From positions 1-50,313 of the forward strand of contig JBGTNB010000304.1 in assembly GCA_041743285.1 (NCBI GenBank): a DNA stretch of 50,313 nucleotides, read 5' to 3'. Position 1 is the stretch's first letter. Every line of letters starts with the position of its first letter. A program made the position numbers and the translations under genes. Origin of the DNA: Gemmatimonadaceae bacterium (lineage in GTDB: Bacteria; Gemmatimonadota; Gemmatimonadetes; Gemmatimonadales; Gemmatimonadaceae). Below are positions 1 through 50,313 of this stretch, piece by piece. The notes beneath the pieces are model-generated. The model made no database searches and was not told the origin of the DNA. It saw only the letters and a program-made list of their open reading frames with translations.

Positions 1-144
1 CATATCACTAACGCGGTCACCGAAGGGCTGAATGCGAAAATCCAATGGATCAAGTATTCCTCGCGGGGGTTTCGAGACCGAGAGCGCTTCAAGCTCGCCA
101 TCATGTTTCACTGCGGCGGCCTCGATCTTGAGCCCCGCTCATAA
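1..144 (+). CDS. ISL3-family transposase, C-terminal fragment (5-prime end lies outside the window)
   Basis: Frame 1 reads HITNAVTEGLNAKIQWIKYSSRGFRDRERFKLAIMFHCGGLDLEPRS, then TAA at 142-144. The TN..EG.N.KI..IK....GFR....F pattern is the conserved C-terminus of DDE ISL3 transposases (from memory, no search). Confidence 0.6.
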   Translation, partial: HITNAVTEGLNAKIQWIKYSSRGFRDRERFKLAIMFHCGGLDLEPRS

Positions 145-249
145 GCCGTTGGTACGACTTACCCACTCGAAACCCTGAAGACCCCGAATTGTTAATTGAG
201 AATCAAGAATCGCGGAACGTCACTCTTCGGCTTTCTCGCCCTGCGCATT

Positions 250-548
250 TCGCATGATTCTCGCGGCGCACGCCGTTTGAGGATTGCAACTGCTTTTTAC
301 CACGGAGGACACAGAGGACACAGAGGACAACAGAGTGAACGTCAGGAAGAACCTTGCAAAAGAGAACAACCATAGGACAATTGCGTTCACGCGCGAGTAG
401 CTAGGCACAGTGTTAATCACCTCCGTGACCTCTGTGTCCTCTGTGGTTAATTTGCTTTTCTTTCCTTTCACTATTCATTGTTTTCTTGTTCGTGTTGTCT
501 GCCCTCTTTCGCATTTCGGCCTTCGCATCTCGTATCTCGCATCTCGTA
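250..548. repeat. Hairpin element, uninterrupted copy: conserved 5-prime flank, 30-nt GAGGACACA-repeat arms, ~90-nt loop, ~60-nt conserved 3-prime flank, CGCATCT-type heptad tail
   Basis: Arms 299-328 (ACCACGGAGGACACAGAGGACACAGAGGAC) and 418-447 (CACCTCCGTGACCTCTGTGTCCTCTGTGGT) pair at about 25 of 30 positions. The segment aligns by eye at roughly 80-85 percent with 37296-37586 plus 39565-39633. Confidence 0.8.
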
Positions 549-576
549 GCCGGTCTCTACCTCCTTCCCGACTCCC

Positions 577-1911
577 ATGCCCGTCTCCCGTCGAGATTTC
601 GTCCGTGATGCCGCGCTGTTTGGTGCCGGCATCACCATCGTTCCGCGCCACGTGCTCGGGCGTGGGTATCGCGCACCGAGCGACACGCTCAACATCGGTT
701 GCGTTGGCGTGGCAGGGATGGGCCGGCAAGATGTCAACGGTGTAAGCGGCGAAAATCTCGTTGCGCTGTGCGACGTCGACTGGCGCCATGCCGAGGGTAC
801 GTTTACCGCCTATCCAGGCCCCAAACGCTACAAGGATTATCGACAGATGCTCGAGCGTGAGTCGGGGATCGACGCGGTCACCGTTTCCACACCCGACCAC
901 ACGCACGGCGTGATCGCGATGGCGGCGCTGCAGGCGGGCAAGCACGTCTACTGCCAGAAGCCGCTTGCGCGCACGTTGTGGGAGGTTCGGGCTCTCGAGC
1001 GCGCGTCGTCGCAACGCCCGCGTCAGGCAACGCAGATGGGGAACCAGGGTCACGCCGGCGAAGGGACGAGGCAGATCCGCGAGTGGGTGGAAGCGGGCGC
1101 GATCGGCGCGGTGCGTGAGGTGCACTATTGGACCAATCGTCCTATCTGGCCGCAGGCGATTGACCGGCCGACCGATGCGCATAACGTGCCGAGTACGCTC
1201 GACTGGGCGCTCTGGCTAGGCCCGGCGCCGGACCGTCCATACCACCCGGCTTACGTGCCTTTTCGCTGGCGAGGATGGTGGGACTACGGAACCGGCGCGT
1301 TAGGGGACATCGCCTGCCATGCGATGGACGCGGCATTCTGGACGCTCGATCTCAAGTTTCCGACGCGTATCGAAGCGGAGTCGAGCCCGCTGTTCGCCGA
1401 AACGGCGCCGCGGACGTCGCGCATCACCTACGACTTCCCGGCGCGCGGATCGCGTGGGCCTATTACCGGCATCTGGCGCGATGGCGGACTCTCGCCGACT
1501 CGCCCGAGCGACGCGGATACGGCCACGTCGTGGCCGCCGCACGAGGATGGCGGCCAGCTCTGGATAGGCGACCGCGGCAAGCTGGTCGCCGGCATGTACG
1601 GTCAGAATCCACGGCTGGTCGACGCAGCGCGCGACAAGGAGTTGAAGGCGAGTCCGCCGCCGGTGAAATATCCGCGCGTGGAAAACGTCTATGCCGAGTG
1701 GATCGCTGCGTGCAAGGCGGGAACACAGCCGGGCTCCAGCTTCGCCGGCCATGCCGGCCCGCTCACCGAAATGGTGTTGCTGGGCAACCTCGCCGTCCGC
1801 GCCGCCCGGCCCATCGAGGTCGATCCGGAGACCGGTGCAGTGAAGACGGCGGGGATTCCGGAGACGTGGGTGAAGCCGGTGATGAAGGAAGGGTGGGGGA
1901 TGGCTGGGTGA
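577..1911 (+). CDS. Gfo/Idh/MocA family oxidoreductase with twin-arginine (Tat) signal
   Basis: 444-aa ORF. N-terminal SRRDFVRDAALFGAG Tat motif, then the Rossmann start NIGCVGVAGMG. Overall family-typical layout. Confidence 0.85.
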   Translation: MPVSRRDFVRDAALFGAGITIVPRHVLGRGYRAPSDTLNIGCVGVAGMGRQDVNGVSGENLVALCDVDWRHAEGTFTAYPGPKRYKDYRQMLERESGIDAVTVSTPDHTHGVIAMAALQAGKHVYCQKPLARTLWEVRALERASSQRPRQATQMGNQGHAGEGTRQIREWVEAGAIGAVREVHYWTNRPIWPQAIDRPTDAHNVPSTLDWALWLGPAPDRPYHPAYVPFRWRGWWDYGTGALGDIACHAMDAAFWTLDLKFPTRIEAESSPLFAETAPRTSRITYDFPARGSRGPITGIWRDGGLSPTRPSDADTATSWPPHEDGGQLWIGDRGKLVAGMYGQNPRLVDAARDKELKASPPPVKYPRVENVYAEWIAACKAGTQPGSSFAGHAGPLTEMVLLGNLAVRAARPIEVDPETGAVKTAGIPETWVKPVMKEGWGMAG

Positions 1912-1913
1912 TC

Positions 1914-2124
1914 GGGAATCGGGAATAAGGAATCGGGAATAGGAACCAGGAAATAGGAATTAGGAATTAGGAATTAGGAATTAGGGAAGGTACGCGGGCA
2001 GCCTTTCAGGCCGGCCGCATGGTTGTAAGAGATTGTCGGTCGGCGCTGTACTGCAAATTTCCCGATTCCATTCCCGATTCCCGATTCCCGATTCCCGATT
2101 CCCGCTTACCCTATTTCCTATTCC
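1914..2124. repeat. Inverted arrays of GGGAATC-type heptad repeats forming a long imperfect hairpin between convergent genes; probable bidirectional terminator
   Basis: Left array GGGAATC/GGGAATA/AGGAATC...GGAATTA x4 at 1914-1986. Right array CCCGATT x5 and relatives at 2058-2124. About 70 nt of unique loop lies between them. The arrays abut or overlap both stop codons (1909-1911 and 2111-2113). Confidence 0.75.
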
Positions 2125-3379
2125 ATCCCCACGTCCCCTTTGCCACCGCCGGGACGAACTTCTCCAGCTTCTTCGGCGGGTACTCGAGCGTCTTTCCCTC
2201 CTCCGCGCTCATGTAGGCGGTCATCAGCATCCTTACCACTTCCACGCCGTCGTCGAAGGTTAGGCGGGGCTCCTCCTTACCCAGGAAAACGCGGACGAAG
2301 TGACGGTCCTCGGCCTCGTAGCCGTAAGCGACCGGCTCGCTCGGTACGACCGGCATCACTCCCATCTCGGCGTTCTGTTTTTCGACGAGATCCTCGCCAG
2401 CCTTGCCGGTGACCTCGCGGCTGAAGAACACCTCCAGGCCACTGTCGAGCGAATTCCAGCGCATCGAGTACTCCGGGCCTAACACCTCGGCGGACAACCG
2501 AAGGCCGGCGCCGACGAAGCTCCACGAAGTCGTCGCCTCTCCGATCGCGACGCTTCCATCGGGACCCTCGAACTCGACGGTGAGAGCCGCAAAGTCCTCC
2601 GATGGCCGCTTGGTATAATCCACCTCCTTGCCCATGGTGTTTCGCAGCTGCTTGGCATAGGCGGGACGCGACCACTTGAGGCTCGCAATGTGACCGGTGA
2701 TGCGCACCGGCCGGAGCGTGGAAAGAGGTTCGCCGGGCGCGGTGAGCAGATGCCTCACGACCAGCGCCGAGTGGCACATCATGTCGTTGAGCACACCGCC
2801 ACCCTGAAGATCGCCTCGCCAGAACCATGGCGCGTGCGGGCCACTGTGCTCCTCGGCCGCGCGAGCAAGGTACGGGCGCCCGGCCAGTTTGGCGCCGCGC
2901 GCCCAAATCAACCGTTTGCCCTGCTCCACGTGCGGTGCGAACAGCTGGTTCTCCAGGTAGCCGTGCTTGAGCTCGACCTTCTTGACCATCTTCGTTACCG
3001 CCAGCGCCTCGGCGACCGTCCGCCCGAGCGGTTTCTCGCAGGCTACTCCGCGTAAGGCACCGGCGCGACCTACAGCGTCGACCATCTCCTCGATGTTGTC
3101 GATTCGGGCGTGATTCGGGCCGCAGATCCAGATTGCGTCTATGCCCGGGTCGGCCACCATAGCGGCGATCGACTTGAACGGCTTGGCCGGGCCGACGTCG
3201 AGCTTCCTGGCCATCGCCGCCGCGCTCTCCGCATTTTTCACAGTCGGCGAATAAATGCCGCGTACTTCCACGTCGCGCACGCCCACCAACGCCTGCAGGT
3301 GAAAGCGCGTGTTGAATCCGCTACCGATGAAGCCGATGCCGAGCATTTGAGTGAGGTGAGGGGTTAGGCCATGGACCAA
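2111..3379 (-). CDS. Gfo/Idh/MocA family oxidoreductase (cytoplasmic type)
   Basis: 422-aa ORF with N-terminal Rossmann motif LGIGFIGSGFNTRFH. The start may instead be the internal Met at 3346. The last codons (..WGWNRK) are encoded by the heptad array. Confidence 0.8.
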   Translation of the reverse strand: MVHGLTPHLTQMLGIGFIGSGFNTRFHLQALVGVRDVEVRGIYSPTVKNAESAAAMARKLDVGPAKPFKSIAAMVADPGIDAIWICGPNHARIDNIEEMVDAVGRAGALRGVACEKPLGRTVAEALAVTKMVKKVELKHGYLENQLFAPHVEQGKRLIWARGAKLAGRPYLARAAEEHSGPHAPWFWRGDLQGGGVLNDMMCHSALVVRHLLTAPGEPLSTLRPVRITGHIASLKWSRPAYAKQLRNTMGKEVDYTKRPSEDFAALTVEFEGPDGSVAIGEATTSWSFVGAGLRLSAEVLGPEYSMRWNSLDSGLEVFFSREVTGKAGEDLVEKQNAEMGVMPVVPSEPVAYGYEAEDRHFVRVFLGKEEPRLTFDDGVEVVRMLMTAYMSAEEGKTLEYPPKKLEKFVPAVAKGTWGWNRK

Positions 3380-3527
3380 GTGTCGTAAACAACGACCGGA
3401 GCAGCAGCAATTGCCGAAATATTCACAGGTGAGAGCGAATTTGGCGGATGAGACGGATTATTTCGTCTTCCACTCGCGATTCAGGCGGCGGCAACACGAA
3501 CCGGAATCGATCCACCCGTTCTGACCC

Positions 3528-4145
3528 TCAATCATATGCTACGCCGAGCTTGCGCAAAGCTTCAGGTGAACACCCGGTCCATTCCGGAACGAAGGTGTTA
3601 CCACGGAAGTCGAGATCCCGAAAGCCGATCGCGCTGGAAAAGAAGCCTGACGCGGTGAGATCCCTGAAACGATTGAAGAACGCGACACCATGCGACATCT
3701 CCGGACGCGCCTTATTGGGCCATGCGATGTCGTCCAGCAGGGCGCGGCGCTGGGCGTCAGTGGCCCGAACGAACCGCTGCCCGAATCGCTTGCGGGTCTC
3801 GGCGTCGATCCAGGCCAACCCGCCGCGAATGGCCACCTGACTCGCTGGATTGGCTTCGGCGTCGCTCATCATGAAGTCCATGAACTCCGGGACCTTGGCT
3901 TCGGTAGCGCTGCCCGAGCGAGCATCCTTCGGGATGATGTAATCGACGAGCATGTTCACCGTCTCCCACTCCTCGGCGGAGAAAAACTTTGGTTCCGCTG
4001 ATGGCGCACCGGAGGCGGCGGTGCGCTGGACCATTCGTGTGGCGCGCTCCGCTTGAGCGTCGCTCCAGTCGAGCGCCGGCAATACCAGCGCGGCGCCAGC
4101 CAGGCCCAGCGCCTCGCGTCGGGTGACTCCCGCATCGCCGCTCAT
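3528..4145 (-). CDS. Gluconate 2-dehydrogenase subunit 3-like small subunit (Tat signal)
   Basis: 205-aa ORF with TRREALGLAGAALVLPAL Tat motif. It overlaps the upstream GMC gene by 4 nt (4142-4145), the usual pairing for this family. Confidence 0.7.
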   Translation of the reverse strand: MSGDAGVTRREALGLAGAALVLPALDWSDAQAERATRMVQRTAASGAPSAEPKFFSAEEWETVNMLVDYIIPKDARSGSATEAKVPEFMDFMMSDAEANPASQVAIRGGLAWIDAETRKRFGQRFVRATDAQRRALLDDIAWPNKARPEMSHGVAFFNRFRDLTASGFFSSAIGFRDLDFRGNTFVPEWTGCSPEALRKLGVAYD

Positions 4146-5845
4146 AACGCGCCTGCCTTTCGCTGTTGGGTTATGTAATCACTCGTCCGCCAAGCCAGAG
4201 CCATGATCGTCCAGGTGGGATTCTTGTCGGCCTGCGAGACGAACGGCCCGCCGTCGGCGACGAGAACGTTCTTGCAATCGTGCGCTTGGCAATTCGCCGA
4301 TACGACGGATTTCGCGGGATCGGTCCCCATCCGCGTGCATCCAAGTTCGTGGATGATGCGCCCACCGGCGGCAATCCCGTAGCCTTGCTCCTTGGTGGGC
4401 ATTGGCGACCAGACTTCACCGCCCATGTCGGCGATCAGCGCGCGGAAGGTCTCCTGCATGTGCCGCACCTGATCGTACTCGTGATCGCTCCACTTCCAGC
4501 TGAAGCGCAGCACCGGAATACCGAACCGGTCGACCACCGTCGGATCGAGCTCGCAGTATGAATCAGCGTTAGGGATCATCTCGCCACGGCCGGAGAATCC
4601 GACGGTCGCTCCGTAGTAACGCCGATAATCGTTCTTGAGCTGCGCACCGTAGCCGCCGCCGGGCGGGTAGCGCTGAATTCCGCCCATGAAACCGTAGCTC
4701 GGTTGCCCGAGCCCGCCCCATACCTCGATGTGATAGCCGCGCGGAAAGTTCAGCGTCTTGTTGTCGAGCCACCACGGCATGTAGATGTGGGCTCCGCCAA
4801 CGCCCTGCTCGTTATGGGGAACGTGATCCATCATCGCCGGAATGAATCCGGCGACATCGGTGCCGGTGGTGTCGGTCAGGTACTTGCCGACCATTCCGCT
4901 GGAATTGCCGAGACCCTGCGGAAACCTGCTGCTCTTGCTGTTGAAAAGAATGCGCGCCGACTCGCATGCGCTGGCGGCAAGCACCACGACTCGTGCCTGG
5001 ATGTGCCTGTCTTCCCCGGTCGCCTTGTCTATGTAGTTGACGCCGGTCGCCAATCCGTTGGAGCCGACGGTCACTTCCCGCGCCATCGCATCGGTGTGAA
5101 TCGTAAGGCGGCCGGTCGCCAGCGCCGGAGTGAGAAGCACGCCGGGACTTGAGAAATTCGCGTTGACCTTGCAGCCACGGTAGCAGTCTCCGCAGTAGTG
5201 GCAGGCCGGCCGGCCATGCAGAGGCTTGGTCAGAATCGACAGCCGCGCCGGGATGCACTTCACCCCCAGCCGGTCGGCCGATCGCTTGACGAGCAGCTCG
5301 TAGCAGCGTGGACGCGGCGCGGGGAGGAACTTGCTATCCGGGTGGTTCCGCAGGTTCTCGCGGCTGCCGAAAATCCCCACCAGATCATCCACGCGATCGT
5401 AGTAAGGCGCCACGTCATCGTACGTTATCGGCCAGTTGTCGCCCAGACCATCGAGCGCTTGACCCTGAAAGTCGTCAGGCCCGAAACGCAGCGAGATGCG
5501 CCCCCAGTGATTGGTCCGCCCGCCGAGCATCCGGGCACGCCACCAATCGAACCGCGTTCCTGGTGCCCGCGTGTACGGCTCGCCTTCGATGTCCCATCCG
5601 CCGATGCAGGCATCGAATTCGCCGAACGGCCGTTCCCGGGTAGCGGCGCCGCGTCGGGGCGAGGCATAGTTCGGAACCAGCATCGCCGAATCGGTCGCGT
5701 TATCCCAAGGGCCGCCCGCTTCTAGCATAACGACATTGGCACCGGCCTGCGTGAGAGCGTACGCCGCGATGCCGCCGCCGGCGCCGGATCCGATGATGGC
5801 CACGTCGTACGTGGTGCGCTGGGATCTGAGAGGGAGAAGGGACAA
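4142..5845 (-). CDS. GMC family FAD-dependent oxidoreductase (large subunit)
   Basis: 567-aa ORF with FAD fold YDVAIIGSGAGGGIAAYAL and a GMC C-terminal region (GCTRMGTDP..). The only in-frame start upstream of the FAD motif is TTG at 5845. Confidence 0.85.
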   Translation of the reverse strand: MSLLPLRSQRTTYDVAIIGSGAGGGIAAYALTQAGANVVMLEAGGPWDNATDSAMLVPNYASPRRGAATRERPFGEFDACIGGWDIEGEPYTRAPGTRFDWWRARMLGGRTNHWGRISLRFGPDDFQGQALDGLGDNWPITYDDVAPYYDRVDDLVGIFGSRENLRNHPDSKFLPAPRPRCYELLVKRSADRLGVKCIPARLSILTKPLHGRPACHYCGDCYRGCKVNANFSSPGVLLTPALATGRLTIHTDAMAREVTVGSNGLATGVNYIDKATGEDRHIQARVVVLAASACESARILFNSKSSRFPQGLGNSSGMVGKYLTDTTGTDVAGFIPAMMDHVPHNEQGVGGAHIYMPWWLDNKTLNFPRGYHIEVWGGLGQPSYGFMGGIQRYPPGGGYGAQLKNDYRRYYGATVGFSGRGEMIPNADSYCELDPTVVDRFGIPVLRFSWKWSDHEYDQVRHMQETFRALIADMGGEVWSPMPTKEQGYGIAAGGRIIHELGCTRMGTDPAKSVVSANCQAHDCKNVLVADGGPFVSQADKNPTWTIMALAWRTSDYITQQRKAGAL

Positions 5846-5864
5846 TTTGGGGGTTGGGGGTTGA

Positions 5865-6069
5865 GGGTCGCGGGGGGTCAGGGGTCAGGGGTCAGGGGTC
5901 AGGGGTCAGGGGCTAGGGGTCAGGGGTACGAACCAAAGGTTCGAGATTATAGGACAGTGAATCATCCGGCCCAGGATGTCAAAAGGCGAGCGTCAATTCC
6001 TAACCGACGAATTCTCGACCGACCCTCCGACCCCCGACCCTCCGACCCTCGACCCTAGACCCTCGACCC
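5865..6069. repeat. Inverted arrays of GGGGTCA-type heptads (long hairpin) with a ~90-nt loop
   Basis: Left arm 5865-5928 (GGGGTCA x5 plus variants). Right arm 6016-6069 (CGACCCT/CGACCCC variants, the complement class). The loop contains ATAGGACA at 5949-5956, as do the loops at 371-378 and ~37516. Confidence 0.75.
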
Positions 6070-6075
6070 GGCATC

Positions 6076-6104
6076 ATTATACCGCAGGGGGGCGGCCTTG
6101 GCGA
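6076..6104 (-). promoter_or_regulatory. Candidate sigma-70 promoter reading toward the hairpin and the GMC operon
   Basis: On the minus strand: TCGCCA (6104-6099), 17-nt spacer, perfect TATAAT (6081-6076). This would place the whole hairpin in the 5-prime leader of 4142-5845. Confidence 0.25.
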
Positions 6105-6120
6105 CTTTCCTGGAGCTACT

Positions 6121-7911
6121 ATGACTGCACGACGCGCTTCGTCGGCTCTATGCAGGTACGGGCTCGTGTTGAGCCTGGTGGCGGTTTCGTCGCCGGCGGC
6201 GACTGACGCCCAGGAGGGCGCGGCCGCGCGCCTCCGGGCGGTCATGGCCGCGGAGTGGGAGTTCGAACTGCGCGAGAGCCCGCTCCTGGCCACGAGCGTA
6301 GGTGACCGGCGCTATGACGATCGCCTGCCGCACGTATCGCCAGCCGATTATGCGCGGCGCCGCGATACTCTGCAGGCGTATATGCGACAGCTCGCTTCGA
6401 TCGACCGGAGCCCGCTCGATGCCGCCGACCGAGTGAGCGCGGCGATGCTAGAGGAGCGTTTGCGCATTGCGCTCGGAGAGATCGAGGGTGGCGAGGAGCG
6501 AATCCCCATTCTTGCCGATGCGGGTTTCCATATAGGGCTGGCCCGGCTGCCGTCCTATCAACCGCGGCAGACCATTCCCGAGGTGGAGAGATATCTCGCG
6601 CGGTTGCATGACGTGCCGCGCTACTTTCGCGAGCACATCGCCAATATGCGACGTGGAATGCGCGACGGGTTCACAATGCCTCGCGTGGTTCTGGACGGCT
6701 ACGAGGTGACCATCGCCTCCCACGTGGTGTCGGATCCCGATAGCAGTCTATTCTTCGAGCCCCTCACCAAGCTGCCCGCACAGATTCCGGAGGCCGAGCG
6801 CTCGCGGCTCCAGGAAGAAGCGCGAACGGTCATCCGGGACAGTGTCGTCAACGCCTATCGAGAGTTCCTGACGTTCATGACGCGGGAATACATTCCGGCG
6901 ACCCGCACCACGACGGCGGCGCACGACCTGCCGGGCGGTGAGGCGCATTACCTGCGGCAGATACTCAAGTACACGACTCTCCCGCTCACCGCAGACTCGA
7001 TCCACGTCATCGGGCTCTCGGAAGTGGCGCGCATCGAGAGCGAAATGGCCGAAGTCATGCGCCGTGTGAACTTCACCGGTACACTGGCGGAGTTCATCCG
7101 AATGCTGCGGAGCGAACCACGGTTCTATGCGAAAACGCCTGACGAACTGCTGGAGCGCGCCTCGTGGATCGCCAAGCGGATGGATGGCAAGCTGCCATCG
7201 CTGTTCCGGACGCTGCCGCGGCAGCCGTACGGCGTGGAGCCGGTGCCGGCTCACCTGGCACCCAAGTACACGGCCGGACGCTACGTCGAGGCGCCGCCGG
7301 GCAGTCTGGAGTCGGGCACGTACTGGGTGAACACCTACAATCTTCCGAGCCGTCCTTTTTATACGCTGGAGGCGTTGACGCTGCACGAAGCCGTTCCCGG
7401 GCACCATCTCCAGGTCGCCCTTTCGCGTGAGCTCGGGGAGCTGCCCGAATTCCGGCGCAATACGTATATCTCGGCCTTCGGTGAGGGGTGGGGCCTGTAC
7501 GCCGAGCGGCTTGGGCTGGAGGCGGGGTTCTATACCGATCCATACAGCGACTTCGGGCGCCTGACGTTCGAAATGTGGCGTGCCTGCCGGCTGGTGATCG
7601 ATACCGGGTTGCATACGAAGGGTTGGACTCGGCAGCAGGCGATGGAATATCTGGGATCGCGTACTGCGCTATCGCTTCACGAAGTCGGGACGGAGACCGA
7701 CCGGTACATCTCGTGGCCAGGGCAGGCGCTGGCGTACAAACTCGGCGAGCTGACAATCCGGGGACTGCGAGATGAAGCGGAGGAGGCACTCGGCAGCCGC
7801 TTCGACATCCGGGAATTCCATCACGTCGTCCTGCGCAACGGCTCGATACCGTTGCCTGTGCTCGAGGCCGAGGTTCGTACGTGGATCGCGGAAATGAGGC
7901 AGCGGTCGTGA
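6121..7911 (+). CDS. DUF885 domain-containing protein (secreted)
   Basis: 596-aa ORF with an N-terminal signal-like segment and the HEAVPGHHLQ motif typical of DUF885. Confidence 0.8.
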   Translation: MTARRASSALCRYGLVLSLVAVSSPAATDAQEGAAARLRAVMAAEWEFELRESPLLATSVGDRRYDDRLPHVSPADYARRRDTLQAYMRQLASIDRSPLDAADRVSAAMLEERLRIALGEIEGGEERIPILADAGFHIGLARLPSYQPRQTIPEVERYLARLHDVPRYFREHIANMRRGMRDGFTMPRVVLDGYEVTIASHVVSDPDSSLFFEPLTKLPAQIPEAERSRLQEEARTVIRDSVVNAYREFLTFMTREYIPATRTTTAAHDLPGGEAHYLRQILKYTTLPLTADSIHVIGLSEVARIESEMAEVMRRVNFTGTLAEFIRMLRSEPRFYAKTPDELLERASWIAKRMDGKLPSLFRTLPRQPYGVEPVPAHLAPKYTAGRYVEAPPGSLESGTYWVNTYNLPSRPFYTLEALTLHEAVPGHHLQVALSRELGELPEFRRNTYISAFGEGWGLYAERLGLEAGFYTDPYSDFGRLTFEMWRACRLVIDTGLHTKGWTRQQAMEYLGSRTALSLHEVGTETDRYISWPGQALAYKLGELTIRGLRDEAEEALGSRFDIREFHHVVLRNGSIPLPVLEAEVRTWIAEMRQRS

Positions 7912-7985
7912 TTGCTGTCCCCGAACCGCAGATCGCGCATCATGCCGGTGGGCCACTGTATAAATGGCGGCGATTCACTGATAGC

Positions 7986-8460
7986 GTTATGATAACCGCA
8001 GGAACCACAGATTTCGCAGATTTCGCAGATCCCGCAGCACAAGCTGTAGTTGGCGATCTGCGTAATCGGCGTAATCTGTTGGTTGCTTTTGTTTGCAGTT
8101 TCCTGGAGCGAGACCAACTCGTGTCGGCGGGACGGACAACCTTTTTCGTTTGCGGTTAGGCAAACCGCAGGAACCGCAGATTACCAGATTTCGCATGCCG
8201 CGAGCAAACTGTAGTTGGCAATCTGCGTAATCGGCGCAATCTGCGGTTGTTTTCTCTTGCAGTTCCTCCAGCAGCGAGTCCAACTCGAGTCGGCGGGATG
8301 ACCAACCGACATCATTTGCGGTTATGAAAGAACGACAGGAACCGCAGATTACGCAGATGTCGCAGATGCCGCGAACAAACTGGCGGTGACGTTCTGCGTA
8401 ATCGGTGTTGTCGGCGTTTGTTGCCGCCGGCATCCCGAGTCATCTGCGGAATCCCCGTTT
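7986..8460. repeat. Tandem array of ~2.7 copies of a 166-169-nt unit, each unit a hairpin with CGCAGAT-type repeat arms
   Basis: Units start at 7986, 8155 and 8321 (GTTATGA/GTTAGGC/GTTATGA..AACCGCAGGAACCGCAGATT..). In each unit AACCGCAGATT.. pairs with ..AATCTGCGGTT. Confidence 0.8.
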
Positions 8461-8891
8461 TATCGCTTATTGGAGTCGCCGCGCGGTGTGCCCGTCAGCT
8501 GCACCAGCACCAGCTCATTACCATACAGATCGGCGATGTGAGCTGATACTGCGCCGCTGTCCTCCACTGGTGCCCTGCGAATCTGCACGCCACGCCGAGA
8601 CAGTTCCTCGGCGGTCGCTCGGCAATCGGCGGTGTAAACAACGAACAGTGGATGACTGCCTGCCTGACGACCTACCAGACCGAGGTCATCGCCCGTCGCC
8701 CGCAGCATCCAGAGCCCGACCGGCGGTGTTCCTCCCTGTCCGGCGACGCCGATGTGCAGAAAACGCTGGCCGGTCGACGCGGTCTGATCGTACAGCACGA
8801 CGAAACCGAGGGCGTCCCGGTAGAAGGCGAGCGCCTCATCGTAATCCCGCACGAGGAGCACGGTCCGCCCTAACGCCTTGAGCAATGCCAC
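8460..8891 (-). CDS. VOC (glyoxalase/bleomycin resistance/dioxygenase) family protein
   Basis: 143-aa ORF with the family-typical N-terminus LLVRDYDEALAFYRDALGF. Confidence 0.7.
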   Translation of the reverse strand: MALLKALGRTVLLVRDYDEALAFYRDALGFVVLYDQTASTGQRFLHIGVAGQGGTPPVGLWMLRATGDDLGLVGRQAGSHPLFVVYTADCRATAEELSRRGVQIRRAPVEDSGAVSAHIADLYGNELVLVQLTGTPRGDSNKR

Positions 8892-8954
8892 CTTCTGTCG
8901 GAGATGCCGCCGGCGGGCGGGAACCGTCTCACGAGCACCCTTCCACCGGTCATG

Positions 8955-9335
8955 CTATGCAATGGCCGCTACCGCCTGGATCTCGATGAGGCAACCCTCG
9001 CGCAACTCGGGCACCGGGATAACCGCGCGCGCCGGTCGATGGTCGCCCAGCACGCGTGCGTACACCGCATTCACCTCCGGCCACAACGCCCGGTCGGTAA
9101 TGTAAATGGTCATCGAGCAAACGCGATCCAGGCCGCTCCCCGCGGCGCGGAGTATCGCCTCCACGTTGCGCAGCGTTCTTTCCGCCTGCTGTGTCACATC
9201 GTCAGGCGCGACCAGCGCGCCAGACGAGGGATCGAGCGGGAGCTGGCCGGCAACGTAAACGATGCCATTGTGAACCACGCCCTGGGAATAGTGACCGGCA
9301 GGTGCCGGCGCGTCGGCTGTCGAAAGGAATTGCAT
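8955..9335 (-). CDS. ridA: RidA/YjgF family reactive-intermediate deaminase
   Basis: 126-aa ORF with GHYSQGVVHNGIVYVAGQLPLDP and C-terminal IEIQAVA, both family hallmarks. Confidence 0.8.
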   Translation of the reverse strand: MQFLSTADAPAPAGHYSQGVVHNGIVYVAGQLPLDPSSGALVAPDDVTQQAERTLRNVEAILRAAGSGLDRVCSMTIYITDRALWPEVNAVYARVLGDHRPARAVIPVPELREGCLIEIQAVAAIA

Positions 9336-9398
9336 ATGGAATGCGGTGTGGTGAGGCGTCGCGGGTAGTTAGGCTTACGGCCCATTCTGTCGGTGCAG

Positions 9399-9923
9399 CT
9401 AGGGTACGATGCGCACGTAGGTGAACACTGCTCCGATGTTTGGCGCACCGTCGAGGTGCTGCATGCGCATCGTGAGCACATCAGGCTCGATCGTCCCGGT
9501 ATCGGTGTAGGCGGGAAGGGGTACCGTGCTTGACCGCAAGAGTAAAAGGCGCGTCCCGTCCACACTATAGCCGCTCACCAGTGTATCTGGACGCGGGTTG
9601 AGAAAACTCAGCGAGCGAATGTCGAAGACGCGCTGACGAGTTCGGAACTCCATTCGTCCATCTAGCACCCGATGTTCGATGAGCATTCCTTCCACGACCC
9701 GGCTCACGTACGCGTATGGGAGCGGTGAGCCGTTTACGGATACGAGCTGAAAGGATCCACGAACCTCCTGGGAGGGCTCGGTGCTTTCTCCGCACGCCAG
9801 GAGAACGGCTGCCAGGAGTCCCGCGCGCGCGACGACGATCGGTCGCCGGTTCGACGCTCGAAAGCCGCCCCGCCATGACGGGTGACGAGCGCGGCGACGA
9901 CGTGCGACGGGGGTTAGGTGCAC
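9399..9923 (-). CDS. Hypothetical lipoprotein
   Basis: 174-aa ORF with a signal sequence ending in the lipobox LLACG. No family recognised. Confidence 0.5.
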   Translation of the reverse strand: MHLTPVARRRRARHPSWRGGFRASNRRPIVVARAGLLAAVLLACGESTEPSQEVRGSFQLVSVNGSPLPYAYVSRVVEGMLIEHRVLDGRMEFRTRQRVFDIRSLSFLNPRPDTLVSGYSVDGTRLLLLRSSTVPLPAYTDTGTIEPDVLTMRMQHLDGAPNIGAVFTYVRIVP

Positions 9924-10483
9924 CAGGGAAGTGGATTAACGTTAAACGTCTTTGGCCTATCTTAGGCATGGGTTTTCGCCGACGCCAACTCCGCCTTTCG
10001 TAGATTGGTCGGGGGCACCCTGGACTGCCGGGCGCCGAACAGCCATTCGGCCTGGATCATTATGATGATGCTCGCACGGTGCTGGCGCGGTGTGAGCATA
10101 TGGTCCGGTTGGTGTCGTGCTAATGCAACGGTCGCATGCGATCGTCACTTCCCCTGGGGTTGCGCGTCTACCAGAGGGCTCCTCGCCGGAGCGCTGTCGC
10201 CCCCGCCCATGGGTGATGCAACTAGTGCAACGACATTAGCTTATGACGCGGTCGCCGCGCACGATTATGAAACTTCTCCCCGATGATTGCCAATGCGGGT
10301 GGAGCCGGGAACTGACGTTCAGCACGCCCGAACCTTGCATCATCACGGGCCGGGGCGCTGGTGCGTACGCCACGCATACCGAATCGCCGCCGACCGTTGG
10401 CTCGACATCTCGGCGTCGCAGGCAGGTGGGGCTCGATGGAACCGGCGCACAGCCGTGAGCCAGTACTCAAGGAGAATTCCAAG

Positions 10484-11575
10484 GTGACGGTTGCGATCGT
10501 AACGGGATCCGCTGGGCTGATCGGCTCTGAGGCAGCCACATATTTCGCCGAGCAAGGCATGCATGTCGTGGGCGTCGACAACGACATGCGCAAGATATTC
10601 TTCGGCGATGAAGCGTCGACTCGCTGGAACCGGGACCGGCTGTCGCAGCGGCTCGGCGCAAACTACGAGCATCACGAAACGGATATTCGAGATGCGAAGG
10701 CTGTCGAAACGCTCTTCCGCCGCTTTGCCGGCGATATTGGCCTCGTGATCCACACCGCGGCGCAGCCGTCCCACGATTGGGCGGCTCGCGACCCGCAGAT
10801 GGATTTCACCGTGAATGCGAACGGCACCCTCAACGTGCTCGAGGCGGCGCGGCTGCACGCGCCCGACGCGGCGTTCATCTTCACGTCGACCAACAAGGTT
10901 TACGGTGATACGCCTAACCGGCTGCCGCTGCTCGAGATGGAGACTCGCTGGGAGATCGACCCCGCACACACCTACGTGCAGGGAATTCGCGAGGACATGT
11001 CGATCGATCACACCACCCATTCGCTGTTCGGGGCATCGAAGGTCGCTGCCGACGTGATGGTTCAGGAGTACGGACGCTATTTCGGGATGAAGACGGCCAC
11101 CTTTCGCGGTGGCTGCCTCACTGGGCCCAACCATTCGGGCACACAGCTGCACGGGTTTCTTGCCTATCTAATGAAGTGCGCGGTCACCGGAAACCCGTAC
11201 ACGGTGTTCGGCTACAAGGGCAAGCAGGTGCGCGACAACATCCACAGCGCCGACCTGATCGCCGCCTTCCACGAGTTCGCCAAGGCGCCGCGCTCAGGCG
11301 AGGTGTATAACATCGGTGGCGGCCGATTCAGCAATTGCTCGATGATCGAGGCGATAGCGCAGTGCGAAGAGCTGACCGGCCGGGCAATGACGTGGAGCTA
11401 TTCCGACACGAACCGCATTGGCGATCACATTTGGTGGATCAGCGACAACGGCCGCTTCGCCGAGCATTACCCGGAATGGGTGCAGAAGTACGATGTGCCG
11501 GCCACGCTGCGGGAAATTCACGAAGCGATGGCCGAGCGGTGGCGCCCGGAGCCGGTGTCGGCGGCCGCGCCGTAA
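10484..11575 (+). CDS. NAD-dependent epimerase/dehydratase (CDP-paratose 2-epimerase-like SDR)
   Basis: GTG at 10484 lies 10 nt after AAGGAG. Contains [14 protein letters not shown] (GxxGxxG) and the YGASKVAAD catalytic YxxxK. The ORF is open from 10361, with an alternative ATG at 10436. Confidence 0.8.
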
Positions 11576-11644
11576 AAACTGACGCTGGGCCGAGTGGTGC
11601 GGAACGGAGCTGCGAGGCTTCGATTCCAAGGTCGCCTGACGAGC

Positions 11645-13375
11645 TCAGAACCGCTCGCGCCGCACTTTAACCACTTTCCCGCGAATCGTCGTTCTGCGTA
11701 ATGCGGCGACGATTGCATCCGCATCGCGCTCCTTGACTTCGACCAGACTGAAACTGTCGGCGATGTCTATCGCGCCGATGTGCTGGGAGCTGACGCGCGC
11801 TTCATTGGCGATCGCTCCCACCAGGTCGCTAGGACGCACGCCCGATCGCCGGCCCAGTGGCACATATATCCGGACGAAGTCGCCATCGTCCCGTGGGTCG
11901 CCGCGGCCCCCGCGCTTGGCGGGCTTGGAGCCGCCGCGTGTCGATCTCGAATCGCCTCGGCGAGGCTCGGGCGGACGTGTCGTTCGCGTGCGCTGTTCGC
12001 GTGGTGGCGGCGTGACATCCACATCCTCCATTTCGCGCGCACCGATCTCGTGCACCAGCTTGATCGATGCGGCGGCGATGTCGACCAGGGCAAAATTGTT
12101 GGCCAGCGCCTCGGCGATCACGGCGTAAGGCGAGAAATCGCCGCTGTCGAGAACTTCGCGCACGGCGGCACTCGTCTGCTCCATCTGGCGGGCGCGTACA
12201 TCGACGACGGTCGGCACCGACTCGATGGAAATCTTGCGCTTGGCAACGTTCTCTATGCTGCGAAGCAGTCTGGTCTCCTTCGGCTCGAGCAGTGTGATCG
12301 CCACCCCTTCGCGGCCGGCTCTACCGGTGCGTCCGACACGGTGCACATAGGCGTCCGGCGCCGAGGGAATATCGAAGTTCACCACGTGCGACAAATGCCC
12401 GATGTCGAGGCCCCGCGCCGCGACATCGGTCGCGATGAGCAGCTCGGTGGTCCCGTCGCGAAAACGCCGCATTACGCGATCGCGCTGCTCCTGCGACATT
12501 CCGCCGTGCAGCGCCTCGGCGCTGTAGCCCCTTGCTCCGAGTACCTCGGTCAGCTGATCGACCTCGGTTCGCGTTCGGCAGAAGACAATTGCCGAGGCGG
12601 GGCTCTCCATGTCGAGCACGCGTCCGAGAGCTTCTATCTTGTGTTGTCGCGCTACGACGAACGCGATTTCCCTCACGTGCGACTTCTTCCCGGCCACCGC
12701 CGCCTCACGCACGATCGTTATTCGGAGTGGGTCGTGCAGGTGCGTACGGGCGATCGCAGCAATGCGTGGCGCGATCGTCGCCGAAAACAGCGCGGTCTGC
12801 CGCTCACCTGGGAGTGCCGCCAGGATCGCTTCGAGATCCTCGGCAAATCCCATGTCCAGCATCTCGTCCGCTTCGTCGAGTACGACAATGCGAACCTTAC
12901 TCATATCGACACTGGTTCGCCTGATGTGATCCAGCACTCTCCCCGGGGGAGCTACGATCACGTGCACGCCGCGCCTGAGCGCACGAAGCTGCTGCTGCAT
13001 TGCCTGTCCGCCATAGACGGGAAGCACGCTCACCCCGAGCGACTTGCCGTATCGGTGAACCGCTTCCGCCACCTGCATGGCGAGCTCGCGGGTCGGCACC
13101 AGAATGAGCGCGCTCGGCGTTCTGCGCTCCGCGGCGGAGAGCGCACCGATGTGCTGAATGATCGGCAACGCGAACGCAGCGGTCTTACCAGTGCCCGTAG
13201 CGGCCTGCCCCAGCAGATCGCGGTTGGCGAGCAGTGCTGGAATGGCCTCCCGTTGGATCGGCGTAGGTTCCTCGTAGCCGAGCTCGGCCACGGTTTGGAT
13301 CAATGCCTCATCGAGGCCAAGCGCGGCAAATCCCGGAGCCGCCACGGACTCCGTCTTATTCTTGGTCGGTGTCAT
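11645..13375 (-). CDS. deaD: DEAD-box ATP-dependent RNA helicase with C-terminal DbpA-type RNA-binding domain
   Basis: Motifs ATGTGKTAAF, VLDEADEML, LFSAT and HRVGRTGRAG, an R/G-rich linker, and a DbpA-like tail. I prefer ATG at 13375 over the TTG at 13393. Confidence 0.9.
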   Translation of the reverse strand: MTPTKNKTESVAAPGFAALGLDEALIQTVAELGYEEPTPIQREAIPALLANRDLLGQAATGTGKTAAFALPIIQHIGALSAAERRTPSALILVPTRELAMQVAEAVHRYGKSLGVSVLPVYGGQAMQQQLRALRRGVHVIVAPPGRVLDHIRRTSVDMSKVRIVVLDEADEMLDMGFAEDLEAILAALPGERQTALFSATIAPRIAAIARTHLHDPLRITIVREAAVAGKKSHVREIAFVVARQHKIEALGRVLDMESPASAIVFCRTRTEVDQLTEVLGARGYSAEALHGGMSQEQRDRVMRRFRDGTTELLIATDVAARGLDIGHLSHVVNFDIPSAPDAYVHRVGRTGRAGREGVAITLLEPKETRLLRSIENVAKRKISIESVPTVVDVRARQMEQTSAAVREVLDSGDFSPYAVIAEALANNFALVDIAAASIKLVHEIGAREMEDVDVTPPPREQRTRTTRPPEPRRGDSRSTRGGSKPAKRGGRGDPRDDGDFVRIYVPLGRRSGVRPSDLVGAIANEARVSSQHIGAIDIADSFSLVEVKERDADAIVAALRRTTIRGKVVKVRRERF

Positions 13376-13386
13376 GAGGAACCCGT

Positions 13387-13477
13387 ATCGCAACTGGTGG
13401 ACCGAAGTTGATGCTCGGTTCCGGACGCGGGATGCGCGACGAGGGACGCGGGACGCGCGACGCGGGACGCGGGAGGG
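13387..13477. repeat. Scaffold-like motif (ATCGCAACTGGTGGACC) followed by a GGGACGC-type heptad array; single arm
   Basis: 13387-13403 resembles ATTGCAACTGCTTTTTACC of the elements at 283 and 37323. Heptads GGGATGC GCGACGA GGGACGC GGGACGC GCGACGC GGGACGC GGGAGGG span 13423-13477. Only a degenerate complementary arm lies downstream. Confidence 0.6.
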
Positions 13478-13727
13478 TCGGCTCCAGAGCTCGCCGAGCT
13501 GCGTGTGGCCGCTTACGCCGCGTCATGACCGCTGAAACGAGCTCAGGGATTCGAAGTCACCATTGAGGAGCGAGCTATGTCACGAGCGTGCTTTATCGCA
13601 CATGACGATGAACGGAGAGCGCGGCTCGTTGCACCATTCCACTCGTTGTTGGCCCGAGGTTTGCCCCCCGTTCACTACTCGCAAACATACTAATCCAAAT
13701 TGGCAGCAACGAAAGAGAGGTGAAGTT

Positions 13728-14372
13728 ATGCGTTCCGGAATTACCGCCCTAACAATCGCCGCGCTTGCAACGTCCGCTTGTGCACGCACGGCTACGGTCG
13801 AGTCCACCGGCGATGTCGCGCCGCAACCGACGGCCACGCCATCGACATCGGCCAGTCTGCCGGTTGGCACATCGATGCAAGTGAGGCTCAACAACGAGCT
13901 CGGCACCGAGTCGAGCAAGGTTGGCGACACCTTCACCGCCACAGTGATCAACGACGTGCGAGCTGGCGATGGAAGTATTGCCGTCCCTTCGGGATCTACC
14001 GTTCGTGGAACGGTGACCGCCGTCGATGATTCCGACGACGCAACCGATGCAGCGGTGATCAAGCTCAGCTTCAACGAACTGTCGGCGAACGGCCGCAATT
14101 ATCCGTTCGAAGCGCGAATCGAAGCGACCGACCTGAAGCAACAGGGTGACACTCGTCAGGAGACGATACAGAAGGCGGGTATCGGTGCGGCGGCGGGTGC
14201 GGTGCTCGGCGCGGTACTTGGTGATGCCGACATGAAGAACATTCTCGTCGGCGCGGCGATTGGCGCGGCGGCTGGCACGGCGATCTCGCTTGGTGCCGGT
14301 GACGTGGAAGGCACGCTTCCCGTCGGGACCGTTCTCACGATCCAGTCGACGGAGATGGTGTCGCTCCGCTAA
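13728..14372 (+). CDS. Lipoprotein with C-terminal glycine-zipper segment
   Basis: ATG at 13728 follows GAGAGG. Signal and lipobox ALATSAC, then C-terminal GIGAAAGAVLGAVLG..GAAIGAAAGTAISLGAG. The ORF-track N-terminal extension from 13563 is rejected. Confidence 0.65.
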   Translation: MRSGITALTIAALATSACARTATVESTGDVAPQPTATPSTSASLPVGTSMQVRLNNELGTESSKVGDTFTATVINDVRAGDGSIAVPSGSTVRGTVTAVDDSDDATDAAVIKLSFNELSANGRNYPFEARIEATDLKQQGDTRQETIQKAGIGAAAGAVLGAVLGDADMKNILVGAAIGAAAGTAISLGAGDVEGTLPVGTVLTIQSTEMVSLR

Positions 14373-14383
14373 CGCGGACCGGC

Positions 14384-14412
14384 TAGGAATTAGGAATTAG
14401 GAATTAGGAATC
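14384..14412. repeat. TAGGAAT heptad array (4 units), unpaired
   Basis: TAGGAAT TAGGAAT TAGGAAT TAGGAAT C lies directly after the stop at 14372. It is the same unit class as the distal part of the array at 1958-1986. Confidence 0.7.
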
Positions 14413-14427
14413 AGTTGACCGAAGATT

Positions 14428-14457
14428 GGCGGCGGCGGGATATTATCCCGTCGCCGC
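14428..14457 (+). terminator. GC-rich stem-loop downstream of the lipoprotein gene
   Basis: GGCGGCGGGATA .. TATCCCGTCGCC is a near-perfect palindrome with one mismatch. There is no clear T-tract. Confidence 0.35.
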
Positions 14458-14518
14458 TATCTGCATCCGAACGCCGAGTGGTAGGCGTTACGAAGTGAAT
14501 CGACCAGGAGTGCACCCA

Positions 14519-15259
14519 GTGACTGACGACATTGAGCGGGACGCTGCCCATCGGCCGTGGCCGATCCCGCGGTCGCCGTGGATCATGTTCCAGAGCTGGC
14601 AGCGGCTGCTCTTTGCCCACTGGCCCGTGCCTATCGAGATGCTTCGTCCGCTGGTACCCGCATCGCTCGTCATCGAGGAGTTCGACGGCACCGCCTGGGT
14701 GTCGATTACCCCCTTCTGGCTGACCGGTTTACACGCGCGCTTTCTGCCGCCTTTGCCATTCGCTTCCGAGTTTCCGGAGATGAATTTCCGGACGTACGTG
14801 CGCGCCGGCAGCAAGCCGGGAATCTTCTTCTTCAGTCTGGACGCCGGCAGCCGACTGGCAGTGATGGGCGCGCGTACTGCCTACCGCCTGCCCTATTTTC
14901 ACTCCGATATGAAAATTGTCTCGGACGCCGATTGGATCCGCTACTCCAGTCGACGGCGGAGCGAGCCTAACCCGGAATTCATCGCACGCTATCGTGCAAC
15001 CGGCACCGCATTCCAGCCACGGCCGGGCACCATCGAATACTTTCTCACCGAGCGGTATGTGCTTTATACGATGTTCCCCGGCGGGTTTCTCGCGCGAGGG
15101 GAAATCCACCATGGCCCATGGAACCTGCAACCGGCCGAAGCCCTGATCGAGGTGAATACTCTAGCGCGGGCGCACCGGATAACGCTGCCCGACCGCCCGC
15201 CGCTGCTGCAGTACTCCGCGCGGCAGGACACGCTCATCTGGGCGCCGTCGCTCGTCTAG
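14519..15259 (+). CDS. DUF2071 (YqjF-like) domain-containing protein
   Basis: GTG at 14519 lies 10 nt after AGGAG. The pattern HRPWPIPRSPWIMFQSWQRLLFAHWPVP is the family N-terminus as I remember it. Confidence 0.6.
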   Translation: MTDDIERDAAHRPWPIPRSPWIMFQSWQRLLFAHWPVPIEMLRPLVPASLVIEEFDGTAWVSITPFWLTGLHARFLPPLPFASEFPEMNFRTYVRAGSKPGIFFFSLDAGSRLAVMGARTAYRLPYFHSDMKIVSDADWIRYSSRRRSEPNPEFIARYRATGTAFQPRPGTIEYFLTERYVLYTMFPGGFLARGEIHHGPWNLQPAEALIEVNTLARAHRITLPDRPPLLQYSARQDTLIWAPSLV

Positions 15260-16941
15260 CGGCCGCCGCGTGCGAATACGCGTCCCACCCACATTACGAC
15301 GAGCCAGGCTTCTGCGCACAAGAAGCAAACGGCTATCGCGGCTCCCGCTGCCAATGCACCACTTTCGTGAAACGGCGCCAGAGCCAGGCGCGCCATACCA
15401 CCGAGCAGGGCCGCGGGCAGGAGGGCCATTCCCAGCACCAGCAGCGACAGGAGCATGACGAGCATGTGGACGCCCAGCGCCTCGATGCCGGCGGCACGCG
15501 GTGCGGCTCTACGGCCGGCGTCAGGAGATATAAGCGCGTAGCCATTGTGCACTCCCACGACGATCGTGTTGAGTGGCAGCGCCAAGCCCAGAAGAGCGAT
15601 TCCGCTATAGTACGGCAGTGGAATAGCCATCCCCGAAGCTGACAGCAGAGCCACACCGGTCACGACCATGGCGAACTGCAACGCCGTCAGGGCGAAAGCA
15701 GAGCCGGCGATCTCCGCTGCCGCCACCGCGGTGCCTGACACCGGCAGCACCCTCAGCATATCGAGTCTTGCCAAGTCGCGGCGAAAGTCGAAGCGAACCC
15801 AGAGCGGGCCGGCCACGACCAGCAACCCCCCCCAGACTACCAGCATTACGCCGAGCATCTCGCTGAGCTCGCGACGGCTCTCAATGGTGCCCAGAACGAC
15901 GATTGAGAGAAGCACCGCAATCAGAGTAGTGAGCGCCCCAGCTCGCAAGCTGCGCATCATTGCGATCACGTTCTTCCACAGGATTGCGACAGCGGGTCTT
16001 CCATTCGGAGAAAGAGTCAGTCGGGTGCGAACGGCACCTCTCTGAGTGTCACCGCGACCGCGGCCGGCCCGTCGCGCTTCCAGCCGGCGAGCCTGTCGTT
16101 CGGACGCTTCGACCGCGGCTTCTTCGAACGCCACGTCGGCAGTGAGAACCCAGGCGACATGCGCGGCTGCTACCAGCAGCGCGAACGGAGCGGCCGCCGC
16201 CCATTCCCCCGGCGAAACAGCCAGTGCGGGCTCGATGAGCATGCGCAGTGGGGCGAGCACCACGTGTGCTGGTCCCTGCTGCAGCGCAGCTCCCAGGGCG
16301 CGCAGAAAATTCATGATTCCGGCCGCCGCGGCAATCTCACCGGCTTTAGCCGAGATCGAAATGCCTAACGCAGCGGCGATGCCGACAAAGACGAGCACCG
16401 CCAACCAGTTGCGCCGGGCCCCCGCTGATCCATGCTCGAGCATGCCGGCTCGAACGAGTGAGGCACCGAGTTGGTGTAGATGCAGGGTGCCGAACAGCAG
16501 CCAGAAGGCGATGAAGCGCGCCGGTGCCGGACCGCCGGTAGATTGAAACAGCCACGTCCAGATGGCTGCATTCATCATCAGTACGATCTGCGATTTCGCT
16601 ATGCGATATGCGACGATCGTGCGGCGCCCGACCGGAGCGGGGAAGAGGAAGTAAACCTCTGCCGGGGAGAAAGTCAGCGCCTGACGATCCGCTCCGAAAA
16701 GCCACCAGCGAGCGATGAAAGCGAGCAGTAGAATCGCCGCGAGCTCCACGCCCACACCGCCGAACGGCGCTCCGGAGAAAGCGCTCTGGCCGGCCGGATT
16801 ACCGAAAACCAGGGCCAGGTACGCAACTCCGATCACCAGCGCGATCGCCGCCTTGGGCGAACGAAGCCGACGCGCCTGCCTGGTCAGGCGGTTTCTGAAC
16901 GAGTGCGCCAGCAGATAGGCGAGCGCGTTGGCAGCAGGCAT
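15256..16941 (-). CDS. Putative ABC-exporter permease (multi-pass membrane protein)
   Basis: ATG at 16941 lies 8 nt after the ATPase stop. N-terminus ALAYLLAHSFRNRLTRQARRLRSPK followed by many hydrophobic spans. The ORF-track extension to 17100 overlaps the ATPase and is rejected. Confidence 0.7.
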   Translation of the reverse strand: MPAANALAYLLAHSFRNRLTRQARRLRSPKAAIALVIGVAYLALVFGNPAGQSAFSGAPFGGVGVELAAILLLAFIARWWLFGADRQALTFSPAEVYFLFPAPVGRRTIVAYRIAKSQIVLMMNAAIWTWLFQSTGGPAPARFIAFWLLFGTLHLHQLGASLVRAGMLEHGSAGARRNWLAVLVFVGIAAALGISISAKAGEIAAAAGIMNFLRALGAALQQGPAHVVLAPLRMLIEPALAVSPGEWAAAAPFALLVAAAHVAWVLTADVAFEEAAVEASERQARRLEARRAGRGRGDTQRGAVRTRLTLSPNGRPAVAILWKNVIAMMRSLRAGALTTLIAVLLSIVVLGTIESRRELSEMLGVMLVVWGGLLVVAGPLWVRFDFRRDLARLDMLRVLPVSGTAVAAAEIAGSAFALTALQFAMVVTGVALLSASGMAIPLPYYSGIALLGLALPLNTIVVGVHNGYALISPDAGRRAAPRAAGIEALGVHMLVMLLSLLVLGMALLPAALLGGMARLALAPFHESGALAAGAAIAVCFLCAEAWLVVMWVGRVFARGGR

Positions 16942-16949
16942 TAGCCGCG

Positions 16950-17735
16950 CTAGCGGCTCCCGGCCGGCGGCTCGCTGGTGAGTGCCAGAAAGATCGCCTC
17001 CAGACCCTGCCCATCGAGTTGCGGCCGCTCGGCGATGATGCGTTCGAGCGGGCCGTTTGCGACCATCCGGCCCTGCCGGATGACCAGCAGCGAGGTGCAC
17101 AGCTCCTCGACCAGATCCAGCAGGTGAGAACTGAGCACGACCGCCGCACCTTCGCGCGCTCGCGCAATGATTGTGTTCTTCATCCGGCGCATTCCCCCCG
17201 GATCGAGACCGGTGAGCGGCTCGTCGAGAATGAGAGCTCTGGGACGGTGGAGCAGCGCACAGGCGATCGCCAGCTTCTGCTTCATGCCGCGCGAGAGCTC
17301 CGGGGAGAGCACGTCACGCTTCGCCGTCAGTTCCAGCTCCTCCAGTAGCGCGGGCGCTACGCGCTCGACATCCGCCACTCCGTACAACCGGGCGATGAAC
17401 CGCAGATGCTCGATTACGGTCAAGTCGTCGAACAGCTGCGGTTCGTCAGGCACGAATGCCAGTTCGCGCTTGGCTGCTACCGGGTCGGCGGCGAGGTCGT
17501 GGCCGGCGATGGCGATGCGGCCGCGAGTTGGGCGGAGAATGCCCGCCATGGCGCGCAGCGTGGTGGTCTTGCCCGCGCCGTTGGGCCCCACCAGGCCCAG
17601 GATCGCGCCTGGCGCCACCTCGAACGAGAGGGCGTCCACGGCGACGAGGTCGCCATACAGCTTGGTGAGCTCCTCGACGCTGATCACGGCGGCGGAACAT
17701 GGATGATCGGCCGTGGTGAAGTCAACGTCGAACAA
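16950..17735 (-). CDS. ABC transporter ATP-binding protein
   Basis: Walker A GPNGAGKTT, signature LSRGMKQKL, Walker B LILDEP. Confidence 0.9.
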   Translation of the reverse strand: MFDVDFTTADHPCSAAVISVEELTKLYGDLVAVDALSFEVAPGAILGLVGPNGAGKTTTLRAMAGILRPTRGRIAIAGHDLAADPVAAKRELAFVPDEPQLFDDLTVIEHLRFIARLYGVADVERVAPALLEELELTAKRDVLSPELSRGMKQKLAIACALLHRPRALILDEPLTGLDPGGMRRMKNTIIARAREGAAVVLSSHLLDLVEELCTSLLVIRQGRMVANGPLERIIAERPQLDGQGLEAIFLALTSEPPAGSR

Positions 17736-17847
17736 GGCTCAACTTTGGCGGGCCACGTGTCGAGACTTTGGATGATCGAGCCCCCCATCCAGGCGGTTGG
17801 CCGAAGAAGATTAAAATCCTCCAATCTGAACGAAACCCGTCAACGTC

Positions 17848-19125
17848 ATGAATATTTTCGTCGCCCGGCAACCGATTCTCGACCGCGATGGAAAGCTCGT
17901 CGGGTACGAGCTTCTTTACCGGACCAGCCTGGAGCAGAACTGGGCGTCGGGAGCGGATGCCAGGACAATGTCGTCGGACGTGATCATCCATTCCGTGCTC
18001 AACATGGGCCTGGAGCGAATCACCGGCGGGCTAACCGCCTTCGTGAACATCACGAGCGACATGTTGGTGAGCGATCTGTTCGAGCTGCTCGATCCCTCAC
18101 AGGTGGTCATCGAGCTGCTGGAGACGGCAGTCGGCGACCAGTACACCGTACGGGCATGCGAAAGACTTGCCGCGGCAGGCTACACTCTGGCCCTCGACCA
18201 CTTCGCCAGCACCGAAATTAGCGAGTCCATCTCGCGACTTGCCCACATCGTGAAGGTGGACTTTCTAGCACACACGCCCGAGGTCATCGCTGCGCTGGCG
18301 CGGTCGCTCGAGGGTTCCGGCGTGAAGCTGCTGGCGGAGAAGATCGAGAGCGAGGAAGCCTACCAGTTGGCCCGGTCGTTAGGATTCGAGATGTTTCAGG
18401 GCTACTTCCTGGGGTATCCCGAGATACTTGCCGAACGCAACATCCCGCTGGAGGGCCTTGGCATCATCAAGATCCTCAGCCTGTTACGCGACACTAATAC
18501 GTCGGACGAGCAGATCGAGGACGCGCTCGCCACCAGTCCAGGGCTGTCGTTTCTCCTTCTCCGCATCGTGGATCCGTCCGTGCGAGGCAGCGTGGGCATC
18601 CAGTCGATGGCCCACGCCATTCAGCTGCTCGGCCGCGACAAGCTTCAGCGTTGGTTGTCTCTGCTGTTCGCATCCTCAATGGCGCCGCGGAGCGAACTGG
18701 ACACGGAACGGGCGATACGGGCGATCGCCCGCGCACGGATGTGCGAGATGATCGGTCGTGCCAGTGGAGGGGGCGCGGCGGGTGGGCAGCTTTTCCTCGT
18801 CGGCCTGGTTTCGGCCTTCGTATCGCTACTCGAGATGCCACTCTCGGAAATTCTTTCGCGCGTTGACCTCGCGCCTGACGTGCGCTCGGCTCTGCTCGAC
18901 TCGCACGGTCCTTACGCCAACGTTCTGCAACTCGTGCAAGCCTATGAGTGGGCGGAGTGGGAGTACGTGCCCGCGCTCCTCGCAGCTACCGGCATGAGCG
19001 TGCGAGTTGTTACCGACCTCTATCTGGAATCGCTAGTATGGGCGAGGGATCGGCTGCGCGATCAGGATACCGAGATTGGCGACCGTGAGTTGGTCGAGAT
19101 GAAGGGGACCGCGTTCAGGATCTAG
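17848..19125 (+). CDS. EAL plus HDOD domain protein (c-di-GMP phosphodiesterase-like signalling protein)
   Basis: N-terminal FVARQPILDRDGKLVGYELLYR (EAL motif) with conserved N, E, D, K, E and Q positions visible. The C-terminal half matches the HDOD pattern (..SPGLSFLLLRIV..AIQLLGRDKLQRWL). Confidence 0.75.
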   Translation: MNIFVARQPILDRDGKLVGYELLYRTSLEQNWASGADARTMSSDVIIHSVLNMGLERITGGLTAFVNITSDMLVSDLFELLDPSQVVIELLETAVGDQYTVRACERLAAAGYTLALDHFASTEISESISRLAHIVKVDFLAHTPEVIAALARSLEGSGVKLLAEKIESEEAYQLARSLGFEMFQGYFLGYPEILAERNIPLEGLGIIKILSLLRDTNTSDEQIEDALATSPGLSFLLLRIVDPSVRGSVGIQSMAHAIQLLGRDKLQRWLSLLFASSMAPRSELDTERAIRAIARARMCEMIGRASGGGAAGGQLFLVGLVSAFVSLLEMPLSEILSRVDLAPDVRSALLDSHGPYANVLQLVQAYEWAEWEYVPALLAATGMSVRVVTDLYLESLVWARDRLRDQDTEIGDRELVEMKGTAFRI

Positions 19126-19221
19126 TGCAGCAGGTCTAACGCGCGTAATCGATCTCGAGAAGCCTTACCGTCTGACGCCGGAGACCTGTTTCCGGGAGCG
19201 CGCGGATATATTGCTCTCCGC

Positions 19222-19866
19222 ATGACTACCGATCCGGTCTCCGATAGCTGGGCTCGTTTATCCGATTCGCTGATCGGCGGAATAGCGCATGCGCTAAGCA
19301 ATCGGATAGCGACGCTTTCAGCGCTATCCGAACTCATGCGGATGGAAGATTCGCCGTCAGTGAACGCCGATATGCTGCGGGAGGAAGTCGGCCGGCTCGA
19401 GTTGCTCGTCCAGCATCTTCGGCTTCTGGGAGACGAATCGGCAGCCCCCGCCGAGGCGCTGCAACTACCCGAAGTTACCGCCGTGGCGATAGCGCTTCAT
19501 AAATACCACCGCGATCTAAGGGACGTAACGGTAATAATGGGCGGGGATATCAGGGTTGAGCCGGTGCATGTGTCGCGCTCGAGGCTCGTGCGGGCGCTGT
19601 TGATGCTGCTCGCGGCGTCGGCCGTAGCAGCGGGGCGCGAGAACGCGGTGCACGCCAACTTCTCGGCGGAAGATGCGTTGGTAAGAGTGAAGATGGGTCC
19701 AGATGCCAAGACGACCTGGAGTGCGGAGCCCTCCGACGCGCTGCTCGCGGGCGCACGCTCATGGCTCGGCGATGGCGAAGGTTCGATCTCTCGAGACGGG
19801 GCCATGATTCTGTTGGAGTTGCCTTCGCTGGCGGCGGTTAGGAAGCGGGAGCGCGGTACTTCGTGA
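19222..19866 (+). CDS. Sensor-less histidine-kinase-like protein (H-box present, degenerate ATPase domain)
   Basis: 214-aa ORF with the H-box-like GGIAHALSNRIATLSAL and C-terminal ..GEGSISRDGAMILLELPSL. No clear N or G boxes and no transmembrane or sensor domain. Confidence 0.45.
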   Translation: MTTDPVSDSWARLSDSLIGGIAHALSNRIATLSALSELMRMEDSPSVNADMLREEVGRLELLVQHLRLLGDESAAPAEALQLPEVTAVAIALHKYHRDLRDVTVIMGGDIRVEPVHVSRSRLVRALLMLLAASAVAAGRENAVHANFSAEDALVRVKMGPDAKTTWSAEPSDALLAGARSWLGDGEGSISRDGAMILLELPSLAAVRKRERGTS

Positions 19867-19972
19867 CGACCAGTTTTCCGACGAGCCGCGGCGGGGCCGG
19901 CGTATTCATGCGTTCTGGGGTTGGTTCGAAGGCGGCGTCTGCCCATCTTCATGTGCCTTCTCTCACACCCGG

Positions 19973-21580
19973 TTGTCCGCCACATGGCGACACCGCCTAC
20001 GTTCCGGCTCGCCTTCTCTAATCGCGGCGTCTTTGACCGATACCCGCCATTACGACGCGATCATCATTGGAAGCGGCATCGGCGGCGCCTTCGCGGCGCT
20101 AGCGCTGGTGCGGGCCGGGCAACGCGTACTGGTGCTGGAGCGGGGCGACTGGGTGCGGCGCAGCCCGGAGAACTGGCTGCCTGAAGGCGTCTGGGAGCTC
20201 ACTCCTGCGTATTCGACGGAGACGCCTTACGAACTGCGCACCGGACGTCAAAGGTCGCCTGTCGCCGGCTTCCACTGCGTGGGGGGGATGTCGGTCTTTG
20301 CCGGCGGCGTTGCCTTCCGCTTTCGCGAGGGGGACTTCGAGCCGCCTCCTGAAATCGTTGGGGATTCCGGTGCCGAGTGGCCCTATGGTTATTCCGACCT
20401 GGCTCCGTTCTACGACGATGCCGAACGAGTGCTCGGAGTGGCCGGCTGCACTGGTGAAGACCCGACCGAACCGGCGCGCGCGCAGCCGTATCCACAGCAA
20501 CCTGCGCCGCTGGCGGCGCTGTCGAGACGGATCGCCGCGTCGGCACGGGATCTCGGACTGTCTCCCTTTCGTTTGCCGCTGGCCATCAACTATGCGAATG
20601 GCGGGCGGCGCGCCTGCATCGGGTGCCTGACGTGTGATGCGCACGCCTGTGCGATAGAGGCTAAGAACGACGTTTCCACGGTGGTCTATCCCGATCTCAT
20701 TGCGCGGGGATTGGTGCTGGAGACAAACACTGTCGTGGCCGGCGTGGAAATGGACGGCACACGGGCTACGAAGGTGCACGCGGTCGATGCGAAAACCGGG
20801 GCCCGGCGTGCCTATCGAGGCACCCGGGTCTTTTTCGCTGCCGGAGTTCTCGCTACGCCGCACCTGCTGCTGTCTTCGGGTCTCGAAGCATACAACCCGG
20901 GGGGTGGCGTAGTCGGTCGCTACCTGCTCCGTCATTGCAACGCTATGACATTCGGGTTCTTCGATCGGCCGCCGAATCCGGCGGGCGAGTTTCACAAGCA
21001 GCTGGGCGTGCACGACTTCTACTTCGGCGATCCGGCCGGCGATGCACCCGAAGGCAAGCTCGGATGCATTCAGCAGGTGATGGCTCCGCCGGCCGGGAGT
21101 CTCCAGAAGCGGCTGGGGAAGCCGCTGATGCGGATGGTCGAGCCGACCCTCCGGCGTGTGACGGGGTTGCTCAGTATCGCCGAAGACCAGCCTCGCGCCT
21201 CGAATCGCCTGCGCATCAGTCGCAACATCCGGGACCGCCATGGACTCCCGAGAATGATCATCGAGCATGATTATTCGGCACGCGATCTTGCCGCCCGCCG
21301 CGCGCTGGTGGAATGGTGCCGGCGGATTTTGCGCGGAGCGGGCGCACGTTTTTCGTATACCCACCCTATCGACACGTTTTCGCATGCAGTCGGGACGGTG
21401 CGCGCCGGAGTCGATCCGAGTTCCTCGGCGCTGGACGCTGACTGCCGGTTTCGTGGAATCGACAACGTTTACGTGGTGGATGGCAGCTTCATGCCCACTT
21501 CGGCGGCTGTGAATCCCAGCCTGACGATTGCAGCCAACGCGCTTCGCACGGCGACCCGCGCCCTCGAGGAAGATCGGTGA
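19973..21580 (+). CDS. GMC family FAD-dependent oxidoreductase
   Basis: 535-aa ORF with YDAIIIGSGIGGAFAALAL and a GMC C-terminal region (HAVGTVRAG..VVDGSFMPTS). Confidence 0.8.
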   Translation: MSATWRHRLRSGSPSLIAASLTDTRHYDAIIIGSGIGGAFAALALVRAGQRVLVLERGDWVRRSPENWLPEGVWELTPAYSTETPYELRTGRQRSPVAGFHCVGGMSVFAGGVAFRFREGDFEPPPEIVGDSGAEWPYGYSDLAPFYDDAERVLGVAGCTGEDPTEPARAQPYPQQPAPLAALSRRIAASARDLGLSPFRLPLAINYANGGRRACIGCLTCDAHACAIEAKNDVSTVVYPDLIARGLVLETNTVVAGVEMDGTRATKVHAVDAKTGARRAYRGTRVFFAAGVLATPHLLLSSGLEAYNPGGGVVGRYLLRHCNAMTFGFFDRPPNPAGEFHKQLGVHDFYFGDPAGDAPEGKLGCIQQVMAPPAGSLQKRLGKPLMRMVEPTLRRVTGLLSIAEDQPRASNRLRISRNIRDRHGLPRMIIEHDYSARDLAARRALVEWCRRILRGAGARFSYTHPIDTFSHAVGTVRAGVDPSSSALDADCRFRGIDNVYVVDGSFMPTSAAVNPSLTIAANALRTATRALEEDR

Positions 21581-22587
21581 GCGTAGCCGAGGCCGTCGGC
21601 TCGCCGGTTCGATTGGTGTTCCTGGGCTGCGGCGCGGTAACCGCCTCGCACAGCCGCACATTACGCGCCTTCCGCGGGCGCGTCAGCTGCCTGTACGCCA
21701 GTCGTCAGGCTGAACGCGCGCAGGAATTCAGCGCTCGTTTCGGCGGGGCCGGGTCGTTCGGCTCGTACGAGGACGCAATCTCGAGCGGCGACGTCGATGC
21801 GGTCCTGGTCGCTACGCCTCCAGATTCCCACCTGTCGCTCACAATGGCGGCGCTCGCGGGGGGGAAGCACGTCATCGTAGAGAAGCCACCATTCCCGAGG
21901 GCGGCCGATGCCGCCGATGTGGCTCGTGAGGCGCGCGCTCGCAGCCGTCAGGTGCTGGTAGCCGAGAACTATTACTACAAGCCTCTGGCCGAGTCGCTGC
22001 GCCGTATAATCGGCTCGGGCCAGCTTGGCCGGATCCTGTTCCTGGATGTGAAGGCTCTCAAGATGCAGCACACCGGCGACTGGCGGGACGAGCCCTCCCG
22101 GGTGCTTGGCGGAGCGCTTTACGAAGGGGGCATACATTGGATCAACTTCATGGCCAACCTCGGTTTGACGCCCGAACGCGTGGAGGCGTTCCGTCCGGGT
22201 ACAGGCGCGGGACTCGAGCGCAGCCTTCTGATCACCATGCGGTATGCCGAAGGCGCGGTTGGCACGCTGGCGTTCTCCTGGGAAACACCGTCGCCATTGA
22301 AGGGAGTGCGCCTGTCGCGGATCTACGGAACAAACGGATCGGTGGCGTTCGAGTCCAACGGACTATTCGTCGCGCAATTCGGAGCGCGCCGCCGCATGAC
22401 GTTTCCCGGGGTGCGCAGGATGACGGGATCGCACGCGATGTTCGATGATTTTCTTTCGGCGCTGGCGCAAGGACGTCCGCCGCGCTTCACAATCTCCGCC
22501 GCTCAGCGCGATCTCGAGTTGATCGAGGCCGCCTATCGCTCGGCGGGGATCACGACCAATCCTATCACTCCGGAATCCACCGTATGA
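21577..22587 (+). CDS. Gfo/Idh/MocA family oxidoreductase
   Basis: GTG start overlaps the GMC stop (GTGA). Rossmann motif RLVFLGCGAVTASH and the EKP motif VIVEKP. Confidence 0.8.
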   Translation: MSVAEAVGSPVRLVFLGCGAVTASHSRTLRAFRGRVSCLYASRQAERAQEFSARFGGAGSFGSYEDAISSGDVDAVLVATPPDSHLSLTMAALAGGKHVIVEKPPFPRAADAADVAREARARSRQVLVAENYYYKPLAESLRRIIGSGQLGRILFLDVKALKMQHTGDWRDEPSRVLGGALYEGGIHWINFMANLGLTPERVEAFRPGTGAGLERSLLITMRYAEGAVGTLAFSWETPSPLKGVRLSRIYGTNGSVAFESNGLFVAQFGARRRMTFPGVRRMTGSHAMFDDFLSALAQGRPPRFTISAAQRDLELIEAAYRSAGITTNPITPESTV

Positions 22588-23411
22588 ACGTGTTCTTGGG
22601 GCTCATTGTCGGACTGCTCGCCGGCGCGCACACCGCTACCTGGGGGATGTACAAGGATGCGGTGCACGAGGGGTTCGGCGCACGCTACCTCCGCAGCGTC
22701 CTGATTGGCGGCGTGGTTGCGGGGGGCCTCGTCTACGGTCTGGATATCGACATGAGCCGCGCCTCGAACTACGTCATACTGTTCGGCCTCGTCTACGTTC
22801 TCGAACGGGTGATAACGGAATTCTGGAAGACGTTCATTCGCGTGGAAGATCAGTCGAAGTACTTCATCCCGATGCAGTTCACGGTCTTCGGCAAAGTGCA
22901 GAACCGCAGGACACAGCTCCTGTCAGGCGCTGCCTGGCTCACCGTCGTGCTCCTTCTGATCACGGGACTGGTATGGTTCCAGCGCTTGACTCCCGACCCG
23001 ATTCCAGGGTGGCTGGCGGTTGGAATTGCCGGAAGCCTCGGTGGCTGGATCGCCGCTGTAGGCGGCGCATGGAAGGATGCGCCTTACGAGGGCTTCGAGT
23101 GGTTCAAGTTCTTTCGCAGCCCGTTCGTCGCTCTCTGCTATGGAATCCTGATCGCGCACTTCACCGACAGTTTGCTGGTCATCGCGCTGGCTGGTGAAGG
23201 CTTCACCGTGGCAACGCTCGAGACGTACAAGACCTTCTTTTTTCCCAACAAACCACGCGGAAAGTGGACGGGTAAGCCGATTCTATATCCGGATATGCTA
23301 CGCAAGCGACAGTATTTCCTGCCGCTCTACATCGGTATTTGGGTAGCCATCGTCACGGCGTTCGTGGTCGCCTTCCGTCAGCCGCATGCGGGACTGGTGA
23401 ATATTCTCTAG
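22584..23411 (+). CDS. Integral membrane protein of unknown family, translationally coupled to the two oxidoreductases
   Basis: ATGA overlap with the upstream gene. 275 aa with about 7-8 hydrophobic spans. No motif recognised. Confidence 0.6.
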   Translation: MNVFLGLIVGLLAGAHTATWGMYKDAVHEGFGARYLRSVLIGGVVAGGLVYGLDIDMSRASNYVILFGLVYVLERVITEFWKTFIRVEDQSKYFIPMQFTVFGKVQNRRTQLLSGAAWLTVVLLLITGLVWFQRLTPDPIPGWLAVGIAGSLGGWIAAVGGAWKDAPYEGFEWFKFFRSPFVALCYGILIAHFTDSLLVIALAGEGFTVATLETYKTFFFPNKPRGKWTGKPILYPDMLRKRQYFLPLYIGIWVAIVTAFVVAFRQPHAGLVNIL

Positions 23412-23860
23412 CCGGCGGCGAGTGCCTGGCGCAACGCGGTTCGATTGTCCGCTACCTCGCGCGCGAGTACGCTAGCGGTCGACATTAGCACGTCGAGGGC
23501 GTGGGTCAGCTCGGGGGTGAGCGCGGAACCCAGCGTCGTGGCTATTGCCGCAACGCCATCGTCCTCCGGTGCGCCGAGCGTGCGGTAAATGCCGTGTCGG
23601 CGCCGTCGTGCTTCGGCGAGGGTGTGAAGCACGCGCTGCGTGGCGAACACGCTGTCATCCATCCCCGGCAAGTCATCACGCGATGCGGCGTCGCGCTGTT
23701 GCCGCATTATGGCAATGAGGTCGTTGAGAAGCCGTGTCTCCGAGAAGAAAGCGTCGCTCAGTGCCGATGCGGCGGCCGGCGAGCGCGGATCGAGAGTCGG
23801 CATCGTGGTGACCGCACACAGGCTGCCTAGCGTGGCGCGCCCGTCCGGAGTCCCGGTCAC
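23408..23860 (-). CDS. Hypothetical helical protein coupled to fliA (FlgN-like?)
   Basis: GTGA overlap with the fliA stop. The segment ETRLLNDLIAIMRQQRDAASRDDLPGMDD..LAEARRRR resembles the FlgN helix pattern. The functional call is weak. Confidence 0.4.
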   Translation of the reverse strand: MTGTPDGRATLGSLCAVTTMPTLDPRSPAAASALSDAFFSETRLLNDLIAIMRQQRDAASRDDLPGMDDSVFATQRVLHTLAEARRRRHGIYRTLGAPEDDGVAAIATTLGSALTPELTHALDVLMSTASVLAREVADNRTALRQALAAG

Positions 23861-24696
23861 GCGACGTCGGCGCGCAGTGATCCAAGCACAGCGCGCAGCC
23901 GTGAGAGAGCCTTGGTGCGGATCTGCGATGCGCGACTCTCGGTCAGGCCTAGTATCGCGGCTATCTCGTGCAGCTTGAGCTCCTCGAAGTAGTATAGCGA
24001 AAGGACTATCCGCTCCTGCTTCTTCAGTTGGAGAATTGCGTCTCGCAGGACGGCGACTTCCTGCCCCAACGTGATACGGTCCTCGATCTCCTCATTACTG
24101 CCATCGGAGATCATGTCGGCCGGGGTCGGCGTGTAATCCTCACCATCGCCCGCCGTGCGCTCCAGGGAGATGTGGACCGCGCTTTCCAGGTCCGTCTTCC
24201 AGCGCCAGAGGGTGTCGATGTCGACTCCGAGGTGACTGGCCAGCGCGCGATCGTCAGGCATCTGGCCCAGCGTTCGAGTGAGAGTTTCCCGTGCGGCGCC
24301 GATGTCGCGGGACTTGCGGCGAATCGAGCGTGGTACGTGGTCGAGACGGCGCAGCTCGTCGAGAATGCTTCCCCGAATGCGCGGCACGGCGAAAGTGCTG
24401 AAGGCCAGCCCTCGCTCAACGTCGAAATGGTCGAGAGCGCTCATGAGGCCCATTGCACCGGCGCTCACGAGCTCATCGAAGTCGGCTTGCGGAGCGAGCG
24501 TTCTAGAGAGCTGCCTCGCCACGTGGTGAACAAGGTTCAGATGCGCGGCGAGCAGCGCCTCTCGCGCGGCGATGTCACCGGCGGCGTGGCGGCTCCATAA
24601 CGATGTTTGTATTCCCACGGAATCCTCCGGATCTTGGGCGGCGACGGAGGTTCGGCGCAGCGCAGCTTCGATGCCTGTGGGGTATTGGCAAGGCAT
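23857..24696 (-). CDS. fliA: FliA/WhiG family RNA polymerase sigma-28 factor
   Basis: Region 2 (LVHHVARQL..DFDELVSAGAMGLMSALDHFD) and region 4 HTH (LSLYYFEELKLHEIAAILGLTESRASQIRTKAL). Confidence 0.8.
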   Translation of the reverse strand: MPCQYPTGIEAALRRTSVAAQDPEDSVGIQTSLWSRHAAGDIAAREALLAAHLNLVHHVARQLSRTLAPQADFDELVSAGAMGLMSALDHFDVERGLAFSTFAVPRIRGSILDELRRLDHVPRSIRRKSRDIGAARETLTRTLGQMPDDRALASHLGVDIDTLWRWKTDLESAVHISLERTAGDGEDYTPTPADMISDGSNEEIEDRITLGQEVAVLRDAILQLKKQERIVLSLYYFEELKLHEIAAILGLTESRASQIRTKALSRLRAVLGSLRADVA

Positions 24697-24976
24697 GGCC
24701 CATGCCGAGGCACAGCCCGCTGGTCGCCAGAGTTAACTTCATGCCACAAAATGACTTGTGACGGCGCATGGCTCGGGTGGAGGTAGGTCGATGGCGCCGG
24801 GCGGACGAAAGTTCCGTGACGGACCGGGAAGGAATTGCCGCCCCCCTCATGAAAAGGATGCCAGCGCCCCCAATGCCACGTCCGATAATGGCCAGCCCCG
24901 CTTCCAGGCGCGTGCTATTCTACTTCCAGCGGCTTATCGTCCGCAGGCGAACTCTCTCACCCAATCCGATCGTCAC

Positions 24977-25489
24977 ATGCTGCGCTTCGATGTCATGCCA
25001 TCGCCCGTCGGCGAGCTGATGCTCGTTGCTTCCGACTCTCATCTCGCCGGGGTGTACTTCACGCCGCATCCTGGCGGTGGGATCGGCAGCGGGGAGTGGG
25101 AACGAGCAACAGGAGGAACAGCCGCCGACGCGATTCTCACCGAGGTCCGCGCTCAGCTCACCAGCTATTTCGCCGGCGCGTCCACCCAGTTCGACTTGCC
25201 GCTTGGAGCGCAGGGCACTCCGTTCCAGACTCGAGTTTGGGAAGCTCTGCGCGCCATTCCCCACGGGCAGACCATCAGCTATGGCGAGCTGGCCCGGAGG
25301 CTCGGCGCTCCGAAAGCGATGCGAGCGGTCGGCGCGGCAAACGGGCGCAATCCAATACCGATCATCGTACCCTGCCACCGTGTGATAGGCGCACGCGGTG
25401 ACTTGACAGGGTTCGGCGGTGGACTGGAGCGGAAGCGCTGGCTCCTCGCGCATGAGGGAGGAGGGGTGGGGGAGTTGCTCGTGGGCTGA
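24977..25489 (+). CDS. ogt: Methylated-DNA-[protein]-cysteine S-methyltransferase
   Basis: Active site [12 protein letters not shown], with ATG at 24977 ([14 protein letters not shown]..). The upstream ORF extension from 24758 is rejected. Confidence 0.85.
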
Positions 25490-25496
25490 CGGAGTC

Positions 25497-25564
25497 GAGA
25501 TGGGAAATGCGAGTTGCGAGAACGGCTGCGCGTTGCCGTCCTCGCATCTCGCATCTCTCATCTC
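25497..25564. terminator. Heptad-armed hairpin between convergent ogt and the reductase gene (bidirectional terminator candidate)
   Basis: Arms GAGATGGGAAATGCGAGTTGCGAG (25497-25520) and CTCGCATCTCGCATCTCTCATCTC (25541-25564) pair at 21 of 24 positions. The 20-nt loop has its own small stem. The stops at 25487-25489 and 25568-25570 flank it. Confidence 0.6.
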
Positions 25565-25567
25565 ACT

Positions 25568-26557
25568 TCACAGTCTCCTTCCCTCCGGCACCAAGCTCTT
25601 GTTTATCGCCGCCGCGGCTACGGCGCCGTGGGCGGCGGCCACTATGCCAAGGTGCGGACCGGGTACGATGTCGCCGGCGGCGAATACGTTAGGAATCGAA
25701 GTGCGAAATGCCTTGTCGACCTCGATCATGCCCTCGTGGTCGCGCTCGCATCCGATCTGCGCCGCCAGATCGTCGGCCAGCCCATGGCCTATCGAGAAGA
25801 AAATGCGATCGCACGGCAGTTCACTGCCTCGCTCGAACTCGAGCGCCCGTACCGCGCCCTCATTGTTATGCAGGCGGGTGATGGATTCGGTGCGGACGGA
25901 AATGCCTAGGGCATCGAGCTTCTCGTGATGCTCGGGCTCGATACGAGCCGGAGCCCCGTTGGTGCAGATCGTGATCTGGTCACTCCAGGTAGACAATGAG
26001 AAAGCCATTCCGACCGCGCTCCTGCCCGACGCGATGACGGCGATGCGGCAACCGCTGGCTTCGTAACCGTCGCAGTCCGGACAGTGGTGCACCGTGTCTC
26101 CGTAACAAGGGTCCAGCCCCGCGACGTCCGGCCAGACATCCTTGATCCCGAACGCCAACAGCAGACGTCGTGCAGTCACCTGGTAGGGAGCGGCGACCGA
26201 GCGCGTCTCCAGCTCGCGCGGGGTCGCTTTCTCAACGGCCAGCGGCTGAATCTCGAGCTGAAACTCCTCCTCGCCGAGCCGGGAGATGCGCTCCACGTGC
26301 GCATCGACCAGCTCGGCACCGAACCGGCGGGCCTCGTCCCGGCCGCGCCCCCGAAGATCGAACGGCAGCACATCGGGAAGGCCGAGATACCCGTGGATTC
26401 CGCGCGTTTCCCAGTTGCGTGGATCGCCCGAGTCGAAGAGCACGACGCGGCGACGGTAGCGGCCCAGCCATATGGCAGCACTCAGTCCCGCCGGTCCGCC
26501 GCCGACGATCGCCACTTCGTAGATGTGATCTGAGCTCATGCGCGCGCACTTTTGCAA
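25568..26557 (-). CDS. Thioredoxin-reductase-like FAD/NAD(P)-dependent oxidoreductase
   Basis: VAIVGGGPAGLSAA, the redox CxxC (HHCPDCDGYE) and a second dinucleotide fold (IAVIASGRSA). Confidence 0.75.
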   Translation of the reverse strand: MQKCARMSSDHIYEVAIVGGGPAGLSAAIWLGRYRRRVVLFDSGDPRNWETRGIHGYLGLPDVLPFDLRGRGRDEARRFGAELVDAHVERISRLGEEEFQLEIQPLAVEKATPRELETRSVAAPYQVTARRLLLAFGIKDVWPDVAGLDPCYGDTVHHCPDCDGYEASGCRIAVIASGRSAVGMAFSLSTWSDQITICTNGAPARIEPEHHEKLDALGISVRTESITRLHNNEGAVRALEFERGSELPCDRIFFSIGHGLADDLAAQIGCERDHEGMIEVDKAFRTSIPNVFAAGDIVPGPHLGIVAAAHGAVAAAAINKSLVPEGRRL

Positions 26558-26583
26558 GAAGCGCGCGCCGTGCTTCCGGCGGT

Positions 26584-27369
26584 CTACTTGATCGAGCCGG
26601 GGGGGAGGGAGTACAGAAGGCGGACTGTTGCACGGTCGGCCGCCGAAAGCTCGCGCACCCTCACGCGGGCCGTCATGATGTTATTGGCGTCCGCTGTGTG
26701 GTCGAGGCCGAGCAAATGCCCTACCTCGTGAAGCGCGATGGCGTAGATAGCGTTGCCGTCGAGCGAGTCACCGTAGTTATGATGGAGCGCCAAAGTGATG
26801 GTGCCGCCCACGATCCACCACCGCTTGTCGCGCGACCATAGCGTCTTGCCACTGATCGCCGCATCGAAACGATCGACCCAACCGACATGAATGTCGGCAT
26901 CGGTGGAATCGACCGCGAAGGTGAACCGCATCGGGATCCCGTTCTGCTCCCACCCCACGAATGCCTCTCGCACGCGATCCGCGTAGGAGTCTTTCCAGTC
27001 GGGATACTGAGCGCCGCTCGCCACCCAGATGCGTAACGGCCGCTCCACGCGATCCGGCCAACGCACCAGTGCGGAGTCGCGCGACAGAAGGATCTCGTCG
27101 ATATAGGTGCCGTGCTCCGCCTCCCGAATCCGTGCACGCACGGCATCGGGGGTTCTGGGAAGAGGATCAGCGCTCTCATCCGCGGCAAGGCCCGAGGAAA
27201 CGATGACGCCAGACTCGACCCCTGAGCCCTTTCTCTTGGCCTTTTCGCTCCGGGTGACTGGCTCCAGCGCCGCCGCCTGCGATACCGCCACCTGCCGGCG
27301 CGGACGCAGCTCGCGCCAGCCAGCGACTACGCTGGCGGTGAGCATGAGCAGGAGAACGGGGAGACGCAT
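26584..27369 (-). CDS. Matrixin-like (metzincin) secreted zinc metalloprotease
   Basis: HEVGHLLGLDH zinc motif with a downstream NIM Met-turn. ATG at 27369 gives the signal peptide MRLPVLLLMLTASVVAG. Confidence 0.75.
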   Translation of the reverse strand: MRLPVLLLMLTASVVAGWRELRPRRQVAVSQAAALEPVTRSEKAKRKGSGVESGVIVSSGLAADESADPLPRTPDAVRARIREAEHGTYIDEILLSRDSALVRWPDRVERPLRIWVASGAQYPDWKDSYADRVREAFVGWEQNGIPMRFTFAVDSTDADIHVGWVDRFDAAISGKTLWSRDKRWWIVGGTITLALHHNYGDSLDGNAIYAIALHEVGHLLGLDHTADANNIMTARVRVRELSAADRATVRLLYSLPPGSIK

Positions 27370-27725
27370 CGTGAAAAGTCTCGCCAGGCGGAGGGTGCAA
27401 CTTGAACTGCGGAGTACTGCGGGTGCGGCGGCAAGCCCATGGACTGCAGCCCATCTGTGATGTGACACGGATGAGGCCGGCGCAGTTGCTGGCCTAGAAA
27501 AGACGAGCGAGCTCGACGAAGGGTACGGCGGAAAGGCGGTCGTTCGAGGAACAAATGGTTGCTAAAGCGGCGATTGGGGGGCACAACGATCGGCGCGGTG
27601 GCAACTAGCTCAATCTGTGATCCAGATTACCAAATTCAACCCCAGCGATCGAAGCTGAGTTCCGACAATACTTGGGCTGAGCGCGGAAGTCTGGCGGTTC
27701 TCAGTTGCTGAATTCTGAGCGCTTG

Positions 27726-27746
27726 TATATATCAGTCAGATATATA
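27726..27746. promoter_or_regulatory. Perfect 8-bp inverted repeat (TATATATC-N5-GATATATA), candidate PadR operator/-10 region
   Basis: A strikingly AT-rich palindrome in a GC-rich context, ending 10 nt before the padR-like ATG at 27757. Confidence 0.4.
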
Positions 27747-27756
27747 TCTTCGTGAT

Positions 27757-28353
27757 ATGATCCCCGCGCCGCCACGTCGGGCCAATAGCCGAGAAAAGGC
27801 TTCGCGTACCCAGTATGCCATCCTCGGTTTGCTTGCCGGGGGGCCGCGCTCCGGGTACGACATCAAGAAGGAGGTCGCCGAGCGCATTTCCCACTTCTGG
27901 AACGAGAGCCTGGGCCATCTATATCCAGTGCTGAGCCGCCTGCTGAAAGGGGGATTGGTGACGCGGACCTCGGAGCCGGGCGACGGCCGGCCGACGCGGC
28001 ACCTGTACGCCATCACGGACGAGGGGCGGCAGCAGCTCGACAGTTGGCTGCGCGAGCCTGTGGTAGCGACACCCCCCCGGCTCGAGATTCTGCTCAAGAC
28101 GTATTTCGGGGCGCACCTCGAGCCCGCGGTGCTGACTGCCCACATCGAAACCTACAGAGCGGAGCGCGCTCGCCAAATCGCTATGCTCGAGTCCGTGCAC
28201 GCCATGCTTTCCGAAGCCGCCACGGCCGAAGATGCGCGCTACCTGCGTTTGACGGTGCGCGCGAGAGTTCTCGCGGCGCGAGCCGCGCTGGCGTGGTGCG
28301 ACGAAGTCCTTACCGAGCAGCGAGATCTGATCCGCGAGCAGACGTCCGAATGA
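27757..28353 (+). CDS. PadR family transcriptional regulator
   Basis: Winged-helix segment QYAILGLLAGGPRSGYDIKKEV..LYPVLSRLLKGGLV plus a C-terminal dimerisation region. Confidence 0.8.
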   Translation: MIPAPPRRANSREKASRTQYAILGLLAGGPRSGYDIKKEVAERISHFWNESLGHLYPVLSRLLKGGLVTRTSEPGDGRPTRHLYAITDEGRQQLDSWLREPVVATPPRLEILLKTYFGAHLEPAVLTAHIETYRAERARQIAMLESVHAMLSEAATAEDARYLRLTVRARVLAARAALAWCDEVLTEQRDLIREQTSE

Positions 28354-29489
28354 GCATCCATTCTGTAAGTCGAACACTCCGTGCCGCGATTGCCGCGACG
28401 GCCATGGGCTGTGCGGGCGTTCTCCCCGCGTTAGGGCAGAGTCTTGTAGCAACTGAGGCACCATTGCCGGACTCGGCACGCCTCGCGCTTACTCTGGATT
28501 CGATTCGCACGGCGATTGGCGCCACCGGAGCGTCCGCGGCGATCATATTTCCCGGCGGAAAAACCTGGCTTGGCGTGAGCGGAGAGGCATGGTCGGGAAC
28601 TCCGGTTACGACGGCGACTGTATTCGATGCCGGAAGCATTACCAAGTCGTACACTGCCGCGCTGGTCCTGAGGCTCGTTCACGAGGGAGTGTTTGCGTTG
28701 GACGATTCGCTTACGCGCTGGTTTCCCGGTCTGCCCGGGGGCGATGGGGTGACGGTCAAGGAATTGCTTCGCCAGACCAGCGGCCTTGCCGATTACGCCC
28801 GACACCCAGGGTTTCTTCCGGAGATCCGCTCGAAGATGGCCGCTCCTTGGCCCCCGGAGGAGAATCTGCGCTTCATCGGCGAGCCGGGCTTCGCGTCAGG
28901 CGCGCGGTGGGAGTACTCCAACACGAACTACCTGCTGCTCGGACTGATTGCCGCCCGTGCGACCAAGCGCCCGTACTCGCAGCTGCTTCGAGAGTACGTT
29001 CTCGATTTGCTTCTTTTGACGAGAACGTTCGTCGCCGGCGAGGACACCGTGCCGCAGCCCCGCGCGCACGCGTTCTTGGACTTCACCGGTGACGGTAAGC
29101 CTGACGACCTGTCGGCATTTGTCCCTGATCCTGCCTTGACTCGAGGTGCAGGCGGTGCGGGTGCCGTCGTCGCGACCGCCGCCGACGTCGCAACCTTTAC
29201 GCGTGCATACTACACGGGCGCTACGGTCGCGCTGGAATTGGCGAGCACGACATGGATAGAGCGTGGCGATGGCTGGCAGTACGGGTTCGGGGTAATCGCG
29301 GCACCGTACGACGACGATCTCCTGTTAGGACATCTCGGCAACACCGCCGGGCAGAGCGCCGGCGTGTGGCATGCGCAGACGGCAGGCGTCACGGTAGCGA
29401 TCCTGAGCAATGTACATGGCGTTCATATGGCGGAGCCGGTCCGGGCGCTGCTGCGACAGGCAATGATCTCGGTGCGGACAGGGGGCTGA
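28350..29489 (+). CDS. Serine hydrolase of the beta-lactamase (class C/PBP-like) family, secreted
   Basis: ATGA overlap with the padR stop. Signal peptide MSIHSVSRTLRAAIAATAMG.. and the SxxK motif GSITKSYT. The ORF-track extension from 28044 is rejected. Confidence 0.75.
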   Translation: MSIHSVSRTLRAAIAATAMGCAGVLPALGQSLVATEAPLPDSARLALTLDSIRTAIGATGASAAIIFPGGKTWLGVSGEAWSGTPVTTATVFDAGSITKSYTAALVLRLVHEGVFALDDSLTRWFPGLPGGDGVTVKELLRQTSGLADYARHPGFLPEIRSKMAAPWPPEENLRFIGEPGFASGARWEYSNTNYLLLGLIAARATKRPYSQLLREYVLDLLLLTRTFVAGEDTVPQPRAHAFLDFTGDGKPDDLSAFVPDPALTRGAGGAGAVVATAADVATFTRAYYTGATVALELASTTWIERGDGWQYGFGVIAAPYDDDLLLGHLGNTAGQSAGVWHAQTAGVTVAILSNVHGVHMAEPVRALLRQAMISVRTGG

Positions 29490-29595
29490 CTGCCAGATCA
29501 GCCCTTTCCGGGCTGACACCTGGAATGGATTGCCCTCGTACGGTAGGGGTCAGCGGCCCGCACAGTGCCATTTTCCTGCCCTATCATCCGGTCCT

Positions 29596-30699
29596 ATGCC
29601 GAGCTTTATCACGCGCCGTACGGTTCTTCTGACGGGTGTTTGGATCTGCCTGCCGTTGGCAAGTCCCGCCGCGTCGAATGCGCAACCTCCCGTCGCCATC
29701 GGCGACGCGCCCCGGGTCAACGGGCTGCGGATCAATTTTCGCGATCGCCGGCTCGAAGAGGTAAACGGTGTCAACCTAACGATTTGGTCCCCCCACCGGC
29801 CGGTTCGCGGCGAGGTCAACGGCTTGGCCATCGGGCTTCCGATGACCGGAGCGGCGCGGATCGATGGTATTGGCGTGGGTCTGTTCGGCGTGGGCGCCGA
29901 CGAGAGGTTCAGGGGCATAGGAATCGGCGGCGTTGGTGTAGGAGCCGGCGAATCGGCAACCGGCGTAATGCTCGGCACAGTGGGTGTCGGGAGCGGCGGT
30001 TCGGTACGCGGGTTGGCGATAGGCGGAGTAGGAGTAGGGGCAGGGGGTGATCTTCGCGGCATAATGATCGGAGGGATCGGCGCCGGAACGGGAGGGCGTG
30101 CGGAAGGGCTGATCATCGGTGGAATCGGAGCGGGCGCCGGTGGCGGTGTGCGAGGAATCTCGCTGGGTGGGATCGGCGTCGGATCCGGGGGGGACGTGAC
30201 GGGCATTTCGGTGGGTGGAATCGGAGTCGGGGCGGGCGGCCGGTTGCGCGGCCTTTCGATAGGCGGAATAGGAGTCGGCGCTGGCGAGGGGATGGCGGGG
30301 ATTACGATTGCCGGAATTGGCGCGGGCGGCGGTGGCGACGTGACCGGCCTGACGATTGCCGGCATCGGGGTGGGGTCGGGCGGGACGGTCAGGTGGGTAA
30401 CTCTCGCCGGCGTGGGAATCGGCGCGCCGAGGATCGAGGGATTGGCGATCGCTCCGGCCGTGGGCGGACGTGAGGTGAGCGCGCTGGCGATCGCCCCGGC
30501 ATTCTTTCGTATAGATGACCTGGGAATGCAGAGGGGAGCGGTGCTGTCGGCCGTGAGCTACATCGAGGGCACGCAGGGCGGGCTGACGATTGGCATCGTC
30601 AATTACACCCGTGTACTGGAGGGGGTGCAGATAGGGCTGATAAATATTGCCCGCGAAAACCCTCGCGGACGGAGAGTCCTGCCTATCGTGAACTGGTAG
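29596..30699 (+). CDS. Secreted glycine-rich repeat protein (about 12 tandem 16-residue units G-h-x-I-G-G-I-G-V-G-A-G-G-x-h-R)
   Basis: Signal peptide MPSFITRRTVLLTGVWICLPLASPAASNA, 48-nt periodic repeats at roughly 29820-30500, and a C-terminal GVQIGLINIARENPRGRRVLPIVNW module. Confidence 0.65.
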   Translation: MPSFITRRTVLLTGVWICLPLASPAASNAQPPVAIGDAPRVNGLRINFRDRRLEEVNGVNLTIWSPHRPVRGEVNGLAIGLPMTGAARIDGIGVGLFGVGADERFRGIGIGGVGVGAGESATGVMLGTVGVGSGGSVRGLAIGGVGVGAGGDLRGIMIGGIGAGTGGRAEGLIIGGIGAGAGGGVRGISLGGIGVGSGGDVTGISVGGIGVGAGGRLRGLSIGGIGVGAGEGMAGITIAGIGAGGGGDVTGLTIAGIGVGSGGTVRWVTLAGVGIGAPRIEGLAIAPAVGGREVSALAIAPAFFRIDDLGMQRGAVLSAVSYIEGTQGGLTIGIVNYTRVLEGVQIGLINIARENPRGRRVLPIVNW

Positions 30700-30758
30700 G
30701 AGGCGAACCCGGCGTGCGTGCGAGCCCCCAGTTCACTGCGAACCTGGGCCGTGCCGGT

Positions 30759-32312
30759 TCACGGGCTTCGGCGATAACCCTCTGGTAGAGTGAACGTCTC
30801 GTAAGGTACGGGATCCTGCTCCGGCACGGCGTACTGTGCCCGTAACTTCGCTAGCCGCTCTTTCAGGTTGGTAACCACTGATCCGTAGGCCGGATCCGCG
30901 TACAGGCTCCTCATCTCGTTCGGATCCCTCGCCAGATCGAACAGCTCCCATTCGTCGACCTCGTAATACCGGATGAGTTTGTACCGAGCCGTTCTTACGC
31001 CGTAGTGGCGGCGCACCATGTGCCACCCCGGATACTCGAAGTACTGGTAGTAGATCGCGTCGCGCCAATCGTCAGGCGTCTGTCCGCGGAGCAGGGGAAC
31101 GAGACTTTCGCCCTGCATGGATGACGGCGCGCTCACGCCGCCCATTGCCAGAACCGTTTCGGCGAGATCGAGGTTCATGACCAGGTCGCGGTTCACCGAA
31201 CCGGGATGCACGGTTGCTGGCCAGCGGACTAGGAGCGGTGTGCGCAGCGACTCCTCGTACATCCATCGCTTGTCGAACCAGCCATGATCTCCGAGGAAGA
31301 AGCCCTGATCCGACAGGTAAATCACGATCGTCTCGTCCTCGAGGCCGGTGCGAGACAACGCATCCAGAATACGGCCCACGTTCGTGTCGATACCGGCCAG
31401 CACACGCAAGTAATCGGTGATGTAACGCTGGTACTTCCACCGCGTGAGCGCATCTCCCGTGGGGCCCGCTGCGCGAAACGCTGTGTTCTCTTCGGCGTAG
31501 CCTTCATCCCATTGCGTCTGCTGCTCCGGCGTAAGGCCGGCCGGAGCCTCCAGCTTGAGATCACGCGACATCAGATCGAGCGCAATCGTCATCTCCGGAT
31601 CGGTGGCGCGGAAAACGCGACCCGATCCATCATCCCATAACGTGGCCGGTTCGGCGATCATGGTATCGCGGTACATCCCCATCTGCTCCGGGCCGGGATC
31701 CCAGAAGCGGTGCACTCCGTTGTAATGGACGAGCATCAGAAACGGCTGACTGGTATCGCCACGCGCCGCCAGCCACGTCAGGGCGCGGTTCGTGACTACG
31801 TCAGAAGTGTAGCCGGAGTGCCTAACCGTATCGGTTGCCGAGTGCAGCGGCGGGTTGTAGTACGGTCCCTGGCCAGCAAGGATCTCGTAATGATCGAATC
31901 CGGACGGCTCTGCCTTGAGGTGCCACTTGCCGAAAAGTGCGGTCGCGTAGCCAGCATCACGCATCAACTTTGGAAATGTCGTGTGCGTGGGGTGCAGCGG
32001 CTCCCGATTCGTCATCACACCGCTCAGGTGGCCGTATTGTCCGGTCAGCACCGCCGCCCGTGCGGGCGCGCAGATGGAGTTCGTAACGAATGCATTGGCG
32101 AACAGCATGCCACTCGCGGCGAGGCGGTCGAGATTCGGTGTATCGGGAAGGCGTGCTCCATAGCTCAGGTGGGGACGATATGCCGACAGTGCGTGCGCGG
32201 CGTGGTCATCGGAAAGAACGAAAACGATATTGGGACGACGCTGCGCGGCTGTTTCGGACGTAGTGGTAACGGCGACTACGAGCACGAGCAGCAGTCGAAT
32301 AGTACGAGGCAT
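30759..32312 (-). CDS. Sulfatase (formylglycine-dependent, arylsulfatase A family)
   Basis: ATG at 32312 gives a signal peptide (MPRTIRLLLVLVVAV). Contains NIVFVLSDDH and the CxPxR motif SICAPARAAVLTGQ. The 148-codon upstream ORF extension is rejected. Confidence 0.85.
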   Translation of the reverse strand: MPRTIRLLLVLVVAVTTTSETAAQRRPNIVFVLSDDHAAHALSAYRPHLSYGARLPDTPNLDRLAASGMLFANAFVTNSICAPARAAVLTGQYGHLSGVMTNREPLHPTHTTFPKLMRDAGYATALFGKWHLKAEPSGFDHYEILAGQGPYYNPPLHSATDTVRHSGYTSDVVTNRALTWLAARGDTSQPFLMLVHYNGVHRFWDPGPEQMGMYRDTMIAEPATLWDDGSGRVFRATDPEMTIALDLMSRDLKLEAPAGLTPEQQTQWDEGYAEENTAFRAAGPTGDALTRWKYQRYITDYLRVLAGIDTNVGRILDALSRTGLEDETIVIYLSDQGFFLGDHGWFDKRWMYEESLRTPLLVRWPATVHPGSVNRDLVMNLDLAETVLAMGGVSAPSSMQGESLVPLLRGQTPDDWRDAIYYQYFEYPGWHMVRRHYGVRTARYKLIRYYEVDEWELFDLARDPNEMRSLYADPAYGSVVTNLKERLAKLRAQYAVPEQDPVPYETFTLPEGYRRSP

Positions 32313-32688
32313 GAGGCTCCGGGCGGACGGTGGCTGTCTGATCGGCCAACCTGCTCGCGTGGACCAGGGATGGCAAGACGGGATACTTCCCGCCCCCACG
32401 GCTTCTCGCTGTGCCAAGAACACGTCCTTGCTGAACTCGGGCGTGTGTTCCGGCGAATGCCCCTCATTCCGGCGAAAGCCGGAAATCCACAGGCGCAATG
32501 ATATGGGCCCGGTGTTCGCGTGTGAGACGGACGTAAAACGACTGGCGACGCGGGCGACGTCGCAAGACCCTGAAAGCGACATCCGGCGCGCAACGAGACC
32601 TCCGCTGCACACCGGCCGTACGGTGCTGATACCGGCCTCACGGGCCAGGCGATCGCGCCCGACCCGCTCGTACCTTCTCTCTCTGCAA

Positions 32689-33636
32689 TTACGAAAGGTC
32701 GTCGATGAAGAACGGTTGCACGATGGCCACCACCTGCGCCTTCGTAAGCGGCTCATCGAACGCTTCCGTCGCCGCCGCCGTCACGTCGATGCCACTCGGC
32801 AGGTTAGGCAGCATAGTGATGTTCACGCCGGCCTGCATGGTGTTTCCTTCGCCTTCATAGATGAGAGCGAAGGCGGCCACCGCACCTGCCGGCGGGTTCG
32901 TCAGGTTTCCTGCCCCGGCGGCTGCCGCGCCGCCGCCGGAAATGGTTCCACTGTACTTCACAACCGCCGGTGCGCCCGTCTGGCGCCGCAGCCGCCGGAT
33001 CTTCGACGCGTGGCGCGCTTCCACTGAGTGAATGCGCAGCGCGGCCTCGAGCACCACTGTGTTGGACATGAGGTTAGGCGCCTGCCCCTTGTACGCCCGG
33101 ACTCCAGTATCCTCCGCGCCTTGCGCCACCGCCAGCAGGTGATCCAGATCTGCGGTCGCCTGCGCGAACGGCCCGGTTCCTGACCCGCGGCCACCGGTGA
33201 AATCGAAGCTGTCGGCGTCGAGGTTGAGCGTGTTCACGGCTCCGTTGTTCAGGAGGAACTGCACGTGTTCCGCCTCGTGCTCCTGAATCTGCTGGAATGC
33301 AGGAAGCGCTGTGGCTGGCACCATGGCGCGGACGGCGGCGAACGCCGTGTTCTGTACCGCGGAGTCGCTCGTGCCGAGCACGGCCTTGTAAAACTCGTTT
33401 TCGAAAATCTCCAGCATGAGGGCGAAGTCTATCACGGCCTGTACATCTGCAGGCGTACCCTGCGCGAAAGCGTTGCGGCTGAGCGCCGCCAGCGCGACTG
33501 GAATGGATCCGAGCGCGAGCGCGGCTGCCACGCCGGAGCTCATCGCCGCGCCACGACCAATGGCTTCGCGCCGGGAGGCAATACGTTCAGTGATCTCCGG
33601 GTCGATGCCACCCAGGATCGTCATATCGTTCTGCAT
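32689..33636 (-). CDS. Ferritin-like domain protein with Tat-type signal
   Basis: 315 aa with SRREAIGRGAAMSSGVAAALALG and two ferritin-like helical halves (..FENEFYKAVLG.., ..RIHSVEARHASKIRRL..). Confidence 0.6.
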   Translation of the reverse strand: MQNDMTILGGIDPEITERIASRREAIGRGAAMSSGVAAALALGSIPVALAALSRNAFAQGTPADVQAVIDFALMLEIFENEFYKAVLGTSDSAVQNTAFAAVRAMVPATALPAFQQIQEHEAEHVQFLLNNGAVNTLNLDADSFDFTGGRGSGTGPFAQATADLDHLLAVAQGAEDTGVRAYKGQAPNLMSNTVVLEAALRIHSVEARHASKIRRLRRQTGAPAVVKYSGTISGGGAAAAGAGNLTNPPAGAVAAFALIYEGEGNTMQAGVNITMLPNLPSGIDVTAAATEAFDEPLTKAQVVAIVQPFFIDDLS

Positions 33637-33665
33637 GTAGTTCTCCTTCTCCTGTCTGCGTTAGG

Positions 33666-34469
33666 TCAGGGCGTCGGGTTCGGCGGACCAAAATCCGTCG
33701 TTCCCTGCCTGGTCGGTGGCTGCGTTCCGATGCTCACTTCCGTGGTGACGAAGTCCGTCGCGACCACGCGCGCAAGCACTGCCGCGGGTTCGAGTTTCAC
33801 ATCGAGACCGCTCGAGTTCACCACGTCGTCGCCAGCGAAGCGCGTTCCGGCCGGCGTTCCCGCGAGCCCGGCGCCCTCGCGCATGTCACGAATGGCCGCG
33901 GCGTGCCTCGCCTCGACCGAGACGATCTTTCCGGCTATTGTCAAAAGCGCCGGATCGGTGAGATACTTGCCCGCTCCATTGTACGCGGCTACTCCGAGGT
34001 CTTCGAACGCCTCGGACGTCTTAAGAATGGACGCCGTACTGGCCAGCGCGGCGGTCACCGTCGCCTGGTTGAGTGCGAGCGAATCGATTGCGTCGTCCCC
34101 CAATGCAGCCTTCAGGAACTCGCGATGGATAACTTCGTGATTGCGTAGGTCGGTGAACACTTCCTTTTGCTCGGCGTTCATGCCGTTGAAAGCCGCGGAA
34201 CCGACGACCGCCGCATAAAAACCCGCTTCCAGCTGCTCGAGTGCGTACGCGTAATTCAGAATGCCAGTGTCGTTGCCGAGGTTGAGCGTCACACCGCCGC
34301 CGCCCGGTGGCGGACGTACCGGATCATCGTCACTGCACGCGCCGAACACGGCCGGCAGCATCACTACTGTTCCGCCGACACCGAGTAGCCGCAGAAATTC
34401 GCGTCGCGTACCCGGATGCCACAGCTGTTCCGCCCGTTCTACGACGAGCGTGTCCTTCCGTTCTGCCAT
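33666..34469 (-). CDS. Ferritin-like domain lipoprotein with Tat-type signal
   Basis: ATG at 34469 is preceded by AGGAGG. Contains TRREFLRLLGVGGTVVMLPAVFGAC (Tat motif plus lipobox). It is a paralog of the downstream gene (..LEAGFYAAVVG.., ..IVSVEARHAAAIRDM..). Confidence 0.65.
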   Translation of the reverse strand: MAERKDTLVVERAEQLWHPGTRREFLRLLGVGGTVVMLPAVFGACSDDDPVRPPPGGGGVTLNLGNDTGILNYAYALEQLEAGFYAAVVGSAAFNGMNAEQKEVFTDLRNHEVIHREFLKAALGDDAIDSLALNQATVTAALASTASILKTSEAFEDLGVAAYNGAGKYLTDPALLTIAGKIVSVEARHAAAIRDMREGAGLAGTPAGTRFAGDDVVNSSGLDVKLEPAAVLARVVATDFVTTEVSIGTQPPTRQGTTDFGPPNPTP

Positions 34470-34791
34470 GGAACCCCTCCTGAATACAGGCGCTGCCGCG
34501 GACGTTCGCACGCCGCGAAGTTAGGTATTGCCCTCGCCACAGTAGGCCATCGCTGATAGGCTCCAAGCGGAACCCGTTGCGATTAGTGGCTAGGCAAAGG
34601 CAGAACCAATGCCACGCGCACTTCCGCCTACGCATTGAGATCACTTAGTCGGAAAAAATCCGCGAAGGCGAGCCAAAGTTCTTGATTCCTTGCGATATTG
34701 TGTCTCAGATGGTGCGGCTGACGCCGCTATCTGCTGCATTCGGATGCTGCAGAAAACTGCCGCACAGTTCACCGATGAGCACGGTAAGTGC

Positions 34792-35739
34792 ATGCGCGAC
34801 CACGTTGAGCCGTACAGGGCGATTCCAGTGAACAGAATACGAAAATCCGACATCGTGCGAACGCTTCGGCAGCGGATCCTTCGCGCGCTTCAGATCGGCG
34901 CGGTCACGCCAGGCGGGCGGCTGCCAAGCACCCGTGAGCTCGCCGCCGAGATGACGGTCGATGCTCGCGCGGTCGCCGCGGCCTATCGCGAGCTCGAGGC
35001 CGACGGGTTGGTCGAGATGCGCAGCAGATCCGGTGTTTTTGTGGCGGAAGCAGCAAAGACCTGGCGATCAAGGCCATTGCCTTCGGTACCATGGATGGCC
35101 GAAGTGCTCGCCGCGGGCATTGCGCGTGGTGTTCCGGTATCCGAGCTTTCGGAACTGTTTGCCGTGGCATTCGATCGCGGTCGGATTCGCGCGACAGTCA
35201 TCGCGACGTCGCGAGATCAGGCGGATGGCCTGCAACGCGAGCTGCAGGAGGATTTTGGTCTCGACGTGCGCACCGTACTCGGGGAGCTGATCGAGCCGCG
35301 GCGGCCGCTTCCTCGAGCGATTCACCGCGCTCATCTGCTCGTCTCTACCGAGGCGCTAGCAACCAAGGTCGGTGCTCTCGCGGCGCGACTCGGCAAGACA
35401 CACATCAAGCTTACCGTGCGCTTCGATCTTTTTGAGACGGAATGGGGCGCGCTGCGGGGGCTCGACGCTTTCGTGTTGGTGTCCGATGCCCGTTTCGGGA
35501 CCGACGTGCGAAATTATCTGGCCGGCGCCGGCGCGGCGGAACGGGTTCGCGTTCTGACGATAGGCATCGATGATCTTACCATGATTCCGCCTGACGCCAT
35601 AGTCTATGCGACCCAGGCGGCACGCAAGCATCTTGGACGCACGCGGATGCCGGCCGGTCTGCTGCCACCGGCAAGGGTGATATCCGAGCAGAGCGCCCGT
35701 GCCGTTCTCGAAGGAATGCTGAGTCTGCGACGACGTTAG
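34792..35739 (+). CDS. GntR-family transcriptional regulator
   Basis: HTH segment GGRLPSTRELAAEMTVDARAVAAAYRELEADGLVEMRSRSGVFV. The start is uncertain (34690, 34744 and 34792 are all in frame). Confidence 0.65.
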   Translation: MRDHVEPYRAIPVNRIRKSDIVRTLRQRILRALQIGAVTPGGRLPSTRELAAEMTVDARAVAAAYRELEADGLVEMRSRSGVFVAEAAKTWRSRPLPSVPWMAEVLAAGIARGVPVSELSELFAVAFDRGRIRATVIATSRDQADGLQRELQEDFGLDVRTVLGELIEPRRPLPRAIHRAHLLVSTEALATKVGALAARLGKTHIKLTVRFDLFETEWGALRGLDAFVLVSDARFGTDVRNYLAGAGAAERVRVLTIGIDDLTMIPPDAIVYATQAARKHLGRTRMPAGLLPPARVISEQSARAVLEGMLSLRRR

Positions 35740-35911
35740 GCAACCGCATCGGCCCGCCGCCGTATTTGCCGATAGGACCCCTGGCTAGCACATCCTGCTC
35801 GACCGTTGCAAGCAGTTGGGCACCGCTTCCGGGAACCTCTCGGGCCATTCGCGCGTAACTCGGAGCCATCATGAGTAACTTAGGAGTTGATCCATTCGTG
35901 AGAGGACCCAG

Positions 35912-36862
35912 ATGCAACTGCTCGGACTGCACCACGTCACCGCCATCTCGGCGCGTATTCGAGAGAATCACCGCTTCTACACAAAGACGCTTGGAATGCG
36001 GTTGGTAAAGCGTTCGGTAAACCAGGACGACGTGAGCGCGTACCACCTCTTTTACGCAGATGCGAAGGGGACGCCGGGAACCGATCTCACGTTCTTCGAC
36101 TGGCCGGTGCAGCCCGAGCGCCGGGGCACCCGGTCCATTACGCGAACTCATCTGCGCGTCAACGGGCTGAAAACGCTCGAGTGGTGGCGCCAACATCTGC
36201 CAGAACAAAATGTGCGAACCGGCGAGATCGTCGAGCGGGACGGCCGCCTGACGCTGGACTTCGAGGATGGAGAAGGGCAGCGCCTGTCGCTCATCGATGA
36301 TGGCGGTGCCGGTGAGTCGCAACCATGGTCGAAGAGTCCGGTACCCTCGGAGCATCAGGTGCGCGGTCTCGGACCGATCGTGCTCAGTGTGCCACTGCTT
36401 CGGCCGACCGACGTGATGCTTCAGCGAGCCGTCGCGATGAGTCCAGTACGCCAGTACGAGCATCCAGAGCATGCCGGGCATCAGATCCATGTCTATGAAA
36501 TGGGTGCCGGCGGTCCGCACGCCGAGGTCCACGTGGCGGTGCTCCCCGATCTGCCAGCGGCAGCGCAGGGCGCGGGCGGCGTGCACCATGTCGCTTTCCG
36601 GACCCCGACATTCGAGGAGTACGAGGCGTGGGTGGATCGGCTGGCCGAGCTCAAGGTGCCTAACAGCGGGCCGGTGGACCGTTACTGGTTCCGGAGCCTG
36701 TACTTTCGCGAGCCGAACGGGATTCTGTTCGAGATCGCTACCGACGGGCCCGGATTCGGTGTGGACGAGGATGAGGAGACGCTCGGCGAGAAGGTAGTGC
36801 TGGCGCCCTTTCTCGAGCCGGATCGTGAGCGAATCGTAGCCAACCTCGTGCCTATCGAGTGA
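35912..36862 (+). CDS. Ring-cleaving dioxygenase / two-domain VOC family protein (MhqO-like)
   Basis: N-terminus LGLHHVTAISARIRENHRFYTKTLGMRLVKRSVNQDD..YHLFYAD, with a second VOC repeat containing GGVHHVAFR. Confidence 0.75.
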   Translation: MQLLGLHHVTAISARIRENHRFYTKTLGMRLVKRSVNQDDVSAYHLFYADAKGTPGTDLTFFDWPVQPERRGTRSITRTHLRVNGLKTLEWWRQHLPEQNVRTGEIVERDGRLTLDFEDGEGQRLSLIDDGGAGESQPWSKSPVPSEHQVRGLGPIVLSVPLLRPTDVMLQRAVAMSPVRQYEHPEHAGHQIHVYEMGAGGPHAEVHVAVLPDLPAAAQGAGGVHHVAFRTPTFEEYEAWVDRLAELKVPNSGPVDRYWFRSLYFREPNGILFEIATDGPGFGVDEDEETLGEKVVLAPFLEPDRERIVANLVPIE

Positions 36863-36915
36863 TAAACGCGCGAAGTACCGCTGGCGGCCATTCGTCTCGT
36901 GTCTCTCTGACGAGG

Positions 36916-37278
36916 ATGCTCGCACGCGCGGCGCTGCTGCGGTGTCCAAGTTGTGGCGGGAACGGTATCCTGCGCCACTGGTTCAAGATGAGTGACGCCT
37001 GTCCGACCTGCGGCCTCACGCTCGATCGCGGAGAGTCGTCGGACTTCTGGCTGGGTGCGTATGCCTTGAACCTGGTGGTTGCCGAATTGATCACCGTCAT
37101 CGCTATCGTAGTGCGGATAGTGAGCGCGTGGCCGGACGTTCCATGGACGGCGGTGCAGTGGGTGGCGGTGATTCTCGCCGGGGGGATGCCTTTGCTGTTC
37201 TTTCCATTCGCCCGGACGGTATGGCTCGCTTTCGATCTTGGCATACGAAGGTCGGAGCCGGGCGATGTTCGGCGATAA
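36916..37278 (+). CDS. DUF983 family zinc-ribbon membrane protein
   Basis: CPSCGGNGIL..CPTCGL zinc ribbon followed by two hydrophobic helices. The ORF is open from GTG at 36859 (GTGA overlap with the dioxygenase), so the start is ambiguous. Confidence 0.6.
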   Translation: MLARAALLRCPSCGGNGILRHWFKMSDACPTCGLTLDRGESSDFWLGAYALNLVVAELITVIAIVVRIVSAWPDVPWTAVQWVAVILAGGMPLLFFPFARTVWLAFDLGIRRSEPGDVRR

Positions 37279-37586
37279 TTGCTGTCGGTCGTTCGCGATT
37301 CTGGCGGCGTGCGACATTCGAGGATTGCAACTGCTTTTCTACCGCGGAGGGCGCGGAGGCGCGCAGAGGGCTGCCGAGGAACTAGTGCGAGGGGGTACGA
37401 CCCGTGAGGCGTCAGGGTTTCTCTGCGTGTTTTTTTCACCACGGAGGACACAGAGGGCACAGAGGACAACAGAAAAATGAACATCAGGAAGAAACTTGCA
37501 AAACGGATACAACAATAGGACAGCTTCGTTCACGCGTGTGTAGCTAGGCACAGAATTAATCACCTCTGTGTCCTCTGTGTCCTCTG

Positions 37587-39564
37587 GTGCGTCAGGCCAA
37601 GCCTGACTGCTCTTGTGAAATGAAAGGAGTTCACCATGTGAAATGCCTATGACACATGTAGCAGCGCAGGCGGCGTTGCCGAGCAATCGGCGGGTCGAAG
37701 CCCTGCAATGCGAAGCGGTGAGCCGTAACGCGAGTGAACTCTCGTAGGCCTCGAAACACTAAGATGGAAGCGGCCAGCCCGCCAGAGAGGGTGAAGCCAG
37801 AACAGGCGATGGGAACATAGGCGAACAGTTGCCTGGCTTCCCGGGGTAAAGAGAGACGGCGCGTCGCGAGAGAGAAGTCGAGGAACCTGAGAGACCCGGC
37901 GTGCTTGGGGTCGTACCTCTGCAGGTGAGGATCGGAATGCATAACGGTTCGCGCTGCACGGCCGGGAGTCGGAGGGGGAGGTAGTAGCGGGGAAGCGTCG
38001 TAACGGACGTGGAGCGAAGCTCCCCTGCCGACAGAATGCGGAGTCAGAAACGTGGAGAGCCGATTGCGGAGAAAACCCGCCACGACGGAAGAATCGATGC
38101 CAGTGCAAATGCCCAAGGCCTTCGTGGTCAACGGCAAGCGCCTGCCCGTGAACCTCTTCACGCTGAGACAGAAGCTCTACGAGAAAGCGAAGCGAGAGCC
38201 GACGTTCCGGTTTTACACGCTGTATGGCCTGATCGCTCGGCTCGACGTGCTTGAGGCAGCTTGGGTCCTGGTCGCCGATAACGGCGGCGCGCCAGGGGTG
38301 GATGGGGTCACGATCGAGGAGATTGAGGCCACACCCAGCGGAGTGACAACACTGGTGGCGACATTGCGTCAGGAGTTGCTCACGAAGCAGTACAAGCCAC
38401 AGGCGGTGCGCCGGGTATTCATCCTTAAGGACAATGGCAAACGACGGCCGCTCGGAATCCCGACGGTTCGGGACCGAGTGGTGCAGGCGGCGGCTCGCCT
38501 CATCCTGGAACCGATCTTTGAAGCGGACTTCCTGGATGCGTCGTATGGCTATCGTCCGGGTCGAAAGGCCCACGAGGCGCTCGCCGCGATCGAGCGCAAC
38601 GTGAAGGAGGGATACGCGGAGATTTACGATGCAGACCTGCAAGCCTATTTCGACACGATCCCGCACGACAAACTGTTGCAGTGTGTCGAGCGGCGGGTGG
38701 CAGACCGATCGGTGCTGCGCCTGCTCCGTCAGTGGCTGGAAGCGCTGGTGGAGGATCGTGACGAGAACGGACGGCCGAAGCGGAGCCGCCCGACCCAAGG
38801 GATCGGGACGCCACAGGGCGGAGTGATTTCCCCCCTGTTGGCGAATCTGTACCTGCACTGGTTCGATGTGAGGTTTCATCGGCAGCACGGTCCAGGCACG
38901 TGGGCGAAAGCCCGGCTGGTCCGCTACGCCGACGACTTCGTGATCATGGCGAAGTACATCGGGGATCGAATACCGGCGTGGGTGGAGGCAACGACCGAAG
39001 GGTGGCTTGGCCTTACGATCAATCGCGAGAAGACCCGGATCGTGCGGCTCGGACCGGAACACGGAGAGGGAACGGAGCGACTCGACTTTCTCGGCTACAC
39101 GTTTCGGTATGACTGGGATCGCTATGGGCGAGGGACGCGCTACTTCACGGCGGTTCCCTCGGCCAAAGCGCTCGCTCGGATGCAAGACGAACTACGGGCA
39201 CTGATCAGCAGTCGGCAGAACTACACACCGATACCGCACCTGATCAAGCGTGTGAATCGCAAGCTCCGAGGCTGGCAGAACTACTTCAGCTTTGGCCATC
39301 CGCGAGGTGCCTACCGAGTGATGAATGCCTTCGTAATCGCTAGACTGACGCGCCACCTACAACGTCGGAGTCAACGCCCCTGCTGTCCGCCGGCAGACAT
39401 GTCGTGGTATGGCTTCATCACCGGTCAACTGGGATTGCAGCCGCTCACGATGCGTGCAGCTCCTCGATAGTGCTCTTGTGAATCTGTCGGGAAAGCCGGA
39501 TGCGGGAAATCCGCCAGTCCGGTTTGACGAGGGGGACCTAACTTCGGTTAGGTCCCTACTCTAC
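37587..39564 (+). mobile_element. Complete group II intron (1978 nt), endonuclease-less, class C-like by insertion behaviour
   Basis: GTGCG at 37587-37591. Domain V-like AAGCCGGATGCGGGAAATCCGCCAGTCCGGTTT at 39493-39525 (AGC triad, GAAA loop). Domain VI-like GGGACCTAAC-TTCG-GTTAGGTCCC at 39533-39556, with an unpaired A at 39558, 7th nt from the 3-prime end (..CTAC at 39564). Removing the segment restores the sequence seen at 438-449. Confidence 0.85.
38052..39470 (+). CDS. Group II intron reverse transcriptase/maturase (no HNH endonuclease domain)
   Basis: RPLGIPTVRDRVVQ, YADDFVIM (YxDD) and the maturase X region RGWQNYFSFG. The C-terminus has no CxxC/HNH. An alternative ATG lies at 38097. 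Confidence 0.9.
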   Translation: MESRLRRKPATTEESMPVQMPKAFVVNGKRLPVNLFTLRQKLYEKAKREPTFRFYTLYGLIARLDVLEAAWVLVADNGGAPGVDGVTIEEIEATPSGVTTLVATLRQELLTKQYKPQAVRRVFILKDNGKRRPLGIPTVRDRVVQAAARLILEPIFEADFLDASYGYRPGRKAHEALAAIERNVKEGYAEIYDADLQAYFDTIPHDKLLQCVERRVADRSVLRLLRQWLEALVEDRDENGRPKRSRPTQGIGTPQGGVISPLLANLYLHWFDVRFHRQHGPGTWAKARLVRYADDFVIMAKYIGDRIPAWVEATTEGWLGLTINREKTRIVRLGPEHGEGTERLDFLGYTFRYDWDRYGRGTRYFTAVPSAKALARMQDELRALISSRQNYTPIPHLIKRVNRKLRGWQNYFSFGHPRGAYRVMNAFVIARLTRHLQRRSQRPCCPPADMSWYGFITGQLGLQPLTMRAAPR

Positions 39565-39780
39565 TGGTCAATTCGTTTTGCTTCCTTTCCCTGTTCATTG
39601 TCTTTCTCGTCCGTCGTCGTCTCCCCGCTCCTGCCCTCTGCGCTCCTCTGCGCACCCTGCGGTGAAGATTGCGGAGACTGGGCTGCAGCGAATCGAGTTC
39701 GGCGGTATCCAGACACAGTTAGACAGGCAGATTGATGGCCGGTTGGCCTTGACGGCCCGTCCGTTCGTCTGAAATGCAAT

Positions 39781-39810
39781 AGCGGCCGTACGCAATCGCG
39801 TACGGCCGCT
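39781..39810. terminator. Perfect GC-rich stem-loop downstream of the outer-membrane protein gene
   Basis: AGCGGCCGTACGC-AATC-GCGTACGGCCGCT has a 13-bp stem. The T-tract is weak in both directions. Confidence 0.45.
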
Positions 39811-39869
39811 GTGTTGCTGCTGGCGGACGAAAACGGAAACTGCCCGTCATCGCCCAGACCCGACCATCG

Positions 39870-40394
39870 TTAGAACGTGATGCCGATGCTGATCGGGGTG
39901 GTGGACATGGTGCCACCTTCGGTGCTGATCGCATGATAGCGGGCCTCGGCGAACATCTTGGCCGCCATCAGGTTGAAGCGGAATCCAGCGCCGGCGTTCC
40001 AGCCGATGTCACCAACGCGCTCGGCGTCAGGCACTTCGGCCTTTGACCAGTAGTATCCACCGCCAGCCATTGCGTACAGCTTGGCCGGTCCGATCGGCAC
40101 GATGTCGTAACCGAGCGCCGCCGTGGCGCCGATGGTGGACATATCCAGGTTGCCGCTCGCGAGCGGCAGGCGGCTGTACAGCCCGTCGACACGGACGTGC
40201 ACCGGCAGTGCAAGCAGTCCGGCGCGAACGCCAACTAATCCGTGGTAACCCTGGCTCGTCGCGTCGGCAAGTTCACCGGTCGGCAGGGTAAGACCGCCGC
40301 CGATGTTCAGCGACATCTGGGCCTGCGCCGGGGCGGCCGCAAGCGCGGCAGCGAAAGAGAGCCCGAGCGCAACGGCACGATGACAACGCTGCAT
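39870..40394 (-). CDS. Small outer-membrane beta-barrel protein (OmpW/OmpX-like)
   Basis: Signal peptide ..ALAAAPAQA, alternating beta-strand pattern, and a C-terminal ..ISIGITF ending in aromatic F. Confidence 0.65.
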   Translation of the reverse strand: MQRCHRAVALGLSFAAALAAAPAQAQMSLNIGGGLTLPTGELADATSQGYHGLVGVRAGLLALPVHVRVDGLYSRLPLASGNLDMSTIGATAALGYDIVPIGPAKLYAMAGGGYYWSKAEVPDAERVGDIGWNAGAGFRFNLMAAKMFAEARYHAISTEGGTMSTTPISIGITF

Positions 40395-40691
40395 AACTCA
40401 TCCTCCTGAGAGGTATCGTGTTTGACGGCGCGACCGCGGCCCGATTCGACTATCGAACCCGTTGCCCGATCCGCCCTGGCCGCCGCGCCCGAAGGGGCGG
40501 TGGCAAGCCACCAAATCGACGAACGGACTCAGCCGGAGGCAACGCGACCCGATTCACAACCGTTTCGGCAGTGGGGCTGAACTCACTTGCGTTTGTCAGG
40601 GCGTAAGGCGAAGTCTCCTGTTAGTGGCCAATCGACGCAGCTAAAAAAGCATTTTTTCGCACCACCTCTGTAAACATTTGAAACAGTCGTC

Positions 40692-41600
40692 ATGACCGAA
40701 ATCCTGACTTGGCCGGCGCTTCCGTACGATGAATGGCGCGAGAGCCATGAAACGCTGCACATGTGGACACAGATCGTAGGCAAGATCCGGCTGGCCAAGG
40801 CGCCGCCGTTGAACCACTGGTGGCACACCACGCTCAGCATAACGCCGCGCGGACTTGCCACGTCGGCGATTCCCCACGGGACGCGGAGCTTCGAGATCAC
40901 ATTTGATTTCATCGATCACGTCTTGCTGATCGAGGTGAGCGACGGCGCCGAGCGAAGAATTCAACTGGCGCCCCGCACCACTGCCGACTTTTACTTCGAA
41001 GTAATGGCACGTCTCGACGAACTGGGGATTCCCGTGACAGTCTGGCCTCGTCCGGTGGAGGTAGAAACTCCTATACGGTTCGATGAGGACCATGTGCATC
41101 AGTCGTATGATTCAGCCCAGGTCGAGCGGTTCCACGCTGCCCTCGTTCAAGCGGACCGAGCGCTGCAGCGCTTTCGCGGCCAGTTCATTGGAAAGTCGAG
41201 CCCCGTTCACTTCTTTTGGGGTGCATTCGACGTAGCGCTCACCCGATTTTCCGGCCGGCGGGCACCGGAGCATCCAGGGGGCGCTCCAAACGTGGGCCGC
41301 CATGTGATGGTCGAGGCCTACTCGCACGAAGTCGCGAGCTTTGGCTGGTGGCCGGGAAGTGCCGCGTATCCGGAGCCCGCCTTCTATGCTTACGCGTATC
41401 CGGAGCCGGCAGGCTTCAGTAGAGCGAAGGTAAGACCGGTTGCGGCGCAGTACCTTCAGGCTTTGGGTGAGTTCGTGCTTCCGTATGAGGCCGTACGTCT
41501 CGCCCCCGATCCGGACGCGGCAGTACTGACATTCTGTTCAGACGTGTACGAGGCAGCTGCCGATCTGGGAATGTGGAATCGTCAGGCGCTGGAACGGTGA
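40692..41600 (+). CDS. DUF5996-like protein
   Basis: N-terminus WPALPYDEWRESHETLHMWTQIVGKIRL matches my memory of DUF5996. The 302-aa ORF is intact. Confidence 0.5.
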   Translation: MTEILTWPALPYDEWRESHETLHMWTQIVGKIRLAKAPPLNHWWHTTLSITPRGLATSAIPHGTRSFEITFDFIDHVLLIEVSDGAERRIQLAPRTTADFYFEVMARLDELGIPVTVWPRPVEVETPIRFDEDHVHQSYDSAQVERFHAALVQADRALQRFRGQFIGKSSPVHFFWGAFDVALTRFSGRRAPEHPGGAPNVGRHVMVEAYSHEVASFGWWPGSAAYPEPAFYAYAYPEPAGFSRAKVRPVAAQYLQALGEFVLPYEAVRLAPDPDAAVLTFCSDVYEAAADLGMWNRQALER

Positions 41601-41867
41601 CCCGGCACCGCTAGCCTTTCGAACTCGAGCGACGGCAAGGCCGTCAAGGATCTGGTGGCATGCTTTGCAGCATCGGGAAGAATGCGGCGCGTCGAGCACG
41701 CTTCGCCTCGATCATCGTCGGCGTCGCCATAGGCGGGTGCGCGACGACGACCGGAGCTCCGCCGGCCGACGCCTCGCCTGACGATCCGCCGGCTCTTTCC
41801 GCGATTTCACAGGAGGATCTGCGCCGGGACCTGTTCGTGCTAGCCAGTCAGGCAATGCGTGGCCGCG
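41263..41867 (+). repeat. Direct repeat A (605 nt): 3-prime part of the DUF5996 gene, the intergenic region, and the first 208 nt of the M28 gene
   Basis: Aligns colinearly with 45649-46252, with roughly 25 substitutions and one 1-nt indel counted by eye. Confidence 0.85.
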
Positions 41868-41979
41868 CTGGCCAAGGCGCCGCCGTTGAACCACTGGTGG
41901 CATACGGCGCTCAGCATAACGCCGCGCGGACTTGCCACGTCGGCAATTCCCCACGGAAAGCGGAGCTTCGAGATCACAT
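41660..41979 (+). pseudogene. Truncated M28 peptidase N-terminus fused to an out-of-context DUF5996 gene fragment
   Basis: 41660-41867 duplicates 46045-46252. At 41868 the sequence switches to a ~94 percent copy of 40791-40902. The resulting 126-aa ORF is chimeric. Confidence 0.8.
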
Positions 41980-42146
41980 AGTCAGGAGCGCGTTCTCGCA
42001 AGAATTCGGGGCCCGTGGCGGCACCGGATTGGCCAGATAATGCTTTAGTGAGATTGGGTTTGCTTCGCAACGAGCATCGGGAAAGACACCGATTGACTGA
42101 ACAACGTTGCGAAAATTCTCATTGGCGCGTAATCGTCCTCCGGTTC

Positions 42147-42790
42147 TCACCTGACCGGTCGTACGTGAGCGTAAGGACCGTGCCCGGCGAAAGCCCAGCA
42201 CCGGCCAGCGACGCTCCCGGCGAGAATGGTGACGCCGACCTCGCGCATCCGGCGCACATCGCTTGCGCTGTTCGCGTAGGCTTCCTCGGCCGCCGCCGCG
42301 CGAGTCGACGACGTGTCGGTGGCGCGCTCGTCCACCTGCATGCGCCACCACTCCAACAGCCACGCCGACGCGTAAGTTGTGCGCTCATCGAGACGGATCG
42401 CGTCGCCGCTTAAGATCGCGCGAGCGGCGGAGTCGCCCAAAAGCATCACCGCCCGCGACACGGTGAGCGTCGGCGTGTACCACGCGCCGTTGTCGACGAA
42501 CTTGCGGTACACCGGTCGCGGGAGGCCTCGCAGAGGCGGTAGCGTGGCGTAGAACGCCTCGGCACTGCCAAAGTTCCTGATCTTCACAAAGTCCACGCGC
42601 AGCTACTCGAGTGAGCCGACCGTCGTTCCTGCCTCGAACGAGTCGCCGATGCCCATGCGGTAGGGGAACACTCAAAGCGCGAGCCGCCGGTCGCCGCTGG
42701 CGCTGCGCTCCACCACGTCCAGCCTTCCCGACCCGCCTCCGCCACGCCCTTTGTGTAACGATTTAGACTGACTACCAGGTTCACTAACCT
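42147..42790 (-). pseudogene. Amidohydrolase-family gene remnant
   Basis: Contains VDFVKI.., ..WYTPTLTV.. and ..DVRRMREVGVTILAGS, resembling metal-dependent amidohydrolases. In-frame stops lie upstream (..GSLE* and ..L*), the frame is lost after AGS, and no His ligands are visible. Confidence 0.5.
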
Positions 42791-42859
42791 CGCATAGCTG
42801 GATTTTAGGGTTACATTTGTTTACCGCCTACCTCCCACTGTTCTACTGCCTGTCGACGT

Positions 42860-45001
42860 ATGCTCAGAAAGACAGCTTATTTACTCATTAGCGCCGCGTT
42901 GCTAGCCGCTTGCGACGAGCCGCCAACAAGTGTCCGCCCGCCAATCGACGGCGGCCCTCTGCCAGCGCCCTCCGCTCTCACAGTGCCGTCCGAGCCGCAA
43001 CGCGTGCAGTGGCGATTCAGGCTCGACGGCGACTACTCCCTCCATAGCCCGGGTGTCGGTGCCGACGGCACAGTGTACGTCAGCATGTCGAACGGGAAGC
43101 TGTACGCGATCGCTCCCGACGGCACCCAGCGCTGGGTTATCCAGACAGGACAGGGCGGCGGCGTATACGGGCCGGTCTCGGTCGGAAGCGACGGCACGAT
43201 CTACGTCGCTGGCTTGGTGGCCGACCCCAGCGGCGCCGGAAGCACCGGTGCCATTTTCGCAATTACCCCGAGCGGAGCCCAGAAATGGGTGTTCAACGCT
43301 ACGAAGGACCTAATCATCGCTGGACCAAACGTCGGTCCGGACGGCAACATCTACGCGGTTGTGGACTACGCCGGGATCGGGCTCTTCTCGCTCACTCCCC
43401 TGGGGCAGCTTCGCTTCAGCACCGGTAAATTCACTGAGGTTGGGGCGCTTGGCCAAGAGATCGCCTTCGGCTCCGGTCAGCTGTATTTCGCGTTCGATAT
43501 GGGAGGAACCGGCACCCCCTCTTCGCTCTTCGGTTACGGTCTGAACGGCGTTAAGCGCTTTCAGGTTGGCGGCCCCGGGAACCCTTCCCAGCCCTCCGTC
43601 GGTCCGAACGGCAACGTGGTAATCCAGACCTTCCCGTCGAACGTTGGCTGGAGCTTGGCCGCTTACTCTCCCGCAGGCGCGCAAGTGTGGAGCTTCTACG
43701 AGTTTCCAGGAAACACCGAGGAGCACCCTCATGTCGGGCCGGACAACGTCGCCTATACCGTCCGCAATCTCTCGACTCTGTTCGCGTTCAATCCAAACGG
43801 AACCGTGCGGTGGCGCTACGTCGACTCCGGAATCATGTTCCAGCCGAAGGTGCGCCCCCTTAATGATGTGGTCTTCGTGGGGGGCCGGATCGGCTATGGA
43901 CAGCCTGGTTTCTTCCTGGCCGTCAGCACTAGCGGCACTCCTCGGTGGCGGGTGGATCTTCCTGACGAGCCGGGCTTCGCGGAATACGGGCAACTGGTGC
44001 CTGATACACGGCCTGTTTTCTCGCCAGATGGGAACACCGCCTACGCCGTGGCCGGGGTACTGGGAGACAACAACAGCGCGAACCCGTACGCCTTCCTGTA
44101 CGCGATCACTATCGGCGGCTCTGGCGGCACGCCTCCGCCACCGCCACCTCCGGCGAACAATCAGCCCCCGATAGCGCAGGCAAATGGGCCCTACAGTGGC
44201 AATGAAGGAGCGGCCATCGCCTTTTCCAGCGCGGGCACGAGCGATCCGAACGGCGACGCGCTTAGCTACCTCTGGAACTTCGGCGACGGAACCACCTCCA
44301 CGCTCGCTAATCCGAGCAAGTCGTACAAGGACAACGGAAGCTATACCATCAAGCTAACCGTCACCGACCCATTCGGGGCGAGCGGCACGTCCAGCACCAC
44401 GGCGACTACCTCCAACGTCGCGCCCACCGCAACCTGGTCAGCGCCGTCATCCATCACAGAGGGCTCCACCTACTCGCTCCAGCTCCAGAATGGCGCCGAT
44501 GCCGGGAGCGCGGATATCTCGACGCTGCAATACCGGTTTGACTGCGGTCGGGGTGCCGGCTGGACGGCCTGGAGCACCACCAAAAGCTTATCTTGCGCCA
44601 AGCTTCTGGACCAGCTCACATACAAGCTCACTATCCGGGGCGAGATCCGCGACAAGGACGGCGGTGTCCGGAGCTATTCCAAGCTGATGGCCGTCACGAA
44701 CGCGCCGCCTGTGGTGCAGCTCAGAGCGACCACGGCGACAACGCTGAAGGTGGGAACGCCTCTCGGAGTTTCCGGCTGGTTCTCCGACAAGGGGGTGAAC
44801 GATATGCCGTGGAGGTATGCCGTCAGCTGGGGCGATGGGAGCGTGAGCACCACAGGCAGCAGAAATTTGCAGGGGAGTGCCAATACGATCACCGCGAGCC
44901 ACGCCTACTCCGCGGCCGGCACGTTCTATGTCAATCTCCGCATCACCGATAAGGACGGCACGGTTGGTACGAAGCGAATCACTGTCACGATAACGCCGTA
45001 G
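42860..45001 (+). CDS. Lipoprotein with PQQ-like beta-propeller repeats and C-terminal PKD domains
   Basis: Lipobox ALLAAC, repeated DGT(V/I)YV..G.LYAI.PDGT..W units, a PPPPPPP linker, and PKD signatures WNFGDGTTS..YTIKLTVTD and WGDGS..FYVNLRITDKDG. Confidence 0.75.
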   Translation: MLRKTAYLLISAALLAACDEPPTSVRPPIDGGPLPAPSALTVPSEPQRVQWRFRLDGDYSLHSPGVGADGTVYVSMSNGKLYAIAPDGTQRWVIQTGQGGGVYGPVSVGSDGTIYVAGLVADPSGAGSTGAIFAITPSGAQKWVFNATKDLIIAGPNVGPDGNIYAVVDYAGIGLFSLTPLGQLRFSTGKFTEVGALGQEIAFGSGQLYFAFDMGGTGTPSSLFGYGLNGVKRFQVGGPGNPSQPSVGPNGNVVIQTFPSNVGWSLAAYSPAGAQVWSFYEFPGNTEEHPHVGPDNVAYTVRNLSTLFAFNPNGTVRWRYVDSGIMFQPKVRPLNDVVFVGGRIGYGQPGFFLAVSTSGTPRWRVDLPDEPGFAEYGQLVPDTRPVFSPDGNTAYAVAGVLGDNNSANPYAFLYAITIGGSGGTPPPPPPPANNQPPIAQANGPYSGNEGAAIAFSSAGTSDPNGDALSYLWNFGDGTTSTLANPSKSYKDNGSYTIKLTVTDPFGASGTSSTTATTSNVAPTATWSAPSSITEGSTYSLQLQNGADAGSADISTLQYRFDCGRGAGWTAWSTTKSLSCAKLLDQLTYKLTIRGEIRDKDGGVRSYSKLMAVTNAPPVVQLRATTATTLKVGTPLGVSGWFSDKGVNDMPWRYAVSWGDGSVSTTGSRNLQGSANTITASHAYSAAGTFYVNLRITDKDGTVGTKRITVTITP

Positions 45002-45189
45002 CAGGCCTCGGCGATCGCGCTGCTCATCGCATCGCAGGCCTCGCCACGTACTGCCGGCGAGGCGTGCGACGACGGTAGACCCAATGGTGGCGTTGAGGAC
45101 GGAGTGAGTGGGGAATTGGAGAAGGGAGTGTGGCAGACTCCGCTCAAGGCGCGTGCAGCGACCGGCAACTGCAGCTCAAAGTGCTAATG

Positions 45190-45648
45190 CGTGGGCACTA
45201 GCTGGGATCCCACCGTTCCCGAAGACCCCTTCTCATCTTCTGACCCGATTCCGACCACGATGTCCCGCACAACTTTCATGGATGGCGGGCGTCTCGCGGG
45301 GTCTCTTTCAATCGCGGTGAATCACGCCTCGCGAGTGCGCGACCTCCAGCGCCTCGGCGATCTGACGAGCGATTGCGAGTGCTTCGGACAGCGGTAGCCG
45401 GCCCCGTGTCAGCGGCTGGGCGAGCGTTTCTCCTTCGACCAGCTCATGCACGAGAAAGTGGAGACCGTCAGCTTCCTCGAGGCGATAGATCGCTTCGATG
45501 TGCGGATGGTTGAGCGAGGCCAGAGCGAGCGCCGCTCTTTTCAGACGACACATGAGAGTCATGTCCTTTGCGACATTCGGTGGGACGAGCTTGATAGCGA
45601 CGTCGCGCTTGAGCCGCTGGTCGCAGGCCCGGTAGATGCTGCCGATTC
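45190..45648 (-). pseudogene. Ser/Thr protein kinase remnant (truncated at both ends, frameshifted)
   Basis: GGIGSIYRA..RDVAIKLV..LNHPHIEAIY..LVHELVEGETL..AHSRGVIHRD, then a stop. Downstream kinase-like pieces (MKVVRD..GTVGSQ) continue in other frames. The 5-prime end is cut within the G-loop at the repeat B junction. Confidence 0.7.
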
Positions 45649-45986
45649 CACCGGAGCATCCAGGGGGCGCTCCAAACGTGGGCCGCCATGTGATGGTCGA
45701 GGCCTACTCGCATGAAGTCGCGAGCTTTGGCTGGTGGCCGGGAAGTGCCGCGTATCCGGAGCCCGCCTTCTATGCTTACGCGTATCCGGAACCGGCAGGC
45801 TTCAATCGAGTGAGGGTAAGACCAGTTGCGGCGCAGTACCTTCAGGCTTTGGGTGAGTTCGTGCTTCCGTATGAGGCCGTACGTCTCGCCCTCGATCCTG
45901 ACGCGGCAGTACTGACATTCTGTTCAGACGTGTACGAGGCAGCTGCCGATCTGGGAATGTGGAATCGTCAGGCGCTGGAACGCTAA
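45649..45986 (+). pseudogene. 3-prime fragment of a second DUF5996 gene copy
   Basis: Encodes PEHPGGAPNVGRHVMVEAYSHEVASFGWWPG...NRQALER, matching residues ~191-302 of 40692-41600. There is no upstream coding continuity. Confidence 0.8.
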
Positions 45987-46252
45987 CCCGGTATTTCTGC
46001 CTTTCGAACTCGAGCGACGGCAAGGCCGTCAAGGATCTGGTGGCATGCTATGCAGCGTCGGGAAGAATGCGGCACGTCGAGCACGCTTCGCCTCGATCAT
46101 CGCCGGCGTCGCCATAAGCGGGTGCGCGACGACGACCGGAGCTCCGCCGGCCGACGCCTCGCCTGACGATCCGCCGGCTCTTTCCGCGATTTCACAGGAG
46201 GATCTGCGCCGAGACCTGTTCGTGCTAGCCAGTCAGGCAATGCGTGGCCGCG
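45649..46252 (+). repeat. Direct repeat B (604 nt), partner of 41263-41867
   Basis: See repeat A. This copy continues into the intact M28 gene. Confidence 0.85.
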
Positions 46253-47541
46253 AGGCGGGCACCATCGATGAGCTTCGGGCTTCGGCATGGATCGCCGAGC
46301 AGGCACGAGCCGCCGGACTCGAACCGATGGGTGACGATGGGACGTATTTTCAGTTCTGGCCGATGCGCCGTGCGCGCATATCGACTGACAGCCGGGTAAT
46401 CCTCGCAGGCACGCCGCTCGCAATCCCGGAAGGCGCGGTGGTGGTGACGCCGGCCGATGCGCGCATCGACGCACCGATGGTTTTCGTGGGCGAAGGGAAG
46501 CGGGCAGACCTGGCCGGCAAGGACATTCGCGGGCGGGTGGTTGCGGCGGTGCTCTCGCATCCGGAGGGCGCCCCGCCGCTCGGTCCGAATCTCAGCCCGC
46601 GCCGTTATGCGATGAGCGCCGTCAGGCAGCGCGCCGCGTTTCTGATAGAGAACGGTGCTACGGCGGTCCTGCTCGTTTCGGATTCCGTGGCCGATGGACA
46701 GTTCCAGAACATTGCCGCCGGTTGGGCGAGGGGCAGCTACGACATCGATGACGCGGAAGGGGAGTCCGCCGGCTCACGCCCGCCAGTTATCTGGGTGCGG
46801 CGCTCCGCGCTCGATTTCGCAAGGCAGTCGGGCGCGCGGCTGGTGGCCGAGCTCCAGCGCGAGCGTTTCGTCGTCCCCTCGGTGAACGTATTGGCGCGGG
46901 CGCCCGGCAGCGATCCCCGGCTGCGCGACGAGCACGTGCTGTACAGTGCCCACCAGGATGCGCTCGGCGTTCGCTATTCCTGGGATGGCGACTCTGTGTG
47001 GACCGGAGCCGACGACAACGCCACAACCAGTGTCGCGCTACTGGCGATCGGACGGGCGTTCGTTCGCGTGCCAGCGCCTCGTTCAGTCCTCTTCGTCTGG
47101 CACGGTGCGGAGGAAGTGGGGCTGCTCGGGTCGTACTACCACGTGGCGCATCCCGTCGTGCCGCTGTCACGCGTGGTGGCGGTTCTCAATGGCGACATGA
47201 TCGGCCGCAACCATCCGGATACCGCCGCGCTGCTGGGATCCCAGCCACCTAACCGCAATGCCCCGTCGCTGGTCGAGATGGCGCTTTCGGCGAACGCACG
47301 GGTCTCGCGGTTCGTTCTCGATAGCAGTTGGGACCAGCCCGGCCATCCGGAAAACTTCTTTCGCCGCAGCGATCACTGGCCTTACGTTCAAGCCGATGTG
47401 CCTTCCATATATTTCACGGCGCTGCTGCACTCAGACTACCATACGCCGCGCGACGATCCCGAAGGCATCGACTACGGCAAACTCACACGCATGGCGCGTT
47501 GGATGTATGCCACCGGCTGGACTGCTGCTTCCGCCCGGTGA
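46045..47541 (+). CDS. M28 family metallopeptidase (lipoprotein)
   Basis: Lipobox AISGC, a PA-domain-like insert, and HGAEEVGLLGSYY and DHWPY motifs typical of M28 aminopeptidases. Confidence 0.8.
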   Translation: MLCSVGKNAARRARFASIIAGVAISGCATTTGAPPADASPDDPPALSAISQEDLRRDLFVLASQAMRGREAGTIDELRASAWIAEQARAAGLEPMGDDGTYFQFWPMRRARISTDSRVILAGTPLAIPEGAVVVTPADARIDAPMVFVGEGKRADLAGKDIRGRVVAAVLSHPEGAPPLGPNLSPRRYAMSAVRQRAAFLIENGATAVLLVSDSVADGQFQNIAAGWARGSYDIDDAEGESAGSRPPVIWVRRSALDFARQSGARLVAELQRERFVVPSVNVLARAPGSDPRLRDEHVLYSAHQDALGVRYSWDGDSVWTGADDNATTSVALLAIGRAFVRVPAPRSVLFVWHGAEEVGLLGSYYHVAHPVVPLSRVVAVLNGDMIGRNHPDTAALLGSQPPNRNAPSLVEMALSANARVSRFVLDSSWDQPGHPENFFRRSDHWPYVQADVPSIYFTALLHSDYHTPRDDPEGIDYGKLTRMARWMYATGWTAASAR

Positions 47542-47698
47542 CTTAGTGGGCTGGCCCCGGGACCGTGTTTGCTCGCGGCAGGCGCGCCGCAGGCGTAGCG
47601 TGGCCATGGCTAAACGTCCACAGTGGAGGGTACATGAAGCCCGTCGCTAACGAAGCCGAGCTGGGCAGGTGACGGTCATCCAGTATTGGCGTGGCGCC

Positions 47699-48268
47699 AT
47701 GCTGGTGGCCGGGTTGGCTTTTTACGCTGCCGCGGCAGAAGCGCAGCAGTTCGCCGGATTCGGTGGGCTCGAGCCGCGGTTGGGAGTCGTGTGGCCTCGG
47801 GACGCAACGACCGGGGTGGTGTGGGCGCTCGACGCGGATCTGGGATACGTTCGGACGCCGCGGGTCCGGGCGATCGTTGGCATGACAGGCTTCAGTGGCG
47901 ACGTGGATCGTCGAGTGGCTGGAGCGCCTATCGGCGGTACGCTTTCCGCTTTCGGCGTGCAAGGGGCGCTGCGCCTGGATCCGGTGCGGGCGGGCCGGTT
48001 CGCGCCGTTCGTTACGGCGCTATTGACTGTACATAACGTCAGTGCGAATGTTTCTGATCCAGGTATCGATGAGTTGCTCGATGGAGTCTATGCCGGAATC
48101 GGATTCGGCGCCGGAGTTGCCTACTCACTGGACACGTCCGCGCGCTTTTCCCTGACCGCGGAGGCACGCCGGGTGTTCGCCACGAATGTGGGTCATGGGT
48201 CGCTTTTGTTCGGCATGCGTTGGCTGCCGCGCGGGCGACAGGCAAGTGACAGGGGTACGGCGCGGTGA
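47699..48268 (+). CDS. Putative outer-membrane beta-barrel protein
   Basis: Signal MLVAGLAFYAAAAEAQ with alternating hydrophobic strands. Coupled by a 4-nt overlap to the downstream Omp85-like gene. Confidence 0.5.
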   Translation: MLVAGLAFYAAAAEAQQFAGFGGLEPRLGVVWPRDATTGVVWALDADLGYVRTPRVRAIVGMTGFSGDVDRRVAGAPIGGTLSAFGVQGALRLDPVRAGRFAPFVTALLTVHNVSANVSDPGIDELLDGVYAGIGFGAGVAYSLDTSARFSLTAEARRVFATNVGHGSLLFGMRWLPRGRQASDRGTAR

Positions 48269-50007
48269 ATCCGCGACGCCGTGTTACGAGCATTGCGGCG
48301 ATCGCGGCACTGATCGCGGCGATTGTCGTTCCTGCTCCAGCGCAGGTGGTGCCGGCGGCCGATTCCGCCAGCCGTGATTCCGCGGCTACCCGCTGCTCGA
48401 ACCAGCGCGTCAACTCCATCGAATATCGGCGCGATCCCCCCGCACTCATGGGGGAGCGTATGCCGTCGTGGAGCCGAGGGGTGCTTCGCATGATCGTGCA
48501 GCATAGCCAGACCGAACCGCAGGCTGTCCGGCCATTCCTGCTCGTCGAAGAGGGCGAGAGCTGCACCACCTTCAAGCTCGACGAGTCGGAGCGGCTGCTG
48601 CGTGCTCAGCCGTATTTGGCGAACGCGGAGCTTCGCGCCTACCCCGATTCCGGCGGCGGCGTCCGGGTGACAGTTCACACCGTGGATGAAATACCGCTCG
48701 TCATAGACGGAGGTTTCAGCGATGGAGAGCCGTCGAAATTCACCTACGGAAACCGGAACGTTCTTGGAAGCGGTGTCTACGCCGCGGCAAAGTGGCGGCA
48801 GGGATTTGCCTATCGAGACGCGATAGGGGTGGAATTGGCTCACTATCATTTCCTCGGCCGGGCTCGTGCGCGTTTGGAATTGATGCGCGGCTCCCGCGAC
48901 GAATCGTACCGCGGCGCGTTGACCAACGCCTATCTCACCGACGCGCAGGTCGCGGCTTGGCACGTCGGCTACCGCCGCAACGAGGACTTCGCCGAGTTTC
49001 TCCGGGAGGGTTCATCGTCGCTTGCGCTCGGCCTGGAACGCGATCTTGCCGACGCCGGTGTGCTGTGGAGAGTCGGAGTGCGCGGACGCCGGGCGTTCGC
49101 CGGGGCCACCGCCTCGCATGAGCGGGTCACCGCGGCCTCGGACGGCATTGTGGTCAGCGACACGGGCTTCGCGGCCGACCCGGACACCTTGCTGGATGAC
49201 CGCTTCGAGTCGTGGAGTACTACATCGGTGGGTGCCGTATTCGGCGGCCGCTTCCTCAACTACCGGACAATGGAAGGACTGAGCTCTCTCGCCGGCACTC
49301 ACGATGTCGCGACCGGCGTGCAGGTGGCTGCCACGTTGGGGCGAGGGATTGGCGGCAACCGCCGCCGCCAGTTCAGTGGGCTCGATCTCTACGCCGCAGC
49401 GGGCACGCAGCGCACTCTCTTTGCGTTAGGTGCGGTCACCGAAGGCAAGCGCGCTCCGGGAGGGGGTTGGGAGGATGTCATAGCGAGTGGACGGCTGGTG
49501 ATCTATCGCATTCCCTCTGAAAGGCGGGCGAACGAAGTGAGCGCGGAGTACTCTGGCGCGTGGAGGGCATCGCTTCCGGGGCAACTGGCGCTCGACGAGC
49601 GGCGCGGCGGCGTTCGAGGCTACCGGGATTCCCGTGTCGGGGGAACCAAGCGCGCAGTGTTTCGAATCGAGGAAAGGCGGTCGCTTGGTCGCATGGGACG
49701 GCGCGCCGGCTTCGCCATCGCGGGATTTGCCGATGCCGGCAAGGTCTGGGCAGGCGATGTTCCATACGGAACCAGCACCTCGGTCCGTACCAGCATTGGC
49801 GCCGGGCTAATGGCCGCGGTGCCCAGACAATCTCAGCGTTTGTTCCGGATCGACGCAGCCGTGCCGCTCACCCGCGGCGGCACCACTCGATCGTGGACTG
49901 TGCGCCTGTTCACGACCGCCGCCTATCCCACCTTCTGGCGCGAGCCGACAGATGTGTCTCGGCTGCGTGCTCCGCGGCCGGCGTCCGAACTGCTGCTGTG
50001 GCCATAA
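48265..50007 (+). CDS. Omp85/BamA-TamA-like outer-membrane protein (one POTRA-like domain plus barrel)
   Basis: GTG start, signal peptide, a POTRA-like segment (FLLVEEGESCTTFKLDESERLL..VRVTVHTVDEIP) and a barrel with ..LFRIDAAVPL.. near the C-terminus. Confidence 0.55.
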   Translation: MNPRRRVTSIAAIAALIAAIVVPAPAQVVPAADSASRDSAATRCSNQRVNSIEYRRDPPALMGERMPSWSRGVLRMIVQHSQTEPQAVRPFLLVEEGESCTTFKLDESERLLRAQPYLANAELRAYPDSGGGVRVTVHTVDEIPLVIDGGFSDGEPSKFTYGNRNVLGSGVYAAAKWRQGFAYRDAIGVELAHYHFLGRARARLELMRGSRDESYRGALTNAYLTDAQVAAWHVGYRRNEDFAEFLREGSSSLALGLERDLADAGVLWRVGVRGRRAFAGATASHERVTAASDGIVVSDTGFAADPDTLLDDRFESWSTTSVGAVFGGRFLNYRTMEGLSSLAGTHDVATGVQVAATLGRGIGGNRRRQFSGLDLYAAAGTQRTLFALGAVTEGKRAPGGGWEDVIASGRLVIYRIPSERRANEVSAEYSGAWRASLPGQLALDERRGGVRGYRDSRVGGTKRAVFRIEERRSLGRMGRRAGFAIAGFADAGKVWAGDVPYGTSTSVRTSIGAGLMAAVPRQSQRLFRIDAAVPLTRGGTTRSWTVRLFTTAAYPTFWREPTDVSRLRAPRPASELLLWP

Positions 50008-50016
50008 GCAAACAGC

Positions 50017-50070
50017 GGGAAACGGGAAATGGGAAAGGGGAAACGGGCTGGAAACGGGAAACGGGAAACG
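50017..50070. repeat. GGGAAAC heptad array, unpaired within the window
   Basis: GGGAAAC GGGAAAT GGGAAAG GGGAAAC GGGCTGG AAAC GGGAAAC GGGAAAC G starts 10 nt after the stop at 50007. Confidence 0.7.
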
Positions 50071-50206
50071 CACGCACCCATGTGAGTGAACTCGCGGTTG
50101 CCTGTGTCAGTGAAGTGTCAGGCCGTAGAGCGACTCGTGATGCCTCTGTTATCGTACATCGCTGAAGCTCGAAGGTGGTGTGCACCGATGACCGAGGAGT
50201 GAAGGA

Positions 50207-50313
50207 ATGAGAATGCGGCAGATTGGCTCGCTATTGGCTTTGGCGACCATGGTGGCAGGCTTGCAGAAGGCACCGGCACAGGTTGCCGCGCAGCGATCGC
50301 CGACCCCCGCGCC
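50207..50313 (+). CDS. Start of a secreted protein (3-prime end outside the window)
   Basis: ATG at 50207 after GGAGTGAAGGA encodes MRMRQIGSLLALATMVAGLQKAPAQ.., a signal-peptide-like N-terminus. The frame is open to the window end. Confidence 0.35.
   Translation, partial: MRMRQIGSLLALATMVAGLQKAPAQVAAQRSPTPA

Follow-up and report, generated by a model that had tools for sequence, protein, structure and literature searches.

The nearest published relatives of the repeats described here are the REP/REPIN–RAYT systems and the heptameric intergenic repeats of Xanthomonas and Nostoc. Like our hairpins, REP, BIME and REPIN elements are short intergenic palindromes present in tens to hundreds of copies per genome, inverted pairs often form a long hairpin, and a few copies bracket a small gene for a presumed mobiliser while most are gene-less. 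RAYT is a Y1 HUH transposase found in Proteobacteria, and the REP unit is an imperfect palindrome with a free 5′ GTAG. MITEs such as Correia of Neisseria and ERIC share other traits with them: they are intergenic, TIRs surround a short non-coding interior, they give long RNA or DNA hairpins, and close relatives differ in their presence or absence. The 23S rRNA intervening sequences (Pfam 23S_rRNA_IVP) likewise form a long inverted-repeat stem, whose loop contains a small ORF; RNase III excises them. Finally, the G-rich heptamers (GGGNATC) known from Xanthomonas and Nostoc, like the cyanobacterial STRR, are tandem intergenic units of 7–9 nt that are over-represented close to gene ends and depleted between divergent genes (Rehm et al. 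2015, PMC4692102).

The window, by which we mean the whole stretch of 50,313 nt analysed, belongs to a Gemmatimonadaceae MAG (G000, 61% complete) and carries two copies of a repeat of about 300 nt. We consider it probable that the core of each copy is a member of a dispersed family of intergenic palindromes built from tandem 9-mers, in which gene-bearing members carry a GxxExxY (PDDEXK_3) gene and gene-less ones are non-autonomous or decayed and are copied as DNA, and that copy 1 is a secondary duplicate made by recombination. The 300-nt unit itself arose when a nested hairpin locus was duplicated once, and is not a mobile unit. The relevant features are:

1–185 (+): 3′ end of an ISL3-family IS; transposase C-terminus at 1–144 (PF01610 DDE_Tnp_ISL3, E 6.6e-9), terminal repeat ending near 185
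186–255 (unstranded): remnant of an ancestral heptamer-armed hairpin, namely its loop and the start of a (CATTTCG)n right arm, ending in TTCGCAT (249–255)
256–293 (+): copy 1 5′ leader, GATTCTCGCGGCG...GAGGATTGCAACTGC, with 84–92% identity to copy 2 and the G004 copies
294–328 (+): copy 1 left arm, TTTTTA + CCAC + GGAGGACAC AGAGGACAC AGAGGAC (from sequence and family matches)
329–417 (unstranded): copy 1 loop, 89 nt, 85% identical to copy 2 and 61–62% to the G004 copies
418–450 (+): copy 1 right arm, CACCTCCGTGACCTCTGTGTCCTCTGTGG + TTAA (from the hairpin fold)
451–507 (+): copy 1 T-rich 3′ flank, 72% identical to copy 2 (blastn)
508–548 (unstranded): ancestral heptamer array of TTCGCAT / CGCATCT units; G003 has the orthologous array and G002 has (GATTCCC)n at the same site
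577–1911 (+): Gfo/Idh/MocA oxidoreductase gene downstream of copy 1 (PF01408 and PF19051)
36859–37278 (+): DUF983 gene upstream of copy 2 (ORF; the G004 ortholog matches PF06170)
37297–37334 (+): copy 2 5′ leader (blastn and alignment with copy 1)
37335–37371 (+): outer left arm, TTTTCTA + CCGC + GGAGGGCGC GGAGGCGCGC AGAGGGC, pairing with 39630–39664; absent from copy 1
37372–37429 (+): spacer or inner leader (…CCGTGAGGCGTCAGGG…), absent from copy 1
37430–37467 (+): copy 2 inner left arm (from sequence and arm-motif match)
37468–37560 (unstranded): copy 2 loop (from segment alignment)
37561–37586 (+): copy 2 right arm, part before the intron (from sequence)
37587–39564 (+): group II intron with RT/maturase ORF, within the right arm (Rfam RF02005 and RF00029; RVT_1 + GIIM)
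39565–39629 (+): remainder of the right arm (TGGTCAAT) and copy 2 T-rich 3′ flank (blastn, alignment)
39630–39664 (+): outer right arm, CCTGCCCTCTGCGCTCCTCTGCGCACCCTGCGGTG, complementary to 37335–37371 and conserved in copy B of G004

The preliminary description of this DNA had reported two copies of a conserved non-coding element, and the pair is real. The segments 249–507 and 37292–37586 plus 39565–39629 are paralogous, with 84% identity in the 5′ flank and leader, 94% in the left arm, 85% in the loop, 90% in the right arm and 72% in the T-rich 3′ flank. By blastn, 294–507 aligned to 37433–37586 plus 39565–39629 (84% over about 220 nt) and 249–326 to 37292–37369 (80%). The non-coding call was also right, as the antisense ORFs that cross the copies have no Pfam match and run through low-complexity arms. 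The extents first given for the two copies needed revision. Homology stops at 507; the heptad tail (508–548), which had been counted as part of copy 1, lies outside the repeat and is orthologous to the heptamer array of sister genomes at the same site. The arms reach outward to a T-run and CCAC on the left and to GTGG and TTAA on the right. Copy 2 contains a block of about 97 nt (37337–37432) that copy 1 is without, consisting of an outer left arm (GAGGGCGCG type) and a spacer, and its right arm is split between CCTCTG and TGGTCAAT by a complete group II intron (37587–39564). The hairpin of copy 2 sits within the loop of a second hairpin, whose partner arm lies at 39630–39664. The spacer matches the sequence upstream of another hairpin arm in the assembly (C599) at 76.7%. 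A blastn search of the 3.68-Mb, 641-contig assembly with the leader, loop or T-rich flank gave no match elsewhere, and the element, which had been taken as a candidate mobile element or structured RNA, is present in two copies only.

The 5′ leader is 84–95% conserved among the copies, including those of G004, a genome of the same genus. This conservation exceeds neutral expectation and counts against the explanation that we favour, which does not account for it. The last 12–15 nt of the leader (GCAACNGCYTTT) also precede CCAC or CCGC arms in other Gemmatimonadota MAGs and at a GxxExxY-bearing locus of G004 (L183), so part of the ‘flank’ is a lineage-typical arm extension.

The arms themselves are not private to this element. 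The GAGGACACA arms consist of a T-run, CCAC and three RGAGGNCRC units, with the inverse on the other side. Searching the source assembly with the 25-mer GGAGGACACAGAGGACACAGAGGAC at up to four mismatches gave 33 matches on 22 contigs, which resolve into about 20 intergenic hairpins with mostly unrelated loops; a common loop is found in three pairs (copy 1/copy 2, C455/C542 and C244/C456). The layout is a T-run or TTGAA, CCAC, two or three RGAGGACAC units, a loop of 40–250 nt, the inverse arm, GTGG, and TTCAA or TAAAA. Copy 1 (300–328 / 420–446) and both the inner and the outer arms of copy 2 have an anchor (CCAC or CCGC) followed by 2.5 or more tandem 9-mers and matched by an arm in inverse orientation. 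Where both neighbouring genes were called (n = 11), four hairpins lie between convergent, six between tandem and one between divergent genes.

Beyond the source genome, the arm motif was found in 6 of 40 relatives, three in the same genus and three in other genera of the family, with none for the reversed control. An exact scan with CCACRGAGGNCRCRGAGGNCRCRGAGG across 185,579 species genomes returned at least 120 stretches from many phyla; the taxa among the matches listed include Acidobacteriota, Burkholderiales, Gemmatimonadota, Planctomycetota, Bacteroides, Nostoc/Microcoleus, Myxococcota, Chloroflexota, Thermoplasmata and Methanocellaceae. In 12 genomes drawn from these matches, distant bacteria and one archaeon, we counted 25–292 arms per genome compared to 0–3 for the reversed control. 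The summed contig depth of the arms in the source hot-spring metagenome is 200–400, against about 11 for the organism's unique sequence. The family runs to hundreds of copies per genome, with near-identical arms from Gemmatimonadota to Burkholderiales, Acidobacteriota, Bacteroides, cyanobacteria and Thermoplasmata. We found no description of it in the literature searched or in Rfam. In an all-against-all blastn of loops of at least about 60 nt, taken from 106 hairpins, homology was confined to small clusters in closely related genomes.

The two arms of a hairpin match each other beyond what the family composition gives. Among 69 hairpins with exact anchors, Watson–Crick pairing at variable positions was 0.97, 0.86, 0.78 and 0.77, compared to 0.69, 0.54, 0.53 and 0.51 for shuffled partners; three bases outside the anchor also covary, and the left CCAC and right GTGG anchors occur paired together in 69/69. 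Two explanations fit this covariation: pairing may be under selection, or one arm may be copied with the other as its template. In its behaviour the family resembles selfish repeat DNA and not a conserved RNA gene. Nonamer hairpins also matter for genome work. They break assemblies, many of them being found where contigs end, they draw in introns and insertion sequences, and they flag places where gene cassettes turn over.

The source assembly contains one GxxExxY (TIGR04256) gene (C449) and three 23S_rRNA_IVP (four-helix-bundle) loci. The inverted repeat around the GxxExxY gene is 35 nt long, non-tandem and unlike the nonamer arms, and no cognate nuclease gene for the GAGGACACA arms was found in this 61%-complete genome. 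When the GxxExxY and IVP proteins were used for tblastn against arm-selected loci, a GxxExxY ORF was identified in another genome (L003, G007). Here, CCACAGAGGTYAC-type arms enclose a 129-aa PDDEXK_3 ORF (PF13366, E = 3.6e-40), whose ATG lies 9 nt past the last GGAGGA unit and whose stop lies 6 nt before the right arm. The comparison was then widened to 31 GxxExxY genes in 12 genomes (11 of these chosen as arm-rich): an exact inverted repeat in the 170-nt flanks was present in 26/31 at a length of at least 10 nt and in 19/31 at 12 nt or more, compared to 5.8% and 0.5% of random 350-nt windows. Most of these flanking repeats are tandem 9-mer arms, and at least nine are of the CCAC-RGAGGNCRC type, around genes from Deltaproteobacteria, Burkholderiales and Gemmatimonadota.

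Two gene-bearing loci fall in the genus of the window. CCAC GAGGCCAC/GAGGACAC arms surround the GxxExxY gene of G002 (L176), and in G004 (L173) the gene lies between CCGC GAGGACGCG/GAGGGGCGC arms, which match the outer arms of copy 2 in type. Members with the same arm type further include L003/L174 in G007 and, in other phyla, L169, L177, L180, L192 and L194. Frameshifted or stop-containing GxxExxY remnants lie beside GAGGACAC arms (G012:C153 and G033:C35) and look like intermediates between gene-bearing and gene-less hairpins. Because gene-bearing members of the same arm types carry the GxxExxY gene, the gene-less hairpins are best read as its non-autonomous or decayed relatives. The association is not exclusive, as GxxExxY genes are present in 15 of 34 relatives without this arm type. 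The arm-flanked nuclease has no sequence relative in the PDB, and in the literature searched GxxExxY is mentioned in passing only.

These properties set the nonamer hairpins apart from each of the known systems. In place of a Y1 HUH transposase they bracket a PD-(D/E)XK nuclease of the GxxExxY type, and Y1_Tnp (PF01797, RAYT) has no match in the 61%-complete source genome. Unlike REP, they have tandem 9-mers with a paired CCAC/GTGG anchor, the same arm sequence is found across phyla and in an archaeon, and the loops, mostly unrelated, can be as short as 2 nt or exceed 250 nt. Unlike in MITEs, no target-site duplication was seen at the nonamer arms, where the outside bases are complementary (TCA/TGA, GAA/TTC), not direct, and the family interior is not conserved. 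Gene-bearing members share the ends and encode the nuclease; we know of no DDE transposase parent. The hairpins resemble the GGGNATC heptamers and STRR in being tandem intergenic units enriched near gene ends and rare between divergent genes, and where one genome has a nonamer hairpin, another may have a heptamer hairpin at the orthologous site. They differ from the heptamers in the 9-nt unit, which is not G4-prone, the fixed anchor, the pairwise matching of the arms and the associated nuclease gene; in the source genome, inverted heptamer arrays bracket each of the 23S_rRNA_IVP genes, not GxxExxY. Finally, 23S rRNA intervening sequences sit inside rRNA, whereas the nonamer hairpins are intergenic.

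Comparison with congeners bears on the history of the two copies. Copy 2, 20 nt past the DUF983 stop, is the resident locus, because an orthologous copy lies at the same place in G004, where the same leader, outer arm, spacer and inner hairpin are found directly 3′ of the DUF983 gene. It is nested in a second hairpin of the sister arm type, which also brackets the GxxExxY gene of G004 noted above, and the group II intron landed later; contigs of metagenome run X1 include the joint without the intron (37586>39565). Other copies of this intron in the source genome lie in arms that belong to another nonamer family (CCGC AGATTTCGC…).

Copy 1 is secondary, a stretch of 252 nt (256–507) pasted into a heptamer array. 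In G003 and G002, whose oxidoreductase genes are 87% and 79% identical, an uninterrupted heptamer-armed hairpin lies upstream of the Gfo/Idh/MocA ortholog, after a transporter gene. The contig begins within the ISL3-family IS, and from 186 on it aligns with the intergenic region of G003; 186–255 aligns upstream of the orthologous oxidoreductase gene (G003:C322) with 250–506 taken out. Deleting copy 1 in silico makes the window collinear with G003, and removal of 256–507 joins …GCGCATTTCGCAT to TTCGCATTTCGG… in a perfect (GCATTTC)3 array. The ISL3 end stems from a different insertion event, in the left half of this ancestral heptamer hairpin. The preliminary description had suggested looking for target-site duplications at the boundaries. 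The 7-nt TTCGCAT stands on both sides of copy 1; its length equals the heptamer array period, and it may be a target duplication or just the array. Copy 1 spans the leader's first base to the base before the outer right arm, without the outer left arm and spacer. These may have been lost by deletion between the similar left-arm starts CTTTTCTACCGCGGAGG and TTTTTCACCACGGAGG, and the duplication itself may have occurred when palindromic and short-repeat DNA underwent break repair or template switching.

A second duplication is found in G004. Its copy A runs from the 3′ end of DUF983 through part of the loop, its copy B starts within DUF983, of which it has the last 50 nt, and includes the entire element, and together they bracket 13.3 kb with genes for a TonB-dependent receptor, three DUF4876 proteins and DUF6850. 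Loops are 85% identical within the source genome and 73% within G004, compared to 61–66% between the two, which fits independent duplications. The differing end points and the lack of inverted termini on the 300-nt unit suggest recombination or repair events, not transposition of a fixed element. As to mobility, the earlier suggestion of a mobile element stands for the hairpin core, which belongs to a dispersed family, and for copy 1 as an insertion relative to sister genomes, but not for the 300-nt unit itself. For the family, we propose that gene-less hairpins persist or multiply as DNA, as REPIN or MITE elements do, and that their spread may be helped by the nuclease of gene-bearing members.

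A further-reaching reading, which we advance tentatively and rate below even chances, is that nonamer hairpins and the GxxExxY PD-(D/E)XK nuclease form an undescribed two-part mobile or homing system in many bacterial phyla and some archaea. The nuclease would recognise either the extruded hairpin or the 9-mer arm, whose last GGAGGA unit would double as the ribosome-binding site of the nuclease gene, and gene-less hairpins such as 294–450 would be mobilised in trans or be decayed forms of gene-bearing ones. The hairpins would also act as recombination hot spots, which could account for copy 1, the operon-bracketing duplication in G004, the group II intron and the ISL3 insertion. If the nuclease link is causal, it would give a function to the GxxExxY family, which has had none assigned so far, and the REP/RAYT paradigm of domesticated or selfish palindromes would gain a second class of enzyme.

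Alternatively, the hairpin could act in RNA, as a 3′-end or terminator-like element or an mRNA stabiliser in the way of REP/BIME hairpins, and the arms would be conserved because of that use. This is compatible with a selfish origin, all the hairpins are intergenic with at least one gene ending toward the hairpin in 10 of 11, copy 2 begins just past the DUF983 stop, and the stems are very stable. Nevertheless, we find it unlikely. An intrinsic terminator is a short GC-rich stem-loop followed by a U tract, whereas here the T-run precedes the left arm and an A-rich run follows the right arm, the reverse order, and a terminator scan of 150–650 gave no site. Moreover, copy 1 lies upstream of its neighbour gene, and orthologous sites of congeners hold heptamer arrays or nothing.

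It is considerably less probable that the whole 250–300-nt unit is a MITE with its own ends, mobilised in trans by, for example, the neighbouring ISL3 element. The end of that element is 70 nt away, copy 1 is a clean insertion between TTCGCAT repeats, and the paralogous hairpins C455/C542 also share 20–30 nt beyond the arms. However, there are only two copies; TIRs are present for the hairpin core but absent for the unit, whose ends are neither mutual inverted repeats nor like ISL3 ends; and the segment duplicated in G004 has other end points. ISL3 elements make 8-bp duplications, and the repeat here is 7 bp, the array period.

The least probable reading is that the 300-nt unit is a structured small RNA gene, perhaps serving also as a cassette integration site. 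The segment is non-coding, the leader is well conserved, and in G004 its direct repeats bracket an inserted operon in the manner of tRNA/tmRNA att sites, but the evidence from folding and divergence is against it. The whole hairpin (290–460) folds at −66.9 kcal/mol (z = −6.0) because of its arms, and the loop of about 90 nt alone folds like shuffled sequence (z = −0.5 on one strand, +0.5 on the other). A second stem in the loop, which had been described as retained in both copies, is absent from the minimum-energy fold of the + strand and decays from 7 pairs in copy 1 to 5 in copy 2, and to 4 and 2 of the 7 in the G004 copies, with no compensatory or double change. The sole orthologous locus is that of G004; flanking genes of the source genome and G004 are 88–92% identical, whereas the loops are 61–66% identical with several indels, a roughly neutral divergence. 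Rfam gave no match to 150–620 even at E <= 10; at the gathering score, the only matches in the whole window were group II intron domains, and one tRNA was the only match in 16 related loci. Near copy 1, no promoter-like site was found. On present evidence we reject the RNA reading put forward in the preliminary description. Taken alone, the flagged element is ordinary repeat DNA duplicated once and is not worth pursuing as a new RNA.

An integrative island with the element as its att site was rejected, as the 13-kb insert of G004 contains no integrase or transposase. Among the joints listed from assembled contigs of four DNA runs, none was the strand-switch joint expected of an inverton with an inverting loop. 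A third-level palindrome between the 5′ leader and downstream sequence was also dismissed, its complementarity being at the level of chance (p = 0.36–0.82).

The loop was also compared with GxxExxY genes. That it is an internally deleted GxxExxY gene was rejected: the best p values (0.006–0.04 among 32 tests) are not significant after multiple testing, and the frames are broken by indels between copies. As separate observations, all four copies have an ATG/GTG-AAC start 6–9 nt past the last GAGGRC unit, and the 13-codon ORF of copy 2 ends in KRIQQ*, compared to KRLING* and KRMVNNF* at the ends of real GxxExxY genes. The resemblance of the loop to the end of such a gene is a suggestion only.

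Finally, four other hairpin sites of the source genome were compared with congeners for turnover. At C352 the congener is without a hairpin, and at C59 it holds heptamer hairpins instead. At C138 the left nonamer arm is replaced by a heptamer array in G004, and G001 has heptamers only. At C303 the hairpin and its loop are conserved in the congener. GGGAATC-type arrays occur as inverted pairs in the window and in its relatives.

The arms of the hairpin (window positions 265-352 and 397-484) reached a summed contig depth of 120-420 in the hot-spring metagenome runs X1 and X2 and of 23-60 in X3 and X4, compared with ~11 and 2-4, respectively, for the unique flanks, and they were connected by many alternative short loops. 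The arm motif is therefore abundant throughout the hot-spring community. In cyanobacteria (Nostoc and Cronbergia; loci L009, L051, L073, L080, L115, and L122), a lone arm lies within the conserved context ACGGAAAATCGAA-CCACAGAGGACGCAGAGGACACAGAGGAATAAGAGTTTGAGAGGTTTTTTGCGTAAGTCCTA, which was found repeatedly in different genomes and appears to be a separate conserved element.

The joint 37586/39565, which lacks the group II intron that splits the right arm of copy 2, was found in X1 contigs at a depth of 13.8, together with intron-containing contigs at a depth of 8-12; thus, either the intron is polymorphic within the population or the intron-less joint comes from a close strain. Further copies or ends of the intron occur in G000, the window's own genome, along with several other features.

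Features in G000 (contig:positions)
C147:7014-8359, C522:26-139, and C188:5499-5612, further group II intron copies or ends, 80-91% identical
C133:2974-3288, C362:1935-2248, and C182:7398-7637, 23S_rRNA_IVP (four-helix-bundle) genes
C449:234-1089, sole GxxExxY gene with bracketing repeats
C115:2340-2611, repeat of the same type
C456:31448-31598 (contig end), left GAGGACACA arm and ORF start
C244:4420-4605, paralog of the C456 ORF
C455:895-1070 and C542:4560-4745 (reverse), second paralogous hairpin pair

The further intron insertions are located within hairpin arms that belong to another nonamer family (CCGC AGATTTCGC AGATTTCGC …). Homing into repeat arms seems to be a general habit of this intron lineage.

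Inverted heptamer arrays, of the types GGAATTA, GCGGGAT, and GCGAGNT, bracket all three 23S_rRNA_IVP genes of G000, of which the C362 copy is split into two frames and contains stops. The only GxxExxY gene has a 35-nt non-tandem inverted repeat (GGATGCATCAGGATTGAACGGATCAAATGGATTTG) on both sides; on C115, a repeat of this type directly adjoins an isolated GAGGACRCG right arm. On C456, the left GAGGACACA arm is followed by a GAGGAA spacer and the start of an ORF (MNENANVLMDVDACLQFHALVMILSEHAWCDVTTA…) that continues past the contig end. This partial ORF had no match in Pfam and has a frameshifted paralog on C244, and it may represent another type of cargo gene.

The C455 and C542 hairpins have in common their loop (~85%) and 20-30 nt outside each arm, a similarity suggesting that duplicated units bigger than the hairpin may be common. 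In G004, a relative of the same genus, a long block of DNA separates two copies of the element that lies downstream of DUF983.

L149 (G004 contig C395) 2540-15808, 13.3-kb block between the two copies

This block, which is not present in the window, encodes three DUF4876/CarboxypepD_reg proteins, a TonB-dependent receptor, and a DUF6850 protein. Amid otherwise collinear genes, G000 carries ~3.4 kb extra relative to G004 (window 32329-35912 versus L149 713-908).

Follow-up and report, generated by a model that had tools for sequence, protein, structure and literature searches.

The window analyzed here, a complete metagenomic contig of 50,313 nt with a G+C content of 62-63%, encodes proteins that are nearest to those of Gemmatimonadaceae. 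One of its intergenic regions, a 548-nt spacer between the convergent genes of a DUF885 protein and a glyoxalase family protein, is occupied by an array of tandem repeats. Tandem Repeats Finder describes positions 7986-8405 as 2.5 copies with a period of 166 and 81% matches. Alignment resolves the array into three units of ~167 nt, two good ones and a decayed one, the third of which ends at position 8459. Pairwise identity among the units is 79-86%, and the G+C content of the array is 53.7%, compared to 63% for the contig. The array is listed in Table 1, together with its neighboring genes and the other features discussed below.

Table 1. Genes, repeat hairpins and related features in the window.
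Feature	Coordinates	Strand	Description
Element A	256-506	+	Paralogue of part of element B; nonamer hairpin (CACAGAGGA) at 296-450; T-rich tail at 446-475
Heptamer hairpin (GGGAATC)n(GGAATTA)n ... (GATTCCC)n	1906-2124		Between convergent GFO genes, overlapping both stop codons
Heptamer hairpin (GGGGTCA)n ... (CGACCCT)n	5847-6069		In the divergent GMC/DUF885 spacer
DUF885 gene	6121-7911	+	Stop codon 88 nt upstream of the first array hairpin
Array unit 3	7982-8151	+	DUF885-proximal; best-preserved hairpin, T-rich tail and linker; -50.5 kcal/mol, z -5.6 on the plus strand
Unit 3, 5' arm	8000-8040	+	Nonamers CACAGATTT, CGCAGATTT, CGCAGATCC
Unit 3, 3' arm	8052-8088	+	GATCTGCG, TAATCGGCG, TAATCTGTTGG; Watson-Crick pairs 28/32
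Unit 3, T-rich tail	8081-8104	+	GGTTGCTTTTGTTTGCAGTTTCCT; flagged as terminator-like; T = 7/12
Array unit 2	8152-8319	+	Arms at 8168-8200 and 8216-8251; tail at 8245-8267; linker; z -2.5/-3.2
Array unit 1	8320-8459	+	Decayed; glyoxalase-proximal
Glyoxalase family gene	8460-8891	-	Convergent with DUF885; stop codon adjoins unit 1
Single-armed (GGACGCG)n tract	13423-13474	+	"Fourth scaffold hit" of the first-pass annotation
Element B, 5' part	37297-37586	+	Type I "scaffold"; outer 5' arm (CGCGGAGGG)n; inner hairpin at 37440-37586
Group II intron (GTGCG...CTAC)	37587-39564	+	RT/maturase ORF at 38052-39470
Element B, 3' part	39565-39668	+	T-rich tail, followed by outer 3' arm (CCTCTGCGC)n
Single-armed (CGGGAAA)8 tract	50016-50070	+	9 nt past a stop codon

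The stem of each array unit is made of repeats of nine nucleotides, CGCAGATNN, that pair with their complement, NNATCTGCG. The stems are interrupted and measure 24-32 bp, with loops of 10-25 nt. The order of arm, loop, arm and linker occurs three times in succession, and loops and linkers are conserved between the units. The array is a tandem triplication of a long interrupted hairpin unit of ~167 bp. Compared to shuffled sequences, the array as a whole folds with z = -6.3 on the minus strand and z = -7.5 on the plus strand, and the folding energy per unit amounts to about -38 to -50 kcal/mol. Unit 3 contributes most clearly (z = -5.6/-6.0), while units 2 and 1 are eroded and weaker (z = -1.6 to -3.2 against shuffles). 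The presence of self-complementary hairpins with repeat arms, as reported in the first-pass annotation of this DNA, is confirmed by these values.

Several candidate identities of the units were rejected. An attC-like core (GTTAGGC/GCCTAAC) occurs in a single linker at about chance frequency and is missing from the other units; it was dismissed by inspection, as was a sigma-54 or Bacteroidetes-type promoter reading of the frame, which does not match the consensus. A CsrA-type sponge was considered, as many units contain GGA, and discarded, the GGA motifs being buried in stems. The strong structure of the region, and a minus-strand ORF of 148 aa (7987-8433) covering the entire array, could further suggest that the locus encodes a product, i.e., a protein or small RNAs. 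The ORF is spurious as a protein because it is broken in L013, a related contig with 96% protein identity, where it is split into pieces of 40 and 47 aa. Rfam contains no family that matches the array at the gathering threshold or even at E <= 1, generic hairpin noise aside, and no promoter-like site was found. An encoded product is scarcely credible.

The position and layout of the array resemble those of intrinsic terminators. In the array, a stable stem-loop lies shortly 3' of a stop codon, and in units 3 and 2 the stem is directly followed, on the sense strand, by a T-rich tract. Canonical intrinsic terminators have a stem of about 5-14 bp and a loop of 3-8 nt, dimensions that are exceeded in the array; tandem terminators are known. 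The T-rich tails on the plus strand of units 3 and 2 hold 7 T in 12 nt, which is the value for element B as well, and those of element A and of the ortholog of B in L006, a Gemmatimonadaceae MAG, hold 8/12. Windows of 12 nt that reach 7 T make up 0.3%, and windows that reach 8 T 0.08%. Tails on the minus strand are weaker and moderately T-rich (6/18 to 10/22). The 3' arm and tail of unit 3 constitute the sole terminator-like site that is flagged near the array in a simple scan, which over the whole contig shows no enrichment, with 9 sites found vs 13 expected. Sister repeat tracts begin 0-22 nt past stop codons. Moreover, in the hairpins after plus-strand genes, mismatches that are compatible with G-U pairing favor the gene-sense strand 15 to 5, which is a weak hint of function at the RNA level, the copies being non-independent.

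From these features, we lean towards a reading of the array as a set of terminators, or of RNA hairpins at 3' ends, that would act mainly on DUF885 and more weakly on the glyoxalase gene, and that would have evolved by slippage under selection for pairing. Besides the non-canonical dimensions, the missing enrichment in the terminator scan and the modest tails of the minus strand, three observations count against a role in termination. Firstly, like hairpins occur in divergent promoter spacers (5847-6069 and orthologs), where they are unable to terminate either flanking gene. Secondly, several tracts are single-armed (13423, 14384, 50016). Thirdly, the array is absent in several relatives. The first of these is in turn expected if the repeats act at the level of DNA, either by adopting a cruciform, G-quadruplex or i-motif or as a periodic protein-binding array, and in this way regulate neighboring genes or replication. 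Such a role could draw further on the GCRGA core that is common to all arm units of 8-9 nt and on the GGGANNN-type G-rich heptamers of Xanthomonas, which form quadruplexes in vitro (PMC4692102). However, the nonamers of the array are devoid of G-runs and unable to form a G-quadruplex, no binding protein emerged as a candidate, and the G-U bias and T-tails indicate RNA, which makes a DNA-level role very unlikely.

The history of the array can be followed at orthologous sites. L013, with 96% identity of the DUF885 protein, has at least two units, one of which is 93% identical to its ortholog, unit 2; relative to the window, L013 shows 9-nt indels in an arm as well as in a linker. In L001 (91% DUF885 identity), the spacer measures 189 nt and holds one decayed unit, and unit 1 is the only array unit with a recognizable counterpart there (E = 0.012). 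L002, L088 and L090, at 82-84% identity (L002 by DUF885; L088 and L090 by GFO1), have a spacer of zero length. In L014 (81% DUF885 identity), the glyoxalase gene is missing and DUF885 is followed after only 13 nt by another gene. As L001 holds one decayed unit at the site, the array grew in place; as L002, L088 and L090 are without a spacer and L014 has only 13 nt, it is dispensable. The 9-nt indels between the arms of the window and L013 would count for slippage as the mode of growth.

A second site is the spacer between the convergent GFO genes (1906-2111). A hairpin is present here in nine of ten related genomes, with differing sequences; L088 has no significant hairpin at this spacer (z 0.44). 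In L090 it is a plain GC hairpin of 15 bp without repeats. L089 has a 15-bp stem that contains two CGGGAAA units (z -6.1), and L003, with the same outer flank as L089, has a stem of ~62 bp in which CGGGAAA pairs with TTTCCCG (-120.5 kcal/mol, z -16). The step from L089 to L003 represents gradual growth in place, not insertion. Four other repeat types occur at the same position: a GGGAAAC hairpin in L002, GGGGCCA:TGGCCCC in L087, GGGAATC:GATTCCC in the window, and GGAAATA:TAATTCC (z -5.6) in L091-L093, three samples with 95% protein identity to the window, whose loop core is near-identical to that of the window. The turnover of paired units across orthologous loci, seen between the window, L091-L093, L003 and L087, bears out what the first-pass annotation had proposed as the same scaffold with different arms, in the sense that at this one site the arms change as complementary pairs with position and loop kept. 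The specific frame that it had put forward is not upheld. We infer that the hairpin rather than its sequence is selected at the GFO spacer.

The arrangement of the repeat blocks gives an indication of how the arms change. In the window, the 5' side reads [GGGAATC]4[GGAATTA]5, and the 3' side [GATTCCC]5 followed by remnants of the GGAAATA complement, so that the order is non-mirrored. Two alternative helices therefore coexisted, of which different ones were kept in relatives. Fold-back copying of a whole arm is disfavored because a mirrored order would be expected from such a copy. Inside the array, no unit-specific coevolution of the arms was seen, and for the 5' arm of unit 1 the 3' arms of units 3 and 2 are even better pairing partners than its own. 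The earlier suggestion that both arms are written from one template is not favored, given the non-mirrored blocks and this missing preference of array arms for their own partner. Slippage that acts independently on each arm, combined with selection for at least one good helix, appears to fit the data better than fold-back copying. GGGAATC and AGGAATT are two transitions apart, and G-U intermediates between them are possible.

The same turnover could be neutral. Repeats would then expand in lax spacers, template switching at the replication fork would make or repair the partner arm, and the hairpins would be functionless by-products of mutation. Turnover is fast indeed, with losses of arms and of entire arrays from one close relative to the next, and single-armed tracts are common. 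Template switching is documented as creating and maintaining hairpins (Monttinen and Loytynoja, 2022, PMC8794818), and a bias towards heptamers has been attributed to polymerase slippage (PMC4679880, PMC4692102). Nevertheless, the GFO hairpin persists at one orthologous position in 9/10 genomes despite a complete change of sequence, and in one of these it is a GC hairpin without repeats. In addition, the T-tails are non-random, and the non-mirrored repeat blocks are unlike a fold-back copy. We consider a purely neutral origin unlikely.

If the array does serve as a set of terminators or 3'-end hairpins, its origin may be pictured as follows. An ordinary short terminator hairpin would have carried a repeat-prone unit in one arm and the complement in the other. 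Replication slippage would lengthen or shorten each arm separately, so that the arms remain complementary at the level of the unit. Turnover by slippage could carry variants through an arm, while selection for pairing would keep or match them, partly via G-U intermediates. Entire hairpin units would next be duplicated in tandem. The array would be one local instance of a habit of this Gemmatimonadaceae lineage to form hairpins from 7-9-nt simple repeats at gene boundaries.

This habit is apparent on the contig, where tracts of 7- or 9-nt repeats are numerous in intergenic DNA. Eight of these occur as complementary pairs, and single tracts are present at 523, 13423, 14384, 25541 and 50016. The tract at 13423-13474 has no complementary partner nearby, and that at 50016 corresponds to a compact (GGGAATC)3 hairpin in L006. 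Element B is nested, being a hairpin within a hairpin, and shares blocks of 86-95% identity with element A. The latter is absent in the orthologous spacers of L002, L003 and L088 and lies between two copies of an 8-bp direct repeat, TTTCGCAT, that falls within a TCGCATN repeat tract. Repeat hairpins are seen in related contigs as well. In the more distant L028, one hairpin family, AAGAGTTTGGCC-(CGCRGAGR)3...GGGCYAATYTCT, occurs three times directly after stop codons, and L001 (1030-1322) and L003 (9758-9905) have CAATGNCGAAGGAT frames in common at non-orthologous sites. L028, L027, L015 and L022 are the exceptions in a metagenome scan with the DUF885 protein that otherwise yielded mostly distant loci, of use as background only. 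Of practical relevance is that repeat hairpins break metagenome assemblies, with several contigs ending inside one, and yield long spurious ORFs.

Copies such as these raise the question whether the hairpins are selfish REP/BIME- or MITE-like palindromes that spread between genes, perhaps by means of a hairpin-recognizing transposase, in which case the array would be a BIME-like cluster without a role. The same-frame copies at non-orthologous sites (three in L028; those of L001 and L003) would be accounted for, as would the nesting of B and the BIME-resembling threefold succession of arm, loop, arm and linker. Element A, too, looks like a partial copy of B that is missing from orthologous spacers and bordered by a direct repeat, although this 8-bp repeat may be due to chance, since it lies inside the TCGCATN tract. 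What speaks against mobility is the very low copy number. A scan of 185,579 species genomes with a 19-mer of the A/B frame, GAGGATTGCAACTGCTTTT, gave nine matches, eight of them chance matches and one the ortholog of B, which is not the picture of a dispersed family. In 120 kb of DNA from relatives, a profile of the array units matches the array locus alone. Moreover, the GTAG-type 5' tetranucleotide is absent, there are no terminal inverted repeats besides the arms, and orthologous sites grow gradually in place, as from L089 to L003, not by insertion. Spread as a selfish element is rather unlikely.

According to the first-pass annotation, the array shares a conserved scaffold with the elements at 279-301 and 37320-37343, and the arms are unrelated between elements. 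The 24/25-mers that it quoted are present on the minus strand (8104-8081 and 8269-8245), and the other hairpins that it named exist. AGGAAACTGCAAACAAAAGCAACC, given as its scaffold, is the minus-strand complement of the tail of unit 3, GGTTGCTTTTGTTTGCAGTTTCCT. More generally, the A-rich 24-mer of the minus strand is the complement of the T-rich tail of the plus strand, GGTTGCTTTTGTTTGCAGTTTCC; ACC and GGTT are the basal pairs of the stem, and AGGAA and TTCCT form a second, outer helix. The scaffold is no family signature. Local alignment between the array and the elements at 279-301 and 37320-37343 scores only 6-7, a value equaled by 5-31% of 30-nt windows drawn at random from the contig, and the fourth match claimed, at 13387, is at chance level (equaled by 5-63%). 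The ending GGTT..TTTGC is found after unit 2 and is missing after the other units. When the window was searched, the array-derived pattern matched the array alone and other regular expressions matched the array and A/B, and an nhmmer profile of five array units has no match in elements A or B.

The flanks of other nonamer hairpins differ as well, with CAATGNCGAAGGAT in L001 and L003 and AAGAGTTTGGCC in L028; framed hairpin families do exist in the lineage, yet every family has its own frame. The four copies adduced in support reduce to two independent events, as they are tandem duplicates on the one hand and the paralogues A and B on the other. The arms of the GCGGAGG type at 37341 and 39634 belong, as the comparison with L006 shows, to a single element, which in the window is interrupted by a group II intron. 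Nor are the arms unrelated, as the 8-9-nt units CGCAGATNN, CACAGAGGA, CGCGGAGGG and GGCGGATNN all have the core GCRGA. Two resemblances are stronger: only 0.05% of windows score as high as the array tail GGTTGCTTTTGTTTGCAGTTTCC against the tail of hairpin A, GGTTAATTTGCTTTTCTTTCC, and the score of 16 between the array frame and the A-rich loop motif of A (340-371) is the top score in the window. Because chance matches reach 16-17 in a larger null of 630 kb on both strands, these similarities are treated as shared tail composition, not homology. Both likenesses are suggestive at most.

The intron in element B provides a different type of evidence. It is inserted between CCTCTG and TGGTCAAT, exactly where the inner hairpin has its 3' base and before the T-tail, and the site is empty at the orthologous locus of L006. 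The only domains of its RT are RVT_1 and GIIM (maturase). The solved structures nearest to the RT are of group IIC (7uim, 3e-50; 6ar1, 2e-48), compared to 8e-36 for group IIB. Group IIC introns are typically preceded by a terminator motif or another inverted repeat (PMC1702495). The corresponding arrangement, an intron directly 3' of a stem-loop with a IIC-type RT that lacks an endonuclease domain, is present in sister hairpin B. The intron at B would be group IIC-like, the class being judged from its RT, and its placement would independently support B as a recognized stem-loop or terminator-like motif.

If the terminator reading is right, terminator-like hairpins can evolve by repeat slippage, with position and fold kept and the sequence replaced within less than 5% protein divergence. 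The locus and its relatives would then be a natural system to study how the pairing of RNA or DNA stems is kept up during fast turnover, why units of 7 or 9 nt are preferred, and how IIC introns are targeted. A more far-reaching idea, which we regard as distinctly unlikely, is that the hairpins at gene boundaries in Gemmatimonadaceae are the work of a process, either dedicated or strongly biased, which draws on a limited set of 7-9-nt units used across the genome and exchanges the unit of both arms at once. Such paired replacement could come about by ectopic conversion, with a common pool of repeat tracts as donors, by template switching from arm to arm, or through a protein that reads the periodic stem. 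If a dedicated process were at work, the stems would be a rapidly rewritable regulatory layer instead of passive products of slippage, and the reuse of GGGAATC in two unrelated phyla, that of Xanthomonas and the one studied here, would reflect a shared mechanism.

The view that no described class fits these elements is not borne out, as the layout is both terminator-like and BIME-like and a close parallel is known from Xanthomonas. With intrinsic terminators, including bidirectional ones between convergent genes, the hairpins share a stem-loop past the stop codon, a T-rich tail in the sense direction and an A-rich opposite side. They differ in their simple-repeat stems of 24-64 bp and loops of 10-100 nt, and their termination activity is putative. 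REPs and BIMEs of enterobacteria and pseudomonads are extragenic palindromes at the 3' ends of genes, with alternating clusters, short or long conserved linkers and a role as targets of mobile elements. The array likewise consists of clustered units in alternating orientation with conserved linkers. However, its arms lack a GTAG/GTGG head and are tandem repeats, not unique palindromes, and no RAYT is in evidence on the 50-kb contig. As to copy number, the unit profile has no match outside the array locus in the 120 kb from relatives, the source sequence being 50 kb. Unlike a MITE, the array has no flanking duplication, and the decayed unit of L001 at the same place points to growth in situ. 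Nor is the array a CRISPR, with its identical repeats and unique spacers, because the loops and linkers are themselves repeated between units.

The STRR sequences of cyanobacteria and the TAACTGA repeats of Beggiatoaceae (PMC4679880) are similar in being a lineage-specific excess of intergenic 7-nt tandem repeats, but they mostly form single direct arrays, with one inverted pair reported in a Beggiatoaceae genome. Template-switch mutations (PMC8794818) are a known mechanism for copying one arm from the other, as had been proposed for this DNA. In contrast to what they would produce, the blocks of the arms are non-mirrored and the array arms show no unit-by-unit covariation; for these reasons, template switching is neither needed nor favored, although single events are possible.

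The closest known case is that of the GGGAATC heptamers of Xanthomonas, described by Rehm et al. (2015, PMC4692102), of which 89-93% are intergenic, with a strong bias to positions that adjoin or overlap the stop codon upstream. Each genome has 70-75 inverted (convergent) pairs that are capable of forming stem-loops, while such pairs are few in Nostoc (PMC4692102). Length and sequence of the repeats vary between close species whereas their single or paired type is kept, and the repeats are frequently the point at which transcripts begin or end (PMC4692102). The identical unit, GGGAATC, makes up the hairpin at 1906-2111. The array itself also consists of convergent complementary tandem tracts within a few hundred nt, is intergenic, adjoins the upstream stop codon and varies in length among close relatives. 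It differs from the Xanthomonas pairs by its 9-nt unit CGCAGATNN, the quadruplex-capable GGGANTN heptamer being found in the neighboring hairpin at 1906-2111 instead, and by the tandem triplication of whole hairpin units. Furthermore, a switch of paired units at one orthologous site, as observed here, has not been described in Xanthomonas. The host belongs to another phylum, Gemmatimonadota, and the repertoire of units comprises GGGAATC, GGGAAAC, GGAATTA, AGGAACT, GGGGTCA and GGGGCCA as well as the 8-9-nt units CGCAGATNN, CACAGAGGA and CGCGGAGGG. Rather than revealing a new class of element, the array and its sister hairpins carry the Xanthomonas phenomenon into a new phylum, in which the set of units is richer.

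The contig begins inside an ISL3-family transposase gene, whose stop codon lies approximately 110 nt before the start of element A, the nonamer hairpin with a T-rich tail at window 256-506. Element A is bounded exactly by an 8-bp direct repeat, TTTCGCAT (248-255 and 507-514). Since this repeat falls within a TCGCATN heptamer tract, it could reflect either a target duplication or chance. The same position is occupied in a relative by another repeat structure: upstream of GFO1, one of the convergent GFO genes, L087 carries (GGGAATC)3 ... (CCCGAT)8(TTCCCGA)6 at 8800-9000, an arm that mixes 6- and 7-nt units and reaches the start codon.

At the orthologous site 3′ of an Omp85-like gene, the window carries (CGGGAAA)8 as a tract with one arm only (50016-70), together with about 75 additional nt, whereas the L006 counterpart is a compact hairpin of (GGGAATC)3 (7205-7275). 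In L003, a (TCGGGAA)13 ... (CCGATTC)5 hairpin (7791-7953) falls within the stretch called as the N-terminus of a gene for a gluconate 2-dehydrogenase subunit; this points either to a miscalled start or to a hairpin internal to an operon. Upstream of the DUF885 gene, a conserved box (CATTATAC / CAATTATA / CAATAATAC; window 6070-6085) is present just downstream of the variable hairpin and about 40-50 nt 5′ of the start in all relatives (L001, L002, L003, L014, L022, L088 and L090). This box is a likely -10 promoter element.

Element B, a hairpin within a hairpin, is split by a complete group II intron with its own reverse transcriptase (RT)/maturase gene, for which the nearest solved structures are group IIC RTs. 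The intron sits at the 3′ base of the repeat-armed hairpin, and its site is empty at the orthologous position in L006.

Mobile-element features of the window
Feature	Window position	Match
ISL3-family transposase, C-terminal end only	1-141	PF01610, E 7e-9
Group II intron, complete	37587-39564	Rfam D1-D4 and D5-D6
RT/maturase ORF of the intron	38052-39470	

In addition, about 600 nt of the window are present twice as a segmental duplication with 97-98% identity (41263-41867 and 45649-46252, 4.4 kb apart). The duplicated stretch takes in the 3′ portion of a DUF5996 gene; the second DUF5996 copy is truncated (45636-45986). A repeat with a 48-nt period (3.5 copies, 69% matches; 30118-30286) lies inside ORF 29530-30699, which has no Pfam match and probably encodes a repetitive protein.

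Several short-read contigs from independent samples (L013, L014 and L091-L093) stop within repeat tracts, which shows that the hairpin repeat tracts break assemblies.

Long hairpins with arms of GGCGGATNN nonamers are found in L001 (1030-1322) and L003 (9758-9905). As they have the outer stem CAATGNCGAAGGAT in common despite their non-orthologous positions, comparison of the two loci suggests that the framed palindrome has been dispersed between sites. The distant contig L028 (68% G+C) harbors a REP-like hairpin family with the conserved frame AAGAGTTTGGCC ... GGGCYAATYTCT, of which the three copies (3316-3500, 4885-5040 and 5520-5710) are located directly 3′ of stop codons. In type, its 8-nt arms, (CGCRGAGR)3, match the outer arms of element B.

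What the first reader, a model, noticed from the sequence alone, without database searches (positions are those of the whole stretch)
41263..46252. Scrambled segmental duplication: ~605-nt direct repeats, diverged by about 4 percent, bracket 3.8 kb of gene debris plus one intact gene
The DUF5996 3-prime end, the intergenic region and the M28 5-prime end occur twice (41263-41867 and 45649-46252, about 25 mismatches and one indel). Copy A follows the intact DUF5996 gene and copy B precedes the intact M28 gene, so a simple ancestral DUF5996-M28 locus has been split. At 41868 copy A switches abruptly to a ~94 percent copy of an upstream piece of the same DUF5996 gene (40791-40902). At 45648/45649 copy B abuts the G-loop of a decayed kinase gene on the other strand. 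Direct repeats flanking foreign DNA are the footprint expected from Campbell-type single-crossover integration of a circular molecule carrying a homologous segment. The 4 percent divergence and the extra scrambled fragment suggest the donor was a related but non-identical genome. The alternative is a chimeric metagenome assembly joining two strains.
Basis: partly seen in the sequence, partly recalled or inferred. Interest (0 to 1): 0.65.

Follow-up and report, generated by a model that had tools for sequence, protein, structure and literature searches.

The report
Duplicated gene junction holding captured DNA
In an uncultured hot-spring bacterium, 4.4 kb that includes a foreign surface-lipoprotein gene sits between two neighbouring genes, flanked by a duplicated piece of their junction so both genes stay whole; this is an ordinary product of known recombination.

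Summary
The repeats are real. A (41263-41867) and B (45649-46252) match at 583/605. 41868-41979 is a 106/112 copy of 40791-40902.

The "scrambled" piece fits a simple geometry. A 1,078-bp unit (DUF5996 nt 99 to M28 nt 208) lies twice head-to-tail, joined at 41867/41868. In the second unit, DUF5996 nt 212-571 is replaced by a 3,669-bp mosaic:
- an unknown 190 nt (P1)
- an amidohydrolase fragment
- an intact propeller/PKD lipoprotein gene
- a kinase N-lobe fragment

Four same-genus genomes and two metagenome contigs carry the uninterrupted DUF5996-M28 locus.

All three novel junctions recur in independent per-run assemblies of three or four hot-spring samples, so a plain assembly chimera is unlikely. 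A free 4.4-kb circle cannot be strictly excluded.

Single-crossover integration of an end-joined circle gives this topology. So does in-situ tandem duplication followed by insertion into the dead copy. I slightly favour the first.

The 3.5% divergence between the copies is seen only in this contig. In one sample the copies are identical and in another they are mosaic, which suggests gene conversion.

This is a known kind of event and of modest interest. One oddity remains: a soil metagenome joins the same insert end to a different site in M28.

The parts
40692..41600 (+). Intact DUF5996 gene (302 aa). Its last 338 nt belong to repeat copy A.
   Evidence: Pfam PF19459, E 3.8e-134, profile 1-295 of 296. 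94% aa identity to the G004 orthologue.
40790..41867 (+). First copy of the 1,078-bp duplication unit (DUF5996 nt 99 through M28 nt 208).
   Evidence: Repeat spacings are 1077 nt (D3 family) and 4385/4386 nt (A/B). 4386-1077 = 3309 = 3669 inserted - 360 deleted.
41263..41867 (+). Repeat copy A: DUF5996 3' end (functional here), 59-nt intergenic region and M28 nt 1-208 (a dead fragment here).
   Evidence: 583/605 identity to B. X4 contig 41196-41505 links it to the unique part of DUF5996.
41867..41868 (.). J1: head-to-tail joint of M28 nt 208 to DUF5996 nt 99, with 1 nt of microhomology (G).
   Evidence: Sequence context. Contigs spanning it: X1 316 nt (41838-42153), X2 59 nt at depth 12.3, X4 59 nt at depth 8.6. 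The 60-mer across J1 is unique to this genome among the 5 genomes of the genus.
41868..41979 (+). D3: DUF5996 nt 100-211, the start of the second (dead) unit. It lies inside the chimeric ORF 41660-42040.
   Evidence: 106/112 identity to 40791-40902.
41979..41980 (.). J2: DUF5996 nt 211 joined to the mosaic insert, with 2 nt or less of microhomology.
   Evidence: Spanned by an X1 316-nt contig, an X2 2,314-nt contig (41915-44228, 0 mismatches) and an X3 271-nt contig.
41980..42169 (.). P1: 190 nt of unknown, apparently non-coding DNA (GC 0.55). Its left end is joined to a different partner in a soil metagenome.
   Evidence: No Pfam or Rfam match. 96% identical to L019 30-221, which is preceded there by M28 46734-46763.
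42150..42805 (-). Internal fragment of an amidohydrolase gene, cut at both ends and with an in-frame stop.
   Evidence: The ORF 42147-42596(-) hits proteins that carry Amidohydro_1, at about residues 270-390 of about 480 aa. There is no parent copy in the MAG.
42806..45311 (+). Block holding the intact gene 42860-45001 (713 aa): lipoprotein signal (LAAC lipobox), PQQ-like beta-propeller, proline linker and PKD domains. A hairpin lies at 45032-45069.
   Evidence: Pfam PKD_4, E 5.6e-34. Homologues carry PF13360 and PKD. Sequence. 97.6% identical to L019 610-3112. Absent from 4 same-genus genomes, and no full-length orthologue in 300 genomes of the family.
45312..45648 (-). Ser/Thr kinase N-lobe fragment (G-loop to HRD), cut at both ends.
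   Evidence: Pfam Pkinase, E 1.8e-15, profile 9-123 of 263. In run X21 a 96%-identical kinase continues past the breakpoint.
45648..45649 (.). J3: kinase fragment joined to DUF5996 nt 572. The microhomology is about 5 nt (CACCG) if the X21 kinase represents the parent.
   Evidence: Spanned by X1 178 nt (45553-45730), X2 1,478 nt (44201-45678) and X3 722 nt (45367-46088).
45649..46252 (+). Repeat copy B: DUF5996 nt 572-909 (a dead fragment), the intergenic region and M28 nt 1-208 (functional here).
46045..47541 (+). Intact M28 peptidase lipoprotein gene (498 aa).
   Evidence: Pfam PF04389, E 2e-34. 91% identity over all 498 aa to the G004 orthologue.

Best explanation
This is a real chromosomal structural variant in a Gemmatimonadaceae population. 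4,386 bp lie between DUF5996 and M28, bracketed by a direct duplication of the gene junction (DUF5996 3' end, intergenic region, M28 5' end). The most likely route has three steps. (1) In some cell of the population, 360 bp inside DUF5996 were replaced by a patchwork of captured DNA through illegitimate joining (J2, J3). (2) A linear piece of that allele, running from DUF5996 nt 99 to M28 nt 208, was closed into a circle by end joining (J1, 1-nt microhomology). The genome encodes Ku and LigD. (3) The circle recombined once, by homologous recombination within the 605-bp junction segment, with a chromosome carrying the intact locus (Campbell-type integration). Because the shared segment spans the end of one gene and the start of the next, one intact copy of each gene survives and a complete lipoprotein gene is added. 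The dead halves then decayed, and gene conversion between the repeats has homogenised them in some lineages. Shown: the geometry, the empty site in relatives, the junctions in independent samples, and the NHEJ genes. Inferred: the order of events, the circle, and the donor.
For: Geometry: all repeat spacings fit one 1,078-bp unit plus a 3,669-for-360-bp replacement. Empty site: present in G001-G004, L033 and L034. Junctions: J1, J2 and J3 recur in per-run Logan assemblies of X1-X4. Depth in X2: flank contigs 8-12, insert 6.7-10, repeat unitig 20.2, which means the repeat is two-copy and the insert about one per genome. Any linear genome holding both J1 and J3 must hold the repeat twice. End joining: three Ku loci and two to three LigD-pol loci in the MAG. 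Precedent: in E. coli, 56 of 60 integrants of DNA with one homologous arm were single crossovers of re-circularised molecules and gave 109-950-bp duplications (PMC3240628). Hints of an allelic origin: 16 of the 28 A-vs-B/D3 differences fall at sites where both states occur among relatives. D3 is as far from A (5.4%) as G004 is (4.5%). Co-occurring strains differ by about 6%. The PKD block is 97.6-97.8% identical in a soil lineage whose flanking genes are about 95% identical. Gene conversion: the J3-linked copy B is A-like over 41405-41513 in X3 and almost wholly A-like in X2.
Against: An in-situ tandem duplication followed by insertion gives the same sequence and needs no DUF5996-null donor. 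The donor allele (DUF5996 nt 1-98 running into D3-type sequence) was not seen in any run. Unique changes are about 3 times commoner in the non-functional halves (14 vs 5). The neutral parts have similar loads (D3 2.7%, B's DUF5996/intergenic part 2.5%, A's M28 part 1.9%). That pattern fits decay after one event from identical copies. J1 has only 1 nt of microhomology. Linkage of A-type SNPs to J1 rests on the MAG contig alone, because the k=31 contigs break 40 nt short. The window's A states 41718T and 41732G appear in none of X1-X4, so the exact haplotypes could be a strain mosaic. X4 shows J1 but not P1, J2 or J3.
Confidence: 0.45

Rival explanations
1. In-situ route. A spontaneous 1,078-bp tandem duplication arose by illegitimate exchange between sister chromosomes at J1. 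This made a promoter-less, 5'-truncated second DUF5996 copy, which is a neutral landing pad. A later double-strand break in that copy was repaired by end joining, which captured the 3.67-kb mosaic and lost 360 bp.
For: It gives the same geometry. It needs only two events and no transfer. NHEJ genes are present. The excess of unique changes in the dead halves, with similar loads of 1.9-2.7%, fits decay from initially identical copies. X4 holds J1, but all its D3-region contigs continue into native DUF5996 sequence and P1, J2 and J3 are missing, which is what a plain duplication allele would show. The X2 copies are nearly identical.
Against: Many A-vs-B/D3 differences coincide with polymorphisms seen in relatives (16/28), and D3 is as divergent from A as another species is. 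The X4 gaps may be coverage drop-outs at 4-8x in a 65-68% GC stretch, since its contigs end without loose ends. A related cassette exists in another lineage at the same locus with a different joint.
Confidence: 0.33
2. The loop is not in the chromosome as drawn. The 4,386 bp exist as a free circle (a small plasmid or excision product) beside an uninterrupted chromosome, or as a tandem array of more than one unit, and the assembler threaded the loop once.
For: k=31 contigs cannot link the repeat haplotypes to their exits. In X1 the J3-linked DUF5996 3' end is the only one seen, and it feeds both M28 5' types. The unique part of DUF5996 (40822-41262) is absent in X1 although the insert is at 3-6x.
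Against: The loop has no replication or mobility gene and no plasmid or phage similarity. In X2 the insert depth equals or is below the per-strain flank depth, which is unlike a plasmid. The MAG assembler, presumably using k above 41, joined A-type sequence to J1. A's M28 fragment carries 4 unique changes against 1 in B's, which suggests that A's copy is the dead one.
Confidence: 0.1
3. The P1-to-PKD block is a non-autonomous mobile cassette with a fixed left end. It has landed twice, independently, in the DUF5996-M28 locus.
For: The same P1 end (ATAGTCAGG) is joined to DUF5996 nt 211 here and to M28 nt 719 in Logan contig L019 from a soil run. There, the run's own M28 contigs break at exactly that 30-mer. 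The gene's neighbourhood is not conserved in distant homologues.
Against: There are no terminal inverted repeats, target duplication, transposase or integrase, and no second copy in the MAG. The right ends differ. The evidence is only two contexts, one of them resting on a 30-nt overlap.
Confidence: 0.08
4. Pure assembly chimera joining two strains, with no such junctions in nature.
For: The MAG is fragmented (641 contigs, 61% complete). The samples hold several strains 2-6% apart.
Against: J1, J2 and J3 and the whole insert (41915-45678, 0 mismatches) are reproduced in independent per-run assemblies.
Confidence: 0.03

Closest known systems
Campbell-type single-crossover integration of a re-circularised DNA fragment (duplication class of integrants in Amarir-Bouhram et al. 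2011, PMC3240628)
   Same: Direct duplication of the homologous segment (109-950 bp in that study, 605 bp here) brackets the foreign DNA. An illegitimate closing joint lies next to one repeat. The recipient loses no DNA.
   Different: Here the 'foreign' circle is itself a rearranged copy of the same locus from the population. No circle or donor allele was observed. This is a natural, old event with diverged repeats, not a laboratory construct.
Homology-facilitated illegitimate recombination (HFIR) in naturally transformable bacteria
   Same: One homologous anchor plus one illegitimate joint brings in foreign DNA. It would give this product if the anchor lay in M28 downstream of nt 208.
   Different: HFIR typically couples the insertion with a deletion of similar size and shows 3-10-bp microhomology (PMC3240628, introduction). 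Here the recipient loses nothing and J1 has 1 nt of microhomology.
Spontaneous tandem duplication with a short-homology join point, followed by NHEJ capture of DNA at a break
   Same: Head-to-tail unit, a 1-nt join, a patchwork of unrelated gene fragments, and joints with 0-5 nt of microhomology. Ku and LigD are present.
   Different: Tandem duplications are usually short-lived. This one carries 3.5% divergence between copies, at least in this contig, and occurs in several samples.
Insertion sequences, transposons, integron cassettes, ICEs
   Same: They add an accessory gene to a conserved locus, and the insert is variable between strains.
   Different: No transposase, integrase, inverted repeats, target-site duplication or attC-like site was found. 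The flanking repeat is 605 bp of host genes.

Membership tests
Campbell-type (single-crossover) integration product | Direct repeats of a host segment flank the inserted DNA | tested here: met
   A and B are 583/605 identical and lie in the same orientation.
Campbell-type (single-crossover) integration product | Relatives carry the empty site with one copy of the segment | tested here: met
   G001-G004, L033 and L034 have DUF5996, a 59-nt spacer and M28.
Campbell-type (single-crossover) integration product | One repeat plus the insert closes into a circle with a single closing joint | tested here: met
   B, J1, D3, the insert and J3 form a 4,386-bp loop. J1 is seen in X1, X2 and X4.
Campbell-type (single-crossover) integration product | The circular or donor form is observed, or a crossover point is visible in hybrid repeats | tested here: inconclusive
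   No donor allele was seen. The switch in derived states between 41665 and 41689 (Fisher p=0.015) coincides with the gene boundary, so it cannot be told apart from decay.
Homology-facilitated illegitimate recombination | Illegitimate joint with 3-10 bp of microhomology | tested here: not met
   J1 has 1 nt. J3 has about 5 nt, but J3 belongs to the earlier insertion.
Homology-facilitated illegitimate recombination | The insertion is coupled with deletion of recipient DNA | tested here: not met
   Both flanking genes are full length (302 and 498 aa, as in G004). The 360-bp loss is in the duplicated copy only.
Tandem duplication | Head-to-tail join, with all copies in register at one unit length | tested here: met
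   Spacing of 1077 nt for D3. The A/B spacing of 4386 nt equals 1077 + 3669 - 360.
Transposon / IS / ICE / integron | Transposase or integrase gene, terminal inverted repeats, target-site duplication | tested here: not met
   Pfam on all ORFs of 60 aa or more in the insert gives only PKD and kinase matches. There are no terminal inverted repeats and no TSD at J2 or J3.
Plasmid or phage DNA | Similarity to known plasmids or phages, or a replication gene | tested here: not met
   Only 97-nt PKD-domain hits in Streptomyces plasmids, and no phage hit.
Metagenome assembly chimera | The novel junctions are absent from independent data | tested here: not met
   J1, J2 and J3 are present in separate per-run assemblies. 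Physical linkage over more than 31 nt was not testable, because only k=31 contigs were available.

The most novel reading that the evidence does not exclude
The P1-to-PKD block is a non-autonomous cassette with a fixed left end. It is repeatedly captured at, or moves within, the DUF5996-M28 locus of related Gemmatimonadaceae (DUF5996 nt 211 here, M28 nt 719 in a soil population), by a mechanism that leaves no inverted repeats or target duplications. That would be a locus-specific capture site or a new kind of mobilisation.
Probability: 0.1. Interest if true: 0.55.

Novelty: new member of a known kind. Interest (0 to 1): 0.3.

Why it matters
This is a clean natural example of how a bacterium can gain an accessory gene between two essential-looking neighbours without breaking either: the gene junction is duplicated. 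The same variant can be followed across samples, with signs of gene conversion between the repeats and several structural sub-variants of the insert. That makes the locus a small, tractable marker for recombination, end joining and strain mixing in an uncultured hot-spring Gemmatimonadaceae population. It does not reveal a new mechanism.

Tried and rejected
- Mobile-element reading: no transposase or integrase, no terminal inverted repeats, no target duplication.
- Link to the nearby group II intron, or an RNA gene in P1: Rfam finds only the intron at 37626-39564 and nothing in the insert or in L019.
- Plasmid or phage origin: nothing beyond PKD-domain hits.
- Parent copies of the insert pieces in the MAG: none. 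Only 33-50% identical kinases were found.
- Other contexts for P1: a 30-nt pattern search found nothing in JGI metagenome contigs or in GTDB genomes.
- Independent longer assemblies of the junction ORFs, looked up by exact protein: none on record.
- Conserved PKD-kinase adjacency in distant homologues, which would show the kinase piece came with the gene: not seen.
- Copy number from depth: only X2 is clean enough. Depths of short unitigs do not add up (in-flows 25, repeat 20, out-flows 35), so no finer inference was drawn.
- Phasing A or B SNPs to the junctions: impossible with k=31 contigs. The last SNP lies 40 nt from J1.
Full report
**Observation**

A (41263-41867) and B (45649-46252) are 583/605 identical, with 21 mismatches and one 1-nt indel. 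41868-41979 is a 106/112 copy of 40791-40902. In the whole MAG the 605-nt segment occurs only at these two places. The window is the entire contig C304 of a MAG with 641 contigs at 61% completeness.

Pfam confirms these genes and fragments:
- an intact DUF5996 gene (40692-41600)
- a DUF5996 C-terminal fragment at the start of B
- an intact M28 peptidase (46045-47541)
- an intact PKD-domain protein (42860-45001)
- a kinase piece on the minus strand, from the G-loop (abutting 45648/45649) to HRD, followed by a stop

**Geometry**

The "scrambled" fragment has a simple explanation. Copy A ends at M28 nt 208, and the next base is DUF5996 nt 99-100. So 41867/41868 (J1) is a head-to-tail joint of a 1,078-bp unit (40790-41867), with 1 nt of microhomology.

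The second unit starts with DUF5996 nt 100-211 (D3). It then has DUF5996 nt 212-571 replaced by 3,669 bp (41980-45648), and it resumes at DUF5996 nt 572 as copy B. The spacings agree: 4386 - 1077 = 3309 = 3669 - 360.

Because the duplicated segment covers the 3' end of one gene, the spacer and the 5' end of the next, one full copy of each gene survives. They are 302 and 498 aa, the same lengths as in G004, and M28 is 91% identical to its G004 orthologue.

**The insert is a patchwork**

| Coordinates | Strand | Content |
|---|---|---|
| 41980-42169 (P1) | . | No coding or RNA signal |
| about 42150-42805 | - | Internal amidohydrolase fragment; relatives carry Amidohydro_1, matched at residues about 270-390 |
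| 42806-45311 | + | Intact gene for a lipoprotein (LAAC lipobox) with a PQQ-like propeller and PKD domains |
| 45312-45648 | - | Kinase N-lobe fragment |

There is no transposase or integrase, no terminal inverted repeat and no target duplication. There is no plasmid or phage similarity and no second copy in the MAG. Base composition is host-like (GC3 0.76). The genome encodes three Ku and two to three LigD-polymerase homologues.

**Relatives**

The organism is a Gemmatimonadaceae bacterium, going by the names on same-genus proteins. All four other genomes of the genus have DUF5996, a 59-nt spacer and M28, with the same neighbours (OMP upstream, OMP and Omp85 downstream), and none has the insert.

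Metagenome contigs L033 (93% identical) and L034 (90% identical) are also uninterrupted. The J1 60-mer is unique to this genome within the genus. The PKD gene has no full-length orthologue in 300 genomes of the family.

**Is it an assembly artefact?**

Only k=31 per-run contigs (Logan) of four hot-spring runs from one study were available.

| Junction | Runs whose contigs span it |
|---|---|
| J1 | X1 (316-nt contig 41838-42153, which also crosses J2), X2 (59 nt, depth 12.3), X4 (59 nt, depth 8.6) |
| J2 | X1, X2, X3 |
| J3 | X1, X2, X3 |

In X2, two contigs cover 41915-45678 with no mismatch. X2 flank contigs have depth 8-12, the insert 6.7-10, and the repeat is one 579-nt unitig at depth 20.2.

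Any linear genome that holds both J1 and J3 must hold the repeat twice. The only alternative is a free 4,386-bp circle, or a tandem array, beside an uninterrupted chromosome. A circle lacks any replication gene, and it would have to sit at one copy or fewer per chromosome. I rate the circle or array alternative at about 10%, and a pure chimera at about 3%.

**Caveats on the haplotypes**

The samples contain several strains 2-6% apart. No single run shows both the window's A-type and B-type DUF5996 3' ends:
- X2 has one mosaic type for both copies.
- X1 and X3 show only the J3-linked B-type. In X3 it carries an A-like tract across 41405-41513.
- X4 shows only the A-type.

The window's 41718T and 41732G appear in none of the four runs. 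So the 3.5% divergence is attested only by the MAG contig. The linkage of A-type sequence to J1 could not be checked, because the last SNP lies 40 nt from the joint. The mosaic copy-B variants are best read as gene conversion between the repeats, or as allele exchange.

**Origin**

Differences were polarised with six outgroups. Unique derived states number 14 in the dead halves (B's DUF5996/spacer part and A's M28 part) and 5 in the live halves (binomial p of about 0.015 on the first count). The neutral parts carry similar loads: D3 2.7%, B's DUF5996/spacer part 2.5%, A's M28 part 1.9%. This fits decay after a single event.

On the other hand, 16 of the 28 differences fall at sites where both states occur among relatives. 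D3 is as far from A (5.4%) as G004 is (4.5%). That points to allelic input.

Three routes give the identical product:
- single-crossover integration of an end-joined circle cut from a DUF5996-disrupted allele
- the equivalent one-homologous-end integration of a linear fragment
- an in-situ tandem duplication followed by break repair that captured DNA in the dead copy

An E. coli study found that 56 of 60 integrants of DNA with one homologous arm were single crossovers of re-circularised molecules. These gave 109-950-bp duplications, whereas classical HFIR gives deletions and 3-10-bp microhomology (PMC3240628). I give the Campbell route 0.45 and the in-situ route 0.33.

X4 would favour duplication first. 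It has J1, no P1, J2 or J3, and its D3 region runs on into native DUF5996 sequence. But its coverage is only 4-8x, and its contigs end without loose ends.

**Unexplained**

A Logan contig from a soil metagenome of another study (L019, SRR9952635) carries P1 (96% identical) and the PKD block (97.6% identical). There, P1's left end, the same ATAGTCAGG, is joined to M28 nt 719. That run's own M28 contigs break at exactly that 30-mer.

L019 also differs from the window in three other ways:
- it has 215 extra nt after P1
- it has a different 142 nt where the window has most of the amidohydrolase piece
- it leaves the window sequence at 45311, as does an X3 contig

In that run a 96%-identical kinase continues past J3, so the window's kinase piece came from such a gene. 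One fixed end with two partners is not expected from random breakage. I keep a mobile or locus-specific cassette as the novel reading, at about 10%.

The heptamer AGTCAGG that begins P1 also occurs 22 nt before J1 in both M28 5' copies, and nowhere else in the window. This may be chance.

**Function**

Both flanking genes stay intact. Two chimeric ORFs (41660-42040 and 45636-45986) are probably by-products. Contigs about 97% identical to the PKD lipoprotein gene, covering 42833-44971, occur in an ice metatranscriptome (run X22), so a close relative of the gene is transcribed.

**Verdict**

The structure is real and very probably chromosomal. The mechanism is of a known kind, and the exact route is unresolved. 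Interest is modest.

Noticed in passing
window 37626-39564: A complete group II intron (Rfam RF02005 and RF00029, with an RT/maturase ORF at 38052-39470) is polymorphic. An X4 contig joins 37586 to 39565 (skipping 1,978 nt, depth 13.8), and the relatives L032 and L034 lack it.
   Followed up: partly
L019 1-30 and window 46734-46763 / 41978-41980: In a soil metagenome (SRR9952635) the same left end of the insert (ATAGTCAGG) is joined to M28 nt 719 instead of DUF5996 nt 211. The middle of the insert also differs there (215 nt extra, and 142 nt in place of 608 nt).
   Followed up: partly
window 41846, 41980, 46231: AGTCAGG occurs only three times in the 50 kb: as the first 7 nt of the insert, and 22 nt upstream of the J1 position in both M28 5' copies. 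This is either a trace of an older microhomology joint or chance.
   Followed up: no
window 45311/45312: An X3 contig and L019 continue from 45311 into GGCATGTGCGAATTA[A/G]CTGGCGAATTTT rather than into the kinase fragment. The joint between the PKD tail and the kinase piece is therefore itself polymorphic.
   Followed up: no
window 42833-44971: Contigs about 97% identical, covering almost exactly the PKD lipoprotein gene, are present in an ice metatranscriptome (run X22). The gene also occurs in soil and permafrost runs at near identity, while the flanking locus is more diverged.
   Followed up: partly
G000 contigs C238, C76, C352, C175: The MAG carries three Ku homologues and two to three LigD polymerase-domain homologues, as do the other genomes of the genus. 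This is an unusually rich end-joining kit.
   Followed up: partly
window 38110-41775 in run X1: In run X1 this 3.7-kb stretch (intron, OMP, DUF5996) is almost absent at 97% identity or above, although the outer flanks and the insert are at 3-6x. That strain has a different or missing left neighbourhood.
   Followed up: no
window 45032-45069: A 14-bp hairpin (93% complementary, 10-nt loop) lies 31 nt after the PKD gene's stop codon. It is a likely terminator that travelled with the gene.
   Followed up: no
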